Of a DNA stretch of 64,000 bases, positions 1-64,000 are shown piece after piece (the stretch's first letter is position 1; each line of letters opens with the position of its first letter). Origin of the DNA: Treponemataceae bacterium (GTDB lineage: Bacteria; Spirochaetota; Spirochaetia; Treponematales; Rectinemataceae). Below the pieces are notes generated by a model. It was not told the DNA's origin. It saw only the letters and a list, made by a program, of their open reading frames with translations, and searched no databases. The translations under genes and the position numbers were made by a program. The DNA lies in assembly GCA_963667725.2 (NCBI GenBank), contig CAXXHO010000003.1:1888001-1952000 (forward strand), given 5' to 3'.

Positions 1-2
1 TC

Positions 3-1850
3 GAAAACCGCTCGGCCGGTTTGCCGATGAAGGTTCTGAAGATTTTTGAAGGCAATGCTTTCAGATTGTCCCGGGAAACCGTCGAAATAAAGTCTCTGGC
101 CGTCGACCCGGCTCAGCCCAACCGTCTCGCCCTCTGCACGGGCACGGAAATCTGGTACAGCGAAACCTACGGGAAATCCTGGGTTTCCCTGGGCAGTCCC
201 TCGCTGATACAGGGCCTTAAAGCCGTATCCTTCGGCCCCTGGCAGGGGGCAGCTCAGCATGTCGTCTGGGTTTCCCATTCCATCAAAGGCTTGTTCGCCA
301 GGGACGTGAACGGGAAAAACGGCTGGGTCGGCGTCTCTTCGGGCTTGCCGAAGGTTTTCGGAAGCAATATCGAGGAAGTATCGAGTTTTGCCCTCGTTCC
401 GGCAGGGAAGCCATCGGGAGCCTCTTCCAATAGTTCCGCCTGGAACCTCGTCGCCGGCTTGAGCTTCCTGGGAAAAATCTTCCAATGGGATCAGGCCCAG
501 AAGACCTTCTCCGAACGCTATTCCGACATCAAGGATTTCGGCGGCGTGGAATCCCTCGTTCCGGCGGGACAGGATTCGGGTTTCGCGATTTCGAACGGCG
601 TCGTCGGCAGATTCCTGCTAGCGCCAGGCAATGGCAGGATAATTCTGAAGCCCGACGAAGGGCTTACCCAGGCCTCGAAGTCGATCGCTGAAGCCATTCG
701 TTCTCGGCACGACGATTCGGCGCTCTGCCTGGCCTGGCTGCCCGAAATCGACAAGGCCAATCCCTCCAAGAGGCCACTTCCCATCGCGATCGGCGAGCTC
801 TGGCAGCTATCCAGGGGCGATCCAGGGCTTTCCGCCGCCGCGTTGGGGCGCAGGCAGCTGGCCGACGGCAAAAACGGCATCTATCTTCAGACCGGTTTCG
901 TCATCAATCCCGAGACCAGAGCCAAGTATTTCGGCCTCATCAAATCGCTGGGACTCAACAGCCTCGTCGTCGACATGAAGGATGATTACGGCCGCTTTCG
1001 CTTCGCTCCCCGCGAGGCCTTCCTTCAGGGGATGGACAGGACAGGCGAAATCCTGGATATCGAGTCCTTTGCCGCCGAAGCGAAGGCTCAAGGCATCTAT
1101 CTCATAGCGAGAATCGTGGTATTCAAGGACGAAGCGCTCCATAAATGGAAGGGCGGCGCCCTCGCCATTCGCGATTCGGTTTCGGGCGGCCCGTGGCAGG
1201 GCATAAAGGCGGACAGCCAGCCTATAGAAGAATACTGGGTCGATCCCTATTCGACCGACGTATGGCAATACAATGTGGAAATAGCCAAGGAAGTGACGGC
1301 GCGCGGTTTCGACGAAGTCCAGTTCGACTATATACGTTTCCCGACCGATGGCGAGAATCTGGACAAAGCCAGATTTCCCAACCAGGAAACGGGCATGACG
1401 CAGGACTCGGCGCTGGAATCTTTTCTGCGTTTCGCGCGGGAATCGCTCGACGTACCGATTGGCGTCGATATCTATGGAGCCAATGGCTGGTACCGCTCGG
1501 GCACGAGGACCGGTCAGGATGTCGAAATGCTTTCCAATTACGTGGATATCATCAGTCCTATGCTCTATCCCTCTCATTTCGAGCAGGCCTTTCTGGCTCA
1601 GGCCCCCGCTGAATTGAGACCGTACAGGATCTACAAACTTGGCACGCTGCGCAATCTGGCCATAGCGCGCGACAAGGCCATCGTGCGTCCCTACGTCCAG
1701 GCCTTCTACCTCAATGTCAGTTACGACAAGACCTATTACGGTCCGAGTTATGTCGTAGAGGAAGTGGAAGGCGTATTGGATGGGGCGAACCAGGGCATGA
1801 CCTTCTGGAACAATTCGGGACGATACGCTGATCTGCCTATCCTGCGCTGA
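3..1850 (+). CDS. Putative glycoside hydrolase (DUF4015 C-terminal domain), 5'-truncated by window edge
   Basis: Frame open from base 3; motifs NSLVVDMKDDYG, IARIVVFKD, WVDPY, GFDEVQFDYIRFP, ISPMLYPSHF typical of DUF4015. Confidence 0.75.
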   Translation, partial: ENRSAGLPMKVLKIFEGNAFRLSRETVEIKSLAVDPAQPNRLALCTGTEIWYSETYGKSWVSLGSPSLIQGLKAVSFGPWQGAAQHVVWVSHSIKGLFARDVNGKNGWVGVSSGLPKVFGSNIEEVSSFALVPAGKPSGASSNSSAWNLVAGLSFLGKIFQWDQAQKTFSERYSDIKDFGGVESLVPAGQDSGFAISNGVVGRFLLAPGNGRIILKPDEGLTQASKSIAEAIRSRHDDSALCLAWLPEIDKANPSKRPLPIAIGELWQLSRGDPGLSAAALGRRQLADGKNGIYLQTGFVINPETRAKYFGLIKSLGLNSLVVDMKDDYGRFRFAPREAFLQGMDRTGEILDIESFAAEAKAQGIYLIARIVVFKDEALHKWKGGALAIRDSVSGGPWQGIKADSQPIEEYWVDPYSTDVWQYNVEIAKEVTARGFDEVQFDYIRFPTDGENLDKARFPNQETGMTQDSALESFLRFARESLDVPIGVDIYGANGWYRSGTRTGQDVEMLSNYVDIISPMLYPSHFEQAFLAQAPAELRPYRIYKLGTLRNLAIARDKAIVRPYVQAFYLNVSYDKTYYGPSYVVEEVEGVLDGANQGMTFWNNSGRYADLPILR

Positions 1851-1962
1851 AATGCCCGCATCAGACGAGCTGAAGTCACGGCGTTTGTGACAGAGGGGGA
1901 AGCTGGAGCAGGCGCGACTATTGTCACTTTTCTTTTTGGGTGAAGTAGCATACTCTTGTCAT

Positions 1963-3281
1963 ATGTCACATATGTGGAAAGAAGGCCAGCTCTCGCCCGC
2001 GCAGAAACGCGCGCTCGTCTGGGCGACCGCGGCCATAGCGGCCTGTTTGGCCATGAATGCCTATCATTATTCCCTAGAAGGCGCAAAGGGACTCTATATC
2101 TGGAACAGGACGGGCATGTTCCGCGCGCTCATTCTCATGGGCTTTATTCCCGCCACAGTCGCCCTCCTTTCGTTTCCCCTCGAAAAACTCAGGAACAAGG
2201 GCGCTTCCAGGCTATTCCGCGGATTCTCCATCGCCCTTTCGCTTATAGTAATCGTAGCGTCGGTCGGCATCGGCGCGATGCTCATCGCAGGCCCGAGGCT
2301 CGGCACCCTGGAGCCGGCGCGCCTCAATCTCATCAACCCCATCGACGGCATAAAGCCCCGGCAGGCGGTTAAAACGGCCTTCCAGTCGGGCAGCGCGCCG
2401 GCGGCTCCTTCAGGTTTCCCCTCCGTCGCCTCCTCCGCTCTCCTCGCTGCTCCGACAGACCCGACGCAGCCTCTCCTGCGCCTCAGCTTTTCCTCCGACC
2501 CTCACTGGGGAATCGATACGTCCAACGGCAGGGCCAGGACGGACATCCTCGCGAACATAGCCGAGAACAAGCCCGACGCCTTTTCATGCTGGGCGATACG
2601 GTGGAAACCGGCTCAAAATCGATGATGTGGAACTTCGCCCTCTCCGATCTTGAAGCCATACTACCCAAAATCCCCCTGCGCCCCCTCATGGGCAACCACG
2701 ACGCCTTGCTGGGCGGACAGTATCTCTTCAGGAAAGCTTTTTTTCCGGCCGCTTTCAAGAGCGATTCTGGTTCTCCCTATTACTATTCCATAGACGCCCA
2801 GGCCGCCCGGATCATCGTTCTCGACCTCCCCTGGGGCACGGAAAACTTCAACAGAAAACAGAAGGCATGGTTCGAAGGCGTCCTCAAGGAAACCGACAGG
2901 ACGAAACCGGTCATCGTGCTCAGCCACAGCTATTTCTACGCTTCGGGCTACGACGACCCCTCTTACGACAAACCTTGGTACGATCATTACCAGAATATCC
3001 CTGCCGTGACGCCCCTGTTTGAACAGTACGACGTGGATCTCGTGATTTCCGGGCATAATCACTACCAGGAATATCTCGAACACGAAGGCGTACGCTACGC
3101 GATAATCGGAAGCATGGGCGGCATCAGCGACCCTCAGCCTAAGTATTTTTCACCCGCTTCCAAGTGGATGGCTGTAGCGACGAACGGCTGGCTCGATGTG
3201 GATATTTTTCCCGCCGAAGTCGTCCTTTCGTTCAGGAACGAACAAGGCGAGCTGCTCCACGAAGAGCGTTTCGGGTACTGA
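1963..3281 (+). pseudogene. Membrane-anchored calcineurin-like metallophosphoesterase split by a 1-nt frameshift at 2581-2584
   Basis: First frame has 3 hydrophobic segments and motif I SDPHWG; second frame has LGD, GNHD, LSH and SGHNH. Adding one T to TTTT gives PDAFFMLGD. Confidence 0.8.
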
Positions 3282-3397
3282 GCGAGGGCCTCTCAGCTTC
3301 AGGCACCGGCGCGGCGAATAACCCTTCTACCTCAACACTCCCCGGTCTCGGCGCCAGCCCCAGCCGCCGGCGCGGATAAAAAGCAGTAAATAAAAAC

Positions 3398-3451
3398 TTG
3401 ACAGTTTAAATATGTAGTGTAATAATACTACCTAGTTTGTTATATTACTAC
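3398..3451 (+). promoter_or_regulatory. Sigma70-type promoter with overlapping putative RpiR/HexR operator
   Basis: TTGACA(3398)-N17-AATAAT(3421); GTAGT-N8-ACTAC palindrome 3414-3431; TACTAC repeated 20 bp downstream. Confidence 0.65.
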
Positions 3452-3468
3452 TTTTTCAGGAGGCACTC

Positions 3469-4455
3469 ATGACTCGTAAATCTTTGCTGGTCGCGATGAT
3501 GATCATGCTGACCTTGTCCTTCGCGAGCGCGCAGGCGGGCAAAATCGTGATCAAGGTGGGCTATGGAACCGCGGGCGGACCTATCCACGAAGGCGCCCTG
3601 GAATTCGAGAAACGCATCGAAAAGGCCAATCCGAACGTCGATGTCCAGGTCTTCCCGGGCGGACAGCTCGGTTCCGAAGGCGAGATTGTCGGTCAGCTCC
3701 AGGCCGGAATCACCGATCTTCTTCCCACGACCACCGGTCCCCTAGGCCAGCTTGATTCGGCTTTTTACGTTCTGGAAACGCCCTTTGTGTTCCTGAGCGA
3801 AGAGCAGGCGGATAAAGTGCTCGACGGTCCTGTCGGCGAAAAAATCCTCAAGGTTCTCGAGCCCAAAGGCCTTGTCGGTCTCGCGTTCTGGGAAAACGGA
3901 TTCCGCGAGATAACGAATAACGTCAGGCCCATCAGAGCCCCCGCCGATCTCAAGGGTCTCAAGATGCGAACTCAGCAGAACAGACTCCATATCAAGTATT
4001 TCACCGACCTCGGCGCGAGCCCCACGCCCTTGGCCTTTACCGAAATCTACAACGCTCTCGCGACGAAGGTAGTCGACGGACAGGAGAACCCCTACTCCCT
4101 CATCGCCACCAATAAGTTCTACGAGCAGCAGAAATACGTATCCCAGACCGACCATGTCTATTCGGCCGTACCCGTGTATTATTCGAAGGTCAAATGGAAC
4201 AAGCTTCCCGCCGATGTGCAGAAACTCGTCAAGGACACAATTTACGACCTCAGGCTTTGGCAGCGCCAGCGCGGTCGCGAGATGCAGAAAGACTATGTGG
4301 CCGAGATCGGCAAAAAATCCCAGGTAGCCATCCTCACCATCGCCGAGAAGTCTGAATTCCAGAAGGCCGCCGCCCCCGCCTATGCTTGGGCGAAGAAAGA
4401 ATTCGGCAAATCTTACGAGAAACTCCTCGATGAGGTGCTGGAAGCGGCAAAATAG
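3469..4455 (+). CDS. dctP: TRAP transporter solute-binding protein
   Basis: Signal peptide; FPGGQLG, WENGFR, DLKGLKMR, VDGQENP; AGGAGG RBS. Confidence 0.93.
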   Translation: MTRKSLLVAMMIMLTLSFASAQAGKIVIKVGYGTAGGPIHEGALEFEKRIEKANPNVDVQVFPGGQLGSEGEIVGQLQAGITDLLPTTTGPLGQLDSAFYVLETPFVFLSEEQADKVLDGPVGEKILKVLEPKGLVGLAFWENGFREITNNVRPIRAPADLKGLKMRTQQNRLHIKYFTDLGASPTPLAFTEIYNALATKVVDGQENPYSLIATNKFYEQQKYVSQTDHVYSAVPVYYSKVKWNKLPADVQKLVKDTIYDLRLWQRQRGREMQKDYVAEIGKKSQVAILTIAEKSEFQKAAAPAYAWAKKEFGKSYEKLLDEVLEAAK

Positions 4456-4478
4456 TAAAGTTCCCATTTCTATCCCAG

Positions 4479-4501
4479 GCGCCGGTTTTCCAAGCCGGCG
4501 C
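4479..4501 (+). terminator. Stem-loop after dctP (stabiliser or partial terminator)
   Basis: GCGCCGG...CCGGCGC stem followed by TTTGTTT. Confidence 0.5.
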
Positions 4502-4520
4502 TTTGTTTCAGGAGAAGTTC

Positions 4521-5015
4521 ATGTCAGATACGCAGAAAAAGGGTTGGCTTTCACTAGGGAAAATCGAGATGGGAGTGCTTTCCGCGCTGGGCATAGCCGC
4601 CACCCTCATCATGTTCGTCAACGCGGCGTCCCGCTATCTTTTTAAAACCACCTTCGTCTGGGCGGAAGAAGTAATACGCATACTCTTCGTCTGGTCGATG
4701 TTCATCGCCGTGACCACCTCGTTCCTGCGGAATGATCACATCGGCTTTGATGGATTCGCGAAAAAGAAAGGTTTGCCGAATCTCATCTATAGACTCGTCT
4801 ATGCGCTTTCGCTTATTGGGGTCGGGGGGATCCTCTGCGTATACGGCTTCAAGTACAACGGCTTTACCGGTTCCGTGCCCCTGTCCGGAACCAATCTACC
4901 CACCGCCGTCCTGATGCTGCCAGGTATCATCGCCGGCGCCGTATGGGTTTTGCTGGGTCTATGGAAAATGGCGAAGATTTTCACCGGTCCTAATAACGGA
5001 GAGAACGCCAAATGA
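4521..5015 (+). CDS. dctQ: TRAP transporter small permease
   Basis: 4 TM; WAEEV.R and HI motifs; lies between dctP and dctM. Confidence 0.9.
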   Translation: MSDTQKKGWLSLGKIEMGVLSALGIAATLIMFVNAASRYLFKTTFVWAEEVIRILFVWSMFIAVTTSFLRNDHIGFDGFAKKKGLPNLIYRLVYALSLIGVGGILCVYGFKYNGFTGSVPLSGTNLPTAVLMLPGIIAGAVWVLLGLWKMAKIFTGPNNGENAK

Positions 5016-6295
5016 ACACACTTATCCTCTACTTCGTTCTATTCGGGATTCTGTTCGCGGTGGGCGCTCCAGTAGTCCTGGCCTTGGCCGCAGCGGCCGT
5101 GGTCATGCTGCTCGCCAACGGACTCGACCTCATGATCTTCGCCCAGAAGTTCATGGTTTCGATGGACAACTATGGCTTGACCGCTATGCTTTTCTTCATA
5201 TTGGCCGGCGAGATCATGAATGGCGGGGGCATGACGAGAAGGATCGTCGCCGCCGTATCCAAGGTCGTAAAGGGCATCCCGGGCGGACTCGCCATTATCA
5301 CCCTGGTTTCCTGTGCTCTTTTTGCCGCCATCAACGGCTCCGCGATAGCCACGGCGATCGCCATTGGTTCGATTATGTATCCCGCCATGGTCAAGCAGGG
5401 GTATTCGCCGGCATTCTCCGCGGCCACGATAGCGGCCGGCGGAATCATCGGCCCCATAATTCCCCCATCCATACCCATGATTGTCTATGGTTCCACGACA
5501 GGCGATTCGGTAGCCGCCCTCTTCACCGGGGGATTCCTGCTCGGCGCCTTGATGACGCTTGGAGAAGTTGTCGTCGCTTACCTGGTTTCCAAGAAACGAG
5601 GATACGGCGTGAATGTTCCCGACATAGATTTCGGCAACACGAAAGGCATTGCCTGGGCCCTGGTTTTTCCCGTCCTCATCATGGTGCTCATCACCGCCGG
5701 AATCATGACGCCGACCGAGACTTCGGCGATGGCGGTAATGTACGCATGGGTAGTGGGCGCCTTCATCTATAAGGAATTCAAGTTCAAGGAATTCCCAGCG
5801 ATGATGGTAAGAGCCATGAAAAGCTCAGGCGCCGTCATGGCCATCGTGGGCGCCGCCACGGCGGTGGCCTGGGTGCTCACCTACGTGCGGGTTCCGCAGC
5901 AGGTCACCGAACTCATGGTATCGACCATCAGCTCGCCGACGGTCTTCATGATCCTCACGTTCGTCATACTGTTCATCGTGGGGATGATCATGGATCTCAC
6001 GCCCGCGATTCTGATCCTGACACCCATTTTCGTCGGACCGGTCGCGGCCTTCCATGTCGATCCCATTTTCTTCGGCGTCTTTTTCTGCGCGACGCTGACA
6101 GCCGGCCTGATAACGCCGCCGGTCGGGACGCTCATCTACATAGGATGTTCAATGTCCAACAAATCACTGTCCGCTGTCGTCAAAGAACTACTTCCCTATA
6201 TGCTTGTCGTGTACGCGATGCTGTTCGTGGCGGTGATCTTTCCCGACATCATCACCTTCATACCGAAAAATGTCCTGCATCTCTATGGCGGCTGA
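5012..6295 (+). CDS. dctM: TRAP transporter large permease
   Basis: FFILAGEIM, IIPPSIPMIVY, TPTE, ITPPVG. Confidence 0.93.
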   Translation: MNTLILYFVLFGILFAVGAPVVLALAAAAVVMLLANGLDLMIFAQKFMVSMDNYGLTAMLFFILAGEIMNGGGMTRRIVAAVSKVVKGIPGGLAIITLVSCALFAAINGSAIATAIAIGSIMYPAMVKQGYSPAFSAATIAAGGIIGPIIPPSIPMIVYGSTTGDSVAALFTGGFLLGALMTLGEVVVAYLVSKKRGYGVNVPDIDFGNTKGIAWALVFPVLIMVLITAGIMTPTETSAMAVMYAWVVGAFIYKEFKFKEFPAMMVRAMKSSGAVMAIVGAATAVAWVLTYVRVPQQVTELMVSTISSPTVFMILTFVILFIVGMIMDLTPAILILTPIFVGPVAAFHVDPIFFGVFFCATLTAGLITPPVGTLIYIGCSMSNKSLSAVVKELLPYMLVVYAMLFVAVIFPDIITFIPKNVLHLYGG

Positions 6296-6319
6296 GCAAG
6301 GGCTATGGAGGACCATGCA

Positions 6320-7819
6320 ATGACCAATGAACCGCTGACACTCGCGGTGGATATCGGCACTTCCTCGGTGCGGGCGATGGCCTTCGACCTTCACGGCGGA
6401 ATCAGGGCGCGCGAGCAGATCCCCTACCCTGTCATGAGGCCTCGTCCGTACTTCGAGGAGCAGGATCCATTACTCGTCCGATCCTCCACCTACAAGGCTA
6501 TCGCCCAACTTCTGTCGTCCGGGTCAGTCGATCCCAGCCAGATCGCCTGCATCTCGTTCTCTTCGCAGATGTACAGCATCCTGGCCCTGAACGATGAGGG
6601 CAAGCCGCTGACCAACAGCTTGCTCTGGTCGGACGGCAGGGCCGAGACGCAGGCCGAAACCATGAAGAAGGCAAAAGGCGCCATGTGGCTGTATCCCCGT
6701 ACGGGTTGCCCCATGAATTCGATCTACCCGATCGCAAAAATCAGATGGCTTCGCGAGGAAACGCCGGAAGTTTTCGGAAAGGCCGCCCGCTTCGCCTGCA
6801 TAAAGGAATTCGTGACGACGCCCCTCATCGGGGAATGGGCGGTTGATTACTCCATGGCCTCAGCCTCAGGAATGTTCGATGTCGCCGGCCATACATGGGA
6901 TCCGGAAGCTCTCAATGCGGCGGGAATCGGCGAATTTCAGCTATCCGAACCTGTTTCCGGCACCAAGGCTTTCAGGCTCGTGCCAGATTCCCCTCTCGCC
7001 GGGCTCGGATTGCCGAAAGACACCGTCGTCTTCCTGGGCGCGGGCGACGGCCCCTTGGCCAACCTAGGCTCGGGAGCCTTCGAAGTCGGCGCCATCAATA
7101 TCGACCTGGGAACCTCGGGTGCCGCCCGCTGCACCTCGGACGCGCCCATCACCGACGAAGACGCCAGCCTCTGGTGTTTCTGTCTCGACGATTCGCATTG
7201 GGCGTACGGCGGCATCGTCACCAATGTGGGCAACTCCTATCAATGGCTGGCGTCCGCCATAGCCGAGATTTCCCGATTGAGCGGCGAAGAGGCCTTCGAG
7301 CTTCTCAACGAGCGGGCCGCCGCCGTCGCGCCGGGATCGGAGGGCCTTCTCTTCATGCCCTACTTGCGGAAAGCGCGATCTCCCTATTGGGACGGCAGGC
7401 TTAAGGGCACCATGTACGGCCTCACGGCCGATCACGGATTCGGCCACATGGCGCGGGCCCTTCTCGAGGCGATCGCCTACGATCTCAAGTCCATCATCAA
7501 TCTCATGGACAGAAGGATTGCGACGCTCCCTCATATTCTGCTCACGGGAGGGCTCTCGCGCTCGCCCCTCATCCCCCAGCTCCTGGCCGATGTGCTGGGT
7601 AGGGAGATACGGATTCCCGAGCAGAACGAGGGATCCATAGCCGGAGCGGCCATTCTCGGATTTTCGGGTTTGGGAAAACTGGATGGTTTAAGATTTGAGC
7701 AAGCTTCGCCGCATTTCGCTTCGGTACGCCCCGATCCCGAAAGAAAAAGGCAGTATGAAGATTTTTACGGGAAGTACACACGACTCGTCGAAACATTCCG
7801 CAACGCGGATCTGTCCTGA
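6320..7819 (+). CDS. FGGY-family carbohydrate kinase (gluconokinase-like)
   Basis: DIGTSSVRA, WSDGRA, GAGDGPLANLG, GTSGA, RALLEA; GGAGG RBS. Confidence 0.85.
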   Translation: MTNEPLTLAVDIGTSSVRAMAFDLHGGIRAREQIPYPVMRPRPYFEEQDPLLVRSSTYKAIAQLLSSGSVDPSQIACISFSSQMYSILALNDEGKPLTNSLLWSDGRAETQAETMKKAKGAMWLYPRTGCPMNSIYPIAKIRWLREETPEVFGKAARFACIKEFVTTPLIGEWAVDYSMASASGMFDVAGHTWDPEALNAAGIGEFQLSEPVSGTKAFRLVPDSPLAGLGLPKDTVVFLGAGDGPLANLGSGAFEVGAINIDLGTSGAARCTSDAPITDEDASLWCFCLDDSHWAYGGIVTNVGNSYQWLASAIAEISRLSGEEAFELLNERAAAVAPGSEGLLFMPYLRKARSPYWDGRLKGTMYGLTADHGFGHMARALLEAIAYDLKSIINLMDRRIATLPHILLTGGLSRSPLIPQLLADVLGREIRIPEQNEGSIAGAAILGFSGLGKLDGLRFEQASPHFASVRPDPERKRQYEDFYGKYTRLVETFRNADLS

Positions 7820-7829
7820 GGAGCTTTCG

Positions 7830-8804
7830 ATGAAAATATTGATAACGTCCAAATCCTTCGGCCGGTACGCGCCCGATGCCGTCCAATTCCTTGAGAAAAA
7901 TGGTTTTGAATTGACGCGGGGCTCAAAGCCCACGATGACCCCCGAGGAGATAGCGAAAGAAGTACCGGGATTCGACGCGCTCATCGTGGGAAACGACACG
8001 ATAGACAAAAAAGTGATCGACGCGGCAGCGGATCTCAAGCTCATCTACATGAACGGAACGGGACTCGACGGCATAGACGTGGATTACGCCGCGAAAAAAG
8101 GGATTCTCGTCGCCAACGCGCCGGGGGCGAACCGCAATGCCGTGGCCGAACTGGCCCTGGGGCTGATGCTCGTCTCGGCACGATCCATCGATACCCACAT
8201 CGACCTGCTGAAACAAGGCAAGTGGGAAAGAAGCGCTGGTGTGGAAATCTCGGGCAAGACCATCGGGTTCCTGGGGCTCGGCAACATAGGCAAACGCATC
8301 GTCGAGCTGCTCGCCGGATTCGGCGTACAGGCCATAGCCTACGATCCCCAACCTGACGAGGCTTGGGCGACGAGCCACGCCGTGAAGTTTACCGACAGGA
8401 TCGAAGACGTATTCGCCCAGGCCGATTTCCTCATCCTCGCCCTTCCCTGCAACGACCAGACGAGGAACATCGTCAACAGGGAAAGGCTTGGCCTCATGAA
8501 GCCGACCTCCCGCATCATCAATACGGCGAGGGGCGGCCTCATAGACGAAGCGGCCTTGTGCGAAGCCATCGAGGCGGGCAGGATAGCCGGAGCCGCGCTG
8601 GATGCCTTCGAGGAGGAACCCCTGCCAGGGAATTCCCCGCTTCGCATGCCGGGAATCACGCTTACGCCCCACATGGCCGCCACCTCCATCGAGACGGCCG
8701 CCAACATGTCCTGGATAGTCGCGAGAAACATTGTCGATATCATGAAAAACGGCCGAACGCAAAGCGCCGTCAACAAGGATCGGGTCGCCGCGGCGGCTCG
8801 ATGA
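7830..8804 (+). CDS. D-isomer-specific 2-hydroxyacid dehydrogenase
   Basis: GLGNIG, INTARGGLIDE, AALDAFEEEP, TPH; GAGGAG RBS. Confidence 0.9.
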   Translation: MKILITSKSFGRYAPDAVQFLEKNGFELTRGSKPTMTPEEIAKEVPGFDALIVGNDTIDKKVIDAAADLKLIYMNGTGLDGIDVDYAAKKGILVANAPGANRNAVAELALGLMLVSARSIDTHIDLLKQGKWERSAGVEISGKTIGFLGLGNIGKRIVELLAGFGVQAIAYDPQPDEAWATSHAVKFTDRIEDVFAQADFLILALPCNDQTRNIVNRERLGLMKPTSRIINTARGGLIDEAALCEAIEAGRIAGAALDAFEEEPLPGNSPLRMPGITLTPHMAATSIETAANMSWIVARNIVDIMKNGRTQSAVNKDRVAAAAR

Positions 8805-8827
8805 TCATATACCAAGAGGAGCGGAAA

Positions 8828-9775
8828 ATGGCAATCAAAGGAAATCTCGTCCCGAATATCACTATGTTCGATCGCGAGGGCAATATCGATGAGGCGAAGA
8901 CCTCATGGCACATGAACTGGATGTTTTCCCATGGCGTCGACGGACTTTTTCTGACCGGTTCCTATGGATCAGGCCCCCTCATGACCAATGAGGAGAGGAT
9001 CAGGATTTTCCGGCTGGCGAAAAAGGCCGCGGGCGGATTCAAGGGAAAGATTCTCCTGCCCCACGTCGGCTGCATCGACACGAAGAGCACCGTGGAGCTG
9101 GCGAAAGCGGCCCAGGAGATCGGCGTGGACGCGATTGGCGCCGTGCCGCCCTTTTACTACAAGCACAGCGACGAGGCGATCATCGAGTACTACAGGGCTA
9201 TCCTGGAAGCGGTGAATATTCCGGTTTTTGCCTACAACAATCCGGAGACCTCCAGGTACACCTTCAACCTGAAAACCATCCTGAAGCTGAAGGAATTGGG
9301 GCTGTCGGGCATGAAAGACAGTCCGCTCAACATCGGCTTCATCTCCCAGGTCGCCTATCTCGCCCAGGAAGCCGAAGCCAGGGGAGAGAAGCCCTTCCAG
9401 CTGATCGTCGGCACTTCCACGGGCTGGCTACCCATCTATTACATGGGCGTGAAGGCGACAATAGCCGGCATGAACAACTGGGCCCCGGAAATCACGGCGG
9501 AGATGGTGCGAGCAACCTTCGCCGGCGAGATGGACAGGGCGAGGCAGGCCTACCTCGTGATGATGGACCTCTCGGCCAAGCTCCATTTCACCGATTCAAC
9601 CATCGCGAGCCACATGGCCCTCTACGCGAGAGGCTACGATGCCGGTTTCCCCAGAAAGCCGATGCTTCTCCCTCCCTTCTCCGATCCCAAGTACAGGGAA
9701 ATCAGGATGAATATGGAGCAGGCCTTTGCCAAGCTCGGCCTGACTTTTGAAACGGGAAGTTTCAAGATCAACTGA
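8828..9775 (+). CDS. DHDPS/NAL-family class I aldolase
   Basis: GLFLTGSYGSG, VPPFYY, YNNP, Schiff-base MKDS; alternative ATG at 8801. Confidence 0.85.
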   Translation: MAIKGNLVPNITMFDREGNIDEAKTSWHMNWMFSHGVDGLFLTGSYGSGPLMTNEERIRIFRLAKKAAGGFKGKILLPHVGCIDTKSTVELAKAAQEIGVDAIGAVPPFYYKHSDEAIIEYYRAILEAVNIPVFAYNNPETSRYTFNLKTILKLKELGLSGMKDSPLNIGFISQVAYLAQEAEARGEKPFQLIVGTSTGWLPIYYMGVKATIAGMNNWAPEITAEMVRATFAGEMDRARQAYLVMMDLSAKLHFTDSTIASHMALYARGYDAGFPRKPMLLPPFSDPKYREIRMNMEQAFAKLGLTFETGSFKIN

Positions 9776-9842
9776 CCTGGTTCGCGGGACAAGCCCCCTT
9801 CCAAGGTTGTGACGGGGGCCATGTCACGATATAATGGAGGCA

Positions 9843-10682
9843 ATGAGCGCGATGCAGCAGATAATGGAAAAGTACAACAGCCTCCGCAAGTCAGAGACGA
9901 AGGTTGCCGATATCATCCTGGAACACCCCGAGGCCGCGATCCATTTTTCGGTCAGCGAGCTGGCCGAACAGGCGGGCGTAAGCGATCCGACCGTCATACG
10001 GTTCTGCAGGAGCCTGGGTTTTAAGGGATTTCAGGATTTCAAGATATATCTCGCGCAAAGCATCATTCCGGGCATCAGGAACATTCACGAGACGGTGAAC
10101 CAGGGCGAAAACGTCCCCGACCTCGTACGCAAGGTGTTCGACGCGAATATGGCCGCGATCCAGAGCACGCTCGGCACGCTCGACTTCGCTTCGATCGACG
10201 AGGCCATCAAGGAACTGTCGAACGCCAGAAGAATCATGTTCTTCGGCCTGGGCAATTCGGCCGTCGTCGCCAAGGATGCCTACCACAAATTCTTCCGCAT
10301 CGGGATTCCCTGCGAATGGTTCGAGGACAGCCACATGGCGATGATGGCCGCCTCGATCATGAAGCCGGAGGAAGTGCTTGTCGTGATTTCCCACTCGGGA
10401 TCGACCACCGACATCGTCGATGTGCTCGACGTGGCTTCCAAGGCCGGCGCCCGCAGCATCGCCATCGTCAGCCACCACAAATCGCCGGTTTCGGGCAAGG
10501 CCGACCACACGCTCTGCGTCGCCTCGACCGAAACCGAATACAGGTTCGAACCCATGGCCTCCCGGATCGCGCAGCTCAGCGTCATAGACGTGCTGTCGGT
10601 GGGCGTTTCCCTCCTGCACAGCGAAGTCTATATAGCCAATCTGGAGAAATCGAGGAAGGCCTTGGTTCGCAAACGCTACTGA
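9843..10682 (+). CDS. RpiR/HexR-family regulator (HTH + SIS)
   Basis: SELAEQAGVSDPTVIRFCRSLGFKGFQDFK, ISHSG, SRIAQL. Confidence 0.92.
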   Translation: MSAMQQIMEKYNSLRKSETKVADIILEHPEAAIHFSVSELAEQAGVSDPTVIRFCRSLGFKGFQDFKIYLAQSIIPGIRNIHETVNQGENVPDLVRKVFDANMAAIQSTLGTLDFASIDEAIKELSNARRIMFFGLGNSAVVAKDAYHKFFRIGIPCEWFEDSHMAMMAASIMKPEEVLVVISHSGSTTDIVDVLDVASKAGARSIAIVSHHKSPVSGKADHTLCVASTETEYRFEPMASRIAQLSVIDVLSVGVSLLHSEVYIANLEKSRKALVRKRY

Positions 10683-10683
10683 T

Positions 10684-11328
10684 TCAGTAGCCCAGGCTTT
10701 CTCCCACGATGATCACCGTAAAATCGGTCATGGCCGGCTTTCTCTTGAGGATCTGGTAGATCCGGCAGCTGCGCATGGGGCCGTCGCAGTCCATGCAGTA
10801 TCCCGACTTGGTGCAGGGATTGGGTCTTCCCAGGCGCTTGTTGTTCATGGGCCCCGCCACTTCCTCGAGCCTCGTGAAGGCGTCTTCGAGGTCGGCCACG
10901 ATCTTGTTCGCGCCGGCCACCGCCACGACCTTGGACGGCCCGAAACACAGGGCGCCCACGCGATTGCCGTTCGCGTCGACATTCACGATATAGCCGTCGC
11001 GGGTGACGGCGTTGACGCTCGATACGAACACGTCGCAGGTAAGCTGACTTCGAAGGGTCGAGAGCCTTTCCTCGGGCGTGATCCCCGGCCTGTTGTGGTC
11101 GAGAAGCACGGCGCCGGCGGCGAGGGCCTTGTCCTGTATTCCCATCGATTTCACGGTCATCGAACCGCCGAAACCCACCTTCATGCCGGGCTTGACGAAC
11201 TTCATGACGAGTTCGGCCGCTTCTTCCCTCGTTTTCGCGTAGACGGCGTCGAAACCGTTCTTGACGAGAGCCTGACAGACACGCTCGCCCCTCGCCTCAT
11301 TGGACCACATCTCAACCTCGGTCATCAT
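10684..11328 (-). CDS. LUD-domain (LutC/YkgG-like) protein
   Basis: GFGGSMT, SVNAVTRDG, NVDANGNRV, GANKIV, C-terminal Cys cluster. Confidence 0.8.
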   Translation of the reverse strand: MMTEVEMWSNEARGERVCQALVKNGFDAVYAKTREEAAELVMKFVKPGMKVGFGGSMTVKSMGIQDKALAAGAVLLDHNRPGITPEERLSTLRSQLTCDVFVSSVNAVTRDGYIVNVDANGNRVGALCFGPSKVVAVAGANKIVADLEDAFTRLEEVAGPMNNKRLGRPNPCTKSGYCMDCDGPMRSCRIYQILKRKPAMTDFTVIIVGESLGY

Positions 11329-11414
11329 CTTCCTCCATGCCAATACTTCAGCGTTTCAACATTGTGCAGCGCTTTGCGGCGCAAATCAAGAATAGTCATC
11401 CACGGCCTTCGCGC

Positions 11415-12188
11415 TCAGGAGGCTCTTTCCACCCAACCCATGCTGCGCGAGACGTCGTGAGCGGCCTTCATGACATGGACGGCCACTTTTTCGGCGTCCA
11501 GATCGGGGCGGATTTCGATGGACCAGGACGTGCTTATCGCGGAGATAATCCTGCCGCGATAGTCCCTGATCGGCGCGGCGACGCAGTTCGTGCCCGGCTC
11601 GGCTTCCTGGTCGTCGCGAGACCAGCCTCGCTCCCGGCAGCGGCTCATGTCGCCGATGAGCGTCGCGAGATCGCCGTGCGTATGGGGGCCGAAGGATTTG
11701 AACTCCTCGCCCGCGAGGAGGAGCCTGATCTCATCGTCGTCCATGTCCAGCATCAGGGCCTTGCCGAGGGCGGTGCAGTAGAGCGGTTTCTGCTGCCCGA
11801 TGATCGCGTACTTCCTCATGCTCGCGAACTGGTCGTGACGGTCGATGTAGACCATCTTGCTGCCCTGCCTGCAGGCGAGAAAGACGATCGTCCCGAAGGC
11901 GACGGCCAGCTCCTTCATCGCGGGAGCGGATTCGGTCTTCAGCTCGAGGCTGTTGAGATACATGCTGCTCAGCTCGATGAAGCCCGGGCCCAGCCTGTAT
12001 TTGCCCGTGTCTTCCGCTTTCCTGGCGAATTCTCTCTGCTGGAGAACGGCGAGAAGGCGGAAGGTCGTGCTGCGAGGAAGCCCCGCGGCGTCGGCGATTT
12101 CGGAGAGGCCAAGCCCCCCGGCGGCCCGGGCGAGAATGTTGAGTATGTCGAATGCCCGATCGAGCGATTGGACTTTCATTTCGGCCAT
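11415..12188 (-). CDS. IclR/KdgR-family regulator
   Basis: VQSLDRAFDIL, GLPRSTTFRLL, PLYCTALGKA, CVAAPI; divergent from kduI. Confidence 0.92.
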   Translation of the reverse strand: MAEMKVQSLDRAFDILNILARAAGGLGLSEIADAAGLPRSTTFRLLAVLQQREFARKAEDTGKYRLGPGFIELSSMYLNSLELKTESAPAMKELAVAFGTIVFLACRQGSKMVYIDRHDQFASMRKYAIIGQQKPLYCTALGKALMLDMDDDEIRLLLAGEEFKSFGPHTHGDLATLIGDMSRCRERGWSRDDQEAEPGTNCVAAPIRDYRGRIISAISTSWSIEIRPDLDAEKVAVHVMKAAHDVSRSMGWVERAS

Positions 12189-12231
12189 GATCGGATTCCT
12201 CCAAATTTCGTTCCGCCGCCTATGGCGCGCC

Positions 12232-12301
12232 TTGACAGGAGCGACAAAAAGATTATCATTAGGCAGGTCTACGTTCTGGAATTATATTCCATATTGTGGA
12301 A
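12232..12301 (+). promoter_or_regulatory. kduI promoter and putative IclR operator
   Basis: TTGACA(12232)-N16-TATCAT; palindromes TGGAAT-TAT-ATTCCA (12277-12291) and TTCCA-N5-TGGAA (12287-12301). Confidence 0.65.
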
Positions 12302-12365
12302 CAAGTACAGGGCCGCCGGACAATTTTTAGCCCCTGGCGCCCGGATTCAACGATGCGAGGTATGT

Positions 12366-13196
12366 ATGGAAATCAGGGAATATGTAAACTCCGAGTACGC
12401 TAAGGGCCTGGACACCGAAGGTCTCCGCTCGAATTTTCTCATCCGGAACGTTTTCGTCCCCGGCGAGATTACGATGACGTACAGCCATGTGGACAGGATG
12501 ATAGCGGGCGGGGCGACGCCGGCCGGTGAAACGCTCAGCCTCGCCGCGACGAAGGAACTGGGCACTACCTACTTCCTCGAGCGCAGGGAGATGGGCATCA
12601 TCAACATCGGCGGCGCGGGGAGCGTCACCGTGGACGGAACGCGGTATGCCGTGGGATCTCGCGACGGATTCTACGTCTCCATGGGATCGAAGGTTGTCTC
12701 CTTCGCGAGCGACGACGCGAAGAATCCCGCCAAGTTCTATTTCAACAGCGCGCCGGCCCACAGAGCCTGTCCCACCAGGCTCGTCACCCTCGAACAGGCC
12801 AAGCACGTGGAGATGGGAAGCGCGGCCGAATGCAACAAGCGCGTCATCAACCAGTTTATCCACCCGGCCGTCCTGGAAACCTGCCAGCTCGTCATGGGCA
12901 TGACGATGTTCTCGGAAGGAAGCGTCTGGAACACGATGCCAGTCCACACGCACGAACGCAGGATGGAAGTCTATCTCTACTTCGACATGCCGAAGGACAG
13001 GCTCGTCTTCCACCTCATGGGCAAACCGGGCGAGACGAGACACATCGTCGTGCGCAACGAGGAAGCGGTGATCAGCCCCAGCTGGTCCATCCACGCCGGC
13101 GTCGGCACGGGCGCCTACACCTTCATATGGGGCATGGCGGGGGAAAATCAAACTTTTACCGACATGGACGGGGTATCCATGGACAAATTGAACTAA
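12366..13196 (+). CDS. kduI: 4-deoxy-L-threo-5-hexosulose-uronate ketol-isomerase
   Basis: YSHVDRMI, FLERREMGIINIGG, WNTMPVHTHERRMEVYLY, SPSWSIH, GENQ; start after GAGG, not at ORF start 11337. Confidence 0.96.
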   Translation: MEIREYVNSEYAKGLDTEGLRSNFLIRNVFVPGEITMTYSHVDRMIAGGATPAGETLSLAATKELGTTYFLERREMGIINIGGAGSVTVDGTRYAVGSRDGFYVSMGSKVVSFASDDAKNPAKFYFNSAPAHRACPTRLVTLEQAKHVEMGSAAECNKRVINQFIHPAVLETCQLVMGMTMFSEGSVWNTMPVHTHERRMEVYLYFDMPKDRLVFHLMGKPGETRHIVVRNEEAVISPSWSIHAGVGTGAYTFIWGMAGENQTFTDMDGVSMDKLN

Positions 13197-13218
13197 ACTT
13201 AAGAAAGGAAGGGAACCA

Positions 13219-13980
13219 ATGATACTCGATAAATTTAAGCTGGACGGAAAGGTCGCGATCGTGACGGGAAGCTCGACAGGACTGGGCCAGGGCGTATGCC
13301 TGGCATTTGCCGAGGCCGGCGCCGACGTCGTCGGCGTCGATTATGTCGAATCCACCGAGACGGAAAAACTCGTGGAGGGGCTAGGCAGGAAGTTCCTCGA
13401 AATCAAGGCCAACCTCATGTCGATCGAGCCGATTCCCGGCATCATCGCCCAGACTCTGGCCGCTTTCGGGCGCCTCGACATACTCGTGAACAACGCCGGC
13501 ATCATCCGCCGCGAGGACGCCATCGATTTCTCGGAGAAGAATTGGGATGACGTGATGAACATCAACGCCAAGACGCTTTTCTTCTTCAGCCAGGCGGCCG
13601 CGAAGCAGTACATCGCCCAAGGATCGGGCGGCAAGATCATCAATATCGCCTCAATGCTCTCCTTCCAGGGCGGCATCAGGGTTCCCTCCTACACCGCGTC
13701 GAAGAGCGCCGTCATGGGTTTGACGAGGCTGATGGCCAACGAATGGGCCAAGTTCGGCATCAACGCCAACGCGATGGCTCCCGGGTACATGGCCACAAAC
13801 AACACTCAGGCGCTCAGGGCTGACGCGGAACGGAGCGAGGCGATTCTCGGACGCATTCCCGCCGGACGATGGGGCACTCCCGCCGACGTGCAGGGTCTCG
13901 CGGTTTTCCTCGCGTCGGCGGCGAGCGATTACGTGAACGGATACACGGTCGCCGTGGACGGAGGCTGGCTGGCGCGCTGA
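13219..13980 (+). CDS. kduD: 2-dehydro-3-deoxy-D-gluconate 5-dehydrogenase
   Basis: SDR with NNAGIIRR, SMLSFQGGIRVPSYTASKS, VDGGWLAR. Confidence 0.96.
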   Translation: MILDKFKLDGKVAIVTGSSTGLGQGVCLAFAEAGADVVGVDYVESTETEKLVEGLGRKFLEIKANLMSIEPIPGIIAQTLAAFGRLDILVNNAGIIRREDAIDFSEKNWDDVMNINAKTLFFFSQAAAKQYIAQGSGGKIINIASMLSFQGGIRVPSYTASKSAVMGLTRLMANEWAKFGINANAMAPGYMATNNTQALRADAERSEAILGRIPAGRWGTPADVQGLAVFLASAASDYVNGYTVAVDGGWLAR

Positions 13981-14004
13981 ACGAGGCGCGATAGGAGGCG
14001 GTCC

Positions 14005-14463
14005 ATGATAGCGACAAACCTTAAGAACATCGAAAGGTACAAAGGCCTGAGCGACAACCTCGACATGGCGATCGCATGGCTTCAGGAAGGACAGTGGAAC
14101 AGCCTGCCCGAGGGTAAGCACCTGATCGACGGCGAAAATGTTTTTGCCATCGTTACGCGGTATCCCTCAAAGCCTGCCGAGATTTGCCGCTTCGAGACGC
14201 ACCGCCTCTATATCGACATTCAACTGGTCGCAGCGGGAGCGGAACTCATCGAGGCAAGGACGGTCGACGGCCTCAAGGTATCTGAGCCCTATACCTCCGA
14301 CATAGAATTTTACGAAGCCCCCGAAGCGGGATCATACAACACGCTCCTGATGGTACCGGGCGCCGTGGCCGTACTATTCCCCGAGGATGCCCATCGCCCA
14401 TGCATAGCGATTGAGGATGTACCCATAGCCGTTCACAAGATCGTGGTTAAAGTGGCGATCTGA
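14005..14463 (+). CDS. YhcH/YjgK/YiaL family protein
   Basis: FETHRLYIDIQ, FPEDAHRP, KIVVKV. Confidence 0.9.
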   Translation: MIATNLKNIERYKGLSDNLDMAIAWLQEGQWNSLPEGKHLIDGENVFAIVTRYPSKPAEICRFETHRLYIDIQLVAAGAELIEARTVDGLKVSEPYTSDIEFYEAPEAGSYNTLLMVPGAVAVLFPEDAHRPCIAIEDVPIAVHKIVVKVAI

Positions 14464-14491
14464 CGACAATTTTTCAAGGAGAATCGATACG

Positions 14492-15541
14492 ATGAATGTA
14501 GTGACGTTTGGAGAAATCATGCTCAGGCTCAAGTCGCCGGGACAGGAAAGGCTTTTCCAGTCTCCGCTCATGGAAGCCACCTTTGGCGGCAGCGAAGCCA
14601 ACGTGGCTGTCGCGCTTGCCAGGATGGGACAGCCCGCTTCCTTCGCCACGGTGCTTCCCGACAATCAGATCGGCAGGGAATGCGTGAGGGAGCTGCGCTA
14701 CCATGGCGTGGACGTCTCCCTGATAAAATCCAAGCCGGGACGCATGGGCATTTATTTCTTCGAAAACGGAGCCAATCAGAGACCGTCCAACGTCATCTAC
14801 GACAGGGCCGGATCGGCGATCGCCGAGATCGAGCCGGGCGACATCGACTGGGCTGCGGCCTTCGCGGGAGCCGGATGGTTCCATATCTCGGGCATAACGC
14901 CGGCGATTTCCAGGAAATCGGCCGACGCGTCGATAACGGCGGCGAAGGCCGCGCGCGCGGCTGGCCTCACGGTTTCCTTCGATCTCAATTTCCGCGCGAA
15001 GCTCTGGAAATACGGGGCCAAGGCCCAGGATGTCATGACCGAAATAGCGGCGTACGCCGATGTCCTCATCGGGAACGAGGAGGATTACCAGAAATCCCTC
15101 GGGATCGAGGGACCGGCGAGCGCGGGCGATGGCGCGATAGTTACGGACGAATATGCCGCGATGTGCGCTCGAGCTCTCGCGAGATTTCCCGCGGCGAAGT
15201 ACGCTGCGGTGACGTTGCGCGAAAGCCATTCGGCCGACAGCAACGACTGGTCGGCGATGCTCACTTCGCGCCTTCGCGAGCGCGAAGGCGCGCGCGAGGT
15301 CGCGATAGTCTCGAGACGTTATGCGATTACCGATATCGTGGACAGGGTTGGCGCCGGCGACAGCTTCTCCGCCGGACTCATCTACGGACTCATCCAGTAT
15401 GGCGAGCCGAGGCAAGCCCTCGAATACGCGGTCGCCCTCTCCTGTCTCAAACATTCCATGTCGGGCGATTTCGCCCTCATCGAACCCGGCGAAACGCAGA
15501 AACTCATGGGCGGCGACGCATCGGGACGGGTACAGCGCTGA
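14492..15541 (+). CDS. kdgK: 2-keto-3-deoxygluconate kinase (PfkB family)
   Basis: TFGEIMLRL, GGSEANVA, SGITPA, DRVGAGDSFSAG. Confidence 0.9.
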   Translation: MNVVTFGEIMLRLKSPGQERLFQSPLMEATFGGSEANVAVALARMGQPASFATVLPDNQIGRECVRELRYHGVDVSLIKSKPGRMGIYFFENGANQRPSNVIYDRAGSAIAEIEPGDIDWAAAFAGAGWFHISGITPAISRKSADASITAAKAARAAGLTVSFDLNFRAKLWKYGAKAQDVMTEIAAYADVLIGNEEDYQKSLGIEGPASAGDGAIVTDEYAAMCARALARFPAAKYAAVTLRESHSADSNDWSAMLTSRLREREGAREVAIVSRRYAITDIVDRVGAGDSFSAGLIYGLIQYGEPRQALEYAVALSCLKHSMSGDFALIEPGETQKLMGGDASGRVQR

Positions 15542-16567
15542 ATGCCGCGGCTTAGGGTAGCGAAGGAAGGGCCGGCCGACTTCAGGACGATTTCGGAGGC
15601 CCTGGCCGCGATAGGCGGCACCGAAACCGATCCTCACGAGGCCGAGGCCGGCCATCGCGGCGGCGATGAAGTCGTCATCTCCGTCGCCGCGGGAATCTAT
15701 CGCGAAAAGCTGAGAATCGAGCGCCCGGGAGTAACCCTGCTCGGCGAAGGACGGGACGCGACGATCATAAGCTGGGACGATCACGCCACAAAACACCTCC
15801 CCTCAGGCGAGCCTATGGGCACCTTCAACACAGCCACCATCTATGTTGGGACCGAGAACTTCATCGCTCGCGACCTGCGCGTCGAGAATTCGGCGGGCGA
15901 CGGGAGAGCGGTGGGGCAGGCGGTGGCCTGTTACGTCGACGCCGACAGGGCGGCATTTTACGACTGCGAATTCCTCGCGCATCAGGACACCCTCTGCCTC
16001 GGTCCTTTGCCCGCCAACCCCCTCCCCAAGGGCTTGAATCCGGTCCATCCCGTCGCGATAGCCAAGGCGGGCGACGAGTCGCGGCCTTTCCGGCACTATT
16101 TCAGGAACTGCCACATCGAGGGCGACATCGACTTCATCTTCGGATCGGCCGCGGCCGTCTTCGAAGACTGCGACATAGTCAGCCTGGAGCGGGGTGAAGC
16201 GGTGAACGGCTACGTGACGGCGCCGTCGACACTTCCGGGCCAGCGCCATGGTTTCGTCTTCCTGGACTGCAGGTTGGGGGGGAATGCGGCCAAGGGCAGC
16301 GTGTTTCTGGGGCGCCCCTGGCGCGCCTCGGCCAAGGCGGCCTTTCTGCGCTGCGAACTGGGCCGACACATAGCCGAATCAGGATGGGACAATTGGGACA
16401 ACCCAGCCAACGAACGCAGCGCCGAGTTCGCGGAGTTCGGCAATCGCGGCGAGGGAGCCGCCGGCGAGCGCGCGGCCTGGTCCCTCAGGCTGGGGGAAAA
16501 GAGCGCCGGCGGCTTTACGCCTCAGGCCATACTTTCAGGCGCCGACGGCTGGAGTCCTTGGGCTTAA
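15542..16567 (+). CDS. Pectin methylesterase (CE8), no signal peptide
   Basis: GIYREK, GQAVA, QDTL, GDIDFIFG, LGRPW. Confidence 0.92.
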   Translation: MPRLRVAKEGPADFRTISEALAAIGGTETDPHEAEAGHRGGDEVVISVAAGIYREKLRIERPGVTLLGEGRDATIISWDDHATKHLPSGEPMGTFNTATIYVGTENFIARDLRVENSAGDGRAVGQAVACYVDADRAAFYDCEFLAHQDTLCLGPLPANPLPKGLNPVHPVAIAKAGDESRPFRHYFRNCHIEGDIDFIFGSAAAVFEDCDIVSLERGEAVNGYVTAPSTLPGQRHGFVFLDCRLGGNAAKGSVFLGRPWRASAKAAFLRCELGRHIAESGWDNWDNPANERSAEFAEFGNRGEGAAGERAAWSLRLGEKSAGGFTPQAILSGADGWSPWA

Positions 16568-16588
16568 TCCTTGAACTAGATTCTCGTA

Positions 16589-18037
16589 CTAGATTCTTGG
16601 GCCGGCTTCCGCGGCCGACAAAGGCCGCGCGGATCTTATCGCGCATCCTTCCTCGACTTGAATGCCGCAGCCGCCGCAGTTTTGGATTTGGACGCCGCTG
16701 AGCGAACAGTCCACATTTTTCAGCCTCAATCCCCTGTGATTCGTTTCTTCGACCTCCTGGTACATTTCCGATTGGCTCACCGGCACGAGATTGTCGCCTG
16801 CCATGGAAATCACGCAGTTCTCTAAAACCAAGTTGCCTATTTTCGATTCGGGAAGGCCGACGATGAAGCCAGCCGAGGCCCGGCACTCCGAAGCCACGAG
16901 ATTCACCACCTTGATATTCCGGAACTGAGGCGTAAGCGGCGAAACCGCTTCGGGAAATTTCGAGAAAAGCGCTGGGGCATCCTCGGCTCGCGCCCCGCAA
17001 TTATAGTAAAGATTGATGGTGAGGGGGGCGAGCACTCTTTCCATCACGAGGTTCTGGAACAGCAGATTCTGGACCTTGCCGCCCCTTCCCCTCCGGCTCT
17101 TTATGCGTATGCCTCGATCCGAACCTATGAAGCGACAGTTGCTTACATCCACATTCTCTATGCCGCCGGCGGTTTCGCTTCCTATAACCACTCCGCCGTG
17201 ACCGCTGAGAAAGGTGCATCCGGAAATCTTGACATTGCGCGTCGGCCGGTTTTCCGCAAGGCCCTGGGGGCCCGCACCAGCCTTGAGGGCGAGGCAGTCG
17301 TCGCCCACGTTCACGACGCAGTCGACGATGGTTATATCGGAACAGGAATCTATATCGATGCCGTCGGTATTCGGGGCATCGCTGGGATTCTCGATCTTGA
17401 CGTTGTCTATGAGAATTCTGCCGGAAAAAACGGGATGCAGCGTCCAGAACGGCGAGTTTTTGAGCGTGACGCCCCGAAGCGTCACTCCGTCGCAGGAGAG
17501 AAACTGGACAAGAGGGGGTCTGAGGAACTGGGTCTCGCGTCCTCCTCCCCCCGAGGGCTGGTTCAGCCCATGGCGGTTGAGGGTTCCAAGCCTTTTCTCG
17601 ATGGCGCTGACCGGCCCCGCCTGTTTCTCAGCCTTCTTCCTGCGATGGGTTTCCCACCAGGCTTTTCCGTTTCCGTCTATGACGCCCTCGCCTATGATCG
17701 CCACGTTCCTGGCATTCTTCGCGAAAATGAGGGGATGCATGGCGTGGCAGACGATGCCTTCCCAGCGCGTCTCGACAGGTTCGTAGCGCTCGGGATCGTC
17801 GATGAAAAGAAGGGTGGCTCCTTGGGCCAGTTCCAGGGTCGTATTGTCAGGAAGCTCGATGGGTCCCGTGAGAAAGGTGCCTGCCGGCACGAGGATGCGG
17901 CCTTCGCCCTTTTTACGGATGTCGGCGAGCAGCCGGGAAAAAACGGGCGAACAGTCCACCAGCCCGCCTGGTTCCGCGCCGAAATCCATTATGTTGTCGC
18001 TGGGAATCATAGACTTGAATTGTCGTTCCAATCCCAT
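16589..18037 (-). CDS. Glycoside hydrolase family 28 (exo-polygalacturonase-like), no signal peptide
   Basis: NTDG, GDDC, GHGG, RIKS catalytic motifs; start may be 18010. Confidence 0.92.
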   Translation of the reverse strand: MGLERQFKSMIPSDNIMDFGAEPGGLVDCSPVFSRLLADIRKKGEGRILVPAGTFLTGPIELPDNTTLELAQGATLLFIDDPERYEPVETRWEGIVCHAMHPLIFAKNARNVAIIGEGVIDGNGKAWWETHRRKKAEKQAGPVSAIEKRLGTLNRHGLNQPSGGGGRETQFLRPPLVQFLSCDGVTLRGVTLKNSPFWTLHPVFSGRILIDNVKIENPSDAPNTDGIDIDSCSDITIVDCVVNVGDDCLALKAGAGPQGLAENRPTRNVKISGCTFLSGHGGVVIGSETAGGIENVDVSNCRFIGSDRGIRIKSRRGRGGKVQNLLFQNLVMERVLAPLTINLYYNCGARAEDAPALFSKFPEAVSPLTPQFRNIKVVNLVASECRASAGFIVGLPESKIGNLVLENCVISMAGDNLVPVSQSEMYQEVEETNHRGLRLKNVDCSLSGVQIQNCGGCGIQVEEGCAIRSARPLSAAEAGPRI

Positions 18038-18138
18038 GAACTGACAATTGTCTTTAATGGTGTCTTTTTGGATTTTTCTGATATCCAGTTATCAGGATTC
18101 ATGAATTTCCATTGACAGATCTCCCCGCTGGCCCGAAA

Positions 18139-21100
18139 ATGAGACAAAAGCGGCACAACGGCACGCATGGAGGAGAAGAGCCTATTCGCCCCGGTAAAGA
18201 TTCCAAAAACAGAAAACGCATCGCTTTCCTCCTCGCCTCCATCCACAGCGGGTCATCCACGAAAGTCTGGCCCGAAATTCTCGCCGAAAGCAAAAAACAC
18301 CAATGCACGCTCTTCGTTTTCCCCGGAGGAAGGCTTGCCAGCCATGATGAATTCGAGTACATGAGGAACGGCATTTTCGGCCTGGTCGGCGCCCAGAGCT
18401 TCGATGGGGCCATAAGCTGGGCTTCTTCACTGAGCGGATTCGCTTCAGAAAAGCAGGTGGAGGATTTCCTGCTTTCCCATATCGATATCCCCCTCGTCAC
18501 CTTCGGGCTCAAGATCAGAGACACTCCTGTCGTCAACATAGACACCTACGCGGGCATGAAACAGCTCGTCTTTCATTTGGCCAAGCGGCATAAACGCGAA
18601 AGGATCGCGTATGTCGGGGGCCCACGCGCCCATTCCTCGGCCGAAGATCGCTACAGGGCCTACCGCGACGCGCTCGGGGAACTGGGGCTGCGCTTCGACC
18701 CAAACTTGGCTTCTCTCGACAATTCATGGACTGAGGGACGAAAGGCCATGCTCGATCTTCTCGACGGGAGGAAGCTTAAGCCGGGCGCCGATTTCGACGC
18801 GCTCTGTGCCGCCAGCGATCTTTTGGCCTTCGAAGCCGCCGAGCTTCTTCAGGAGCGAGGATTCAGGATACCGGCCGACATCGCCCTGGGCGGCTTCAAC
18901 GATACGGACGAGAGCAATCTTTTCTCGCCTACCTATACGACGGTTCGAATGCCCTTCGAGCGGCAGGCTCCGCAGGCTTTCCATATGCTGCTCGACAGGC
19001 TGGACGGGAAAAATCCGGCCGACAAGGTATTGAAGACAAAGCTTGTCATAAGGCAATCCTGCGGCTGTCTCACCGAGTCGGTCCACCTGGCGGGGATGAC
19101 CGCGTCTTCCCGCTGGAAGGGAATGGCTTCGGATGCGGCAGCCGCGTCCGAAGCCGATATCCTTCATTTCGTGGCCGGCGTCGCGGGCTTTACCCCCGAG
19201 GAATCTTCGCTGTACCTCGAACCCATAGTTTCCAGCTTTCTCGCCTGCCTGTCCGGCAGATCGAGAGTACGTTTCCTCAATACCCTCGACACCATCCTGA
19301 ACGGCTTCATTTTCCGGGACGGGAATATCGAGACATTCCAGGATATCCTCTCGGCGCTGAGAATTAGCTGCAGAAGCCGGGCGGCATCGCCAGCGACGGC
19401 GGCCATGTTCGAAACGCTTCTCAGCCAGGGCAGGGTTCTCGTATCGGACGCCGAAAAGCGGATAGGCAACTATAGGGCGTGGAAGGAGAAAGAGTTCGAC
19501 CACTGGCTCTATATCCTCAACCACGAACTGCTCTGCGCCAAGGATTTCGAGGCCATCGTGAGGATAGCCGGACGCTGTCTCCCCAAACTGAATATCCAAT
19601 CAGGCTATTTCGCGCTGAACGGGAAAGATCCCGCTCACAGGATATTCGCCGGAGGCTTCGACGCGACGGGCAACCAAGACGGCGGCGCGAAGATCCTGGA
19701 GCCGAAGGCCAGCGGAAGGCTTTTCCCCTCGAGCCAGATTCTGCCGGAGGACATATACCCGGCCGGCAAGGGGGCCTATATCGTCCTCCCTCTCTATTAT
19801 GAATCGACCTCTCTCGGCTACGTGATTCTGCGGCTCGAGAAAAGCGACGCGTATATATTCGAGGAACTGCGCGCCATGTTTTCTTCGGCGATGCGGGGGG
19901 TCCTTCTTTTCGAGCAGGTGAACGAGGCGCGCAAAAGGGCGGAGAAGGCCGAAAAGATGAAGACGGAGTTCCTGGCGGGCATATCGGGGGAACTCCAGGA
20001 GCCTATGGGTTTCATCTATGGCGCCGCGACCCGGCTTCTGGCGGACGCGAAGTCCGAACAGCGGGAGGATCTGGAAGCCATAGCTTCCTATTCAGCCCGT
20101 CAGATGGAACTCACAAGACATCTTCTGGATTTGTCGCTGGCTCAGGTGGACGATCTCGCCTTACACGGGTCGCTTTTCGACCCGCTGTCCTTTATGGAAG
20201 GCTTCGCGGCGGCATCGAAGGTCCAGCAGCGCAGGAAAAGATGGGGTCTCGTCGGCGCTTCGCCGCCAGTCTGTGGCGTTCCGCTCGCCTGGGGCGATGT
20301 GGCCCGCGTCGCGCAAATCCTGGAAATCTTCCTCGACTGCCTTTTCCGCGATCTGGGAACCCCAAGCGTCGAAATTCTCCTCGGGATTTCGCCTTCAGGC
20401 ATAGGATTCAGGATAGGCGGACGCCCGAGCGGCGAGCGCGCCGCACGAAACCTCGATGAGCTGCGCAGCCTCCTGGAAACAGGTCCCGGAATCGCCTCTA
20501 TGGACAGAATGAAGATTGAGCTGGAACTCGCCAAACGCATCGCCTTTCTCCACGGAGGCAGCCTGCGATGCGTCGGAGACGCCGAGGCCTTCAGTCTTGA
20601 GCTTTGCCTGCCCTACCCATCCATAGAACCCTCGGCGCAGCGCGACGCGTCCGATCGCGGGAGCGCCGCCATCGCGGCACCAGGAATCCTTGGAGTTCTC
20701 GGCGAGCGGCTTCCGGCATCGCTGCTGTCCCTTTTCCCGGGATGGACGGCAAAAAAAATAGGCATAGCCGAAGCCGGCGGTTCTATGGTTCAAGCGGAGG
20801 GAATCTCCCTTCTCTACATCGACCCGGCTTCCATGCGGGGAGAGGCGGCCGCGGCGGCTGGCCTTCTCCTCGACAATGGCGCCTTCCGCAGAGTGGGTTG
20901 CTTCGTTCCCGCGAGCAACCTGGCCTCCGATCCAGCCCTGAGGGAGACGAATTCCGCGGCCGACTGGTCTTCTCTCGGCGACTTCCTCCTGCGCTTCTTC
21001 CCCGCGAAAGCATCCAACACCGTTCTCGTCCTCGGGGCTGCCGAACGTGGCGAAGATCAGGGCGAAAGCTGGGCGATCGGCCTGGAGGGATCTTCGGCAG

Positions 21101-21750
21101 AAAAAGCGCCCAGACTCTTGCGTTGCCGGAATCCCGAAGAACTCGAGCTTCTCGCGGAGCGGGGACAGCCGCGCCTCCTCATCCTTTTAGGCCAAAAAAG
21201 CGAGTTCATCGGCGCCATCGCGGATTCTCCCGTTCTCGCCAATATCCCCTTGCTCCGTGTCGCGGCGAAATTCGACGACGCTTCCTTCGAAAGACTCATC
21301 GCCGAGAGGCCCAGGACGATCATCTGCAATTCCGGCGATGTTTTCCGCGACGTTATCGCTTCCATCGCGGGCCGACTCTCCGGCGGGGAGGAGTTCCTTC
21401 CCGCGCCGACGGGCGCCATCATCATGAAGGCTATCGTTTTCCTCAATCGATATTTCCGCGAACAGGTTTCGCGCTGGAAGCTTTCCGAGTACGTGAACGC
21501 GAGCGAAGATTACCTCTCGAGAATATTCCATAAGCAGATGGGGATTCCGCTGTGGGAATATCTGAACAGGCTCAGAATCGGCTACGCGATCGAGCTTCTG
21601 AAGAGTTCAGCCGAGAGCGTGGCGGAGGTGGCCTCCAGGTCGGGATTCCAGGATCAGGCGTATTTCTGCCGCGTTTTCCGGAGGATTACCGGCGCGACGC
21701 CGGGAGCCATTCGAAAAGAATCGGGAAGCAATGTCAGAATAGTACAATAA
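18139..21750 (+). CDS. Hybrid regulator: LacI-type sensor domain + degenerate histidine kinase/receiver + AraC HTH
   Basis: N-term IAYVGGP/DRYRAY/ASDLLA/PADIALGGFND; KTEFLAGISGELQEPM (H-box without His); AKRIAFLHGG; C-term YLNRLRI...SGFQDQAYFCRVFRR. Confidence 0.85.
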   Translation: MRQKRHNGTHGGEEPIRPGKDSKNRKRIAFLLASIHSGSSTKVWPEILAESKKHQCTLFVFPGGRLASHDEFEYMRNGIFGLVGAQSFDGAISWASSLSGFASEKQVEDFLLSHIDIPLVTFGLKIRDTPVVNIDTYAGMKQLVFHLAKRHKRERIAYVGGPRAHSSAEDRYRAYRDALGELGLRFDPNLASLDNSWTEGRKAMLDLLDGRKLKPGADFDALCAASDLLAFEAAELLQERGFRIPADIALGGFNDTDESNLFSPTYTTVRMPFERQAPQAFHMLLDRLDGKNPADKVLKTKLVIRQSCGCLTESVHLAGMTASSRWKGMASDAAAASEADILHFVAGVAGFTPEESSLYLEPIVSSFLACLSGRSRVRFLNTLDTILNGFIFRDGNIETFQDILSALRISCRSRAASPATAAMFETLLSQGRVLVSDAEKRIGNYRAWKEKEFDHWLYILNHELLCAKDFEAIVRIAGRCLPKLNIQSGYFALNGKDPAHRIFAGGFDATGNQDGGAKILEPKASGRLFPSSQILPEDIYPAGKGAYIVLPLYYESTSLGYVILRLEKSDAYIFEELRAMFSSAMRGVLLFEQVNEARKRAEKAEKMKTEFLAGISGELQEPMGFIYGAATRLLADAKSEQREDLEAIASYSARQMELTRHLLDLSLAQVDDLALHGSLFDPLSFMEGFAAASKVQQRRKRWGLVGASPPVCGVPLAWGDVARVAQILEIFLDCLFRDLGTPSVEILLGISPSGIGFRIGGRPSGERAARNLDELRSLLETGPGIASMDRMKIELELAKRIAFLHGGSLRCVGDAEAFSLELCLPYPSIEPSAQRDASDRGSAAIAAPGILGVLGERLPASLLSLFPGWTAKKIGIAEAGGSMVQAEGISLLYIDPASMRGEAAAAAGLLLDNGAFRRVGCFVPASNLASDPALRETNSAADWSSLGDFLLRFFPAKASNTVLVLGAAERGEDQGESWAIGLEGSSAEKAPRLLRCRNPEELELLAERGQPRLLILLGQKSEFIGAIADSPVLANIPLLRVAAKFDDASFERLIAERPRTIICNSGDVFRDVIASIAGRLSGGEEFLPAPTGAIIMKAIVFLNRYFREQVSRWKLSEYVNASEDYLSRIFHKQMGIPLWEYLNRLRIGYAIELLKSSAESVAEVASRSGFQDQAYFCRVFRRITGATPGAIRKESGSNVRIVQ

Positions 21751-21801
21751 TCCGACTGAAAATTTGCAAAATCATACTATACTATGATTGGTGGTAACAG
21801 T

Positions 21802-22758
21802 ATGACATCACCAACGACAACCATCGCTCCTGCCCGCGCGGGCAGGACAGGCGGCAGCGGCCTCTGGAAGAACATCAAGCGCCACAAATCGGTCTACCTG
21901 CTGGCCTCCATCTCCTTAACCTACTTCGTCATCTTCAAGTATGTTCCCATCTGGAACGCGCAGATCGCCTTCAAGGATTTCATGGCCCTCGACGGCGTCC
22001 TGGGAAGCCCCTGGGTCGGCCTCCAGAACTTCAAGGATTTCGTCAATTCCTACTATTTCTGGGAACTCATCCGCAACACGGTGATGTACAGCATCGGCAA
22101 GATGATCTTCTCCATACCAGCCGCGATTTTCCTGTCGGTGACTCTCTATGAGTGCCGCATATTCTTCCTGCGCAAGTCGGTGCAGACCCTCGCCTACCTC
22201 CCCCACTTCCTTTCCTGGGTCATCATGTACGCCATCCTCCTCGCCATCCTTTCGCCCTCGAACGGCATCGTCAACGACGTCATCAAGCTCTTCGGCGGCG
22301 AGCCGATATCCTTCCTCACCGACGCGAAGGCCTTTCCTTGGATCGTCATCCTCTCCGACATGTGGAAAGAGATGGGCTGGAGCGCCATCATCTTCCTCGC
22401 GGCGCTCATGGGCATAGACCCTTCCCTCTTCGAAGCAGCCACCGTCGAAGGCGCCAGCGCCTGGCAGCGGGTGCGCTACATCACCTTGCCCTCGATCCGG
22501 CCCGTCATCGTGATGGTATTTCTCCTGAGGCTGGGAACCATCCTCGACGCGGGCTTCAACCAGATATTCATGCTCTATTCGCTGCCCGTATACAGCGTGG
22601 CCGACATCATCGATACATGGATATACCGCCAGGGCCTCCTGGAATTCCGCTTCGGGCTGGCGACGGCGGTAGGCCTCTTTAAAGGAGTGTTTGGCCTCAT
22701 TCTCATAGTGGTTTCCAACAGGCTTATCCGCAAACACACCGATTCCGGGTTGTATTAA
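21802..22758 (+). CDS. Carbohydrate ABC transporter permease (LplB-like)
   Basis: SPWVGLQNF, YLPHFLSWV, WKEMGW, EAA motif, AVGLFK. Confidence 0.92.
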   Translation: MTSPTTTIAPARAGRTGGSGLWKNIKRHKSVYLLASISLTYFVIFKYVPIWNAQIAFKDFMALDGVLGSPWVGLQNFKDFVNSYYFWELIRNTVMYSIGKMIFSIPAAIFLSVTLYECRIFFLRKSVQTLAYLPHFLSWVIMYAILLAILSPSNGIVNDVIKLFGGEPISFLTDAKAFPWIVILSDMWKEMGWSAIIFLAALMGIDPSLFEAATVEGASAWQRVRYITLPSIRPVIVMVFLLRLGTILDAGFNQIFMLYSLPVYSVADIIDTWIYRQGLLEFRFGLATAVGLFKGVFGLILIVVSNRLIRKHTDSGLY

Positions 22759-23657
22759 TGAGGTATGGAACCATGAAAAGCAGCATCAGACTGACAAAAA
22801 GCGATAAATTCTTCCACTTCCTCGTCAACACGAGTCTCTTCGTCATCCTCGCGATTTTCGTGATACCGATATGGAGCACGATAACCCTTTCGTTCCGCCC
22901 CAACACCTTCATCGGATCGGCCCTGGACGGCATGCTCCTGGCGCCCTGGAAATGGTCGACATCGGCTTACGAAGCCCTCCTCGGCCACAGGGCCTTCCTA
23001 ACCTCGACCTTCAACAGCTTCCGCATATTCTTCCAGGGCGTGGCCACAGCCTTATTCCTCACGGTGCCCCTCGCCTACATACTGTCGATCAAGACCCTGC
23101 CCGGGCGCAAATTACTTTATGGCATCGTCATCATTCCCTATCTTTTCAATGTGGGCCTCATCCCGAACTACCTTCTCGTGGCCAAGCTCGGCCTCATGGA
23201 CAAACTCGCCGCCGTCTACCTGCCGGGGGCCATCAGCGTCTACAACACCCTCATCATGAAGAGCTTCTTCGAAGGCATCTCCGAAGAACTCAAGGAATCG
23301 GCGCGCATCGACGGAGCTTCGGAAATCACCGTTCTGCTCAAGATTATCCTGCCTCTCTCCAAGCCCATTCTCCTGACGATAGGCCTTTATTACGGGGTGC
23401 ACTTCTGGAACGATTTCTTCAACGCCATGCTCTATCTCAACGACAGCGCACTCCAGCCCCTGCCCATCCTCCTGCGCAACATCCTGCTTTCCTCGGGGAT
23501 GAACGAGTATGTCGAAGTGAACGCCTTCGGCGAGGCGCCGATAGCGGCGATAAAGGCAGCGAGCGTGCTCCTCGCCGCGATTCCCATGCTCATCGCCTAT
23601 CCCTTTATCCAGCGGTATTTCGTGAAGGGGACGATGCTGGGCAGCGTGAAAGGCTGA
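22758..23657 (+). CDS. Carbohydrate ABC transporter permease (LplC-like)
   Basis: GLIPNYL, ESARIDGA, WNDFF, YPFIQRYFVKG; start may be 22773. Confidence 0.92.
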   Translation: MRYGTMKSSIRLTKSDKFFHFLVNTSLFVILAIFVIPIWSTITLSFRPNTFIGSALDGMLLAPWKWSTSAYEALLGHRAFLTSTFNSFRIFFQGVATALFLTVPLAYILSIKTLPGRKLLYGIVIIPYLFNVGLIPNYLLVAKLGLMDKLAAVYLPGAISVYNTLIMKSFFEGISEELKESARIDGASEITVLLKIILPLSKPILLTIGLYYGVHFWNDFFNAMLYLNDSALQPLPILLRNILLSSGMNEYVEVNAFGEAPIAAIKAASVLLAAIPMLIAYPFIQRYFVKGTMLGSVKG

Positions 23658-23742
23658 GAGCCGTCGGCGCCGCAAGGAGCCGGCTGAATCGGGTTCCAAT
23701 TCGGGGCTTATGTCCCCGTCGCGATAGATCAAGGAGGTTTCC

Positions 23743-25296
23743 ATGAAACGAACAATCAGCATCATGATGACGCTCATTCTCGCCATCGTCTGCATCGGAT
23801 CGACCTTCGCCCAGGGGGCGAAGCCGGTGACGATCGAGATGTGGTACGGAGCGGCTATCACCGAGGCGGGCCCGCCCCCCGATGACTGGGTGGTCTACAA
23901 GATACTGCGCGAAAAATACGGGATCGAACTCAAGATCACGGCCGAGCCTTCGAACGAAAACGACCAGGACGTGAAGATTCTGGCCGCGGCCGCCGCGAAC
24001 CAGCTGCCTGACCTCTTCATGGTGCGCCGCGACCCCTGGCAGACCTTGATCAAGCAAGGCCTCGTGGCTCCCGTCAACGACATGTATCCTCTCATGCCCA
24101 ACAGGGCCGAGAATCATTTCAACGCGGATTCCATCGCCTTTTCGACGATCAGGGGCAAGAGCTACGGCTTCGCCTTCCCCGGCTCCCTCCAGAGGAACGA
24201 AGGCCTCGTCATCAGAAAAGATTGGCTCGACAAGCTCGGCCTCAAGATGCCGACCACCCTCGACGAGCTCTACGATGTCTGCTATGCCTTCACCTTCAAG
24301 GATCCGGACGGCAACGGCAAAAACGACACCTACGGCTACGGCGCCTTCGTCGAGCTCTTCGACCAGGAGCAGTATCTCGGCAGGCGCTTCGAGCCCATCA
24401 TGGCCGCCTTCGGCGTGGCCGGCACCTGGAACATGACGGAGAAGAATTTCGGCCTCAACGCGAAAAAGCCCGAGTTCTTCGAAGCCCTCAAGTTCGTCAA
24501 CAAGATGGTGGAGAACAAGGTCGTTGACCCCGACTGGCCTTCCCTCAAGAAGGACGATTTCCGCGCCGCCTGGAAACAGGGCAAGTTCGGCGTGATGCGC
24601 GAGCAGATGGCAGCCCTCGCCGCCCAGGCCAACTACGCGCCCTTCGACAAGAACTTCCCCAATGGCGAGTGGGCAGCCCTTCCCCCGCCCAAGGGCCCGA
24701 AAGGCCTCGCCGCCACCGGCATCTACGACGCCAACTACAGGATCTACGCCGTTTCCCCCAAGGCCATAAAGGCAGGAAAGAAGGAAGCGATCGCGAAGTT
24801 CCTGGACTGGATGGCCTCCGACGAAGGCTACAAGCTCATCGGCTGGGGCGTAGAAGGCGTGAACTATTCAATCGACGCCAACGGCGACATCACCGACAAG
24901 AATGTGCCCGCCGACACCAAGTTCTCATCCCCCAAGGGACAGACGGTGACCCAGCTCCGCAACATGGTGTTCTACAACTCCGCCCTCGAACTCGGCGCGC
25001 GCTATCCCTACTACACCACGGCCAACGGCCGCAGGATCGGCCCCATGCCCTACCTGAAGACCTTCCAGTCATATCCCTGGATCAACGTCACCGGCGCGGG
25101 CACCATCGCCCCTTCCCCGAACAACGCCGACCTGAAGCGTTTCATCAACCAGGGCGTGCAGGAATTCGTGCTGGGCAAGACCGCGCTGACGAAGGAAAAC
25201 TTCGACGCCTTCGTGGCCCAGATGGACAAGCTGGGCGCCACCGCCTGGGAAAAGGCCGCCAGGGCGCAGATGGATGAGAACGGCTACCTGAAATAG
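23743..25296 (+). CDS. ABC solute-binding protein (oligogalacturonide-type)
   Basis: Signal peptide; RKDWLDKLGL..PTT, DPDGNGKNDT, WGVEG; AAGGAGG RBS. Confidence 0.9.
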   Translation: MKRTISIMMTLILAIVCIGSTFAQGAKPVTIEMWYGAAITEAGPPPDDWVVYKILREKYGIELKITAEPSNENDQDVKILAAAAANQLPDLFMVRRDPWQTLIKQGLVAPVNDMYPLMPNRAENHFNADSIAFSTIRGKSYGFAFPGSLQRNEGLVIRKDWLDKLGLKMPTTLDELYDVCYAFTFKDPDGNGKNDTYGYGAFVELFDQEQYLGRRFEPIMAAFGVAGTWNMTEKNFGLNAKKPEFFEALKFVNKMVENKVVDPDWPSLKKDDFRAAWKQGKFGVMREQMAALAAQANYAPFDKNFPNGEWAALPPPKGPKGLAATGIYDANYRIYAVSPKAIKAGKKEAIAKFLDWMASDEGYKLIGWGVEGVNYSIDANGDITDKNVPADTKFSSPKGQTVTQLRNMVFYNSALELGARYPYYTTANGRRIGPMPYLKTFQSYPWINVTGAGTIAPSPNNADLKRFINQGVQEFVLGKTALTKENFDAFVAQMDKLGATAWEKAARAQMDENGYLK

Positions 25297-25382
25297 GCCG
25301 CGAACCTCGCTGACGTTTTCCCTAACAGAGAGGACTGGGCGCGGAAGCGATTCTTCCCCGCCCGGTCTCGAGACGCTATGGG

Positions 25383-25431
25383 AGCCTCGTGGACGCGTTT
25401 CGCCAAGAAGCGCTTTCGCGAGGCTTTTTTT
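25383..25431 (+). terminator. Intrinsic terminator-like hairpin after binding-protein gene
   Basis: AGCCTCG...CGAGGCT stem with a run of 7 T. Confidence 0.55.
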
Positions 25432-25476
25432 GCAAGACCGGGCGCCTTTCTTTCCGCGCCTTTTCTGGAATTTACC

Positions 25477-26580
25477 ATGAACAATGAACAACGTGCCCTG
25501 TATCTGAATCTCCTCAGCGACGCGATCGAATCGGCCCTTCAGGCATGCGGGCCGGAAAGCATCCGATGGAATTACGAGACGGGCTTGGTTCTCCGCGCCA
25601 TCCGCGTAGCCTCGGGCAGGTACTTCGCGCATCGCTACGACGACCGCGTAAGGGAACTCGCAGATTCGCTCGTGGCTCCCGATGGTTCCATCAGGGGCTA
25701 TCTCAAGGAAGAATACAATCTGGACCAGATCAACGCCGGGAAGCTGGTCTTCGACATATGGAAGGAAGGGGGCGACGCGGGCTACGGCAAAGCCCTGATG
25801 AGCCTGATGAGCCAGCTGGCCACGCATCCCCGAACCGAATCGGGCGCCTTCTGGCACAAGAAAATCTATCCCTACCAGGTTTGGCTCGACGGACTCTACA
25901 TGTTCGGCCCTTTCTACGCGCGCTACGCGGCGGAGTTTTCGCGGCCAGAACTGTTCGGGGACCTCTGCGGCCAGCTTTTCCACGCGAGAGACGCGATGAT
26001 GGACAAGGCGACAGGCCTCTATTACCACGCCTGGGACGAGTCGCGCCGGCAAAGATGGTCTAATCCCGACACCGGTCTTTCGCCCCACATCTGGGGCAGG
26101 GCCGTGGGCTGGCTGTCCATGGCGCTCATAGATGTCCTGGATTGGCTGCCCGCCGATCTTCCCGAGAGACGGGATGTCGTCGCGATGTTCCGCGACCTGA
26201 TGTCGGCCGTCGCCGCCGCCCAGGATGAGTCGGGACTCTGGTTCCAGATCCTCGACATGCCCGAGCGGGAAGGCAACTATCTGGAGGAATCGGCTTCAGC
26301 GATGTTCACGTATTCTCTGTACAAGGGAATGAGGGCGGGGATTCTGGATTCCTCCGGCGTCGAAAATGCGGACAGGGCTCTTGCTGGCCTCGTCGAACGA
26401 TTCATCTCCAGAGACGAGGCGGGCAGGCTCCATGTGAACGGCATCTGCAAGGTGGCCGGCCTGGGCGGGAACCCCTACCGCGACGGTTCTTTCGCCTATT
26501 ACATGAGCGAACCCATCGTGTCCGACGACTTCAAGGGTTCAGGCCCCTTCATGCTGGCGCTCTGCGAGGCGCTTGGTTAA
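25477..26580 (+). CDS. GH105 unsaturated (rhamno)galacturonyl hydrolase
   Basis: WNYETG, YNLDQIN, FWHKKIYPYQVWLDGLYM, HAWDES, WGRAVGW. Confidence 0.92.
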   Translation: MNNEQRALYLNLLSDAIESALQACGPESIRWNYETGLVLRAIRVASGRYFAHRYDDRVRELADSLVAPDGSIRGYLKEEYNLDQINAGKLVFDIWKEGGDAGYGKALMSLMSQLATHPRTESGAFWHKKIYPYQVWLDGLYMFGPFYARYAAEFSRPELFGDLCGQLFHARDAMMDKATGLYYHAWDESRRQRWSNPDTGLSPHIWGRAVGWLSMALIDVLDWLPADLPERRDVVAMFRDLMSAVAAAQDESGLWFQILDMPEREGNYLEESASAMFTYSLYKGMRAGILDSSGVENADRALAGLVERFISRDEAGRLHVNGICKVAGLGGNPYRDGSFAYYMSEPIVSDDFKGSGPFMLALCEALG

Positions 26581-26604
26581 TAATTGATAGGATGTACCGT
26601 TTTT

Positions 26605-26734
26605 GACGGGATAACATGATGGGCAGGATTTACAGATAAGAATTTAGGTAAAGAAAAGAAAGAGCGAAGCGATGCTTTTTCTTTCTTTACCTAAAATATT
26701 TTCCCGTAAATCCTGTCTTTGCGTAAGTCCTGTC
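26605..26734. repeat. Long AT-rich imperfect inverted repeat between convergent operons
   Basis: CAGGATTTAC..TTTAGGTAAAGAAA / TTTCTTTACCTAAA..GTAAATCCTG; CGTAA(A/G)TCCTGTC twice (26705, 26722). Confidence 0.75.
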
Positions 26735-27996
26735 TAATTCTTTTCCGCGAAACCCGTCAGCGCGCGGGCGACGAGGTTCGTCAGCGATTCCACCTTCATG
26801 CCCATCGCGTAGTAGTCATTCAGTTCGGTGAGCTGTGTGTGGCAGTTCTCGCAGGCGGTGCAGATGATATCGGCGCGCGCGGCCTTGATCTGATCGACCT
26901 TCACCTTGGCCGACTTCATGCGGAATTCCTGCTCGCCCATCGAAATAAGCCCGCCGCCTCCGCCGCAGCACCAGTTTTCCTCGCGGTTCGGCGTCAGTTC
27001 GACGAAATCGCCGGTGAGGGCGCCGATGACGCGCCGCGGCTCTTCGATGACGCCGCCGTTGCGAGCCAGCTGGCAGGGATCGTGATAGGTGAGACGGCCC
27101 TGAAGCGTGCCCGGCTTAAGGAAAATCCGGCCCTCGGCTATATAGCGGTCGAGAAGTTCCACGATCGACGTCACCTTGAAATCGTGCTTCCCGGACTGGA
27201 ATTTCAGCACGCGAGTGGCCGTGCCGCATTCCACGACGACGACTTCCTTTACGTTGAGGCGGACGGCCTCGTCAACGATGCGTTGGGATATCTTCGCCTG
27301 TTTCTTGGCATCGCCCAGCCAGGCGGCGAAATTGACCGCCTCGAAGTAGCTCAGGGTCCAGTTTTCCTTCGCGGCGTTCATGATGGCCGCGGCCGGAATG
27401 ATGGAGTGCGCGCCCGAGAGCCCGACATAGAGAATGTCGGCGTCCTGGACATCGACGGGGATCGTCTCCCTGCCTTCGGGCGTCGGAGCCAGGGCTTCCA
27501 CCTGGGATTCGAGATTTTTAATGGCTTCCCTGTAGTTTTCGCCCGACTCGACATAGGTCTCGCCCTTGGCGATCGACATGTCGGAGAGCATGGCGAGAAG
27601 CTGGGGCTGCCGTTCCACGCCGATGAGGAGAAGCTTGGCAATGCCCATGACCTGCTGAGTGTCTATGCCGAAGGGGCAGAAGCCGACGCAGCGGCGGCAG
27701 CCCGTGCAGGAAAAGGCGGCTTCATAGGCCTTGTCCATGCCGATATCGCCGAAGGAAATCGTCTCGCCGAGCCAGGGCGCGAATCTGCCCTGAATCTTGA
27801 AATAGCGCTTGAAGAGCTTGCGGATCACCTCGGCCCTGCCGACGGGCGTGTATTTGGTCTCGGGCATCGACGCGTAGACGTGGCAGGCTTCGACGCAGAG
27901 CCCGCAGCGGGCGCAGGTGTCGAGGTAGAGGCGCATGGCCTTGTTGAGCTTGGTCTCGAAAAGGCGCTTGAGATGGCCGGTCGTTATTTCATCCAT
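26734..27996 (-). CDS. DsrK/HdrD/TmcB-like Fe-S oxidoreductase (two ferredoxin-type clusters + CCG domain)
   Basis: CARCGLCVEAC, CTGCRRCVGFCP, YHDPCQL, CCGGGGG, CTACENC. Confidence 0.88.
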   Translation of the reverse strand: MDEITTGHLKRLFETKLNKAMRLYLDTCARCGLCVEACHVYASMPETKYTPVGRAEVIRKLFKRYFKIQGRFAPWLGETISFGDIGMDKAYEAAFSCTGCRRCVGFCPFGIDTQQVMGIAKLLLIGVERQPQLLAMLSDMSIAKGETYVESGENYREAIKNLESQVEALAPTPEGRETIPVDVQDADILYVGLSGAHSIIPAAAIMNAAKENWTLSYFEAVNFAAWLGDAKKQAKISQRIVDEAVRLNVKEVVVVECGTATRVLKFQSGKHDFKVTSIVELLDRYIAEGRIFLKPGTLQGRLTYHDPCQLARNGGVIEEPRRVIGALTGDFVELTPNREENWCCGGGGGLISMGEQEFRMKSAKVKVDQIKAARADIICTACENCHTQLTELNDYYAMGMKVESLTNLVARALTGFAEKN

Positions 27997-27999
27997 GGC

Positions 28000-28737
28000 T
28001 TACCTCCTTCTCAGCATATTCAGCGGCAGGCTGAAGAATGTGTGCACGATCTTGCTGAAGGGCAGAATCATCATGAAAAGTTCGGCCAGGAAGACATGGA
28101 GCACGATGAAATGATAATGCGAACCATGCAGTACGATTCTGGGGTTCATGAAAGTGAAGCTCGAGAGGATGCCGAAGTAGCTGCTGAAATTGGCCTTCGT
28201 CATCACGAAACCATGCGCCGTCCATGAATTCCCCCAGCTAATCATATCCCCCAGAAGGAAGGTGAAGAGAAGGAGAAGAAGTAGGAGATAGTCGGCGGGC
28301 ACCGAGATATGCCTGTTCTCGCCCTTGAATCGCCTGAAAAGAAAGTAGAAGGCGGGAACCGTGACCGAGACGCCGACGAATCCCGCGCCCACCATGTGAC
28401 GGGAAGCCGCCGGCATGATGTTGATGCTTGGGAAGAGGTCCAGATGGCCCAGGATCAGGAAGGCGATGCCCAGATGGAACCACATGAGAAAGAACCAGAA
28501 GACCGGCTTGCGCTTCCTGATCATCGGCATGCCGAAGGTGTCGCCCAGGGCCGCCAGGGCCGAGCGCTTCCTCGCGGGGAAGGTTTTCAGGCTGTAGGCG
28601 GGGGGTGGCGAGGAAAAGATGGAGGCGATCTTCACGGCGATGCCGACCACCATGACGGTGATGGAGATATAGACGAGAGGCACCATGATGAAGTAGTAGA
28701 GGCCATCCAGGAAGAGGGTGAAGCCTGTGGGGGCCAC
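28000..28737 (-). CDS. DsrM/NarI-like di-haem b membrane subunit
   Basis: About 5 TM; His pairs FHLGI..LGHL and LHVFLAE..FSKIVH; S..ADY..L motif. Confidence 0.85.
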   Translation of the reverse strand: MAPTGFTLFLDGLYYFIMVPLVYISITVMVVGIAVKIASIFSSPPPAYSLKTFPARKRSALAALGDTFGMPMIRKRKPVFWFFLMWFHLGIAFLILGHLDLFPSINIMPAASRHMVGAGFVGVSVTVPAFYFLFRRFKGENRHISVPADYLLLLLLLFTFLLGDMISWGNSWTAHGFVMTKANFSSYFGILSSFTFMNPRIVLHGSHYHFIVLHVFLAELFMMILPFSKIVHTFFSLPLNMLRRR

Positions 28738-28746
28738 GGCGAGGCC

Positions 28747-28986
28747 TTACTTTTGTCGCTTCACGTAGAAGCGGATAAGGCCGGAGTCCTGTTTCGTTTC
28801 GAGAACGGCGTTGCCCGTCGATTTAGCCCAGGAAGGGACATCGGCGAGGGAACCCGGGTCGGTGGAGAGCATCTCGACAACCTCTCCCACCTTCATTTTC
28901 GCGACTTCCATGCTGAGCTTGACGATGGGCATCGGGCAGGCGAGCCCTTTGCAGTCGAGCGTCTTCGTGATTGTGTAGTCGGACAT
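28747..28986 (-). CDS. tusA: TusA-family sulfur carrier
   Basis: LDCKGLACPMP (CPxP), TDPGSLADVPSWA. Confidence 0.92.
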   Translation of the reverse strand: MSDYTITKTLDCKGLACPMPIVKLSMEVAKMKVGEVVEMLSTDPGSLADVPSWAKSTGNAVLETKQDSGLIRFYVKRQK

Positions 28987-29011
28987 ATATTTCTCCTTAG
29001 GCTAAAAATGC

Positions 29012-29548
29012 TCAAATGAATAGCTGGACGGCGGATTCCTTGGCGTCGGCGAGGAAGGAAGCCACCCCGACGACTTTCAAGCCGGGATAATCGATCATCT
29101 CTTCCATCTTCATCCCCATGAGATCCATCGACATCTGGCAGATATTGATCTCGACGCCCAAGGCCCCGGCCGCTTCGAAAAGCTGATCCAGGCTGGCGAC
29201 GTTTTTTTTCGTCATGAGGCTTTTAAGCATCGCGGTGCCGGCGCCCGCCATGTTCATCTGCGAAAGCTTCAGCTTGTCGCGCCCCTTCGGGAGCATGAAG
29301 CCGAACATCTTGCCCATGAAATCCTTGCCGCCCGCCTTCTTGGAAGGATCGCGCAGGGCGGCGGTTCCCCAGAAGGTATAGAAAAGCACGACTTTCATGC
29401 CCATCGCCGCCGCGCCGGTAGCGATGATGAGGGAGGCAATCTGTTTGTCCAGTTCGCCCGAAAAAACGACCATGGAGAGCTTGTTCTCCATGCCGGGGGC
29501 GGAGTTCACCTTAGCCTTGAGCTCACTGAGCTCTTTTTCGATGTCCAT
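29012..29548 (-). CDS. DsrE2-like (DsrE/DsrF/DrsH family) sulfurtransferase
   Basis: VVFSGELDK, ATGAAAMG, FYTFWG, ICQMSMDLMG. Confidence 0.88.
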   Translation of the reverse strand: MDIEKELSELKAKVNSAPGMENKLSMVVFSGELDKQIASLIIATGAAAMGMKVVLFYTFWGTAALRDPSKKAGGKDFMGKMFGFMLPKGRDKLKLSQMNMAGAGTAMLKSLMTKKNVASLDQLFEAAGALGVEINICQMSMDLMGMKMEEMIDYPGLKVVGVASFLADAKESAVQLFI

Positions 29549-29571
29549 AGAGTGTTTTCCTTGAGAGAACG

Positions 29572-29874
29572 CTAGTTGTCGCCAGCGCGGCAGCTTTCGA
29601 GACAATGGAGGAGTTCGACGAGATGAGGTTGGGCGAGGCGGTAGACGGCGAAGCCGTTTTCCCTGCGGAATTCGACGAGGTTGGCCATGCGGAGGATGCG
29701 TAGCTGTTGGGAGACGAGCGACTGCGGGACGGCGAGCCTCTCCGCTAGATCGCTTACGTGCGCTTCGCCGCCGCAGAGCTGGGCGACTATCAGGAGCCTG
29801 GCAGGGTGGGAGAGGGCTTTCAGTATCTCGGCTGTTTCGGCGGCGCGGAATGTATCATCCTTGAGATCGGCCAT
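29572..29874 (-). CDS. ArsR/SmtB-family repressor, possibly persulfide-sensing
   Basis: LKALSHPARL, SLVSQQLRILR, VYRL; Cys in QLCGGE and C-terminal CLESC. Confidence 0.9.
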   Translation of the reverse strand: MADLKDDTFRAAETAEILKALSHPARLLIVAQLCGGEAHVSDLAERLAVPQSLVSQQLRILRMANLVEFRRENGFAVYRLAQPHLVELLHCLESCRAGDN

Positions 29875-29893
29875 TTCAGGTATCGTTCCTCTG

Positions 29894-29923
29894 GATATAG
29901 CGATATTATTCTATCGCTATATC
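29894..29923. promoter_or_regulatory. Perfect 12-6-12 palindrome, putative ArsR operator
   Basis: GATATAGCGATA-TTATTC-TATCGCTATATC about 20 bp upstream of the arsR start. Confidence 0.8.
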
Positions 29924-29985
29924 TTTATATGACGATATTCCGATGAGGCTTTTGTGTCAATGAGGGCAAGATACTCCCAGCAAGC

Positions 29986-31425
29986 CTATTCCTTCATGCA
30001 GATGTGCATGGCCGCGGTGGTGAACGCTCTTGGCAGCGCCAGAATGTTGGGCGCGTCGCCGACATATTTCCTCTTCGCGTCGTCGAGCGCTTCCTCGAAT
30101 GATGCCCTTGTTTTCATGCCCATTCCCCGGGCCAAGCCAGGCTTCATGGCGCCGACAATATAGATCGCCGAGCTGTTCATCTCCGCAATATGGGCACAAG
30201 AGACCATCGAAAAGGCATGGAAAGGATGAAAGGCATAGGCGTAGCGATAGAGGTCCGTATATTCCTTGCGCGTCGAGAAGTATTCGGCGTACTTCGCGAT
30301 ATCTGGCAGAATCTGATTGCCGTCCTTCTGGAAAAGATCATACGTTTTTTCATACGAGGGGAATTCCTCCTCGTGCCAGAATCCATTACAGAGTGAGGAA
30401 CAGATGACGACGCAACGATCGCTCAATACGCGCTTATGCCTGAGAATCTGCGCCGAAATCGCCTGCATCATGAGAATCGGATTGGTACCCATTCCATCGC
30501 CGTAGTGAAATGACTGCGGCATACCGAATACCATGACATCGTACTTTTTCTCCGCCCATCGGGCGTAGGTCCGCGTGTCGGCCGAAGCCCAGCACAAAGG
30601 CTGGATGTCCTTCGCGTACCCAGAGAATATCGCGATCTGGTTAGCGTTGGTGTCGAGGACGGCATCGCATACGAAGAACTTCTTCCCCATGCATTTTTCA
30701 ATATACATGCCGATTTGGTCGAATTTTCTCCTCATGAGGCTGTGGGTGCTCGCTGGGGTAAAATCGCTCCTGTGCATCACCTTGGGGTTGTGGTGTTCAG
30801 CGATGCATCGCCAATGCGTGATCCCAGTCGCGCAGTGCTTGTAGCCGCCCGAATAGCCGCCGTAAGGATTGCCCGTCGCGTGGCCGATCAGGACGCAGAA
30901 GTCCGATTCATAGACTTCCTTGTTCACTATCACATGATCGCCGATTTCATCGGAACCCAGATCCACCAGATTGTCATAATCCTCGCTGTCATGATTGGTA
31001 ATCTGCTTTGAATGCCAAAACTCATCGAAGATGCCATCACCCAGCAAAGAGCGGATCTCCTTTTCGGTATTTTTCCGGTGAAGCCCATTGCTGCAAATCA
31101 GTTTTATATCTTTTTTCTCGACTCCTGCCTTATAAAGCTCTTCGATGATGAGAGGAATGGAGATTTTGCGATGGGCGGTCTGCTGAGTCCCGCCCTTAAC
31201 GCGGTCCGGGAACACTATTATAACCTTGCTGCCCTTTTTCACGCTCTCCGAAATCGGTGGAATCCCGATCGGATTCAAAATGGATTTCCTGGTTTCTGCC
31301 ACAATCCGGTCGGAGGGGATTCTCGGCGGATCGGGATAAGTCTCCCCCGGGATGAAGACATCGGTATTTCCATCGGGGAGTTCGGCTTTCATGAATCCCT
31401 GTCCATACTCAAATTCCAATTTCAT
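29986..31425 (-). CDS. LarA homologue (nickel-pincer-dependent alpha-hydroxy acid racemase/epimerase family)
   Basis: LEFEYG, ILNPIG, FPDR, NGLHR, NHD, GGYSGGYK, AEHH. Confidence 0.8.
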   Translation of the reverse strand: MKLEFEYGQGFMKAELPDGNTDVFIPGETYPDPPRIPSDRIVAETRKSILNPIGIPPISESVKKGSKVIIVFPDRVKGGTQQTAHRKISIPLIIEELYKAGVEKKDIKLICSNGLHRKNTEKEIRSLLGDGIFDEFWHSKQITNHDSEDYDNLVDLGSDEIGDHVIVNKEVYESDFCVLIGHATGNPYGGYSGGYKHCATGITHWRCIAEHHNPKVMHRSDFTPASTHSLMRRKFDQIGMYIEKCMGKKFFVCDAVLDTNANQIAIFSGYAKDIQPLCWASADTRTYARWAEKKYDVMVFGMPQSFHYGDGMGTNPILMMQAISAQILRHKRVLSDRCVVICSSLCNGFWHEEEFPSYEKTYDLFQKDGNQILPDIAKYAEYFSTRKEYTDLYRYAYAFHPFHAFSMVSCAHIAEMNSSAIYIVGAMKPGLARGMGMKTRASFEEALDDAKRKYVGDAPNILALPRAFTTAAMHICMKE

Positions 31426-31446
31426 GGCATTACCTTCCTGGTCAAT

Positions 31447-32382
31447 TTATGGCGCCAGATATTCGTCAAGGATATTTTCGAGACCTTCCAGGCTGAAAGC
31501 GATCGGAGGCGTAAATTTTGTCAAAGCCACGAGGCCGCCGTCGATAGTGCATACGCCGGCTATAGCCCTGGCATTCTCGGTCTTTAGTCCCCCTCCATAG
31601 ACGACTGCGGGCGAGTATCCGAGTATTTCCTTCGCTTTGTGCTTGATATAGGCCGAAATTAAGCTAATATACCCGGAATCCGGGGCCGTCTTCCCCGGGC
31701 CGATAGCCCAACGTGGTTCATAGCCGATCGCGAGCTCCCGATCGCCCTGCGCTTTCGTTATCCCCGCGAGTCCCAATTCCAGCTGGCTGCCCAGCACCGC
31801 TTCCACTCGCGGTTTCCGCTCCTCGAGACTTCCCTCTCCACGCTCCTCGGCGGTTTCTCCCACACAATACAGAACATTCAATCCGGCTTCGAAGGCGCGC
31901 AGGACTTCGGCGTTGATGAGGCGCTGAAGCGCGTGGCTTGCCCTTTTCATCGATACGCCATCACGCGTGATATCGGCGTCATACGCGGCCATGATATCGA
32001 GCTTGTCCTTTCTCTCCTCCGAATGGCCGATGAGAGCCCACTCGCAGCCGAGGGCCGCGGCGGCCTTGGCGGGGAAATTGGCGGTGAAGGCGCCGAAGTT
32101 CCCGCCAGGCATGACATCTTCCCTGAAAACCCCCTGGCTGCCCAGCGCCAGCGTATCGCGGGAGGTCAAAGCCGCAGCCAGAAGAGCTTCCCTGGCCGGG
32201 ATAATAAGGCTCTGGGGAAAGAAGTAGATGATACGCAGGTCCTTCCTGGAATGAAGACCCCGCGCGACAGTCCCGCCGATGACATTCCTCGCCCACGAGG
32301 CGGAATCCTTCTCGGGACATATGCCCCCCAGTTCGGAGGGGATATCGAAGCGTTTGAGGTTGACGAATATGCTTGTCATCAA
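31447..32382 (-). CDS. Divergent triose-phosphate isomerase family protein
   Basis: NLK, GAFT, IGHSEER, CVGET, YEPRWAIG, YGGG; 311 aa with insertions. Confidence 0.85.
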   Translation of the reverse strand: MMTSIFVNLKRFDIPSELGGICPEKDSASWARNVIGGTVARGLHSRKDLRIIYFFPQSLIIPAREALLAAALTSRDTLALGSQGVFREDVMPGGNFGAFTANFPAKAAAALGCEWALIGHSEERKDKLDIMAAYDADITRDGVSMKRASHALQRLINAEVLRAFEAGLNVLYCVGETAEERGEGSLEERKPRVEAVLGSQLELGLAGITKAQGDRELAIGYEPRWAIGPGKTAPDSGYISLISAYIKHKAKEILGYSPAVVYGGGLKTENARAIAGVCTIDGGLVALTKFTPPIAFSLEGLENILDEYLAP

Positions 32383-33278
32383 GGACTCCCTGCTGAATTA
32401 TCGCCACTCGCATATTTTTCATGCTCTCCGGATCGATCGCGGGGCAGTTCACCTTCCAAAGCCCTGAGGTATTCCAGGGATTCCCTCGCCGCGACATGGG
32501 GGCTGGGCTTGGGAAGTATTTCAACGCCTATCCATCCGGGGTATTTCATCGCATCGAGGCTCTGGAGTATCGATGGGAAATCGATGTTTCCTTTCCCCGG
32601 CGCGAGCCTGTTGCTGTCGGCGAAATGAATGTATCCGAGAACGTCAGCGTATTCCTTCAAGGTTTTCGGCAGATCCACATCCTCGATATTCATGTGGAAA
32701 AGATCGGCATGGATCTTCAGGTTGGGAATTCCGATCTTCCTGATATAATCACCGACCTCGGCGCAGCTGAACAGATAGTTTGTCTCGTACCGGTTCATCT
32801 GTTCCAGAAGGATGGCGAGGCCATAAGCTCGAGCCTTCGCGCAGACGCGATCCAGGCACTGGGTGAGCTTTTCAAGACCTTCCTCATACGAATCATCCGG
32901 ATCCAGAGAACCGCGCACCCTACTCACGTTGACATCGGCTCCCAATTCGGCGGCAATTTCTATGATACCCTCAAAGTCCTCGACAGCCCTTTCCCTGACT
33001 CCCCTATCCGGATGGGTGAACGAGACCTTCCCCATCGTATACATCTGCCCCGTCGATATCACGGGAATGGCCATATTGTAGCGGCCGGCAAGCACTCTCA
33101 AGGCTTTGGCATCGACATTGCCCTTGTGGTAAAGCGCCAATTCGATCCCATCGTAGCCTATCTCCGAAGCCGCTTTCAGGCTTTCCTCAAGCCCCCTGAA
33201 TACGACGAGAGCCTTGGGATGGCTTTCCACGATCGTGGAAGTGATGCATAGCCTATGCCTTCTGTTCATATATTCCAT
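32379..33278 (-). CDS. Sugar isomerase/epimerase (xylose-isomerase-like TIM barrel; resembles IolO 5-keto-L-gluconate epimerase)
   Basis: GYDGIEL, TGQMY, EQMNRYET, DLFHMNIE, HFADSNR.APG.G; start may be 33269. Confidence 0.85.
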   Translation of the reverse strand: MEYMNRRHRLCITSTIVESHPKALVVFRGLEESLKAASEIGYDGIELALYHKGNVDAKALRVLAGRYNMAIPVISTGQMYTMGKVSFTHPDRGVRERAVEDFEGIIEIAAELGADVNVSRVRGSLDPDDSYEEGLEKLTQCLDRVCAKARAYGLAILLEQMNRYETNYLFSCAEVGDYIRKIGIPNLKIHADLFHMNIEDVDLPKTLKEYADVLGYIHFADSNRLAPGKGNIDFPSILQSLDAMKYPGWIGVEILPKPSPHVAARESLEYLRALEGELPRDRSGEHEKYASGDNSAGSP

Positions 33279-34182
33279 GGTATTCCCTGACGACAGCCTC
33301 GAATTCCCGCAGAATTTCGGCGGGAGGCGAAAGGCAGGGTTCGGAGACCTTCGAGCCGCATACGCCAAGAATCTCGAGCGCCTTCTTTCTCATGATGACG
33401 CCGCGCAGCGATGAATTTATCTGCATATTGAAGCGGTTGACATCATCGACCTGGTTTTGGATCGTCCGTGCGCTCTCCCAGTCCCCTTTTATGGCAGCTT
33501 GCCAGAAGGCAACCATCATGCGCGGAAAAACATTGCCTATCGATGGAACAAGACCGTCGGCTCCGGCCAGCAAGGAATCGAAGGCCACCCTTTCGTTGCC
33601 GCAGAGTACCTTCCAGTCCTGTCTTGCCGTCTTGAACTCAAGCAGGGCATTGAAATATTCCTTCTCGCCTCCGGAATCCTTGATCCCAATAAGCAAAGGA
33701 TGCGGCAGCAGCTGACGGATCGTCTCGACATGAATCTTGGAGCCGACGGTTTCTGGCATATTGTAGAGAATTATCGGAATATCGCTGCCATCGAGAATCG
33801 AGCGGAAGAAAGCTACCTGTTCACTCACTTCAATGACTTTGTAGTAGAAAGGAAGCGTGCTTACGAGGAAATCCGTTCCGCATCCCTGCGCCAGCCTGGC
33901 CAGCTCCAGGGATTTACGGGTTCCGCACTCCCCAATGCCCACGCAGACGGGGATTTTACCATCCGCGGCTTCAGTCACTGCTGTGATGAGCCGTTTCTTA
34001 TCTTCGTCGGCGAGTCTCGGGAATTCCCCCGTGGTTCCGAGGACAAAAAGGCTGTCAACGGCGCCGGCGAGAAGGTAATCGACAAGTCTGCGAAGCCCGG
34101 TAAAATCGACATGCTCCTGGTCATCGAGGGGGGTCACCAGGGGGACGACGATTCCACCCAGAGCGCATGGCGTTTTCATCAT
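33253..34182 (-). CDS. DHDPS-family aldolase
   Basis: VPLVTP, LGTTGEF, PFYY, YNMP, GIKDS; ATGA overlap with SIS gene. Confidence 0.9.
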   Translation of the reverse strand: MMKTPCALGGIVVPLVTPLDDQEHVDFTGLRRLVDYLLAGAVDSLFVLGTTGEFPRLADEDKKRLITAVTEAADGKIPVCVGIGECGTRKSLELARLAQGCGTDFLVSTLPFYYKVIEVSEQVAFFRSILDGSDIPIILYNMPETVGSKIHVETIRQLLPHPLLIGIKDSGGEKEYFNALLEFKTARQDWKVLCGNERVAFDSLLAGADGLVPSIGNVFPRMMVAFWQAAIKGDWESARTIQNQVDDVNRFNMQINSSLRGVIMRKKALEILGVCGSKVSEPCLSPPAEILREFEAVVREYHGIYEQKA

Positions 34183-34790
34183 GGCTTTTCCCTTTTCCCA
34201 AGCTGGCCGGAGGGATGCCATTGGAGGTATTCTTCCTGGTCGATCCCCTTCCGGGCTTGCAGGATGACACTGAGGTTCATCAGCATGAAAAGGCTTACGA
34301 GCATGCTTATCCGAGGCGGCTTGTTGAGGTAGTCGCCCTCGCGTTCCACATGCACATCCAGATGCGCATCTCCCATCCGGGCGATTTCCGATTCGGGAAA
34401 GCCTGTCACGGAGATGATGCGGGCGCCGTTGCGCTTCAGTGTCTTCACGGTGGCCACAAGCTCGGCGACATTTCCGAAATACGAAATCGCTATGACCACA
34501 TCGCCCTTTTTTACCTGGCCGGCCGATCCGTGGGTAGCCTCCGTCCCGTCGAGAAAGTAGCACGACGTCCCCGTGGAGGAAAACAGCGAAGCCATATAGT
34601 TGGCGATATGGTGCGGCTTCCCAATGCCGGTAACATGCAGACGTCCTCCGCTCGCTTCCGCGTCGGACAGCAGGCGCAACGCTTCTTCGTAATAGTTCAG
34701 CGTGAAGCGCTTGGCCGCCGAGGCGATCGCCTTGCTCGCTTCCTCGCCGAATACATTCGCTTGCGCTTCAAGAGATTCCATCATTTGCAT
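34179..34790 (-). CDS. SIS-domain sugar-phosphate isomerase (KpsF/GutQ-like, no CBS domains)
   Basis: HVTGIGKP, SSTGT, EATHG, WHPSGQLG. Confidence 0.85.
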   Translation of the reverse strand: MQMMESLEAQANVFGEEASKAIASAAKRFTLNYYEEALRLLSDAEASGGRLHVTGIGKPHHIANYMASLFSSTGTSCYFLDGTEATHGSAGQVKKGDVVIAISYFGNVAELVATVKTLKRNGARIISVTGFPESEIARMGDAHLDVHVEREGDYLNKPPRISMLVSLFMLMNLSVILQARKGIDQEEYLQWHPSGQLGKREKP

Positions 34791-34804
34791 CCCCTTTTAC
34801 TATT

Positions 34805-36091
34805 CTAGCGCATGAAAGTCTGCGGCAAAAACAGGACCAGGCTCGGAAAATATGTCGTGAGAAGCAGGACCAGAATAAGGACACCAAGCATGGGCAGCAA
34901 TTCTTTTATGATTGTCCCGAGCGGAGTTCCCGAAATTCCGCTGGTGACGAACAAGAGCCCCCCATAGGGAGGAGTCGAGAGTCCGATCATCATGTTCAGC
35001 ACGATGACAACCCCAAAATGGACGAGATCTATTCCGAGCGCGCTTACCATGGGGAGGACTATCGGTATGAATACGAGAGTGATCGTATTCACGTCGATGA
35101 ACATGCCAAGAACGAGGAAGGCCAGGTTGATCAGCGCGAGGAAGACATACTTGTTCGTCGTTATGCCGAGCAGGGCTGTCGCGACGAGATCCGGAATGCG
35201 TTCATAGGAAACCACGAACGACATCCCGAAAGAAGCGGCGACGATTATCGAAATCGTCCCTGTCGATTTGATCGTCTCGAAGAGCATCTTGCCCAGGGAT
35301 TTTATATCAATGCTCTTGTAGAACAGGACGGAAATCAGGATGCCATAGAAAGCCGCGAGCGCTCCCGCTTCAGTAGGGGTCACGATCCCTGTATAGATGC
35401 CGCCGAGCAGGATGACTGGGGTGAGAAGAGCGGGAATCGCCTCAAAAGTGGAGGCCAGAAACTCCTTGAAAGTCTTCATCTCTCCCTTGGGGTAATGCCT
35501 TTTTTTCGAGACGATCGCGACATATACCATCAGTGCCGCGGCGATCAAGACTCCCGGCACCATCCCGCCGAGGAACAGCGCGCCTATCGAGGCGCCGGAC
35601 AACATCGAATACATGATCATCGGGATGCTGGGAGGAAATATCGGGCCTATTGTGGCGGATGCCGCGGTGATCGCGCAGGAGAATCCGTCATCGTAGCCCT
35701 GCTTTCTCATCGCCTCTATCTCCATTATCCCGAGCCCGGAAGCATCGGCGAGAGCTGAGCCTGTCATGCCGGAAAAAATCAGGGAAGCCAGGACATTCAC
35801 ATGTCCCAAGCCCCCGTCGAGTCGCCCGACGAAAGCGTTGGCGAACATGAATATCTTGTCTGTCACCTTCCCGGTATTCATGATCTGGGCGGCAAAAATG
35901 AAGAGCGGGACAGCGATCAGCAAATACGAAGAGAACATGTTCGTAACAATTTTCTCCGCGACCAGAAGAAGCGGCAGACCTTTCAGCATGCAATACACCG
36001 ATACGGCGGTAATGAAGCCGAGAGGGATGGGAATGCGCAGGATGAATATGAGACAGAAAATCGCGAGGAATGCCATGAGCGCGAAATTCAT
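34805..36091 (-). CDS. dctM: TRAP transporter large permease
   Basis: AVPLFI, SGMTGSALAD, PPSIPM, TPTE, STPPYG. Confidence 0.93.
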   Translation of the reverse strand: MNFALMAFLAIFCLIFILRIPIPLGFITAVSVYCMLKGLPLLLVAEKIVTNMFSSYLLIAVPLFIFAAQIMNTGKVTDKIFMFANAFVGRLDGGLGHVNVLASLIFSGMTGSALADASGLGIMEIEAMRKQGYDDGFSCAITAASATIGPIFPPSIPMIMYSMLSGASIGALFLGGMVPGVLIAAALMVYVAIVSKKRHYPKGEMKTFKEFLASTFEAIPALLTPVILLGGIYTGIVTPTEAGALAAFYGILISVLFYKSIDIKSLGKMLFETIKSTGTISIIVAASFGMSFVVSYERIPDLVATALLGITTNKYVFLALINLAFLVLGMFIDVNTITLVFIPIVLPMVSALGIDLVHFGVVIVLNMMIGLSTPPYGGLLFVTSGISGTPLGTIIKELLPMLGVLILVLLLTTYFPSLVLFLPQTFMR

Positions 36092-36103
36092 GTGCCGTTC
36101 TCC

Positions 36104-36577
36104 TTATTTTCGTGAGGTCCTGATATCGAGGATGATGTCATGCACCGTATGCCCCAGTATCAGGATGAAGAAAATCAGCACCGGACCGTAGCCGATGCTG
36201 AGAGGGATACGCAGGACGGATGATTTTTCGAGGTGTATCGCTTTCAGGTATTTGAAAATGGAGGGCAATGGCACAAGAAAAGCGAAAAATACCAGGACGT
36301 TGGAGGAAAGTCGGGCGACCTTTCTCATCGCTTCCGGAAGCTTGTCGTAGACAAGCGTAAATGCTACGTGGCCGTGGACTCTCCTGATATATCCGGCCGA
36401 TAGGAGCGTCGTCCAGATAAAGGCCAGGCTCGTGAGTTCCTCCGGCCACATAAGCGGATTTCTCAGGGCATAGCGGAAGAATATTTGGATAATGAAGGTC
36501 AGAAAAAGGCACGCGAAGGTGGCCATGGGAAGGTAGATTTCTATAAAATCCAGTAAAAACTTCAGGACCTTTTTCAT
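36104..36577 (-). CDS. dctQ: TRAP transporter small permease
   Basis: QIFFRY, WPEEL, HV; 4 TM. Confidence 0.9.
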   Translation of the reverse strand: MKKVLKFLLDFIEIYLPMATFACLFLTFIIQIFFRYALRNPLMWPEELTSLAFIWTTLLSAGYIRRVHGHVAFTLVYDKLPEAMRKVARLSSNVLVFFAFLVPLPSIFKYLKAIHLEKSSVLRIPLSIGYGPVLIFFILILGHTVHDIILDIRTSRK

Positions 36578-36603
36578 CGCTATATTCTCTTGCTAATAAA
36601 AAT

Positions 36604-36626
36604 GAGCATCTCGAAAAGAGATGCTC
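36604..36626 (-). terminator. Stem-loop after dctP
   Basis: GAGCATCTC-GAAAA-GAGATGCTC with A-rich tract on the left. Confidence 0.6.
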
Positions 36627-36646
36627 CGATGCTTATCTTCTTCTTC

Positions 36647-37672
36647 TCAGTCAACCATGGCGGAAATTTCCTCGAGGAGAGCGAGATCCCAAGTCTTTGA
36701 GATTTCTTTATTGCCCAGATAATAATCCCGGGCATACTTCATCCAGACGCTCTTGTCGATGTCGTAGACGGTAAGTCCTTTTTCCTTAAGGGTCGCGATC
36801 CCATTCTCTTCAATCCTAAGATTCTCCGCGTCACAGAATTCCCTGCCCTTTTCTGCCGCCTTTACGAGAATATCCTGGTCTTCCTTGCTCAGGGATTGCC
36901 ATTTTTTCTCGTTTATCACAGGCATGATCGTGTCGACAAGATGCCCCGTCAAGATCATGTATTTCGTGACTTCGTAGAATTTTCTAAGAAGTGTGGCGGG
37001 AATCGGGTTTTCCTGCCCATCGACGGCGGAGGTTTTCAGCGCGAGGTATACTTCCGAAATGGCGATCGGGGTCGGATTGGCTCCAAGAGCTTTGCCCATG
37101 GCTATCCAAGAGGGGCTGTTCGCCATCCTGAGCTTGATGCCCTTCATGTCCGCCGGGACTTTCACGACTTTGCCGACATCCCTCAAATTAAGGTTTCTGG
37201 TGCCCATATACCAGGCGGAAAGCGGCCGCACTCCGATCTTGTCGATCACCATGCCATTGATCTTCTTGCCGATATCACCGTTCAGCACCCTTGTCATGTG
37301 GGCATAATCCTTGAAAATGTAAGCTGCCGAGAACATGGAGATGGAGGGCACCAGTTCGGAGAACCAACTAGGGCTTCCGTCGGCCATGTCGAGCGTTCCC
37401 ATGCGAACACCGCTGATCTGCCCTTCCTGGGTAAAAAGCGTGCCGTCGAGATGGACATCGATCGTAATGCGGCCGCCTGAGAGGCGTTTGGCTTCCTCCG
37501 CCATGACATGCGCAGCTTTCCCGTGAGAGGCAGTCGACGCCGCTGTCGAGGAGTACACAAGTTTTACTGGTTTGCCGCCGCCTGCCGTCGCGGAGGCGTC
37601 TTTCTGGTTTTGAGCGAAGAGTTGTCCGCCTAAAAACACGATGCACAACATGGCGACTATCGATTTCCCCAT
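36647..37672 (-). CDS. dctP: TRAP solute-binding protein
   Basis: Signal peptide; YMGTR, DMKGIKLRM, GANPTP, VDGQENP. Confidence 0.92.
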   Translation of the reverse strand: MGKSIVAMLCIVFLGGQLFAQNQKDASATAGGGKPVKLVYSSTAASTASHGKAAHVMAEEAKRLSGGRITIDVHLDGTLFTQEGQISGVRMGTLDMADGSPSWFSELVPSISMFSAAYIFKDYAHMTRVLNGDIGKKINGMVIDKIGVRPLSAWYMGTRNLNLRDVGKVVKVPADMKGIKLRMANSPSWIAMGKALGANPTPIAISEVYLALKTSAVDGQENPIPATLLRKFYEVTKYMILTGHLVDTIMPVINEKKWQSLSKEDQDILVKAAEKGREFCDAENLRIEENGIATLKEKGLTVYDIDKSVWMKYARDYYLGNKEISKTWDLALLEEISAMVD

Positions 37673-37720
37673 GATTGCCTCCTTTCTTCTTTCTGCAGTT
37701 CAGGTCAGGAATTAAAGCTT

Positions 37721-37768
37721 TGCAACCGGTTTCATTTTTAGTGTAGTCCCCAATTTTTTACCTGTCAA
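37721..37768 (-). promoter_or_regulatory. Promoter and LacI-type operator
   Basis: Minus strand TTGACA-N17-TACACT; TGCAACCGGTTTCA (37721-37734) fits the LacI-family TGNAANCGNTTNCA pattern. Confidence 0.8.
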
Positions 37769-37806
37769 GTTTTTCCATGCAATCCGATTATTTTTTTTCC
37801 GGCATG

Positions 37807-38826
37807 CTAGCCTTGTATGTTGATACGACAAGAATCGCGTATGATCAGCTCAGTCCTCAGCGTATGTCTTTCAACCTGGAGTAGGGGGTTGCCTATCAAG
37901 GCCAATAGAGTGCGTACCGCTTTCCTGCCCATCTCATGCTCGGGTACGCGAATGGTCGTTAATGGCGGATCACAATATGATGCCAGATCGACATCATCGA
38001 AGCCGGCAAGAGAGATGTCGTCGGGAACCTTCAGTCCTGCTTCCTTGATTGCCCGCAGGGCGCCCAATGCCATTGTATCGCTCGCCGCAAAAATAGCGCT
38101 GGGAGGATTCGCCGCGGACAGGATTGTCCTTGCGGCAATCCTGCCGTTTTCAAGCGTCGGTTCGGCTCCGACGACGAGAGTCGGATCCAGTTCAACGCCG
38201 TATTCATGAAGGGCGTCCTTGTAACCCTGATATCGCATACTCGCCCGCTTGACCTTCTCGATTGGCCCTGTTATCAGCGCGATCCGCCGGTGCTTCAGCT
38301 CGAGGAGATATCTTGTCATGCGATATGCCGCTTCCCTGTTGTCAAACCCGACAAAACTGATCTCGGGGTCTTCAGCCATTTCCCAAATGACGACGCAAGG
38401 CAATCCTGATTTCGAAAATTCCTTAATCAGACTCGAGGTGGAATCGGTGACGCCCGTCAGTATCATTCCCGCAAGCCTACGCTGGCGAAATAGATTCATA
38501 TACCCAACTTCATCCTCCGCGCTGTAGTCGGTGTTCGCGATCAACAATGCCAGATCGTGGAGATGGGCTTCCTGCTGAATGCCGCGAATCGATTCCGCGT
38601 GGATGGAGCTTTTTATCGTGGGAATGATGAGTCCAATAATGGATGTCTGCTTTTTTGAAAAATCGGCCGCGTTCACGTTGTAGACATATTTGTGCTCTTC
38701 TATGACCTTCAGGACTCGCCTCCTCGTGGAGTCCTTCAGCAAGTCCGGTCGATGGAGAGCACGAGAAACCGTAGCCTTGGAGACATGTGCCAGAGCCGCG
38801 ATTTCAGACATAGTGAGTTTGGTCAT
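37807..38826 (-). CDS. LacI-family regulator
   Basis: TMSEIAALAHVSKATVSRAL, VPDDISLAGFDD, PPLTTI, LIIRDS. Confidence 0.94.
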   Translation of the reverse strand: MTKLTMSEIAALAHVSKATVSRALHRPDLLKDSTRRRVLKVIEEHKYVYNVNAADFSKKQTSIIGLIIPTIKSSIHAESIRGIQQEAHLHDLALLIANTDYSAEDEVGYMNLFRQRRLAGMILTGVTDSTSSLIKEFSKSGLPCVVIWEMAEDPEISFVGFDNREAAYRMTRYLLELKHRRIALITGPIEKVKRASMRYQGYKDALHEYGVELDPTLVVGAEPTLENGRIAARTILSAANPPSAIFAASDTMALGALRAIKEAGLKVPDDISLAGFDDVDLASYCDPPLTTIRVPEHEMGRKAVRTLLALIGNPLLQVERHTLRTELIIRDSCRINIQG

Positions 38827-38942
38827 AATTTCCTTGACATAGTACACGAAATAAACCCTGGCAGAAAGTAGAAGAACAAAGGCTTCAGCGCAAATGACCA
38901 GGTCTCGAAAGAAATGTAGTCACGCCGCCTGCGCGTGAAAAA

Positions 38943-41900
38943 TCAAGCACGCAAAAGGCTCTCGATGGTGAGGCTCACGGCGCCCCTGTTGTTCTCGACG
39001 AGGCCGGCTATCCAAAGCGGATGTTCTTCGAAGAGCAGGTGGCGATATTTGCGGTAGGCCTCGGGAAAGAGAACCGCTTCGAAGATGGCTGTCTCGTCTT
39101 CGAAGGAAACGAACTCCATGGTTTCCTCGCTGGCGGTGAGGACGGGCTTGGCCGTTATGGGCCAGCCGAGGAGGCGGACGCGGCGGCCCACCTTGCGCCG
39201 CAGGTCGATGGCGCGCTCGCGGGGAGCGGCGAAGGCGCGCGGCCAGAGCTCCAGTGGATGGGAATCGAGGGTGGTACCGAGATATTTGAGCTCGGCGACG
39301 CGCTTCTTGCGTGTGGAGCCTGGGGGCGGCTCGGGGGCGCAGGACGCCTGATGAGCGCGCGGCGCCGAGGCGCGGGGCTCCGGGGCGAGGCTTTCGCCAT
39401 CGGGCGCGAAAAGTTCGAGCGGCCTGCCAGCGGCAAGGGAAGCGCCTGAGGCCCCGGGGCCGCCCGAGGCGGCGGGGCCTCCTGCCGCGCCCTCGCGCGC
39501 CGCGCAGAGGGAAAGGAGAGCCATGAGGGCGTCGGAGCGTTTCGCGCCTCCAAGGAGACTGTCGAAGGCGCCCGAGCCCACCAGGGCTTCGGCATCGGAC
39601 CGCTCGAAGCGCTGGCGACGCGCAAAGTCCTCGACGGAAAGGTAAGGCCCTCCTCGCTTCCGTTCGCGGAGCATGTCGGCGGCGACGCCCGCGCCGAGCG
39701 AGGAGAGCATGCAGAAGCCGAAGCGGATCCTGCCTCGTCGCCCTCTGCATCGCTGTTCGCTCAGGTTGATGTCGGGAGGAAGGAGGGCGATTCCCATCCG
39801 CCTCGATTCGCTCGCGTAGGCAAGCGTGGAGTAGAATCCCCCGTGGTTGGAGAGGACAGCCGCCATGAACTCGGCGGGATAGTGGGCGCGCAGATAGGCG
39901 GACTGGAAGGAGAGCATGGCATAGCTGGCTGAATGGGCCTTCACGAAGGAATAGCCTGAGAACGAACAGATCATGGCCCAGACCGCCTCGGTGCTGGCCT
40001 CGTCGGCGCCCCGCGCCGCGGCGCCCTCGAAAAAAGCGCTCCTGTATTCCTGGAGCCTGGTGTCGGCGTCTTTCTTCGAAAGGATCTTGCGGATGCCATC
40101 GGCTTCGGAAGAGGAGAAGCCCGCGAGGGCTATGGCCGCCTTCGACACGTCCTCCTGGTAGCAGAGGATGCCGTAGCTTTCGTCGAAAAGCCCCGCAAGG
40201 AGGGGATGAAAGGCCTTCCAGTGCTTGCCCCGCAGACGATCGACATATTCGTCTATATATTTGTTCGCAGCGGGACGGATGATGGATGAGTGGATGACGA
40301 GGTGCTCGAAATCCCCCCTCCCCGTCTTGATCTGCAGAAGGCGCATAGCGGGACTCTCCACATAGAAGACGCCCATCGTGTCCCCCCTCGCGAGAAGGGC
40401 GACCGTGGCGGCGTCGTCGATCGGCTTCCATTTCCCCGTATCGAAGGACGGATCGTTTTCGCGCAGGTCGGCGAGCGCGTCCCTGACGACGGCGAGGGAA
40501 CGGTTCCCGAGGAGGTCTATTTTCACGAGGCCGGCTTCCTCCGCCCCTTCCTTGTCCCAGGCGATCACCCTTATGCCGTTGCCCGTCTCCTCGATGGGGA
40601 CATGGTCGGCCAGAAGGTCCGGCACGATGATGACGCCGCCCGAATGCGTGCCCAGATGCCGCGGCAGGCCGACGATGCTCGCCGCTCGCCGCGCGATGAT
40701 CTTCCATTCCGGATCGGCCGAAGAGAGGGTTCCGTCGGTATCCACCTTGAGGGAGCGCTCGAAGTCCGAAATCTCGGCGTCGGGCATGCCGAAGGCCCTG
40801 GCGGTTTCGCGCAGGCCCGAGCGCGAGCGGAAGCAATTGTGGTTGGCCACCCTGGCCGTATGCTCGGGCCCGTAGGCCTTCACCACTTCGTCCAGAAGCG
40901 CGTCGCGCTCGTCCCAGGCGAAATCCACGTCGATGTCGGGCGGGTCTTTCCTCCCCGGGTTCAGGAAGCGTTCAAAGTAAAGGGAATGGCGGATAGGATC
41001 GACCTCGGTGATGCCGAGGCAGTAGGCGACGATGCTCGCGGCCGCGCTGCCGCGGCCGCAGATGCGCGAGGCCTTCTTTATTATGTCCCAGACCACGAGA
41101 AAATAGTCGCAGAATCCCTTGGACTCGATGAGCGCAAGTTCGCGCTCGATTCTCGCTTCCACCTCGGCGGTCACGGGCGAGTAGCGCCGCGCCGCTCCTT
41201 CGTAGACGAGGCTGCGAAGGAGTTCGGAGGATGATGCCTCGGGGCTTGCCCTATGCGTCGCTTCCGAAACGGCGTCGGCCGCCATTCCGAAACGGGGAAA
41301 GACAAAGCCCGAAAAGGGCTCTCCCAGGGCCTCGCGCGCGATGAGGGCGTTGGAGGCGAAAGCTTTTTCCATCCACGCGGCCTGGGAAGGGAGAACGGCC
41401 CAGGGGCCGGTGTCTGGGGCAACGACTGGGGCAGAGGCTGAAGCGGCGGCCGGAACGGCATTCCAGAGCGCCTCGGGCGGGTCCAGCATGTCGTCGCCGA
41501 TATCGTGGACCGTGAGGTTCGCCCCGATGGCGAGCAGTAGCCGCTGGACTTCGCGCTGCTCAGGCTCGAGAAAGCTCGCCTCGGGCGTCGCGACGGGCCT
41601 GTGGCCCGAGGCGGCGAGGCGGCGCCACTTGGCTCTGTTGCAGGGCGTGACGAGGGCGAAGAGGCAATCGCGGGGCGAAAAACGCGCGAGGAGGTTCTCG
41701 TCGTCCGTGAGGATGAAGAGGCCGCCAAGCCGGTCCGCACCTTCAGCACCGCGCGCGGCTTCCAGGATGCCGGCCACGGCTTCCCGGAGATCGTAGGGGG
41801 GACGGCGGCCCTTCCCTCGCCGCTTCGTCGGCCTGCCGGCCTTTTCGGCCGCCTCCGCGGCTGCCCTCGCGGTCAGGAGCCGCGAAATCGCCGAAAAACC

Positions 41901-42143
41901 CGCCTTCGTCGCGGCGATGAGGACGGCGCGGCCTCCTTCATAAACAAGCTCCGTTCCGACGATCGGCTTCAAGCCCGCCTTTCGGCAGGCCTCCGTGAAG
42001 GTGGGGACGCCATAGACGCCATTCCGGTCCGTCAGCCCGAGACGCGGCAGGCCCGCCGCCTTCGCCGCCGCAGCCCACGCCGCGGGCTGGACGACGCCGC
42101 GCATCATCGAGTAGGAGGAACGGACGACGAGGGGCACGAGCAT
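38943..42143 (-). CDS. dnaE2: Error-prone DNA polymerase III alpha subunit
   Basis: GRGSAAAS, FERFLNPGR..PPDIDVDF, HSGG, KIDLLG, YSFVKAHSASY, OB fold; degenerate PHP (LVVRSSYS); follows imuB-like gene. Confidence 0.9.
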   Translation of the reverse strand: MLVPLVVRSSYSMMRGVVQPAAWAAAAKAAGLPRLGLTDRNGVYGVPTFTEACRKAGLKPIVGTELVYEGGRAVLIAATKAGFSAISRLLTARAAAEAAEKAGRPTKRRGKGRRPPYDLREAVAGILEAARGAEGADRLGGLFILTDDENLLARFSPRDCLFALVTPCNRAKWRRLAASGHRPVATPEASFLEPEQREVQRLLLAIGANLTVHDIGDDMLDPPEALWNAVPAAASASAPVVAPDTGPWAVLPSQAAWMEKAFASNALIAREALGEPFSGFVFPRFGMAADAVSEATHRASPEASSSELLRSLVYEGAARRYSPVTAEVEARIERELALIESKGFCDYFLVVWDIIKKASRICGRGSAAASIVAYCLGITEVDPIRHSLYFERFLNPGRKDPPDIDVDFAWDERDALLDEVVKAYGPEHTARVANHNCFRSRSGLRETARAFGMPDAEISDFERSLKVDTDGTLSSADPEWKIIARRAASIVGLPRHLGTHSGGVIIVPDLLADHVPIEETGNGIRVIAWDKEGAEEAGLVKIDLLGNRSLAVVRDALADLRENDPSFDTGKWKPIDDAATVALLARGDTMGVFYVESPAMRLLQIKTGRGDFEHLVIHSSIIRPAANKYIDEYVDRLRGKHWKAFHPLLAGLFDESYGILCYQEDVSKAAIALAGFSSSEADGIRKILSKKDADTRLQEYRSAFFEGAAARGADEASTEAVWAMICSFSGYSFVKAHSASYAMLSFQSAYLRAHYPAEFMAAVLSNHGGFYSTLAYASESRRMGIALLPPDINLSEQRCRGRRGRIRFGFCMLSSLGAGVAADMLRERKRGGPYLSVEDFARRQRFERSDAEALVGSGAFDSLLGGAKRSDALMALLSLCAAREGAAGGPAASGGPGASGASLAAGRPLELFAPDGESLAPEPRASAPRAHQASCAPEPPPGSTRKKRVAELKYLGTTLDSHPLELWPRAFAAPRERAIDLRRKVGRRVRLLGWPITAKPVLTASEETMEFVSFEDETAIFEAVLFPEAYRKYRHLLFEEHPLWIAGLVENNRGAVSLTIESLLRA

Positions 42144-42145
42144 GG

Positions 42146-43339
42146 TCAGGCGCTCCCTTCCGACAGGCGCGGGCCCAGGATGCCAGCCGTCATGAACGCG
42201 CAGGGAGTCAGGGCGACAAACCCATATTTTCGGTGAACCTTGTCCAGGGCCGTCTGCAGCCGCGCCGACTTCGATTCCGAAGGCTCGAAGAGATCGAGCT
42301 CCGGCCCCGCCGCGCCGAACTCGGAAAGCTCGACGCCGAGGCGGCGCACCCGCACGCGGCGTTCCATGGCTCGCTGGGCTATGTCCCAGGCCATGGCGGC
42401 GATCTCGTCGTCCCTCGTGAGGATGCGCGGCGACCGAGCCGAAGCGGAGGCGAAGCGCCCGTCGCTGTAGTCGATCCTGAGCGTCACCTTCCGCGCGCCG
42501 AGATTTTCCTTGCGCGCGGCGAAGCCGAGTGTCGCCGCGAGATAGGCGAGATGAAGGCGGAGCGCCTCCTGCTCGGCGGTGTCGGGCTCGAGAACCGCGG
42601 AATCCCTGAGGCAGCGCCTTTCAGGGGGCTCGGGATTGACCGGCGAGTCGTCGATACCTCTCGCCCTCGCCACGAGTTCGGGCCCGCGGGGACCGATGGC
42701 TCTCGCCTGGAAGGCTCCAAGGTCGGCGATGCCGCCGATATCGTCGATATCGAGGAGACTGAGCCTATCCTTGAGCACCGGGCCCACGCCGGGCAGAAGC
42801 TCCACGGGCTGAAGCCTGACAAGGCTGGCTTCCTCGTGCGGAAGGAGAGCGACGAAGCCGCCCGGCCTGAACACCCTGGTGGCCACCTTCGAAACCGTCT
42901 TGTTCGAGGCGAGAGCGAGGCTCGGCTGGACGCCCGTCTCCTCCATTATTCTCATCCGGATCTTCTGCGTCGCGTCCTCCGGCACGCCGTTTATGCGAGA
43001 GGTTCCCGCCAGATCGATGAATAGATGCCCCTGCCCTGCCTTCTCGACGAGGGGAGAAAAGGACATGCCGATCTCCCACATGGCGGCGTCAGCTTTTCGG
43101 TACAGGTCGGGGTGAGGCGGCCTCACCGCGAGGCCGGGAAGACGGTGCCGCGCCAGCGACAGCATCATGCCCCGCCTGATGCCTTCCCTGTGCGCTTCCG
43201 GCGAAAGATCGAGGACGATGGCGCGAGCAGCTCCCTCTCTCGCGACCACAAAGGGACGCGACCTGAGGCCGCGGTCCAGCCCCTCCTCGATGGCTGCCAT
43301 GAGACCCACGGCGTTGACGTGGAGGACCGTGCCGCCCAT
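42146..43339 (-). CDS. Y-family polymerase homologue lacking catalytic residues (ImuB-like)
   Basis: VLHVN in place of LHVD; GQGHLFID in place of SIDEAFLD; ASNKTVSKVA, LPGVG; clamp-like ELDLF; LDKVHRKYG. Confidence 0.82.
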   Translation of the reverse strand: MGGTVLHVNAVGLMAAIEEGLDRGLRSRPFVVAREGAARAIVLDLSPEAHREGIRRGMMLSLARHRLPGLAVRPPHPDLYRKADAAMWEIGMSFSPLVEKAGQGHLFIDLAGTSRINGVPEDATQKIRMRIMEETGVQPSLALASNKTVSKVATRVFRPGGFVALLPHEEASLVRLQPVELLPGVGPVLKDRLSLLDIDDIGGIADLGAFQARAIGPRGPELVARARGIDDSPVNPEPPERRCLRDSAVLEPDTAEQEALRLHLAYLAATLGFAARKENLGARKVTLRIDYSDGRFASASARSPRILTRDDEIAAMAWDIAQRAMERRVRVRRLGVELSEFGAAGPELDLFEPSESKSARLQTALDKVHRKYGFVALTPCAFMTAGILGPRLSEGSA

Positions 43340-44241
43340 CAGCCGCCTCCTGCCGAATCTTCGGCGCGCTTCGAGACCCCGTCCCCGGAGAGCCCGGCCC
43401 ACAGTTCGGCCATGAGAACCGCGCTCGCCGCCGCTTCATTTCCGTCACCTGCCGCCCCGCCGTCTTCGCCCGCCGCGCTCCCCTCGCCCGCCGCGAAAAT
43501 CACCCTGAGCTTGGCCGCCTGGGCCGCGAGCGCCTCGAGCCGGGGCAGCCAAGAGAACAAATCGGTCCTGCCGTTGAGTTTCAGGTACACGAGGGAAGAA
43601 GTCACGACATCGATGGAAGGGGGCGATCCCGGCTTTCTCGGCATGTCGAGGAGGCAAAGAGCCACGCCGCGCGTCTTCAGGCCCTCGATGACCCTCGCCG
43701 AATACCAGTCGGCGCCATAGAAAGCCACGGCGAGGGGCAGGCCCGAAAGATCCTTCGTCACGCGGTCGAGATGCCGGCGCGCGGCGGCGCCGTAGGAGCA
43801 GCAAGCGGGAAATTCGATGAGGAGAGCGGCTATGGCGGCCTTGGCCCAGGGCTTCTCCATGAGACGGCGGCAATCGGCGACGGCTTTCGCATAGGCGGCT
43901 TCCCTGTCCGCCGCCGTCGGCCTTCCCTTCGCCAGTCCTCCCTCCTCCAACATTCCCCCGGCCGGCCCGATGAAGTCTTCGCCCAGGCGGAGACAAAGAT
44001 CGGAGAAGCCTCGCGCCAAGGTCGGCGCGGGCGCCAAGGTCGGCGCGGGCTGAGAGGCGCCCTCCGGGACGGGCAACGGGGCCAGGGCAGAGGGCGCCAG
44101 GGTCCGCGCCCAGACCCCGAAAGGCAGCTCCACCGTCGTGATACCCGGGGCAGGCGACGCGCCTAACTCGCGGGGCCTATTCCCCGCGGGCGCGATGCCA
44201 AAGTGGACATCGGGCGATATCATCCACCTGTCTCCGATCAT
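43339..44241 (-). CDS. Degenerate DUF72 (YecE)-like protein
   Basis: LLIEFP, PLAVAFY..DW, CLLDMP, VTSSLVYLKLNGR resemble the DUF72 C-terminal half; TGA overlaps ATG of next gene. Confidence 0.6.
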   Translation of the reverse strand: MIGDRWMISPDVHFGIAPAGNRPRELGASPAPGITTVELPFGVWARTLAPSALAPLPVPEGASQPAPTLAPAPTLARGFSDLCLRLGEDFIGPAGGMLEEGGLAKGRPTAADREAAYAKAVADCRRLMEKPWAKAAIAALLIEFPACCSYGAAARRHLDRVTKDLSGLPLAVAFYGADWYSARVIEGLKTRGVALCLLDMPRKPGSPPSIDVVTSSLVYLKLNGRTDLFSWLPRLEALAAQAAKLRVIFAAGEGSAAGEDGGAAGDGNEAAASAVLMAELWAGLSGDGVSKRAEDSAGGG

Positions 44242-44247
44242 ACTTCA

Positions 44248-44277
44248 ATTATAACTATACATTTGTTAAGTATTCAA
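44248..44277 (-). promoter_or_regulatory. Promoter of the mutagenesis cassette, probably leaderless
   Basis: Minus strand TTGAAT-N18-TATAAT ending 6 nt before the ATG; TAAC-N9-GTTA palindrome 44252-44268. Confidence 0.55.
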
Positions 44278-44344
44278 GGGTGAAAAACAAGCCTTTTGTT
44301 GATCGATATCCTGATACGTCGCTAGGTAATTCTCACATCTATTG

Positions 44345-44402
44345 TTGACTGGTCCTAAAAACCGTGTTACAAATAATTTATTATTACGATGTTTTTTTAT
44401 TA
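44345..44402 (+). promoter_or_regulatory. Promoter/operator copy 1 of the lower-GC block
   Basis: TTGACT-N17-TACAAA; 44363-44390 matches reverse complement of 54313-54340 at 25/28. Confidence 0.75.
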
Positions 44403-44431
44403 CTAGATTTTTACGACGTATGGGGGTGCCC

Positions 44432-45598
44432 ATGTATGACTTTGATTCGCTTCTCTCGAGAAGAGGAACTTCCTCCACCAAATGGGATGCCCTTTCCAGA
44501 GACTACGGCAACGCTAAACTGCTGCCTTTTTGGGTCGCTGATATGGATTTCGAGCTCCCGCCGGAACTAAACGAAGCATTGAGACAACGCACTATCGACG
44601 CAACGTATGGATATACCTTTGCCAGCGATTCATACTTCCATAGCATTGAAAAGTGGTATGCGGTGCGTCATGAGATGTCGGTAAAGAAAGAAGAAATCGT
44701 CAACGTTCCCGGCGTGCTCACCGGACTCAGCCTGTCGATAAGCGCCTTATGTGGAAAGAACGACAGAATCCTCATCAATACTCCCGCATACCCTCCCTTT
44801 TTAGGGCTTACAAAAAACAGTGACCTCGAGTTGATTCACTCGCCCCTTCTCAAGAAAAAGACCGGATATGAATTTGATTTCCAGGATCTTGAGAGAAACC
44901 TTGAGCGGGGAATACGTTGTCTCGTTTTATGTAGCCCTCATAATCCGGTAGGCCGCGTCTGGACTCGGAACGAGCTCGCCAGAATTGTGGAATTGTGCGA
45001 TTCGTATGGAACCTTCATCCTTTCGGACGAAATACATTGCGACCTTGTCTATCCAGGCCATCGGCACCTGCCATTGATGAGCATATCGGAACGCGCGAAA
45101 CAAATTTCCCTGATCGCTTCCGCCCCGAGCAAGACATTCAATGTCGCCGGCCTGAAAAGCTCTTATCTGATCATCCGGAATAGCGAGGTTCGCGAAAAGA
45201 TAAAAGCGATGGTCGAGAAATATCATCTCTATACCAACCTTTTCGGGCTATTAGCAACCGAGATCGCCTATAGCCATGGCGACGAATGGCTGGACGAACT
45301 ATTGGCCTATCTCTGGAAGAACGCGTGCTTCGTACGCGATTTTGTGGCACACAGAAAGCTAAAAATCAAAGTAGAGCTGCCTGAAGCGACCTATTTGATG
45401 TGGATGGATTTCTCCAAATATGGCATGAGTCAAGAAGCGCTGATGGAAAGACTTAAAAATGTCGCCGGGGTCGCGCTGAACAACGGCCTAGATTTTGGGG
45501 ACCAAGGTCTTGGGTACGCGCGATTGAATATCGGCACGACGAGAAAATTTCTCGAGGAAGGCATGGAGCGCATCGCCGATGCCTTCATGGGCCTTTGA
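44432..45598 (+). CDS. PatB/MalY-family PLP-dependent C-S lyase/aminotransferase
   Basis: STKWD, WVADMDF, CSPHNPVGRVW, SDEIH, SKTFN, ATYLMW. Confidence 0.92.
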   Translation: MYDFDSLLSRRGTSSTKWDALSRDYGNAKLLPFWVADMDFELPPELNEALRQRTIDATYGYTFASDSYFHSIEKWYAVRHEMSVKKEEIVNVPGVLTGLSLSISALCGKNDRILINTPAYPPFLGLTKNSDLELIHSPLLKKKTGYEFDFQDLERNLERGIRCLVLCSPHNPVGRVWTRNELARIVELCDSYGTFILSDEIHCDLVYPGHRHLPLMSISERAKQISLIASAPSKTFNVAGLKSSYLIIRNSEVREKIKAMVEKYHLYTNLFGLLATEIAYSHGDEWLDELLAYLWKNACFVRDFVAHRKLKIKVELPEATYLMWMDFSKYGMSQEALMERLKNVAGVALNNGLDFGDQGLGYARLNIGTTRKFLEEGMERIADAFMGL

Positions 45599-45639
45599 AA
45601 TACATCGTATGCAGACGATCACAGGATGGAGGTGAAGCA

Positions 45640-46749
45640 ATGGATCGAAAAGCCATAGATCTCGTTTTTCTTTCTGAAAAAGACATGATCGAATCCGGAG
45701 TGCAGGATACAAAAAAATGCCTTGCCGTGATGGAAGAAACCTTCCGCTTGCTTGGGGAAGGTGACTACATCATGGGCGGCCCGAACGAGAATAGCCATGG
45801 TAGTCTTCTATGGTTTCCCGAACGAAGTCCATTCCCGAAGATGCCGATCGCGGGCCCTGACAGGCGATATATGGCAATGCCAGCATATCTGGGCGGACGA
45901 TTCAACATGACAGGCGTTAAATGGTACGGATCAAACATCAAAAATCCGGAAAAAGGTTTGCCTCGTTCTGTACTGCTTGTCTGCCTTAATGACGCGGATA
46001 CCGGCGAGCCTTTGGCCATAATGTCGGCGAATCTCCTTAGCGCCATGAGAACCGGCTGCGTTCCGGGAGTAGCCACCAAGTATCTCGCCAGAAAGAACGC
46101 GAAAACGCTTGGGATAGTCGGATGTGGGGTGATGAACAAAGCCTGCTCCAAAGCGATTTTGGAAAATCTGCCATGGGGAGAAAAAGTCTATATTTACGAT
46201 ATAGTCCGGCAAAACGCTGAAAGATTCGCTTCGGAACTATCAGAAGAATACGGATTGGAGATGATTATCGCCGAGAACCTTGAGGCTGCGATCATCGATT
46301 CCGATGTCGTCAGCATCGCGGCTTCAGGAGCGGTTGCGGTCAAAGTAGAAAAGGATTGGCTGAAGAAAGGGTGTTTATTCACGGTAACCGGACATGTCGA
46401 CCTGGAAGACAGCTGCTATATCGAAAACAAGCTCATATTTGACGATTGGAAGATGCATAAAGCCTGGCTCGAAGAGGGCTTGATGCATGAAAAAGGAATT
46501 ATAAGCATTTCAAAATGGGTTCCGTCTTACCAGATATTGAAATTATACGATGACGGACTATTGACCGATGACAGGATGGTCAGTCTCGGGGATGTCGTAT
46601 TCGGCAAGGAACCGGGCAGAAAAAACGATGAAGAGATTATCATTTTCTCCGCGGGTGGGTTACCGGTTGAAGATGTCTCCTGGGGTTATTCTGTGTATCA
46701 AGAAGCTTTGGCTAAGGGTTTGGGCCAAAAGCTCGCGCTTTGGGGTTGA
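45640..46749 (+). CDS. Ornithine cyclodeaminase/mu-crystallin family (tyramine oxidase subunit B-like)
   Basis: DRRYMAMPAYLGG, KWYGSN..N...GLPRS, SAMRTG, GCGVM, GLPVEDV. Confidence 0.85.
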   Translation: MDRKAIDLVFLSEKDMIESGVQDTKKCLAVMEETFRLLGEGDYIMGGPNENSHGSLLWFPERSPFPKMPIAGPDRRYMAMPAYLGGRFNMTGVKWYGSNIKNPEKGLPRSVLLVCLNDADTGEPLAIMSANLLSAMRTGCVPGVATKYLARKNAKTLGIVGCGVMNKACSKAILENLPWGEKVYIYDIVRQNAERFASELSEEYGLEMIIAENLEAAIIDSDVVSIAASGAVAVKVEKDWLKKGCLFTVTGHVDLEDSCYIENKLIFDDWKMHKAWLEEGLMHEKGIISISKWVPSYQILKLYDDGLLTDDRMVSLGDVVFGKEPGRKNDEEIIIFSAGGLPVEDVSWGYSVYQEALAKGLGQKLALWG

Positions 46750-46831
46750 ACAGCTTAAGTTGGGTTTCCTTTCACCATATATCACGGTAGTGAATGATGG
46801 TGATTATTTTATCGCAAGGGGGAGGATAGCT

Positions 46832-48343
46832 ATGAAACTTGGAACAAAGGGGCTTGTGGTTCTATTGCTTTTCTGCATGACCTTTTCGCCGTTCGCTCAG
46901 GGCGCGCAGGGTAAAAACCTGAAAGATACGGTAACGGTGGTCTTGAAAGGAGAGCCCAGCAATATCGATCCGCATGGCAACGGGGAACTTGTCGCATTTA
47001 CAACGCAGATGCAGATTTACGACAACCTGCTAAAAAAAGACGCGAACGGCGCCATTGTGCCGGAGCTGGCGACCAAGTGGCAAGTAATTGACAAACAGAC
47101 CATCCGATTTTTCTTGAGAGAAGACGTATATTTCCATAATGGAGAAAAACTGACTGCCGAAGACGTCAGGTTTTCAATAGCAAGGGCAACCCAGAAACCT
47201 TCCAGTTCCGCCATATTCAAAGGCTTCGATGGAGAAAAGACAAAGGTCGTCAATGATTATACGATTGATATCGTCACGAAAGGACCTTTTGCCGGCATCT
47301 ACAATTACCTCTGTTCTTCCCGAGGCAATATTCTCAGCAAGAAAGCGGTTATGGAGATGGGTGATGCCAAATTTGGACGAAATCCAGTAGGAAGCGGCCC
47401 TTTCATCTTCGACACCTGGAGGACCGGCACCGATATCAAGCTAGTCAGGAATGAAAAATATTGGGGCACCAAACCTACTTTCTCCACCATGATCCTCAAG
47501 TTTGTCCCCGAAACCGCTTCGAGAGCGATAGAAATAGAGAGCGGCAATGCCGATGTCATCTTCGATCCAGATCCTGCCGATATTCCCAGACTGAGCAAGA
47601 ACAAGAATCTCAAGGTCATATCCGGACCTAGCTACGCGAATAGCTACATAGTATTCAAAATGTCCGATCCGGTTTTTAGCGATATAAAGCTTAGGCAAGC
47701 TCTTTCTCTTGCCCTCAACAAGGCGGGCATCGTGCAAGCGATCTATGGTGAGCTCGGGAAGCCTTCACAGAGTGTTTTCGCCAGCACTATATTTTCGTAT
47801 AAACCGATGGGCGTGACGGAATACAATGTTGAAAAGGCCGCGGCGCTTGTGAAGGAAGCTGGCTACAAGAACGGACTCGATGTCGTGCTAGCCACCCCGA
47901 ACACAAAACAGCTTATGGATATCGCCGAAATCGCACAGAACATGTGGAAGAAAATCGGAGTAAACGCGACGATCAAAACGACAGCAATGGCGGAATTCCT
48001 TGCCGCGGGACGACGCGGAGAAAACCAAATAGCTATTTCCGCCGCAAATTATACTACGGGTGATCCCGGACACGCTCTTGCCGATTTCGATACTCGAAGC
48101 GATGGATTCTTCAAGCCGATAGATAAGAAAATCGACGCTTATCTGGATCAGGGCGCTTCGACGTTCGAGACGGAAGCAAGGAAGAAAGTCTACCAAGAAG
48201 TCCAGCAATATATCTATAATCAGTACTATATGCTGCCAATCGCCGATACGAACGTCAATTACGTCACGACGAGCAAAGTTGAGAATTTCTTCTGCGATCC
48301 GGGAAATTCGCCTTATCTCGGCGATATTAAAGTATATCAGTAA
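46832..48343 (+). CDS. Family-5 (Opp/Dpp) ABC solute-binding protein
   Basis: VPELATKW, LREDVYFHNGEKLTAEDV, PVGSGPF, RNEKYWG. Confidence 0.92.
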   Translation: MKLGTKGLVVLLLFCMTFSPFAQGAQGKNLKDTVTVVLKGEPSNIDPHGNGELVAFTTQMQIYDNLLKKDANGAIVPELATKWQVIDKQTIRFFLREDVYFHNGEKLTAEDVRFSIARATQKPSSSAIFKGFDGEKTKVVNDYTIDIVTKGPFAGIYNYLCSSRGNILSKKAVMEMGDAKFGRNPVGSGPFIFDTWRTGTDIKLVRNEKYWGTKPTFSTMILKFVPETASRAIEIESGNADVIFDPDPADIPRLSKNKNLKVISGPSYANSYIVFKMSDPVFSDIKLRQALSLALNKAGIVQAIYGELGKPSQSVFASTIFSYKPMGVTEYNVEKAAALVKEAGYKNGLDVVLATPNTKQLMDIAEIAQNMWKKIGVNATIKTTAMAEFLAAGRRGENQIAISAANYTTGDPGHALADFDTRSDGFFKPIDKKIDAYLDQGASTFETEARKKVYQEVQQYIYNQYYMLPIADTNVNYVTTSKVENFFCDPGNSPYLGDIKVYQ

Positions 48344-48360
48344 ATAGAATATCGCCAGTT

Positions 48361-48393
48361 GATGGCTGGCTGGAATATACCCAGTCAGCCATC
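48361..48393 (+). terminator. Stem-loop after binding-protein gene
   Basis: GATGGCTGGCTGG...CCAGTCAGCCATC. Confidence 0.55.
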
Positions 48394-48428
48394 TTTGCGG
48401 TTACATAAAATTCCAAAGAGAGGATTCC

Positions 48429-49175
48429 ATGGATGTTTTGATTATCGACCAGATGACCTGGCCCGAACTGAACGATGAGATGAAGAATATAAAGTTGGCG
48501 ATCGTTCCGGTAGGATCTTGCGAGCAGCATGGACCCAACACTACCTTTGCGACGGATACCGCGAGGGCGGCAGCCTATTCAAAATTGTTAGCAAAAAGGT
48601 TGGGAAGCAAAGTCGTGGTTTTCCCCGCGGTCAATTATGGCTTATCCTTGCACCACATGGATTTCCCGGGTACGGTGACATTACGTGTCGAAACTATGCT
48701 GCATCTCCTTGAAGATATCGCGGTCTCGATAAGCAAGCATGGAATCAAGAAAATACTGTTCCTCAACGCTCACGGCGGGAATTTCCCGGCCCTCGACGGC
48801 GCGATCATCAAATTAAAACAAGAACATTCGATAGACGCGTATTGGTCCGCAATCGGATCGGAAATATCCACCGGCGGGCTTGTCGGTCTTCCGAAACTGA
48901 TCGGGCATGCCTGCGAGGTAGAAACCTCCCAGACGTTGTATCTATGCCCAGAAATAGTCAGGAAAAACAGAGTCCCTTCCCAAATGCAAGACAGTATGCT
49001 TACGCGAGATTCGTTCGTGAAAGGAAATGCCGCCTGGAGCTGGAAATACGACGCATCGCTGAATGGCGCTCTTGGAGACGCGAGAAAGGCGACTGCGGAA
49101 ATTGGCAGGGAGATGACTGAAGCTTCCCTTGAATATATGGAAAAGATCGTGGATGAAATCATTGCCAGAAAATGA
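48429..49175 (+). CDS. Creatininase/creatinine amidohydrolase family protein
   Basis: PVGSCEQHGP, TD, HHMDFPGT, NAHGGN, HACEVETS. Confidence 0.92.
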   Translation: MDVLIIDQMTWPELNDEMKNIKLAIVPVGSCEQHGPNTTFATDTARAAAYSKLLAKRLGSKVVVFPAVNYGLSLHHMDFPGTVTLRVETMLHLLEDIAVSISKHGIKKILFLNAHGGNFPALDGAIIKLKQEHSIDAYWSAIGSEISTGGLVGLPKLIGHACEVETSQTLYLCPEIVRKNRVPSQMQDSMLTRDSFVKGNAAWSWKYDASLNGALGDARKATAEIGREMTEASLEYMEKIVDEIIARK

Positions 49176-49308
49176 ACGACAGGTGTTCCGGTCAATAGGC
49201 TTTTGAAACATTGCGCGGAAATAGCCAATGAACGGAACACCGCTTCTTTTATTATTTACACATGCATCTGATCGCTCTTATCTCAATCAAGTATTTTTTC
49301 GCTCCATG

Positions 49309-50277
49309 TCAACTTGGGGAGTTTATCTCTTCGTAATAGTGACAGGCGACAAAATGGTTACTCTCCACTTCCCTAAGTTCCGGTTGGCTTATGCCGCACT
49401 TTTCCTTCGCGTAGATGCATCTCGGAAAGAACCTGCATTTCTCTTCAGGATTGATCGGTGACGAAATTTCTCCCTTCAGAATCACCCTCTTAATTTTATT
49501 TTTCATCACTTTAGGTCGGGGTATAGCTGAGAGCAGTGCTTTTGTATATGGGTGATATTGTTTCCTGAACAATTCCTTTGATTCAGCTTTCTCAACAATC
49601 TTACCGAGATACATGACCGCTATCTCATCGGAAATATGGCGTACAACCGATAAGTCATGCGTTATGAAGAGGTACGTGAGTCCCAGTTCAGCCTGTAGAT
49701 CCTGCATCAGATTCAGTATCTGAGCCCTGATGGAGACATCAAGGGATGATACCGGCTCATCGCATACAATAAACTTCGGATTTAATGCGAGAGCTCTCGC
49801 GATGCCGACGCGTTGTCTTCTTCCTCCGTCGAGTTCATGAGGATACGCATTCACTAGCCGTTGTGCGATTCCTACGGTCTCCATGAGTTTGTTAACCCGC
49901 TTGTTCAGATCGGCGGGATTCTGGAATTTATTGTATATGATCAAAGGCTCGCCAACGATTTCCCCTATTGTCATCCTTGGGTTTATCGAGGAATATGGAT
50001 CCTGGAAAATCATCTGCATATCTTGCCGAATAGTCTTTAGCTCGTTTTTTCCGATGTCAGAAATATCTTTGCCATTAAACGCCATCATTCCTGCGGTGGG
50101 TTCGAGCAGATGCAGTATCACTCTTCCCAGCGTCGACTTCCCGCATCCTGATTCTCCGACGACGCCAAGCGTTGTTCCCCGAGCCAATCCAAAGCTCACT
50201 CCATCGACCGCATGAAGGAATCCGTTTGGCGTTTTGAAATACTTCTTCAGATCCTTCACCTCAAGTAAAGTATCCAT
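49309..50277 (-). CDS. oppF: Oligopeptide ABC ATPase
   Basis: GESGCGKS, FQDPYSS, DEPVSSLD, HPYT, HFVACH; variant signature LDGG. Confidence 0.9.
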   Translation of the reverse strand: MDTLLEVKDLKKYFKTPNGFLHAVDGVSFGLARGTTLGVVGESGCGKSTLGRVILHLLEPTAGMMAFNGKDISDIGKNELKTIRQDMQMIFQDPYSSINPRMTIGEIVGEPLIIYNKFQNPADLNKRVNKLMETVGIAQRLVNAYPHELDGGRRQRVGIARALALNPKFIVCDEPVSSLDVSIRAQILNLMQDLQAELGLTYLFITHDLSVVRHISDEIAVMYLGKIVEKAESKELFRKQYHPYTKALLSAIPRPKVMKNKIKRVILKGEISSPINPEEKCRFFPRCIYAKEKCGISQPELREVESNHFVACHYYEEINSPS

Positions 50278-50288
50278 AAATTCCTCTC

Positions 50289-51260
50289 CTAGATCTTGTT
50301 TTTGGCAAGAATGCACTTGACTGAATGACCAGGAGATACTTCGATCATTTCTGGCGACATTTCTGCACATTCTCTCTTAGCATGCGGGCATCGAGGATGG
50401 AAAGGACAACCGGCGGGCAAGTTCGCCGGATCAGGCATCAATCCTTCGATTGGCTTGAGCCTATCCGCGTCAGAATCCAGATCGGGAATCGAACCGAATA
50501 ATCCCAACGTATATGGATGCTGGGCGTTTTCATAAATATCTTCGATATTTCCGATTTCCACGATATTACCCGCGTACATTATCGCGACTCGATTGCATAT
50601 TTCGGCCACGACGCCGAGATCGTGAGAAATAAGAATCATAGAGGTGTCGAAGTTGCTCTTGAGCTCGCTCATCATCTCAAGAACCTGAGCTTGTATCGTT
50701 ACATCAAGTGCGGTTGTTGGCTCGTCAGCTATCAATATTTTCGGATTGCATGCAAGAGAGATCGCGATGACAACTCTCTGCTTCATGCCGCCAGAAAACT
50801 GATGCGGATAATCGTTGAATCTGTCGGAAGTGATTCCAACCATTCCCAGCATCTTGATCGCTTCTCTGTCCGCGTCTTTTCGCGATACTTTCTTATGGAT
50901 ACGAATGACTTCTGAAATCTGTTCGCCGACTTTCTGAACAGGATTTAAGGATGTCATCGGATCCTGAAAGATCATCGATATATCCCGCCCTCTCATGAGG
51001 CGCAAGCCAAGCTTGCTGAAATTCAAGATATTCTTGCCTTTATAGAGGATCTCGCCGCTGATTATCTTGCCGGGAGGATTGGGGATCAAGCGCATAATGC
51101 TCTTAGCGGTCGTGGTTTTCCCCGCGCCGGTTTCTCCTACTATCCCCAGTGTCTCTCGATAGCCTAAGTCGAAAGAAAGCCCATTGACGGCTTTCACCAC
51201 CGTCTTATCCTTGACATAGTGCACAGTCAGGTTTCGAATCGAAAGGATCTGTTCACTCAT
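50289..51260 (-). CDS. oppD: Oligopeptide ABC ATPase
   Basis: GETGAGKT, FQDPMTSLNP, SGGMKQR, DEPTTALD, GCPFHPRC. Confidence 0.9.
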   Translation of the reverse strand: MSEQILSIRNLTVHYVKDKTVVKAVNGLSFDLGYRETLGIVGETGAGKTTTAKSIMRLIPNPPGKIISGEILYKGKNILNFSKLGLRLMRGRDISMIFQDPMTSLNPVQKVGEQISEVIRIHKKVSRKDADREAIKMLGMVGITSDRFNDYPHQFSGGMKQRVVIAISLACNPKILIADEPTTALDVTIQAQVLEMMSELKSNFDTSMILISHDLGVVAEICNRVAIMYAGNIVEIGNIEDIYENAQHPYTLGLFGSIPDLDSDADRLKPIEGLMPDPANLPAGCPFHPRCPHAKRECAEMSPEMIEVSPGHSVKCILAKNKI

Positions 51261-51292
51261 TGATCTTCTCCAAAGGCATAAACATGCTCATC

Positions 51293-52198
51293 TTAACGTT
51301 TGAGCTTAGGATCGAGGGCATCCCGAAGACCGTCCCCGAAAAGGTTCAGCCCGAATATAATCGCCATAATCGCGAGTCCAGGAAAGGTGATGACATGCCA
51401 ATGATCTCGTATATACGGCCGCGCCGCTGAAAGCATGGCTCCCCATTCCGGGGACGGCGGCTGGACGCCCATGCCTATAAAGCTTAAGGAAGCCGCTTCC
51501 AGTATCGATCTTGCGACGCTCATCGTCATATTCACTATTATTGGAGCCATGCAATTCGGCAGAATATGTCGCATTATAATCCTGTAATCGTTGGCGCCAA
51601 TCGATCTGGCCGCTTCGATATACTCCTGTTCCTTTACCGAGAGTATCGAAGCTCTGACGATGCGGGCATAGCCGGGGATCATGCCTATGCCAACCGCAAT
51701 GATGACATTGTTCATTCCAGGTCCGAGCGCCGCTACTATGGATATAGCGAGCAACATGCTCGGTATCGCCATCATGATATCGATTCCGCGCATTATCAGA
51801 TTATCCAGCTTCCCGCCATAGAAGCCTGCCAGAGATCCGAAAAAAATGCCGACACCTGCCGAAAAAAGCGCGGAAAATAGTCCAATCATTAAAGATACTC
51901 TTCCGCCAAAAAGAACACGACTGAATATATCCCTTCCAAGGTTATCCGTTCCAAAGATGTGCGATTTAGAAGGCGATACGAATCTGTTCAGAAGATCTTG
52001 GTCGTCAATACCATAGGGAGCGATGAAATCGGCGAATATTACGGAAAACAAAATGGCAACTATCAGAAAAAGACCGAATAAGGCAAGATTATTCTTCTTG
52101 AGGCTACTCCACGTCTCCCTTAATAGTCCGATCTTTTTGACAGGTTCAATGTCAATTTCCGTAGGGGCTGGAGTATTCGAGAACTCATCTTGAAACAT
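51293..52198 (-). CDS. oppC: Oligopeptide ABC permease
   Basis: FGTDNLGRDIFSR, EAARSIGA, RHILPN, GDGLRDALDP. Confidence 0.92.
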   Translation of the reverse strand: MFQDEFSNTPAPTEIDIEPVKKIGLLRETWSSLKKNNLALFGLFLIVAILFSVIFADFIAPYGIDDQDLLNRFVSPSKSHIFGTDNLGRDIFSRVLFGGRVSLMIGLFSALFSAGVGIFFGSLAGFYGGKLDNLIMRGIDIMMAIPSMLLAISIVAALGPGMNNVIIAVGIGMIPGYARIVRASILSVKEQEYIEAARSIGANDYRIIMRHILPNCMAPIIVNMTMSVARSILEAASLSFIGMGVQPPSPEWGAMLSAARPYIRDHWHVITFPGLAIMAIIFGLNLFGDGLRDALDPKLKR

Positions 52199-52214
52199 GC
52201 TATCCTCCAGGATG

Positions 52215-53183
52215 TCAAGCTTTTGCCGGAGCGGGTACCGCAGTCTTTCTGTGTTTTTTATACTGCGCTTTTATCCTTGGGTCGATAAACGCATAGAGAA
52301 TATCCACGAGAAGGTTGACTATGCTGAAACCAAGGGCTATGAACAGTACGCCGCCCTGGACCATTGGGTAATTCTTGACATTTATCGAATCGATCATAAG
52401 CTTCCCTATTCCGGGAATGGAAAAGATTGATTCGGTAAGAATCGCGCCGCCTAGCATCCCTCCGAAGGAAATGCCCACGACGGTTACGATAGGAATCAAT
52501 GCATTTCGCAGAGCGTGATTGAATATTATATTCAATTCGTTTTGTCCCTTAGCCCTGGCGGTGTTGATGTAGTCCTGCCTGATCACCTCGAGCATGCTTG
52601 ACCTTGTCTGACGCATTATATTTGCGGTCGATGCCAATCCCACGGTTATGGAAGGAAGAATCCACTGTATCGGTTTCGAAAATCCAGACGACGGAAACCA
52701 TCCGAGATATACGGAAAATACTATAATCAGCATTAATCCCGTCCAAAAGTTTGGCATGGAGACGCCGGTCAAGGCAAAAACAGTGGCAACATTGTCGAAA
52801 ATTGAGTATTGCTTAGTCGCCGCGATAATTCCTGTAATTATTCCTATTAACGTAGCCAGTCCAATACTGAGGCATGCAAGCGTCACTGTCGTTGGCAGTC
52901 TCTCCAATATTTCTGTTGTGACGGATCGACGCGTGGTATATGAAGTGCCAAAATCACCGTGCAGCAATATGTCTTTAAGATAATTGAAGAATTGGACGGG
53001 GAACGATTTATTTAATCCAAGCTCTTCTCTCAGCGCCGCGACGCTGGTCTCATTCGCGTCCATACCTAACATATATTCTGCTGGATCACCTGGAGTAAAA
53101 TAGATCATGCTGAATACGATCAGAGATACTCCAAACAAGACAGGCACCATCATCAGAAGCCTTTTCATTATATATCTCAGCAT
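52215..53183 (-). CDS. oppB: Oligopeptide ABC permease
   Basis: PGDPA, GDFGTS, TARAKG, HALRNA, DPRI. Confidence 0.92.
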   Translation of the reverse strand: MLRYIMKRLLMMVPVLFGVSLIVFSMIYFTPGDPAEYMLGMDANETSVAALREELGLNKSFPVQFFNYLKDILLHGDFGTSYTTRRSVTTEILERLPTTVTLACLSIGLATLIGIITGIIAATKQYSIFDNVATVFALTGVSMPNFWTGLMLIIVFSVYLGWFPSSGFSKPIQWILPSITVGLASTANIMRQTRSSMLEVIRQDYINTARAKGQNELNIIFNHALRNALIPIVTVVGISFGGMLGGAILTESIFSIPGIGKLMIDSINVKNYPMVQGGVLFIALGFSIVNLLVDILYAFIDPRIKAQYKKHRKTAVPAPAKA

Positions 53184-53246
53184 CGCTTTCTCCTGTAATT
53201 CAAGAAAAAAAACAGCTTATACGAATAGCAGCAGATATTTTCCTAA

Positions 53247-53633
53247 TCATCGCTTTATCGCGATGGCATCTATCTCAATAAGCGCGTTTTTCGGAAGCCG
53301 AGCCACTTGAACCGCAACTCTAGCCGGAAAATCAACAGTAAAAAATTCTTTATACACTTCATTCATAGAATTGAAATCGTCCATGTTCATCATATAAACA
53401 GTCACTTTAACGATATCTGACATATGTAAATCACACGCCTCAACAACCGCCATCAAGTTATCAAGGACTCGCCGGGTTTGGATGGAAATATCGCTTTGTA
53501 CGATAGATCCTGTTGCCGGATCTATCGGGAGTTGCCCGGATACGAATAGAAAGCCATCAACCCAAACACCTTGCGAGTAAGGGCCAATCGCGGAAGGTGC
53601 ATTGGTAGTCGAGACAATCCGCTTTGTATTCAT
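53247..53633 (-). CDS. ridA: RidA-family enamine/imine deaminase
   Basis: APSAIGPYSQ, SGQLP, FPARVAV, IEIDAIA. Confidence 0.92.
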   Translation of the reverse strand: MNTKRIVSTTNAPSAIGPYSQGVWVDGFLFVSGQLPIDPATGSIVQSDISIQTRRVLDNLMAVVEACDLHMSDIVKVTVYMMNMDDFNSMNEVYKEFFTVDFPARVAVQVARLPKNALIEIDAIAIKR

Positions 53634-53634
53634 C

Positions 53635-54279
53635 CTAGTTCTCCTTTTTAATCCCATTTAAATACCTGTATACGGTGGCTTCCGATACATTCAGCCTGGA
53701 AGCCACTTTCATGACCGTACCTTTCAAGAGGAAGACTCCCCCCTCGTTCAATTTTTTGATTATCTCGATCTTTTCGGATTGCGACATTCTATCAGGAGGA
53801 ACACCATAAGCCTCAATGACATTTTCGATGCTATCATAGGCCAGTACATCGACCGTACGGCTAAATCTCTCTATTGGATCGGTCTTATCTTGCTGTTTCG
53901 GCTGCTGGAGAATACTGTCCAGATAATCCCTGAATTGGACGAGTTTTTCATCGTCTATGTTTATGCAAAGGAGCCCGATTATCTTCTGCGTATCATCACG
54001 TATAAAAAAAGTCGAAGAACGCAGCTTCTTGCCAAAAGTTGACACACCTTTATAGTTCGTCAGAGCATGCGAATTTTCCGCACTCCCATCCTTCAGGATC
54101 TTAAGAACAAGGTTCGTAGCTGGAGATCCTACCTCCCTGCCGCTAATGTGATTATTCGCTATGGCAATTATAGACTTGTCTATATCCAGTACGTCGTGAA
54201 GCACGATTTCGGTATCTTTGCCTAATACTACGGCGAGAAAATCAACCAAAGGAAGAAAGGGCTTTAAATATGGGTTCAT
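53635..54279 (-). CDS. YheO/DauR-like PAS-HTH regulator
   Basis: EIVLHD, SGREVGSPAT, LRSSTFFI, LCIN, GVFLLKG, VSEATVYRYL. Confidence 0.9.
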   Translation of the reverse strand: MNPYLKPFLPLVDFLAVVLGKDTEIVLHDVLDIDKSIIAIANNHISGREVGSPATNLVLKILKDGSAENSHALTNYKGVSTFGKKLRSSTFFIRDDTQKIIGLLCINIDDEKLVQFRDYLDSILQQPKQQDKTDPIERFSRTVDVLAYDSIENVIEAYGVPPDRMSQSEKIEIIKKLNEGGVFLLKGTVMKVASRLNVSEATVYRYLNGIKKEN

Positions 54280-54300
54280 AGTGGATCCTCATGCTTATTA

Positions 54301-54376
54301 TAATAAAATAGTATCGTGATAATAAATTATTTGTATCATGAGAATTGTGTTCCGTCAACTCTTTTCGTGATAATAA
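54301..54376 (-). promoter_or_regulatory. Promoter/operator copy 2 of the lower-GC block
   Basis: Minus strand TTGACG-N17-TACAAA; TCGTGATAATAA at both 54314 and 54365. Confidence 0.75.
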
Positions 54377-54461
54377 TAGCTTATGGAATTCCCAATATTT
54401 TACGTGACGAATCTATAATAGAAGACTTGATAAATAGTGAGGATCGGTGTCAAACCTGTTT

Positions 54462-54499
54462 ATAAAAACGACCCCCGGAAGAAAATCCTCCGGAGGTCG
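54462..54499 (-). terminator. Intrinsic terminator downstream of ilvD
   Basis: CGACCCCCGGA/TCCGGAGGTCG stem with T-run on the minus strand. Confidence 0.65.
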
Positions 54500-54582
54500 C
54501 CTGTCGATGCGCGGGGCAGCGCGGCGCCACCATGCGAAGCCGGCGCGGCGCGGCAGGAGCAGCGCGCCGGCCCGCTAAGCAA

Positions 54583-56241
54583 TCACTCCAGCACGGCGCC
54601 CTTCATTCCCGAGGTGACAACGCGCCTGTAGCGGGTGAGGAAGGGACTTTCGGTGGGCTGGACATAGGGCTTCCACTCTGCCTTGCGGCGCGCCAGCTCG
54701 GCGGCGTCCACGAGGAGGTCGAGCCTCTTGGCTGGTATGTCGATGCTGATCGTGTCGCCTTCGCGCACGAGGGCGATGGGGCCGCCGCCGGCGGCCTCGG
54801 GCGAGACATGGCCGATCGCGGCGCCTCGCGACGCGCCGGAGAACCTTCCGTCGGTGATGAGGGCAACGGTCTTGTCCATGCCCATGCCAGCCAGGGCCGA
54901 TGTGGGCGTGAGCATCTCGCGCATGCCGGGGCCGCCCTTGGGCCCTTCGTAGCGGATGACCAGCACGTCACCGTCGACGATTTTCCTGGCCTGGATCGCC
55001 GCGAAAGCTTCTTCCTCGCTGTTGAACACCCTCGCCGGTCCCGTGTGGACAAGCATTTCGGGCGCCACGGCGGCCTGTTTGACCACGCTGCCGTCGGGGG
55101 CGAGAGAGCCGCGCAGGATGGCAAGACCGCCAGTCGCGTGGTATGGCCTGTCCAGAGGACGGATCACTTCCGGGTTTTTCACCCATGCGCCAGCGAGATT
55201 TTCCTTCACAGTCTTGCCCGTGACTGTGATCAAATCGTCCTTGAGGAGGCCCCCCGCGGCAAGCTGGGCCATCAGCGCCTGTACGCCGCCCGCCTGATAC
55301 AGGTCCTGGATATGATGGGATCCGCCGGGCGACATGGAGCAGAGATGAGGCACCTTGCTCCCTATCCTGTTGAAGAGTTCGATGTCAAAGTCCACGCCAG
55401 CGGCCCAGGCGATGGCGGGCAGATGGAGCGTCGTGTTCGTGGAGCCTCCAAGGGCAAGATCCACCGCCACGGCGTTCTCGAAGGCCGCGCGCGTGAGAAT
55501 ATCTCTCGGCTTGATGTCCTTTTCGACGAGATTCATGATGGCCCTTCCCGCTTCCTTGGCCAGGCGATCGCGCGCGGAGTAGACCGCCGGAATCGTGCCG
55601 TTGCCGGGCAGGCCGAGGCCGAGGGCTTCCATCATGCAGTTCATCGTGTTGGCGGTGAACATGCCCGAGCAGGAACCGCAGCCCGGACAAGCCGCGTTTT
55701 CGACCTCCAGGAGGTCCGCGTCGCTCGCCGTGCCGGCGATGTGCTTGCCCACGGTCTCGAACACCGTATTGAGGTCGATTTCCTTCCCGTTGAGCATTCC
55801 CGTGAGCATGGGTCCGCCGGAAATGACGACGGAGGGAATACTCAGCTTCGCCGCCGCCATCGCCATGCCCGGAATGATCTTGTCGCAGTTGGTCACCATG
55901 ACGAGACCGTCGAAGGCATGCCCCTGCGCCATGACCTCGATCGAGTCCATGATAAGCTCGCGCGAAGGCAGGGAAAACTTCATGCCCATGTGGTTCATGG
56001 CTATGCCATCGCAGACGCCGATCGTCGGGAACTCTATGGGCAGGCCGCCGGCCGCGTAGATGCCGGCCTTCACCGCGTCCACGATCCGGTTTAAATGGAC
56101 GTGGCCGGGAATGATCTGGTTGTAGGAATTGGCGACCCCGATCCAAGGCCGCTCAATCTCCCAGTCTGTATAGCCCGCTGCCTTGAGCAGAGCCCGATGA
56201 GGAGCCCTCTGAGGACCTAGTTTCGCTCTATCGCTTCGCAT
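54583..56241 (-). CDS. ilvD: Dihydroxy-acid dehydratase (IlvD/Edd family)
   Basis: [56 protein letters not shown]. Confidence 0.93.
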
Positions 56242-56278
56242 TGTTAATCTCCTTGATATATCGCTTCGAATCCCGCTA

Positions 56279-57550
56279 TCAGCCGAGCCCAGGCAGGAAG
56301 AGCACCAATTGCGGCACATAGGTTATGAGCAGGAAAACCGAGATCAGTATGATAACCATGGGGATGATGGGCTTCGTTATTCTTCCCATCGGCAGCCCTG
56401 TAATCGCGCTCGCCACGTAAATATCGATGGCGACGGGAGGCGTGGCCATGCCGATGGCGAGTCCCACGGTGAGGACGACGCCGAAATGTATCAGGTTGCC
56501 GCCCACGCCCAGTATGGCCGGAAGGAATATCGGCGTCAGGATGATGAGCGCCGAGGCTGTCTCCATGAACATTCCCGACAGAAGGATGATGACGTCGATC
56601 ATCAGGTAAACCAGGATGGCGTTGTTGTTCGTCACGCTGAGCATGGCGCCCGCTATCGCCTGGGGAATCTGGTAAAACGCGAGGCCCCAGCCGAACACCT
56701 TCGATGTCGCGATGATGAACATGATGAGGGCTGAGGTGACCCCTGACCCCACCACAAGCTTATAGAATTTCTTGAAGTCGAGGGCTTTATAGACGAAGAT
56801 CGCCACGATGAGGGTATAGACTACGGCGATGGCCGCGGCCTCCGAGGGCGTGAAGACGCCCGAGAAGATGCCGCCGAGGATGATGATCGGGCACATGAGT
56901 CCCCAGGTAGCCGTCCCGAATCGCTTCAGGATTTCCCTGGCGGAATATTTCTTTCCGGCGGGGTAATTCCGTTTTTTCGCGATGTAGATAGCCCAGACGA
57001 TAAGGCCTACACCCATGAGAGTGCCGGGGATGAATCCGCCCAGGAAGAGTTTGGCCACCGATTCGCCGGCGATAACGGCATAGAGAACCATGGGAACCGA
57101 TGGGGGTATGACGACGCCGATCGTACCAGCCGACGCGATAAGCGCGGCCGAGAAGTCCACGTCGTACTTCCTCTCCTCGAGCTCGGGCAGGAGTGAGGCG
57201 CCAACGGCGGCCGTCGTCGCGGCGCCCGAACCGGAAATGGCCGCGATGAACATGGATGCCAGCACCGACACGATGGACAGTCCGCCCCTAATCCGTCCGA
57301 GACAGGCTTCCGCGAAGGCTACGATGCGCTCTGAAATACCTCCCCGCGCGAGGACGTCGCCGGCGAGGATAAAGAAGGGAACCGCCACGAGGGAGAAGGA
57401 GTTGTTACCTTCGAACAGCGTCTGGGGAACCATCTGCAGAGGGATGCCGCTCGTGATGAACACGACGAGAGCGGAAAGGCCGATGGAAAGGCCGATGGGC
57501 ACGCCGATCAGCAGGAAGAGGAAAAAAGCGCCGAATATCAGGTAACCCAT
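56279..57550 (-). CDS. dctM: TRAP transporter large permease
   Basis: [30 protein letters not shown]. Confidence 0.93.
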
Positions 57551-57551
57551 A

Positions 57552-58052
57552 TCAGCTCCTTTTCCAGATCGTCGCGAGGGAATCGGCGATATGAATCAGC
57601 ACGATGCACCCCACCAGGGGATACATGAGATAAATCCACTTCATGGACACCATCATGGCCGGGGAAAGCTGGCCGGCTTCCGTCTTCATGAGATAGGCGC
57701 CGTAATACGCCACGACCGTGAAAAACAGGACACCCAGAAGGCCGATAACCGTCCGCATGACGTTCTTCGCGACCGGCGGCAACTTATCGAGCACGAAGGT
57801 GACGGCGATATGGTTGCCCTTCTTGAAGGCGACCGCTGTCCCCAGGAGGCTGGCGAAGACGAGGAGGAAGCAGGCCAGCTCCTCGGACCAGGTGAGGGCG
57901 TCGAAGAAAAACCTGAAAACGACCTGGGCCACGGTCACGATCACCATGAGGACGAGCGTTACGAATAATGCCGCCTCGGTGATCGTGTTGATCCGGTCGC
58001 TCAGTGAATGGAGGAAGCTTGAAGGATGCTTCCCCTCTTCAGTTGAGGACAT
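57552..58052 (-). CDS. dctQ: TRAP transporter small permease
   Basis: QVVFRF, WSEEL, HIAV. Confidence 0.9.
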   Translation of the reverse strand: MSSTEEGKHPSSFLHSLSDRINTITEAALFVTLVLMVIVTVAQVVFRFFFDALTWSEELACFLLVFASLLGTAVAFKKGNHIAVTFVLDKLPPVAKNVMRTVIGLLGVLFFTVVAYYGAYLMKTEAGQLSPAMMVSMKWIYLMYPLVGCIVLIHIADSLATIWKRS

Positions 58053-58065
58053 TATTGTCTCCTGT

Positions 58066-59025
58066 TCATTTCGTCGCGAGAATGGCGTCCAGGAAATCCT
58101 GGCCATATTCGGCCGCGTATTTCGCGTAGACCGGCTTTACGGCTTCCAGGAAAGGCTTGAGGCTGGGGGTCGCGATCTGCATGCCCTTGGCCGTCAGGTC
58201 TTTCATCCACTGAGCCTCGCTCGCGTTGTTGAAGTCGCGCTCGAACTGGGCCGCTTCCTTCGCCGCCTTCATCACCGCATCCTTCTGGGCGGGCTTGAGC
58301 TTGTCCCAGGTTTTCATGCTCATGATGAGAGGAGCCGGCGCATAGGCGTGGCGGGTGATCGTCATGTATTTCTGGCTGTCGTAAAGCTTGAAGGAGACGA
58401 TGACGTTGAGGGGATTTTCCTGCCCGTCGATCGTGCCCTGCTGAAGGGCGGTAAGCGCCTCAGTCCAGGCCATCGGCACAGCGTTGGCTCCCAGAGCCTT
58501 GAACGAATCCACGTAAATGGGGTTCTGCATCAGTCTGATCTTGAGGCCTTTCATGTCGGCCGGCGAATTGACCGCGTGCTTGCTGTTGGTCAGGTTCCTG
58601 AAACCGCGCTCGGCCCAGGCGAGTCCCTTCCATCCCTGCTTTTCAGCTTCCGCGAAGAGCTGGTCGCCGATGGGTCCGTCGAGAACGGCGTAGGCATGCT
58701 GGGGGTCCCTGAAGAGGAAGGGCAGGTCGATGGCGCCGAACCTCGGAACGAAATTGATGAAAGGTCCGTTCGTGATGATGGCCGAGTCGACGATGCCCAT
58801 CTTCATGCGTTCGAGGAGGGTTCTCTCGTCGCCCAGGACGGCGTTCGGGAAAATCGTGACCTTGACTTCACCGTTCGTGTACTTTTCCGTCAGTTCCTTG
58901 AATTTGGTCGCCGCCAAATGGAAAGAATCCTGCTCGTTGACTACATGGGCCAGTTTAATGTCGATCGCGAAGCTCGGGGTGATGAGAGCCGCCGCGAGAA
59001 CCAGGATGAGAAGCGCGCGTTTCAT
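58066..59025 (-). CDS. dctP: TRAP solute-binding protein
   Basis: FPNAVLG, ERGFR, DMKGLKIR, DGQENP. Confidence 0.93.
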   Translation of the reverse strand: MKRALLILVLAAALITPSFAIDIKLAHVVNEQDSFHLAATKFKELTEKYTNGEVKVTIFPNAVLGDERTLLERMKMGIVDSAIITNGPFINFVPRFGAIDLPFLFRDPQHAYAVLDGPIGDQLFAEAEKQGWKGLAWAERGFRNLTNSKHAVNSPADMKGLKIRLMQNPIYVDSFKALGANAVPMAWTEALTALQQGTIDGQENPLNVIVSFKLYDSQKYMTITRHAYAPAPLIMSMKTWDKLKPAQKDAVMKAAKEAAQFERDFNNASEAQWMKDLTAKGMQIATPSLKPFLEAVKPVYAKYAAEYGQDFLDAILATK

Positions 59026-59047
59026 AGTTTCCTCCTAATAAACGCCT

Positions 59048-59069
59048 TGGTACTACCTTGGTAGTACCA
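59048..59069. promoter_or_regulatory. Putative FadR/GntR operator
   Basis: Palindrome TGGTACTACC-TT-GGTAGTACCA between divergent dctP and regulator. Confidence 0.8.
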
Positions 59070-59120
59070 TGTTGCCTGAAATGCTAAACCAGGTATATAA
59101 TCATGTCAAGGTATTTTACG

Positions 59121-59819
59121 ATGGAAAAGAAAAGAGAAGAGCTCGTAAGAAAAGTTTTAGACATGATACAGGATCCCCAGGGTTTCCAGGACGGGAAGCT
59201 GCCGCCAGAGCGAGAGCTCGCCCTCCAGCTGGGCATAAGCCGCAACCTCCTGCGCGAGGTGATCATCACCCTCGAAGCCATGGGCTATATTTCCATACGG
59301 GAACGGCAGGGAGCCTTCATCGTCAAGCCCAACCCTGACGATTTTACCGCCAGCCTCAAGCTGGCCTCCTTCTGGCCCGACGACATGCTCATCAACGTCA
59401 TGGAGATGCGCCTCATCATCGAACCGCCCATCGCCGGCCTCGCCGCCCTCAGACGAAGCGAGGAAGAACTCGCGAAAATGAAGGAGTGCGTCGCCAAACT
59501 CGTCGCCATGCACGCGAGCCCCAGCCATGGCGCCTCGAGCGGAGGCCAGTGGGATTCGATGCTCCACATGCTGATCGTCCAGGCGGCGCGCAATCCCCTT
59601 CTCGCCCGCCTTTACGAAGGCCTGTCTTCCACGATGGACCAGTATATCGTCCTCAGCCGCGTCAAGCTGCTCGCCCTGCCCCAATGGCCGCAGAAAATCA
59701 TCGAGGAACATTCAGCCCTCGTCGCGGCCATCGAGGCCAAGGACGAGACTGCCGCCAGGGAGGCGCAGAGCAGGCATCTGGGAAGCGCCCTCGCCATGCT
59801 CAAGGAAATCTCGAAATGA
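59121..59819 (+). CDS. GntR/FadR-family regulator
   Basis: KLPPERELA, SRNLLRE, FCD domain NPLL..EH..HL; alternative ATG at 59103. Confidence 0.92.
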   Translation: MEKKREELVRKVLDMIQDPQGFQDGKLPPERELALQLGISRNLLREVIITLEAMGYISIRERQGAFIVKPNPDDFTASLKLASFWPDDMLINVMEMRLIIEPPIAGLAALRRSEEELAKMKECVAKLVAMHASPSHGASSGGQWDSMLHMLIVQAARNPLLARLYEGLSSTMDQYIVLSRVKLLALPQWPQKIIEEHSALVAAIEAKDETAAREAQSRHLGSALAMLKEISK

Positions 59820-60232
59820 ATGTGGATCTCATAGCGGCTTCCATAGAAGCATCGATCGAGGTGGATTTCTCCAGGGCTGGAGGTCCGGGCGGGCAGAACG
59901 TCAACAAAGTAAACACGAAAGTGACCGCGAGGCTCGCTATCGACGCGATACAGGGCCTGAACGCCGCCGAACGGCGCATCATGGCCTCGAAACTCGCTAA
60001 CCGCATCACCACCGAGGGCTTTCTCACCATCCAGGTAAGCGATGAGCGCACCCAGGGCGCCAACAGGCAGATAGCCTTCGAAAGGCTCCTCTCCCTCATC
60101 GTCGCCGCGGCGAAGCGCGATCCGCCCCGAATCCCCACAAAACCCGGCCGCGCCGCCCGCGAACGGCGCATGGCTTCCAAAAAAGTCCGCGGCCGCACGA
60201 AACAGGACAGGCGCGGCCCCCTCGCCGACTGA
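59816..60232 (+). CDS. arfB: Alternative ribosome rescue peptidyl-tRNA hydrolase
   Basis: SRAGGPGGQNVNKVNTKV, RTQ..N, basic tail RIPTKP. Confidence 0.93.
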   Translation: MNVDLIAASIEASIEVDFSRAGGPGGQNVNKVNTKVTARLAIDAIQGLNAAERRIMASKLANRITTEGFLTIQVSDERTQGANRQIAFERLLSLIVAAAKRDPPRIPTKPGRAARERRMASKKVRGRTKQDRRGPLAD

Positions 60233-60233
60233 A

Positions 60234-60270
60234 AAGTTAAAAAATGGGGTCAGACCCCATTTTTTAACTT
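60234..60270. repeat. Perfect 37-bp palindrome (bidirectional terminator or REP-like element)
   Basis: AAGTTAAAAAATGGGGTC-A-GACCCCATTTTTTAACTT between convergent arfB and bcp. Confidence 0.8.
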
Positions 60271-60733
60271 AAAGCCCTTCCAGGATCTTCGCGGCGTGGC
60301 CTGCGGGCGTCACCTTCGGGAAGACCTTCGCCACGATGCCGTCGCCGCCGATCACGAAGGTGGAGCGGATCACTCCCAGCACCTTCTTGCCGTACATCAT
60401 CTTCTCGCCCCAGGCGCCATATGCCGCAAGGACCTTTTTCTCCGGATCGGAGAGGAGGATGAAAGGAAGCTCGTATTTTTTCCTGAACTTCGCGTGGGCG
60501 GCAGGCGAATCCGGACTCACGCCTACGACACGAATGCCTCGCTTCGCGAATTCGCCATAATTGTCGCGGAAGGAACAAGCTTCCACCGTGCATCCGGGCG
60601 TATCGTCGCGGGGATAGAAATACAGGATAAAACCGGGCGATCCGGAACCGCCGCACAGCTCGCCGAGGGTCCAGATCCTGCCCTCCGAATCCGACAGGGA
60701 AAAATCGGGCGCCTTCATGCCTTTTTCGATCAT
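60269..60733 (-). CDS. bcp: BCP/PrxQ peroxiredoxin
   Basis: YFYPRDDTPGCTVEACSFRD, GVSPDS, RSTFVI. Confidence 0.94.
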   Translation of the reverse strand: MIEKGMKAPDFSLSDSEGRIWTLGELCGGSGSPGFILYFYPRDDTPGCTVEACSFRDNYGEFAKRGIRVVGVSPDSPAAHAKFRKKYELPFILLSDPEKKVLAAYGAWGEKMMYGKKVLGVIRSTFVIGGDGIVAKVFPKVTPAGHAAKILEGL

Positions 60734-60840
60734 GCCGAGCCTCCGTGTGTTCCATACTACCGTTCAGTCCGTGCGCCGGCAATGTGATGTGCGAGCATGG
60801 CAGAATAATTGCCATTAACGCGACAGGCTTATATAGAAAT

Positions 60841-60877
60841 TCTTGACAATCCGCAATACAATTGCATATTATCAAGA
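60841..60877 (+). promoter_or_regulatory. Promoter with nested palindromes
   Basis: TTGACA(60843)-N18-TATTAT; GCAAT-ACA-ATTGC inside TCTTGA...TCAAGA. Confidence 0.6.
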
Positions 60878-60879
60878 AT

Positions 60880-62127
60880 ATGAAGGAATCAACATCGCAC
60901 AAATCGTCCGTCATTGACGCAAAGACGAATCTCATCCCCCGCACACAGGAAAGAGAACTGCGCCGCAAAGTGGAAGAACGCCCCTGTATCCTTGTCACCG
61001 GAGCTCGCCAGACGGGAAAAACGACCCTTCTTCGGTCTTCATTCCCCGGTATTGAATATGTTTCATTCGACAGCATACTCCAGGCAGCCTCGGCATCCGA
61101 ATCCCCAGAAGCTTTTTTGCAGCGGTTTACCAAGTCGGTAATATTCGATGAAATCCAATATGCCTCCCCTCTTTTCCGCGCGCTTAAAGCCAGTATCGAT
61201 GCCGATAGGGACATGAAAGGCCAATACTTGCTCACGGGAAGCCAAACATTCGAGCTTATGAAGGGAGTGTCCGACAGTCTGGCCGGAAGAATCGGCATCA
61301 TGAGGCTGGAAACACTCTCGGCGCGTGAAATTGCCGATTCGGGCCGCTTCGACCGCGAGGCTCTGCTCCAGACACCTTTCCGCGGCGGATATCCCGAGCT
61401 ATGGCGAAGCCCCGACATCGATGCCGGTTCCTGGTTCGAAGATTATATACGTACCTATATCGAGCGCGATCTCAAGGAACTTGTGCAGGTCAGGGATCTT
61501 GTCGAATTCCGCCGATTTCTATCCGCCGCGGCTAATCGAGCAGGGCAACTCGTCAACTTCACGGATCTAGGCAGATCCTGCGGGGTTAGTCCGAATACGG
61601 CAAAAGCCTGGACAGCCGCGTTGGAGACATCAGGTATCATGTACGTCTTGCCGCCATGGTTCACGAATGCGGAAACTCGCCTCATCAAGTCGCCCAAACT
61701 ATATTTCGCCGATACAGGACTTCTCTGTGCCCTCTTGAATATCGAACATGCCGAAGATTTTGAAAAATCTTCTTCATCCGGAGCCATATGGGAAAACTTC
61801 GTATTCATAGAGTTGGTTAAAACTGGAGGCTGGATACCGGGACGAACGCTTTTTTTCTATAGGGACCACAGTGGCAATGAAGTGGATTTTGTTGGGTTTT
61901 CCGTCAATAGGCGAATTCTTGTTGAGGCCAAGTTTTCGCAACGAATCAGGCCTGAACTGCTTGGCTTTTCAGCGATAAGTCTTTCGGGAGTCGATGGCGC
62001 CAGCTTCGAGGAGGCCAAGAAAAACAAACCGGCTTGTTTTGTCGCCGCCCCGACAGCCGAGGCCGCGTTCCTGTCGATGAAAGACTTCACTCTTTACGAC
62101 CCCCGAATGGGATTGGTTCCCAATTAA
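60880..62127 (+). CDS. AAA_14 ATPase + DUF4143 with C-terminal PD-(D/E)xK-like motif
   Basis: GARQTGKT, FDEIQ, LTGS, SLAGR, GGYP, KSPKLYFADTGL, EVDF..VEAK. Confidence 0.9.
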   Translation: MKESTSHKSSVIDAKTNLIPRTQERELRRKVEERPCILVTGARQTGKTTLLRSSFPGIEYVSFDSILQAASASESPEAFLQRFTKSVIFDEIQYASPLFRALKASIDADRDMKGQYLLTGSQTFELMKGVSDSLAGRIGIMRLETLSAREIADSGRFDREALLQTPFRGGYPELWRSPDIDAGSWFEDYIRTYIERDLKELVQVRDLVEFRRFLSAAANRAGQLVNFTDLGRSCGVSPNTAKAWTAALETSGIMYVLPPWFTNAETRLIKSPKLYFADTGLLCALLNIEHAEDFEKSSSSGAIWENFVFIELVKTGGWIPGRTLFFYRDHSGNEVDFVGFSVNRRILVEAKFSQRIRPELLGFSAISLSGVDGASFEEAKKNKPACFVAAPTAEAAFLSMKDFTLYDPRMGLVPN

Positions 62128-62526
62128 TGGACAGCGATATCCTCTCGAGAAAACTTTAATTTATCGCGTTTTATCCGCCTGCCGATATTCACTGCAGGAA
62201 TAAAAAAATATGGGGCATCACTGTCTCCGCTATCGCTTCCAGATTCGAAATCTGCATAAGGCAAGCCAAGCGAGACATCGAATATATGAGAGACCAGCTG
62301 GACGCGCCCATCGTCTGGGCGGCAGACCACCGCCGGTACGAATATACTTCTTCCTGGGATAGCCTGCGATCTGCCGACGAAAAATCCTTTCTCGCCTTGC
62401 TATAAAAGTTTTCTCCACACCTGATACGACCAAAGCGGCAAAGGATTTTTCTGATTACAGGGTCGCCCTCGATAGCGTCGAATTGAAAGAGTTAAATCCA
62501 TAGTACCTGTAGTGTAAAGAAACCCC

Positions 62527-62578
62527 TTGACCGCCAATATAGTTGGCGTTTATCATGACAAACGCCAACTATATTGGC
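62527..62578 (+). promoter_or_regulatory. Promoter overlapped by a 19-8-19 inverted repeat
   Basis: TTGACC-N18-TATCAT; GCCAATATAGTTGGCGTTT-ATCATGAC-AAACGCCAACTATATTGGC. Confidence 0.75.
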
Positions 62579-62609
62579 ATTTATCATAACCGTTTGAATG
62601 GAGGGCGAT

Positions 62610-63785
62610 ATGAGCAACGGCTATCGGAAGAGGGCCTTGGACCTGAGCTCAACACTTGCCCAAAGATCGGCATTCTTTTTCGGTCCTCGCCAGACGGGAA
62701 AGTCATCCTATGTCCGAGAGCAGCTCGGCTCGCTGCCCGCGGCAAGCTTCAATCTTTTGGATGCTGGCTTGCGCTTGCGGCTCTTGGCTGATCCGACGCT
62801 CATGCGTCAGGAGATAGAGGCGCGACAGCTTCGGGATTGCGTCGTATTCATCGACGAGATCCAGAAGTGTCCGGAACTTCTCGACGAAGTACAGCTTCTG
62901 ATCGAGGAGAGAGGCATACGTTTTCTCCTTTCGGGCTCGAGCGCGCGAAAACTGAAACGGGCGGGTACGAACTTACTAGGCGGGCGGGCGCGGACGAAAC
63001 ACCTCCACCCCTTCGTCTACCCCGAGGTGTCAGGAGACGAGGATCTTCTCGACAGGGTCATGGCGCGGGGTTTGTTGCCTCCCCATTACCTGTCGGAGGC
63101 ACCGGATGAGGACCTGCGATCGTACGTGGACACTTATCTGTCGGAGGAAATCGCGGCGGAGGGGCAAGCGCGGAACTTGCCAGCCTTTGCCCGTTTTCTG
63201 CAAACCGCGGCGACACTCAACGCGAAGATGATCAACTACACGAACGTCGCAAACGACGCTCAAGTTCCGCGGCAGACAGTCCGTCTTTGGTTCCAGATCC
63301 TCGTCGATACGATGCTGGGCTACGAACTCCCGTCATATACATCCACGGTGAAACGAAAATCGGTGAAGACCGCGAAGTTCTATTTCTTCGATACGGGGAT
63401 CGTGCGGACGCTGCGAAGGCTCCCCTCCATCCTTCCCGAAAGCGCCGACTTCGGGGAGTTCTTTGAACAGTACATCTTCATGGAGCTGCGGGCTTGGATC
63501 GATTATCGGAAGCCAGAGGAGCGACTCACTTATTGGCGCTCGCTTTCAGGGTACGAAGTCGACTTTCTTCTAGGCGAGGCGGTGGCGATAGAAGTAAAGT
63601 CTACGACCCTCGCCCAGGAGAAACATCTTTCGGGTCTTCGGGCTCTACGAGACGAGGGCAAATTCAAACGCTTCATCCTCGTGTGCAGAGATGAGCGCCC
63701 CCGGAAGCGCGACGGCATCGAGATACTGCCCTGGCGGGAATTTCTTGGCCGGCTCTGGGCAAACGAGTTTTCCCAAAGAGGATAA
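62610..63785 (+). CDS. AAA_14 ATPase + DUF4143 with C-terminal PD-(D/E)xK-like motif
   Basis: GPRQTGKS, IDEIQK, GSSARKL, NLLGGRA, KFYFFDTG, EVDF..AIEVK. Confidence 0.9.
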   Translation: MSNGYRKRALDLSSTLAQRSAFFFGPRQTGKSSYVREQLGSLPAASFNLLDAGLRLRLLADPTLMRQEIEARQLRDCVVFIDEIQKCPELLDEVQLLIEERGIRFLLSGSSARKLKRAGTNLLGGRARTKHLHPFVYPEVSGDEDLLDRVMARGLLPPHYLSEAPDEDLRSYVDTYLSEEIAAEGQARNLPAFARFLQTAATLNAKMINYTNVANDAQVPRQTVRLWFQILVDTMLGYELPSYTSTVKRKSVKTAKFYFFDTGIVRTLRRLPSILPESADFGEFFEQYIFMELRAWIDYRKPEERLTYWRSLSGYEVDFLLGEAVAIEVKSTTLAQEKHLSGLRALRDEGKFKRFILVCRDERPRKRDGIEILPWREFLGRLWANEFSQRG

Positions 63786-63879
63786 CCTTGTGCAACGAAT
63801 ACGACCTTATTCCGATCTCCGCGCTCCAGCAAGTTCACTTCTACGACCGACGCCATCGCCGAGTGCTGTCAGTTCAAGA

Positions 63880-64000
63880 TCAACTCTTCTTTATCGGAAA
63901 GTAGATCACCGTCTCTAGCTTATCGGGAGGCGTGTCCTCGGGGGAATTGAGATATTCCTCGAACATGAAGGTTTCCATCTGGGCGCCTTTTTCCTTTACG
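63880..64000 (-). CDS. 3' end of a GyrI-like small-molecule-binding domain protein (runs off window)
   Basis: Manual translation ...VKEKGAQMETFMFEEYLNSPEDTPPDKLETVIYFPIKKS*. Confidence 0.65.
   Translation of the reverse strand, partial: VKEKGAQMETFMFEEYLNSPEDTPPDKLETVIYFPIKKS

Follow-up and report, generated by a model that had tools for sequence, protein, structure and literature searches.

The four-gene dsrE2-tusA-M-K core of an operon from a fermentative spirochaete is read here, with slightly better than even confidence, as encoding a DsrMK-type enzyme with a clade of its own that likely acts as a quinol:TusA-persulfide reductase. This membrane enzyme is predicted to take TusA, instead of DsrC, as its protein substrate, and membrane quinol would likely drive the release of TusA-bound sulfane sulfur as sulfide, the outcome being an inducible electron sink that would also clear reactive sulfur. 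Judged from its sequence, it is a relative of, but not the same as, the enzyme that completes sulfate respiration. No published description of the cassette was found in a literature search. If the reading is true, microbes without a Dsr pathway could reduce sulfur, and anaerobes currently counted as plain fermenters would possess an unrecognised route to sulfide; the cassette would furthermore supply a gene by which spirochaetes and other organisms with neither Dsr nor polysulfide reductase could be tested for sulfur reduction, and the single non-cubane site of DsrK-type enzymes could be studied with a simple model substrate that takes two electrons.

Organisation and control of the operon

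The window (the whole analysed stretch of 64,000 nucleotides from a Treponemataceae bacterium) contains arsR, a dsrE2-like gene, tusA, M and K as five intact open reading frames on the minus strand, separated by gaps of 23, 25, 9 and 3 nt (Table 1), in agreement with the co-oriented and tightly packed arrangement described in the initial annotation. The start of the DsrE2-family protein is the ATG common to its homologues. The operon is flanked by genes for sugar uptake and degradation, as had also been described, and by a LarA-family gene. The latter, located upstream, was considered as a partner (supplying sulfur for its cofactor) and rejected because no LarA-family gene lies beside the cassette in any of loci L006-L020. 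The inverted repeat beyond K has 42-nt arms that are 71% complementary, and is absent from the list returned by a terminator scan. Contigs of one sequencing run, guessed to be RNA but possibly DNA, cover parts of four of the operon genes.

Table 1. Positions of the operon genes and of associated sites in the window
Feature	Position	Strand	Description
Long imperfect inverted repeat, possible terminator	26624-26715	.	between K and convergent GH88 gene
K	26734-27996	-	420 aa; DsrK/TmcB/HmcF-family Fe-S catalytic subunit, separate TusA-linked clade
M	28000-28737	-	245 aa; NarI-type five-helix di-haem b membrane subunit, PF02665
TusA-family sulfur carrier	28747-28986	-	79 aa, CPMP, Cys17; PF01206 84.8 bits
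DsrE2/YrkE-type sulfur carrier	29012-29548	-	178 aa, single Cys137; PF13686 171 bits
ArsR/SmtB-family repressor	29572-29874	-	100 aa, Cys34, Cys91, Cys95; PF01022, NF033788 above cut-off
Likely ArsR operator, perfect 12-6-12 inverted repeat	29894-29923	.	just downstream of -10
Sigma-70-type promoter-like site	29932-29960	-	-35 TTGACA, 17 nt, -10

The promoter-like site matches the consensus at 10 of 12 positions and is the best of four sites in the scanned region, where 1.3 were expected; its -35/-10 spacing is identical in L006 and L007. It sits just beyond the interval originally annotated (26734..29923). The putative operator is the sole match in the window at up to three mismatches (0.00 expected), a count that speaks for uniqueness only, the pattern having been taken from the site itself. 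A related half-site is located 34-54 nt upstream of arsR in all nine loci examined, and the half-site pattern drawn from those same nine loci has 24 matches in the 8.4 Mb formed by both genome strands. Passages of bioRxiv 10.64898/2026.05.15.721447 yielded no operator consensus for comparison.

A Cys-bearing ArsR facing a perfect operator, as initially proposed, is indeed present: the repressor has three Cys residues, each of which is kept in 6/6 orthologues and in three further ones. Among solved structures, BigR (3pqj) and 6o8k are closest to it, and it shares with the persulfide-sensing repressors BigR and SqrR the placement of Cys in the same two helices. Unlike in these, however, the Cys positions are shifted: the first is displaced by three residues towards the C-terminus relative to 3pqj and 6o8k, the BigR/SqrR Cys-pair placement is not reproduced, a CxxxC motif is found in the last helix, and the BigR score is 70 versus 155.

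The K and M subunits

K combines a Fer4 dicluster domain with a single CCG domain; its eight dicluster Cys, the CCG Cys 308/343/344/382/385 and the additional Cys257, i.e. 14 residues, are conserved in 34/34 sequences, and the CCG site is thus complete, as first reported. K thereby carries two cubanes, one CCG motif and a non-ligating relay Cys, as defined for DsrMK, and the NarI-type di-haem subunit encoded beside it is a further DsrMK feature. The AlphaFold2 (AF2) model of K (pLDDT 94.3) matches the folds of EtfD and HdrB.

DsrK is the best NCBIfam match of K, at a score of 234.3 versus a cut-off of 400, while TmcB (209 vs 735) and HmcF (180 vs 750) are likewise below their cut-offs. K falls outside DsrK on three trees, and an approximately unbiased (AU) test on 32 of the 88 tree rows (LG+G4) rejected the grouping of the query with eight DsrK sequences (p 1.1e-60) and that of the whole TusA clade with DsrK (p 0.012). 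At the level of sequence, K is therefore not DsrK, TmcB or HmcF but forms its own clade, and TmcB/HmcF is possibly the nearest named group, at a tree support of only 86/64. The His of the DsrK ECGH motif, present in 10/10 DsrK, corresponds to Thr259 in K and is Thr in 33/42 clade members; additionally, K keeps Cys385 where many DsrK carry Asp.

M has five hydrophobic segments and the four His ligands of a di-haem subunit that had been reported for it, His88, His214 and His232 being conserved in 33/33 sequences and His98 in 32/33. Its AF2 model (pLDDT 84.6) finds its best fold matches in NarI (TM 0.62), while a PDB sequence search with M returned chance matches only. Both haems are retained together with a Gly-His at positions 97-98, similar to what has been described as an open quinol site in NarI and in stand-alone DsrM. 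In deep clade members, the His ligands of the second haem are absent (4/4 examined).

The DsrMK core of DsrMKJOP (PMC10861901; bioRxiv 10.64898/2026.08.25.746951) is a menaquinol:DsrC-trisulfide oxidoreductase. It has in common with M-K the di-haem NarI-type subunit and an Fe-S subunit with one CCG cluster in addition to two cubanes; this subunit also shares the additional relay Cys (Cys257, corresponding to Cys329) and a substrate-site Glu (Glu219, matched by offset to Glu292). In contrast to DsrMK, M-K belongs to a separate clade, has TusA for DsrC and no JOP, and mostly occurs in carriers without DsrAB/DsrC, while K differs from DsrK in ECGT versus ECGH, in Cys versus Asp as last cluster ligand and in length (420 versus ~540 aa). 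TmcB/TmcC and HmcF/HmcE also share the single CCG cluster with extra Cys; unlike these, K lies outside their clade and none of the five operon genes encodes a multihaem cytochrome c, the only four-CxxCH reading frame of the genome being ~650 kb away. HdrDE of Methanosarcinales likewise joins a membrane cytochrome b to a CCG Fe-S subunit, but has two CCG motifs where K has one Pfam CCG stretch, and the substrate predicted here is a protein.

The sulfur carriers

TusA belongs to PF01206, has the CPxP motif and scores below the cut-offs of the E. coli TusA and YedF equivalogs; its Cys17 is conserved in 32/32 sequences. Cys137 of the DsrE2-family protein is conserved in 31/31, and the nearest structure of this protein is 3pnx (E 1.7e-29). 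The original designation of the latter as DsrE2-like holds for the family (PF13686) only, as the protein has a single Cys and falls well short of the DsrE2 equivalog, at 65.7 vs 210; DsrE2A of the Allochromatium type has two conserved Cys and two transmembrane helices, whereas the protein described here has one Cys and one hydrophobic stretch.

The Rhd-TusA-DsrE2 and DsrE3-TusA relays of rDsr and sHdr systems (PMC4175335, PMC11094781) and YrkE/YrkI and CstA (PMC9918477) likewise combine a DsrE-family and a TusA carrier, both with an active Cys, with a Cys-bearing repressor, as here. The present relay differs from known DsrE-TusA relays in its one-Cys DsrE2-family protein and in ending at a membrane MK-type enzyme rather than at DsrC/rDsrAB, sHdr-LbpA or a persulfide dioxygenase. 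The YTD cluster of anaerobes (yedE-tusA-dsrEFH type II; PMC12998232, PMC13293266) also places tusA beside a dsrE-type gene; unlike that cluster, the operon lacks YeeE/YedE and DsrFH and includes M-K, and no yeeE/yedE (PF04143) was found in the genome. A link to selenium was considered and rejected: the other TusA-family gene of the genome neighbours a SelD-type gene and has no relation to the operon.

Conservation and distribution

The initial annotation had presented the five genes as a unit. The linkage of M-K with tusA and dsrE2 did prove to be conserved, the dsrE2-tusA-M-K core being kept in 11/12 informative close loci and in 20/20 distant spirochaete loci; ArsR, in contrast, is outside the conserved core, as it adjoins it in 6/12 close and 0/20 distant loci, and MarR or other regulators stand in its place elsewhere. 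In the 31-34 loci compared, the residues that bind the cofactors are retained, and so are the Cys of both carriers. No fixed accessory gene emerged, the recurring neighbours being lineage-bound (a FadL-type porin at 12 loci, MarR at nine).

Among clade members with enough upstream DNA, 32/34 have tusA beside M-K, compared to 0/12 outside the clade, and tusA adjoins M or K despite an altered gene order in L108, L112 and L123. The two members without tusA nearby are L020, which lacks His98, and L097, which is on a long branch. In five modules of a neighbouring clade, the position upstream of M belongs to a two-Cys DsrC; TusA thus takes the genomic place that neighbouring clades give to DsrC.

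DsrA and DsrC are both absent from 30 of 42 carrier genomes, and from 15/27 of those that are at least 90% complete (DsrB would score on the DsrA model, as seen in Dsr genomes), and DsrC therefore cannot be the general substrate. Dsr is present in the other 12 carriers, and the two of these that were checked have a separate DsrK (698 and 737 bits). Neither DsrA nor DsrC had a match in the whole genome studied here (97.0% complete, 6.3% contaminated), and the independence from Dsr that was originally suggested was thus upheld.

Predicted complex of TusA and K

The co-fold model of TusA with K favours the interaction that had been predicted, with a score of 0.81 versus 0.02 for the best of three controls; 116/157 solved pairs and 2/215 mismatched ones passed the score mark, these being rough counts (own alignments, clusters riding along). 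Between runs, 90% or more of the contacts coincide, and the partner pLDDT is at least 87. Residues 16-18 of TusA lie in the modelled interface, together with K residues 217-223, 383 and 387 beside the CCG ligands, Cys257 and the cluster not being among the contacts. Of 405 residues, 37 belong to the interface, and these include six of the 12 clade-diagnostic residues (Fisher p 2.4e-4), in a test that used related sequences as the clade label and in which any substrate change would mark the same face. The face of K that meets TusA in the model maps onto the DsrC-binding face of DsrK, where Glu219 aligns with a DsrK Glu at the offset of Glu292, the residue to which the sulfur intermediate of DsrC is bound. 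Searches of the PDB copies by sequence and by fold gave no DsrK-like chain, so the model is unlikely to reproduce a DsrK-DsrC complex already known to the predictor. Counting against the reading, besides the missing contacts with Cys257 and the cluster, is that TusA lacks the swinging arm of DsrC. The original idea that TusA replaces DsrC at a minimal MK enzyme is thus favoured in part, by the shared gene slot and by the predicted complex.

Substrate and direction of the reaction

In favour of the reductase reading, late menaquinone genes and Nqr-like B, D, E and F genes are present in the genome and a bd oxidase was not found; at one locus, moreover, a gene fusion of CoA-disulfide reductase, rhodanese, TusA and DsrE and another gene, SQR-like, stand right behind K. 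HemA, ALAD and MqnA/D were not found and MenB was below its cut-off; haem and a quinone precursor would therefore need salvage (ALAD is present in only 2/11 carriers of the same family). The module was initially called self-contained, which is too strong because the enzyme needs haem and quinone, both apparently not made de novo. Complex I/Mrp and a hydrogenase cytochrome b were likewise not found in the genome. Its two molybdopterin enzymes were rejected as Psr/Phs, being far below PhsA (286 and 177 vs 694), and its only other CCG protein adjoins a FAD-linked oxidase gene.

The thermodynamics of a quinol-driven reduction are not obviously favourable: menaquinol (about -70 mV) is a poor electron source for reducing sulfane sulfur, and the value of -346 mV is quoted for organic trisulfides. 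Against the reductase reading are also Thr259 at the position of the proposed DsrK proton donor, the soluble CoA-disulfide reductase-rhodanese already encoded in the genome, and the deep clade members without second-haem ligands. It is a tentative and rather doubtful extension of this reading that the enzyme represents a third CCG-type terminal reductase after HdrDE (CoM-S-S-CoB) and DsrMK (DsrC), which would provide fermenters that have neither Dsr nor Psr/Phs with a minimal, Nqr-coupled and ion-gradient-forming respiration of polysulfide or S0, with DsrC and TusA swapped as a module.

The reaction might run in reverse, which we regard as unlikely, with K oxidising sulfide or the TusA thiol/persulfide, passing electrons to quinone and loading TusA with sulfane sulfur; this would be an SQR-like reaction in the cytoplasm, serving to detoxify sulfide or to provide sulfur. 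Oxidation of sulfide or persulfide toward menaquinone is thermodynamically downhill. DsrE/TusA relays studied to date feed oxidative systems, DsrMK is proposed to work oxidatively in sulfur oxidisers and cable bacteria, DsrMKJOP is able to add sulfur atoms to DsrC, and one locus has an SQR-like gene near K. However, no rDsr or sHdr was found in the genome to pass the sulfur on (the sHdr search covered sHdrB-type CCG subunits), nor was a bd oxidase to re-oxidise the quinol, a Tat flavoprotein with a tetrahaem cytochrome being the only candidate electron sink; moreover, a reactive-Cys repressor fits induction by a substrate better than by a product.

Rather improbable is that K acts on TusA adducts in a higher oxidation state, formed from tetrathionate or thiosulfate (S-thiosulfonate, S-sulfonate or perthiosulfenate), and regenerates the carrier by reducing them. 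Cys-S-thiosulfonates are formed by DsrE3A and TusA with tetrathionate (PMC4175335). Perthiosulfenate is the species observed at DsrK, a one-Cys DsrC still supports growth, and reduction by menaquinol would presumably be easier; on the other hand, the YeeE transporter is absent from the genome and from the recurring neighbours, K has Cys385 in place of the Asp proposed to suit oxygenated sulfur, and cable-bacterial TusA is not loaded by thiosulfate.

A still lower probability is given to TusA and the DsrE2-family protein being mere co-regulated helpers, with the target of K being either a small-molecule disulfide or persulfide (e.g. CoA persulfide) or the DsrE2-family protein itself. HdrD relatives do use small heterodisulfides and two clade members have no tusA nearby, but both exceptions look degenerate, tusA stays next to M or K where gene order has changed, and the modelled TusA-K complex clearly exceeds its controls. 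An ordinary DsrMK or Tmc/Hmc fragment, with dsrABC elsewhere or unassembled, can be dismissed almost entirely: DsrK is the best family match, one homologue was annotated as DsrK by its submitter and 12/42 carriers have Dsr, but the score is well below cut-off, the AU test rejects a DsrK grouping, most carriers lack DsrA and DsrC, and two Dsr-positive carriers have their own DsrK. Databases label the K clade as DsrK, and sulfate reduction can be wrongly called from metagenomes as a result. Named homologues include those of Ferroglobus, Eisenbacteria and Desulfobacterales, and an Atlas search confirmed the family only.

The cassette is a real and widespread DsrMK-type variant with a changed protein substrate, predicted to be TusA. 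Judged by its anatomy it would work like DsrMK, but it is not a member of that system; it forms a separate clade and is Dsr-independent.

Cassette and operator

The five co-oriented, tightly packed genes of the initial annotation were confirmed as open reading frames on the minus strand, with intergenic gaps of 23, 25, 9 and 3 nt, and their proposed identities agree with the Pfam assignments ArsR, PF13686, TusA, NarI-type (membrane subunit M) and Fer4 plus CCG (Fe-S subunit K). K scored below the NCBIfam cut-offs for DsrK (234 versus 400), TmcB (209 versus 735) and HmcF (180 versus 750). The perfect operator candidate was recovered as a 12-6-12 inverted repeat without mismatch, with a promoter-like site 9 nt upstream. 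Its half-site lies 34-54 nt upstream of arsR in 9/9 loci examined, and the half-site pattern, itself derived from these nine loci, has 24 matches genome-wide. The LarA-family cluster directly upstream of the cassette was rejected as a partner, showing no linkage to it at other loci.

Features of the cassette, of its own genome (G000) and of related loci
Feature	Location	Description
Cassette	26734-29923 (minus)	arsR-dsrE2-like-tusA-M-K
Inverted repeat	29894-29923	Candidate operator
LarA-family cluster	29986-36091	LarA-family (nickel-pincer) gene inside sugar-acid-type cluster; TIM-like, isomerase-like, DHDPS-family, SIS, TRAP transporter
Possible quinone-precursor salvage unit	G000:C3:1835863-1841531 (= L169:7864-13532)	Menaquinone-type decarboxylase (over cut-off), prenyltransferase, UbiX in a row, then ABC transporter
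Nqr-like genes	G000:C8:10464-14360	B, D, E, F; D alone over cut-off
Tetrahaem cytochrome c	G000:C3:1261850-1264374	With Tat-signal flavoprotein; adjoins tat genes
Interrupted tusA	L084:5025-5231	In-frame stop
Altered M	L020:2102-2860	His98 absent; both carriers missing
Fusion gene	L017:9481-13537	CoA-disulfide reductase-rhodanese-TusA-DsrE fusion and SQR-like gene, directly after cassette
dsrC-M-K modules	L137:4876-5196; L138, L139, L144, L148	Neighbouring clade; two-Cys DsrC; M without second haem's His
P0011 relative	L146:7778-8569	Followed by two DsrC-like genes without canonical two-Cys end
dsrC-M-K-dsrEFH	L068:5576-9339	Spirochaete genome; K over DsrK cut-off

Phylogeny of K and exchange of the carrier

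The expectation that K lies outside true DsrK was borne out by trees of 95, 88 and 32 rows, labelled by the NCBIfam scores of 55 representatives, all of which placed tusA-linked K in one clade, apart from DsrK and from TmcB/HmcF (99 SH-aLRT; 95/99 in the careful tree); support for its sister group was only 86/64. The AU test rejected joining the query (p 1.1e-60) or the clade (p 0.012) to DsrK. Among 80 metagenome loci, the 46 with at least 1400 nt upstream were usable for a linkage count, and tusA stood beside K in 32/34 clade members versus 0/12 others; one of the two remaining clade members carries a tusA with an in-frame stop. At five neighbouring-clade loci a two-Cys DsrC is encoded directly upstream of M. 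The carrier state requires 2 changes on the 88-row tree and, since related sequences are not independent, the exchange of TusA and DsrC is one swap, not many.

Predicted TusA-K interface

Co-folding of K and TusA with three clusters, proposed initially as a check on TusA as the substrate, scored 0.81, while the best of 3 controls reached 0.02; the runs (0.81, 0.78 and 0.81) agreed in at least 90% of contacts, with a partner pLDDT of at least 87. The docking mark is reached by 116/157 solved versus 2/215 mismatched pairs, counts that are only rough here, and the model supports binding of TusA to K. The PDB copies yielded no DsrK-like chain. The modelled interface includes TusA 16-18, covers K 133-162, 193-199, 217-223, 351-354, 383 and 387, and holds 6/12 clade-diagnostic residues within 37 of 405 positions (p 2.4e-4). 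In a cryo-EM preprint (bioRxiv 10.64898/2026.08.25.746951), the DsrC site of DsrK includes His210, Phe258 and Glu292, with Cys329 as the relay. By relay-Cys offset, Glu292 corresponds to a Glu aligned with K Glu219 in 5/6 DsrK sequences, and His210 and Phe258 fall in segments near K 143 and 194, a mapping that is indirect, the Archaeoglobus sequence itself being outside the comparison. Because the interface overlaps these mapped residues, TusA is predicted to sit on the K face that DsrC uses on DsrK.

Distribution and conservation

Three of the 15 close loci break off too close to K; among the 12 informative ones, dsrE2-tusA-M-K is kept in 11 (two titled Bacillota), the sole exception, L020, retaining M-K only. 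A phylum sample of 301 genomes yielded 27 others with a match at about 50% identity, and in the 20 of these whose loci were examined the proposed synteny stood for dsrE2-tusA-M-K (20/20) and failed for an adjacent arsR (0/20). K is present in 17/36 genomes of its own family. Among 42 carriers, 12 have both DsrA and DsrC and 30 have neither (15/27 at 90% completeness or more). A separate true DsrK is encoded in both Dsr-positive carriers that were checked. Among 401 genomes sampled around that of L017, tusA-M-K occurs at the six top-ranking matches, and the next 14 fetched have no tusA within 1.5 kb. Clade homologues identified by name only include Desulfobacterales/Desulfatiglandales, Saccharofermentanales and Eisenbacteria. 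The carrier cysteines are kept (TusA Cys17, 32/32 loci; DsrE2 Cys137, 31/31), as are the cofactor ligands (three haem His, 33/33; His98, 32/33; 14 K Cys, 34/34). The losses at L020 look like decay of the module.

Genome background and proposed mechanism

In keeping with the claimed absence of Dsr, DsrC and DsrA had no match in G000 (97.0% complete, 6.3% contaminated); nor had YeeE. Its sole other CCG protein adjoins an FAD-linked oxidase gene, which argues against an HdrB/sHdrB identity, and by gene arrangement would be of GlcF type. MqnA/D, MenB, HemA, ALAD, CydA and complex I/Mrp were not found in G000, nor were early pathway genes for the possible salvage unit, the prenyltransferase of which occurs in 21/23 family genomes. 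Haem is probably salvaged by the host, since a tetrahaem cytochrome gene is present although HemA and ALAD were not found. Among the ORFs scanned, no NqrA was seen to accompany the Nqr-like genes; an Rnf cluster lies on contig C5, and elsewhere the genome encodes a soluble CoA-disulfide reductase-rhodanese.

Homologues suggest that DsrE2 would pass sulfur to TusA, and K Cys257 may act as a relay. Quinol would be oxidised at M, where both haems and Gly97-His98 are kept and where an open site is described for NarI and stand-alone DsrM; Gly97-His98 presumably corresponds to NarI Gly65-His66. Reactive sulfur may induce the operon, the nearest ArsR structures being BigR and 6o8k, with the Cys shifted. 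With barely better than even confidence, we place the enzyme in the reductive direction, because characterised family members reduce and because G000 has a likely NADH-to-quinone entry, with no oxidative sulfur pathway or oxidase found. Against reduction, menaquinol is a weak donor, the DsrK His is replaced by Thr in K, TusA lacks a swinging arm, deep clade members lack the second haem's ligands and the cofactors need salvage; the same enzyme running oxidatively, against which the failure to find an oxidative pathway or oxidase counts, is less likely but a serious alternative, and so, at somewhat lower odds, is a more oxidised TusA adduct as the substrate of K.

Literature and related modules

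Searches of open PMC and bioRxiv, a scope outside which most subscription papers fall, turned up no account of an MK module linked to tusA/dsrE; the papers covered as passages include PMC10504309, PMC8477390, PMC13490349, PMC6378623, PMC10861901, PMC11094781, PMC12998232, PMC4175335, PMC9918477, PMC13293266 and bioRxiv 10.64898/2026.05.15.721447. The cassette is apparently undescribed so far, and the supplements of PMC10504309 and bioRxiv 10.64898/2026.08.25.746951 may include clade members. DsrM/DsrK-like proteins are noted in genomes without DsrAB (PMC10504309), and a spirochaete that grows with sulfur and thiosulfate as acceptors is mentioned in PMC8477390.

The dsrC-M-K modules of the neighbouring clade, often accompanied by a convergent cysteine-desulfurase-family gene, are possibly another Dsr-independent use of DsrC; no dsrAB was seen within the five short loci. 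The K-like protein P0011, with a close relative at L146, is fused to a DsrC-like domain. Of the pair P0001 and P0293, one is a member of the clade found in a symbiont of Olavius algarvensis, and its DsrK annotation is likely wrong; the other, a short Ferroglobus placidus homologue (355 aa), may belong to the tusA-linked clade.
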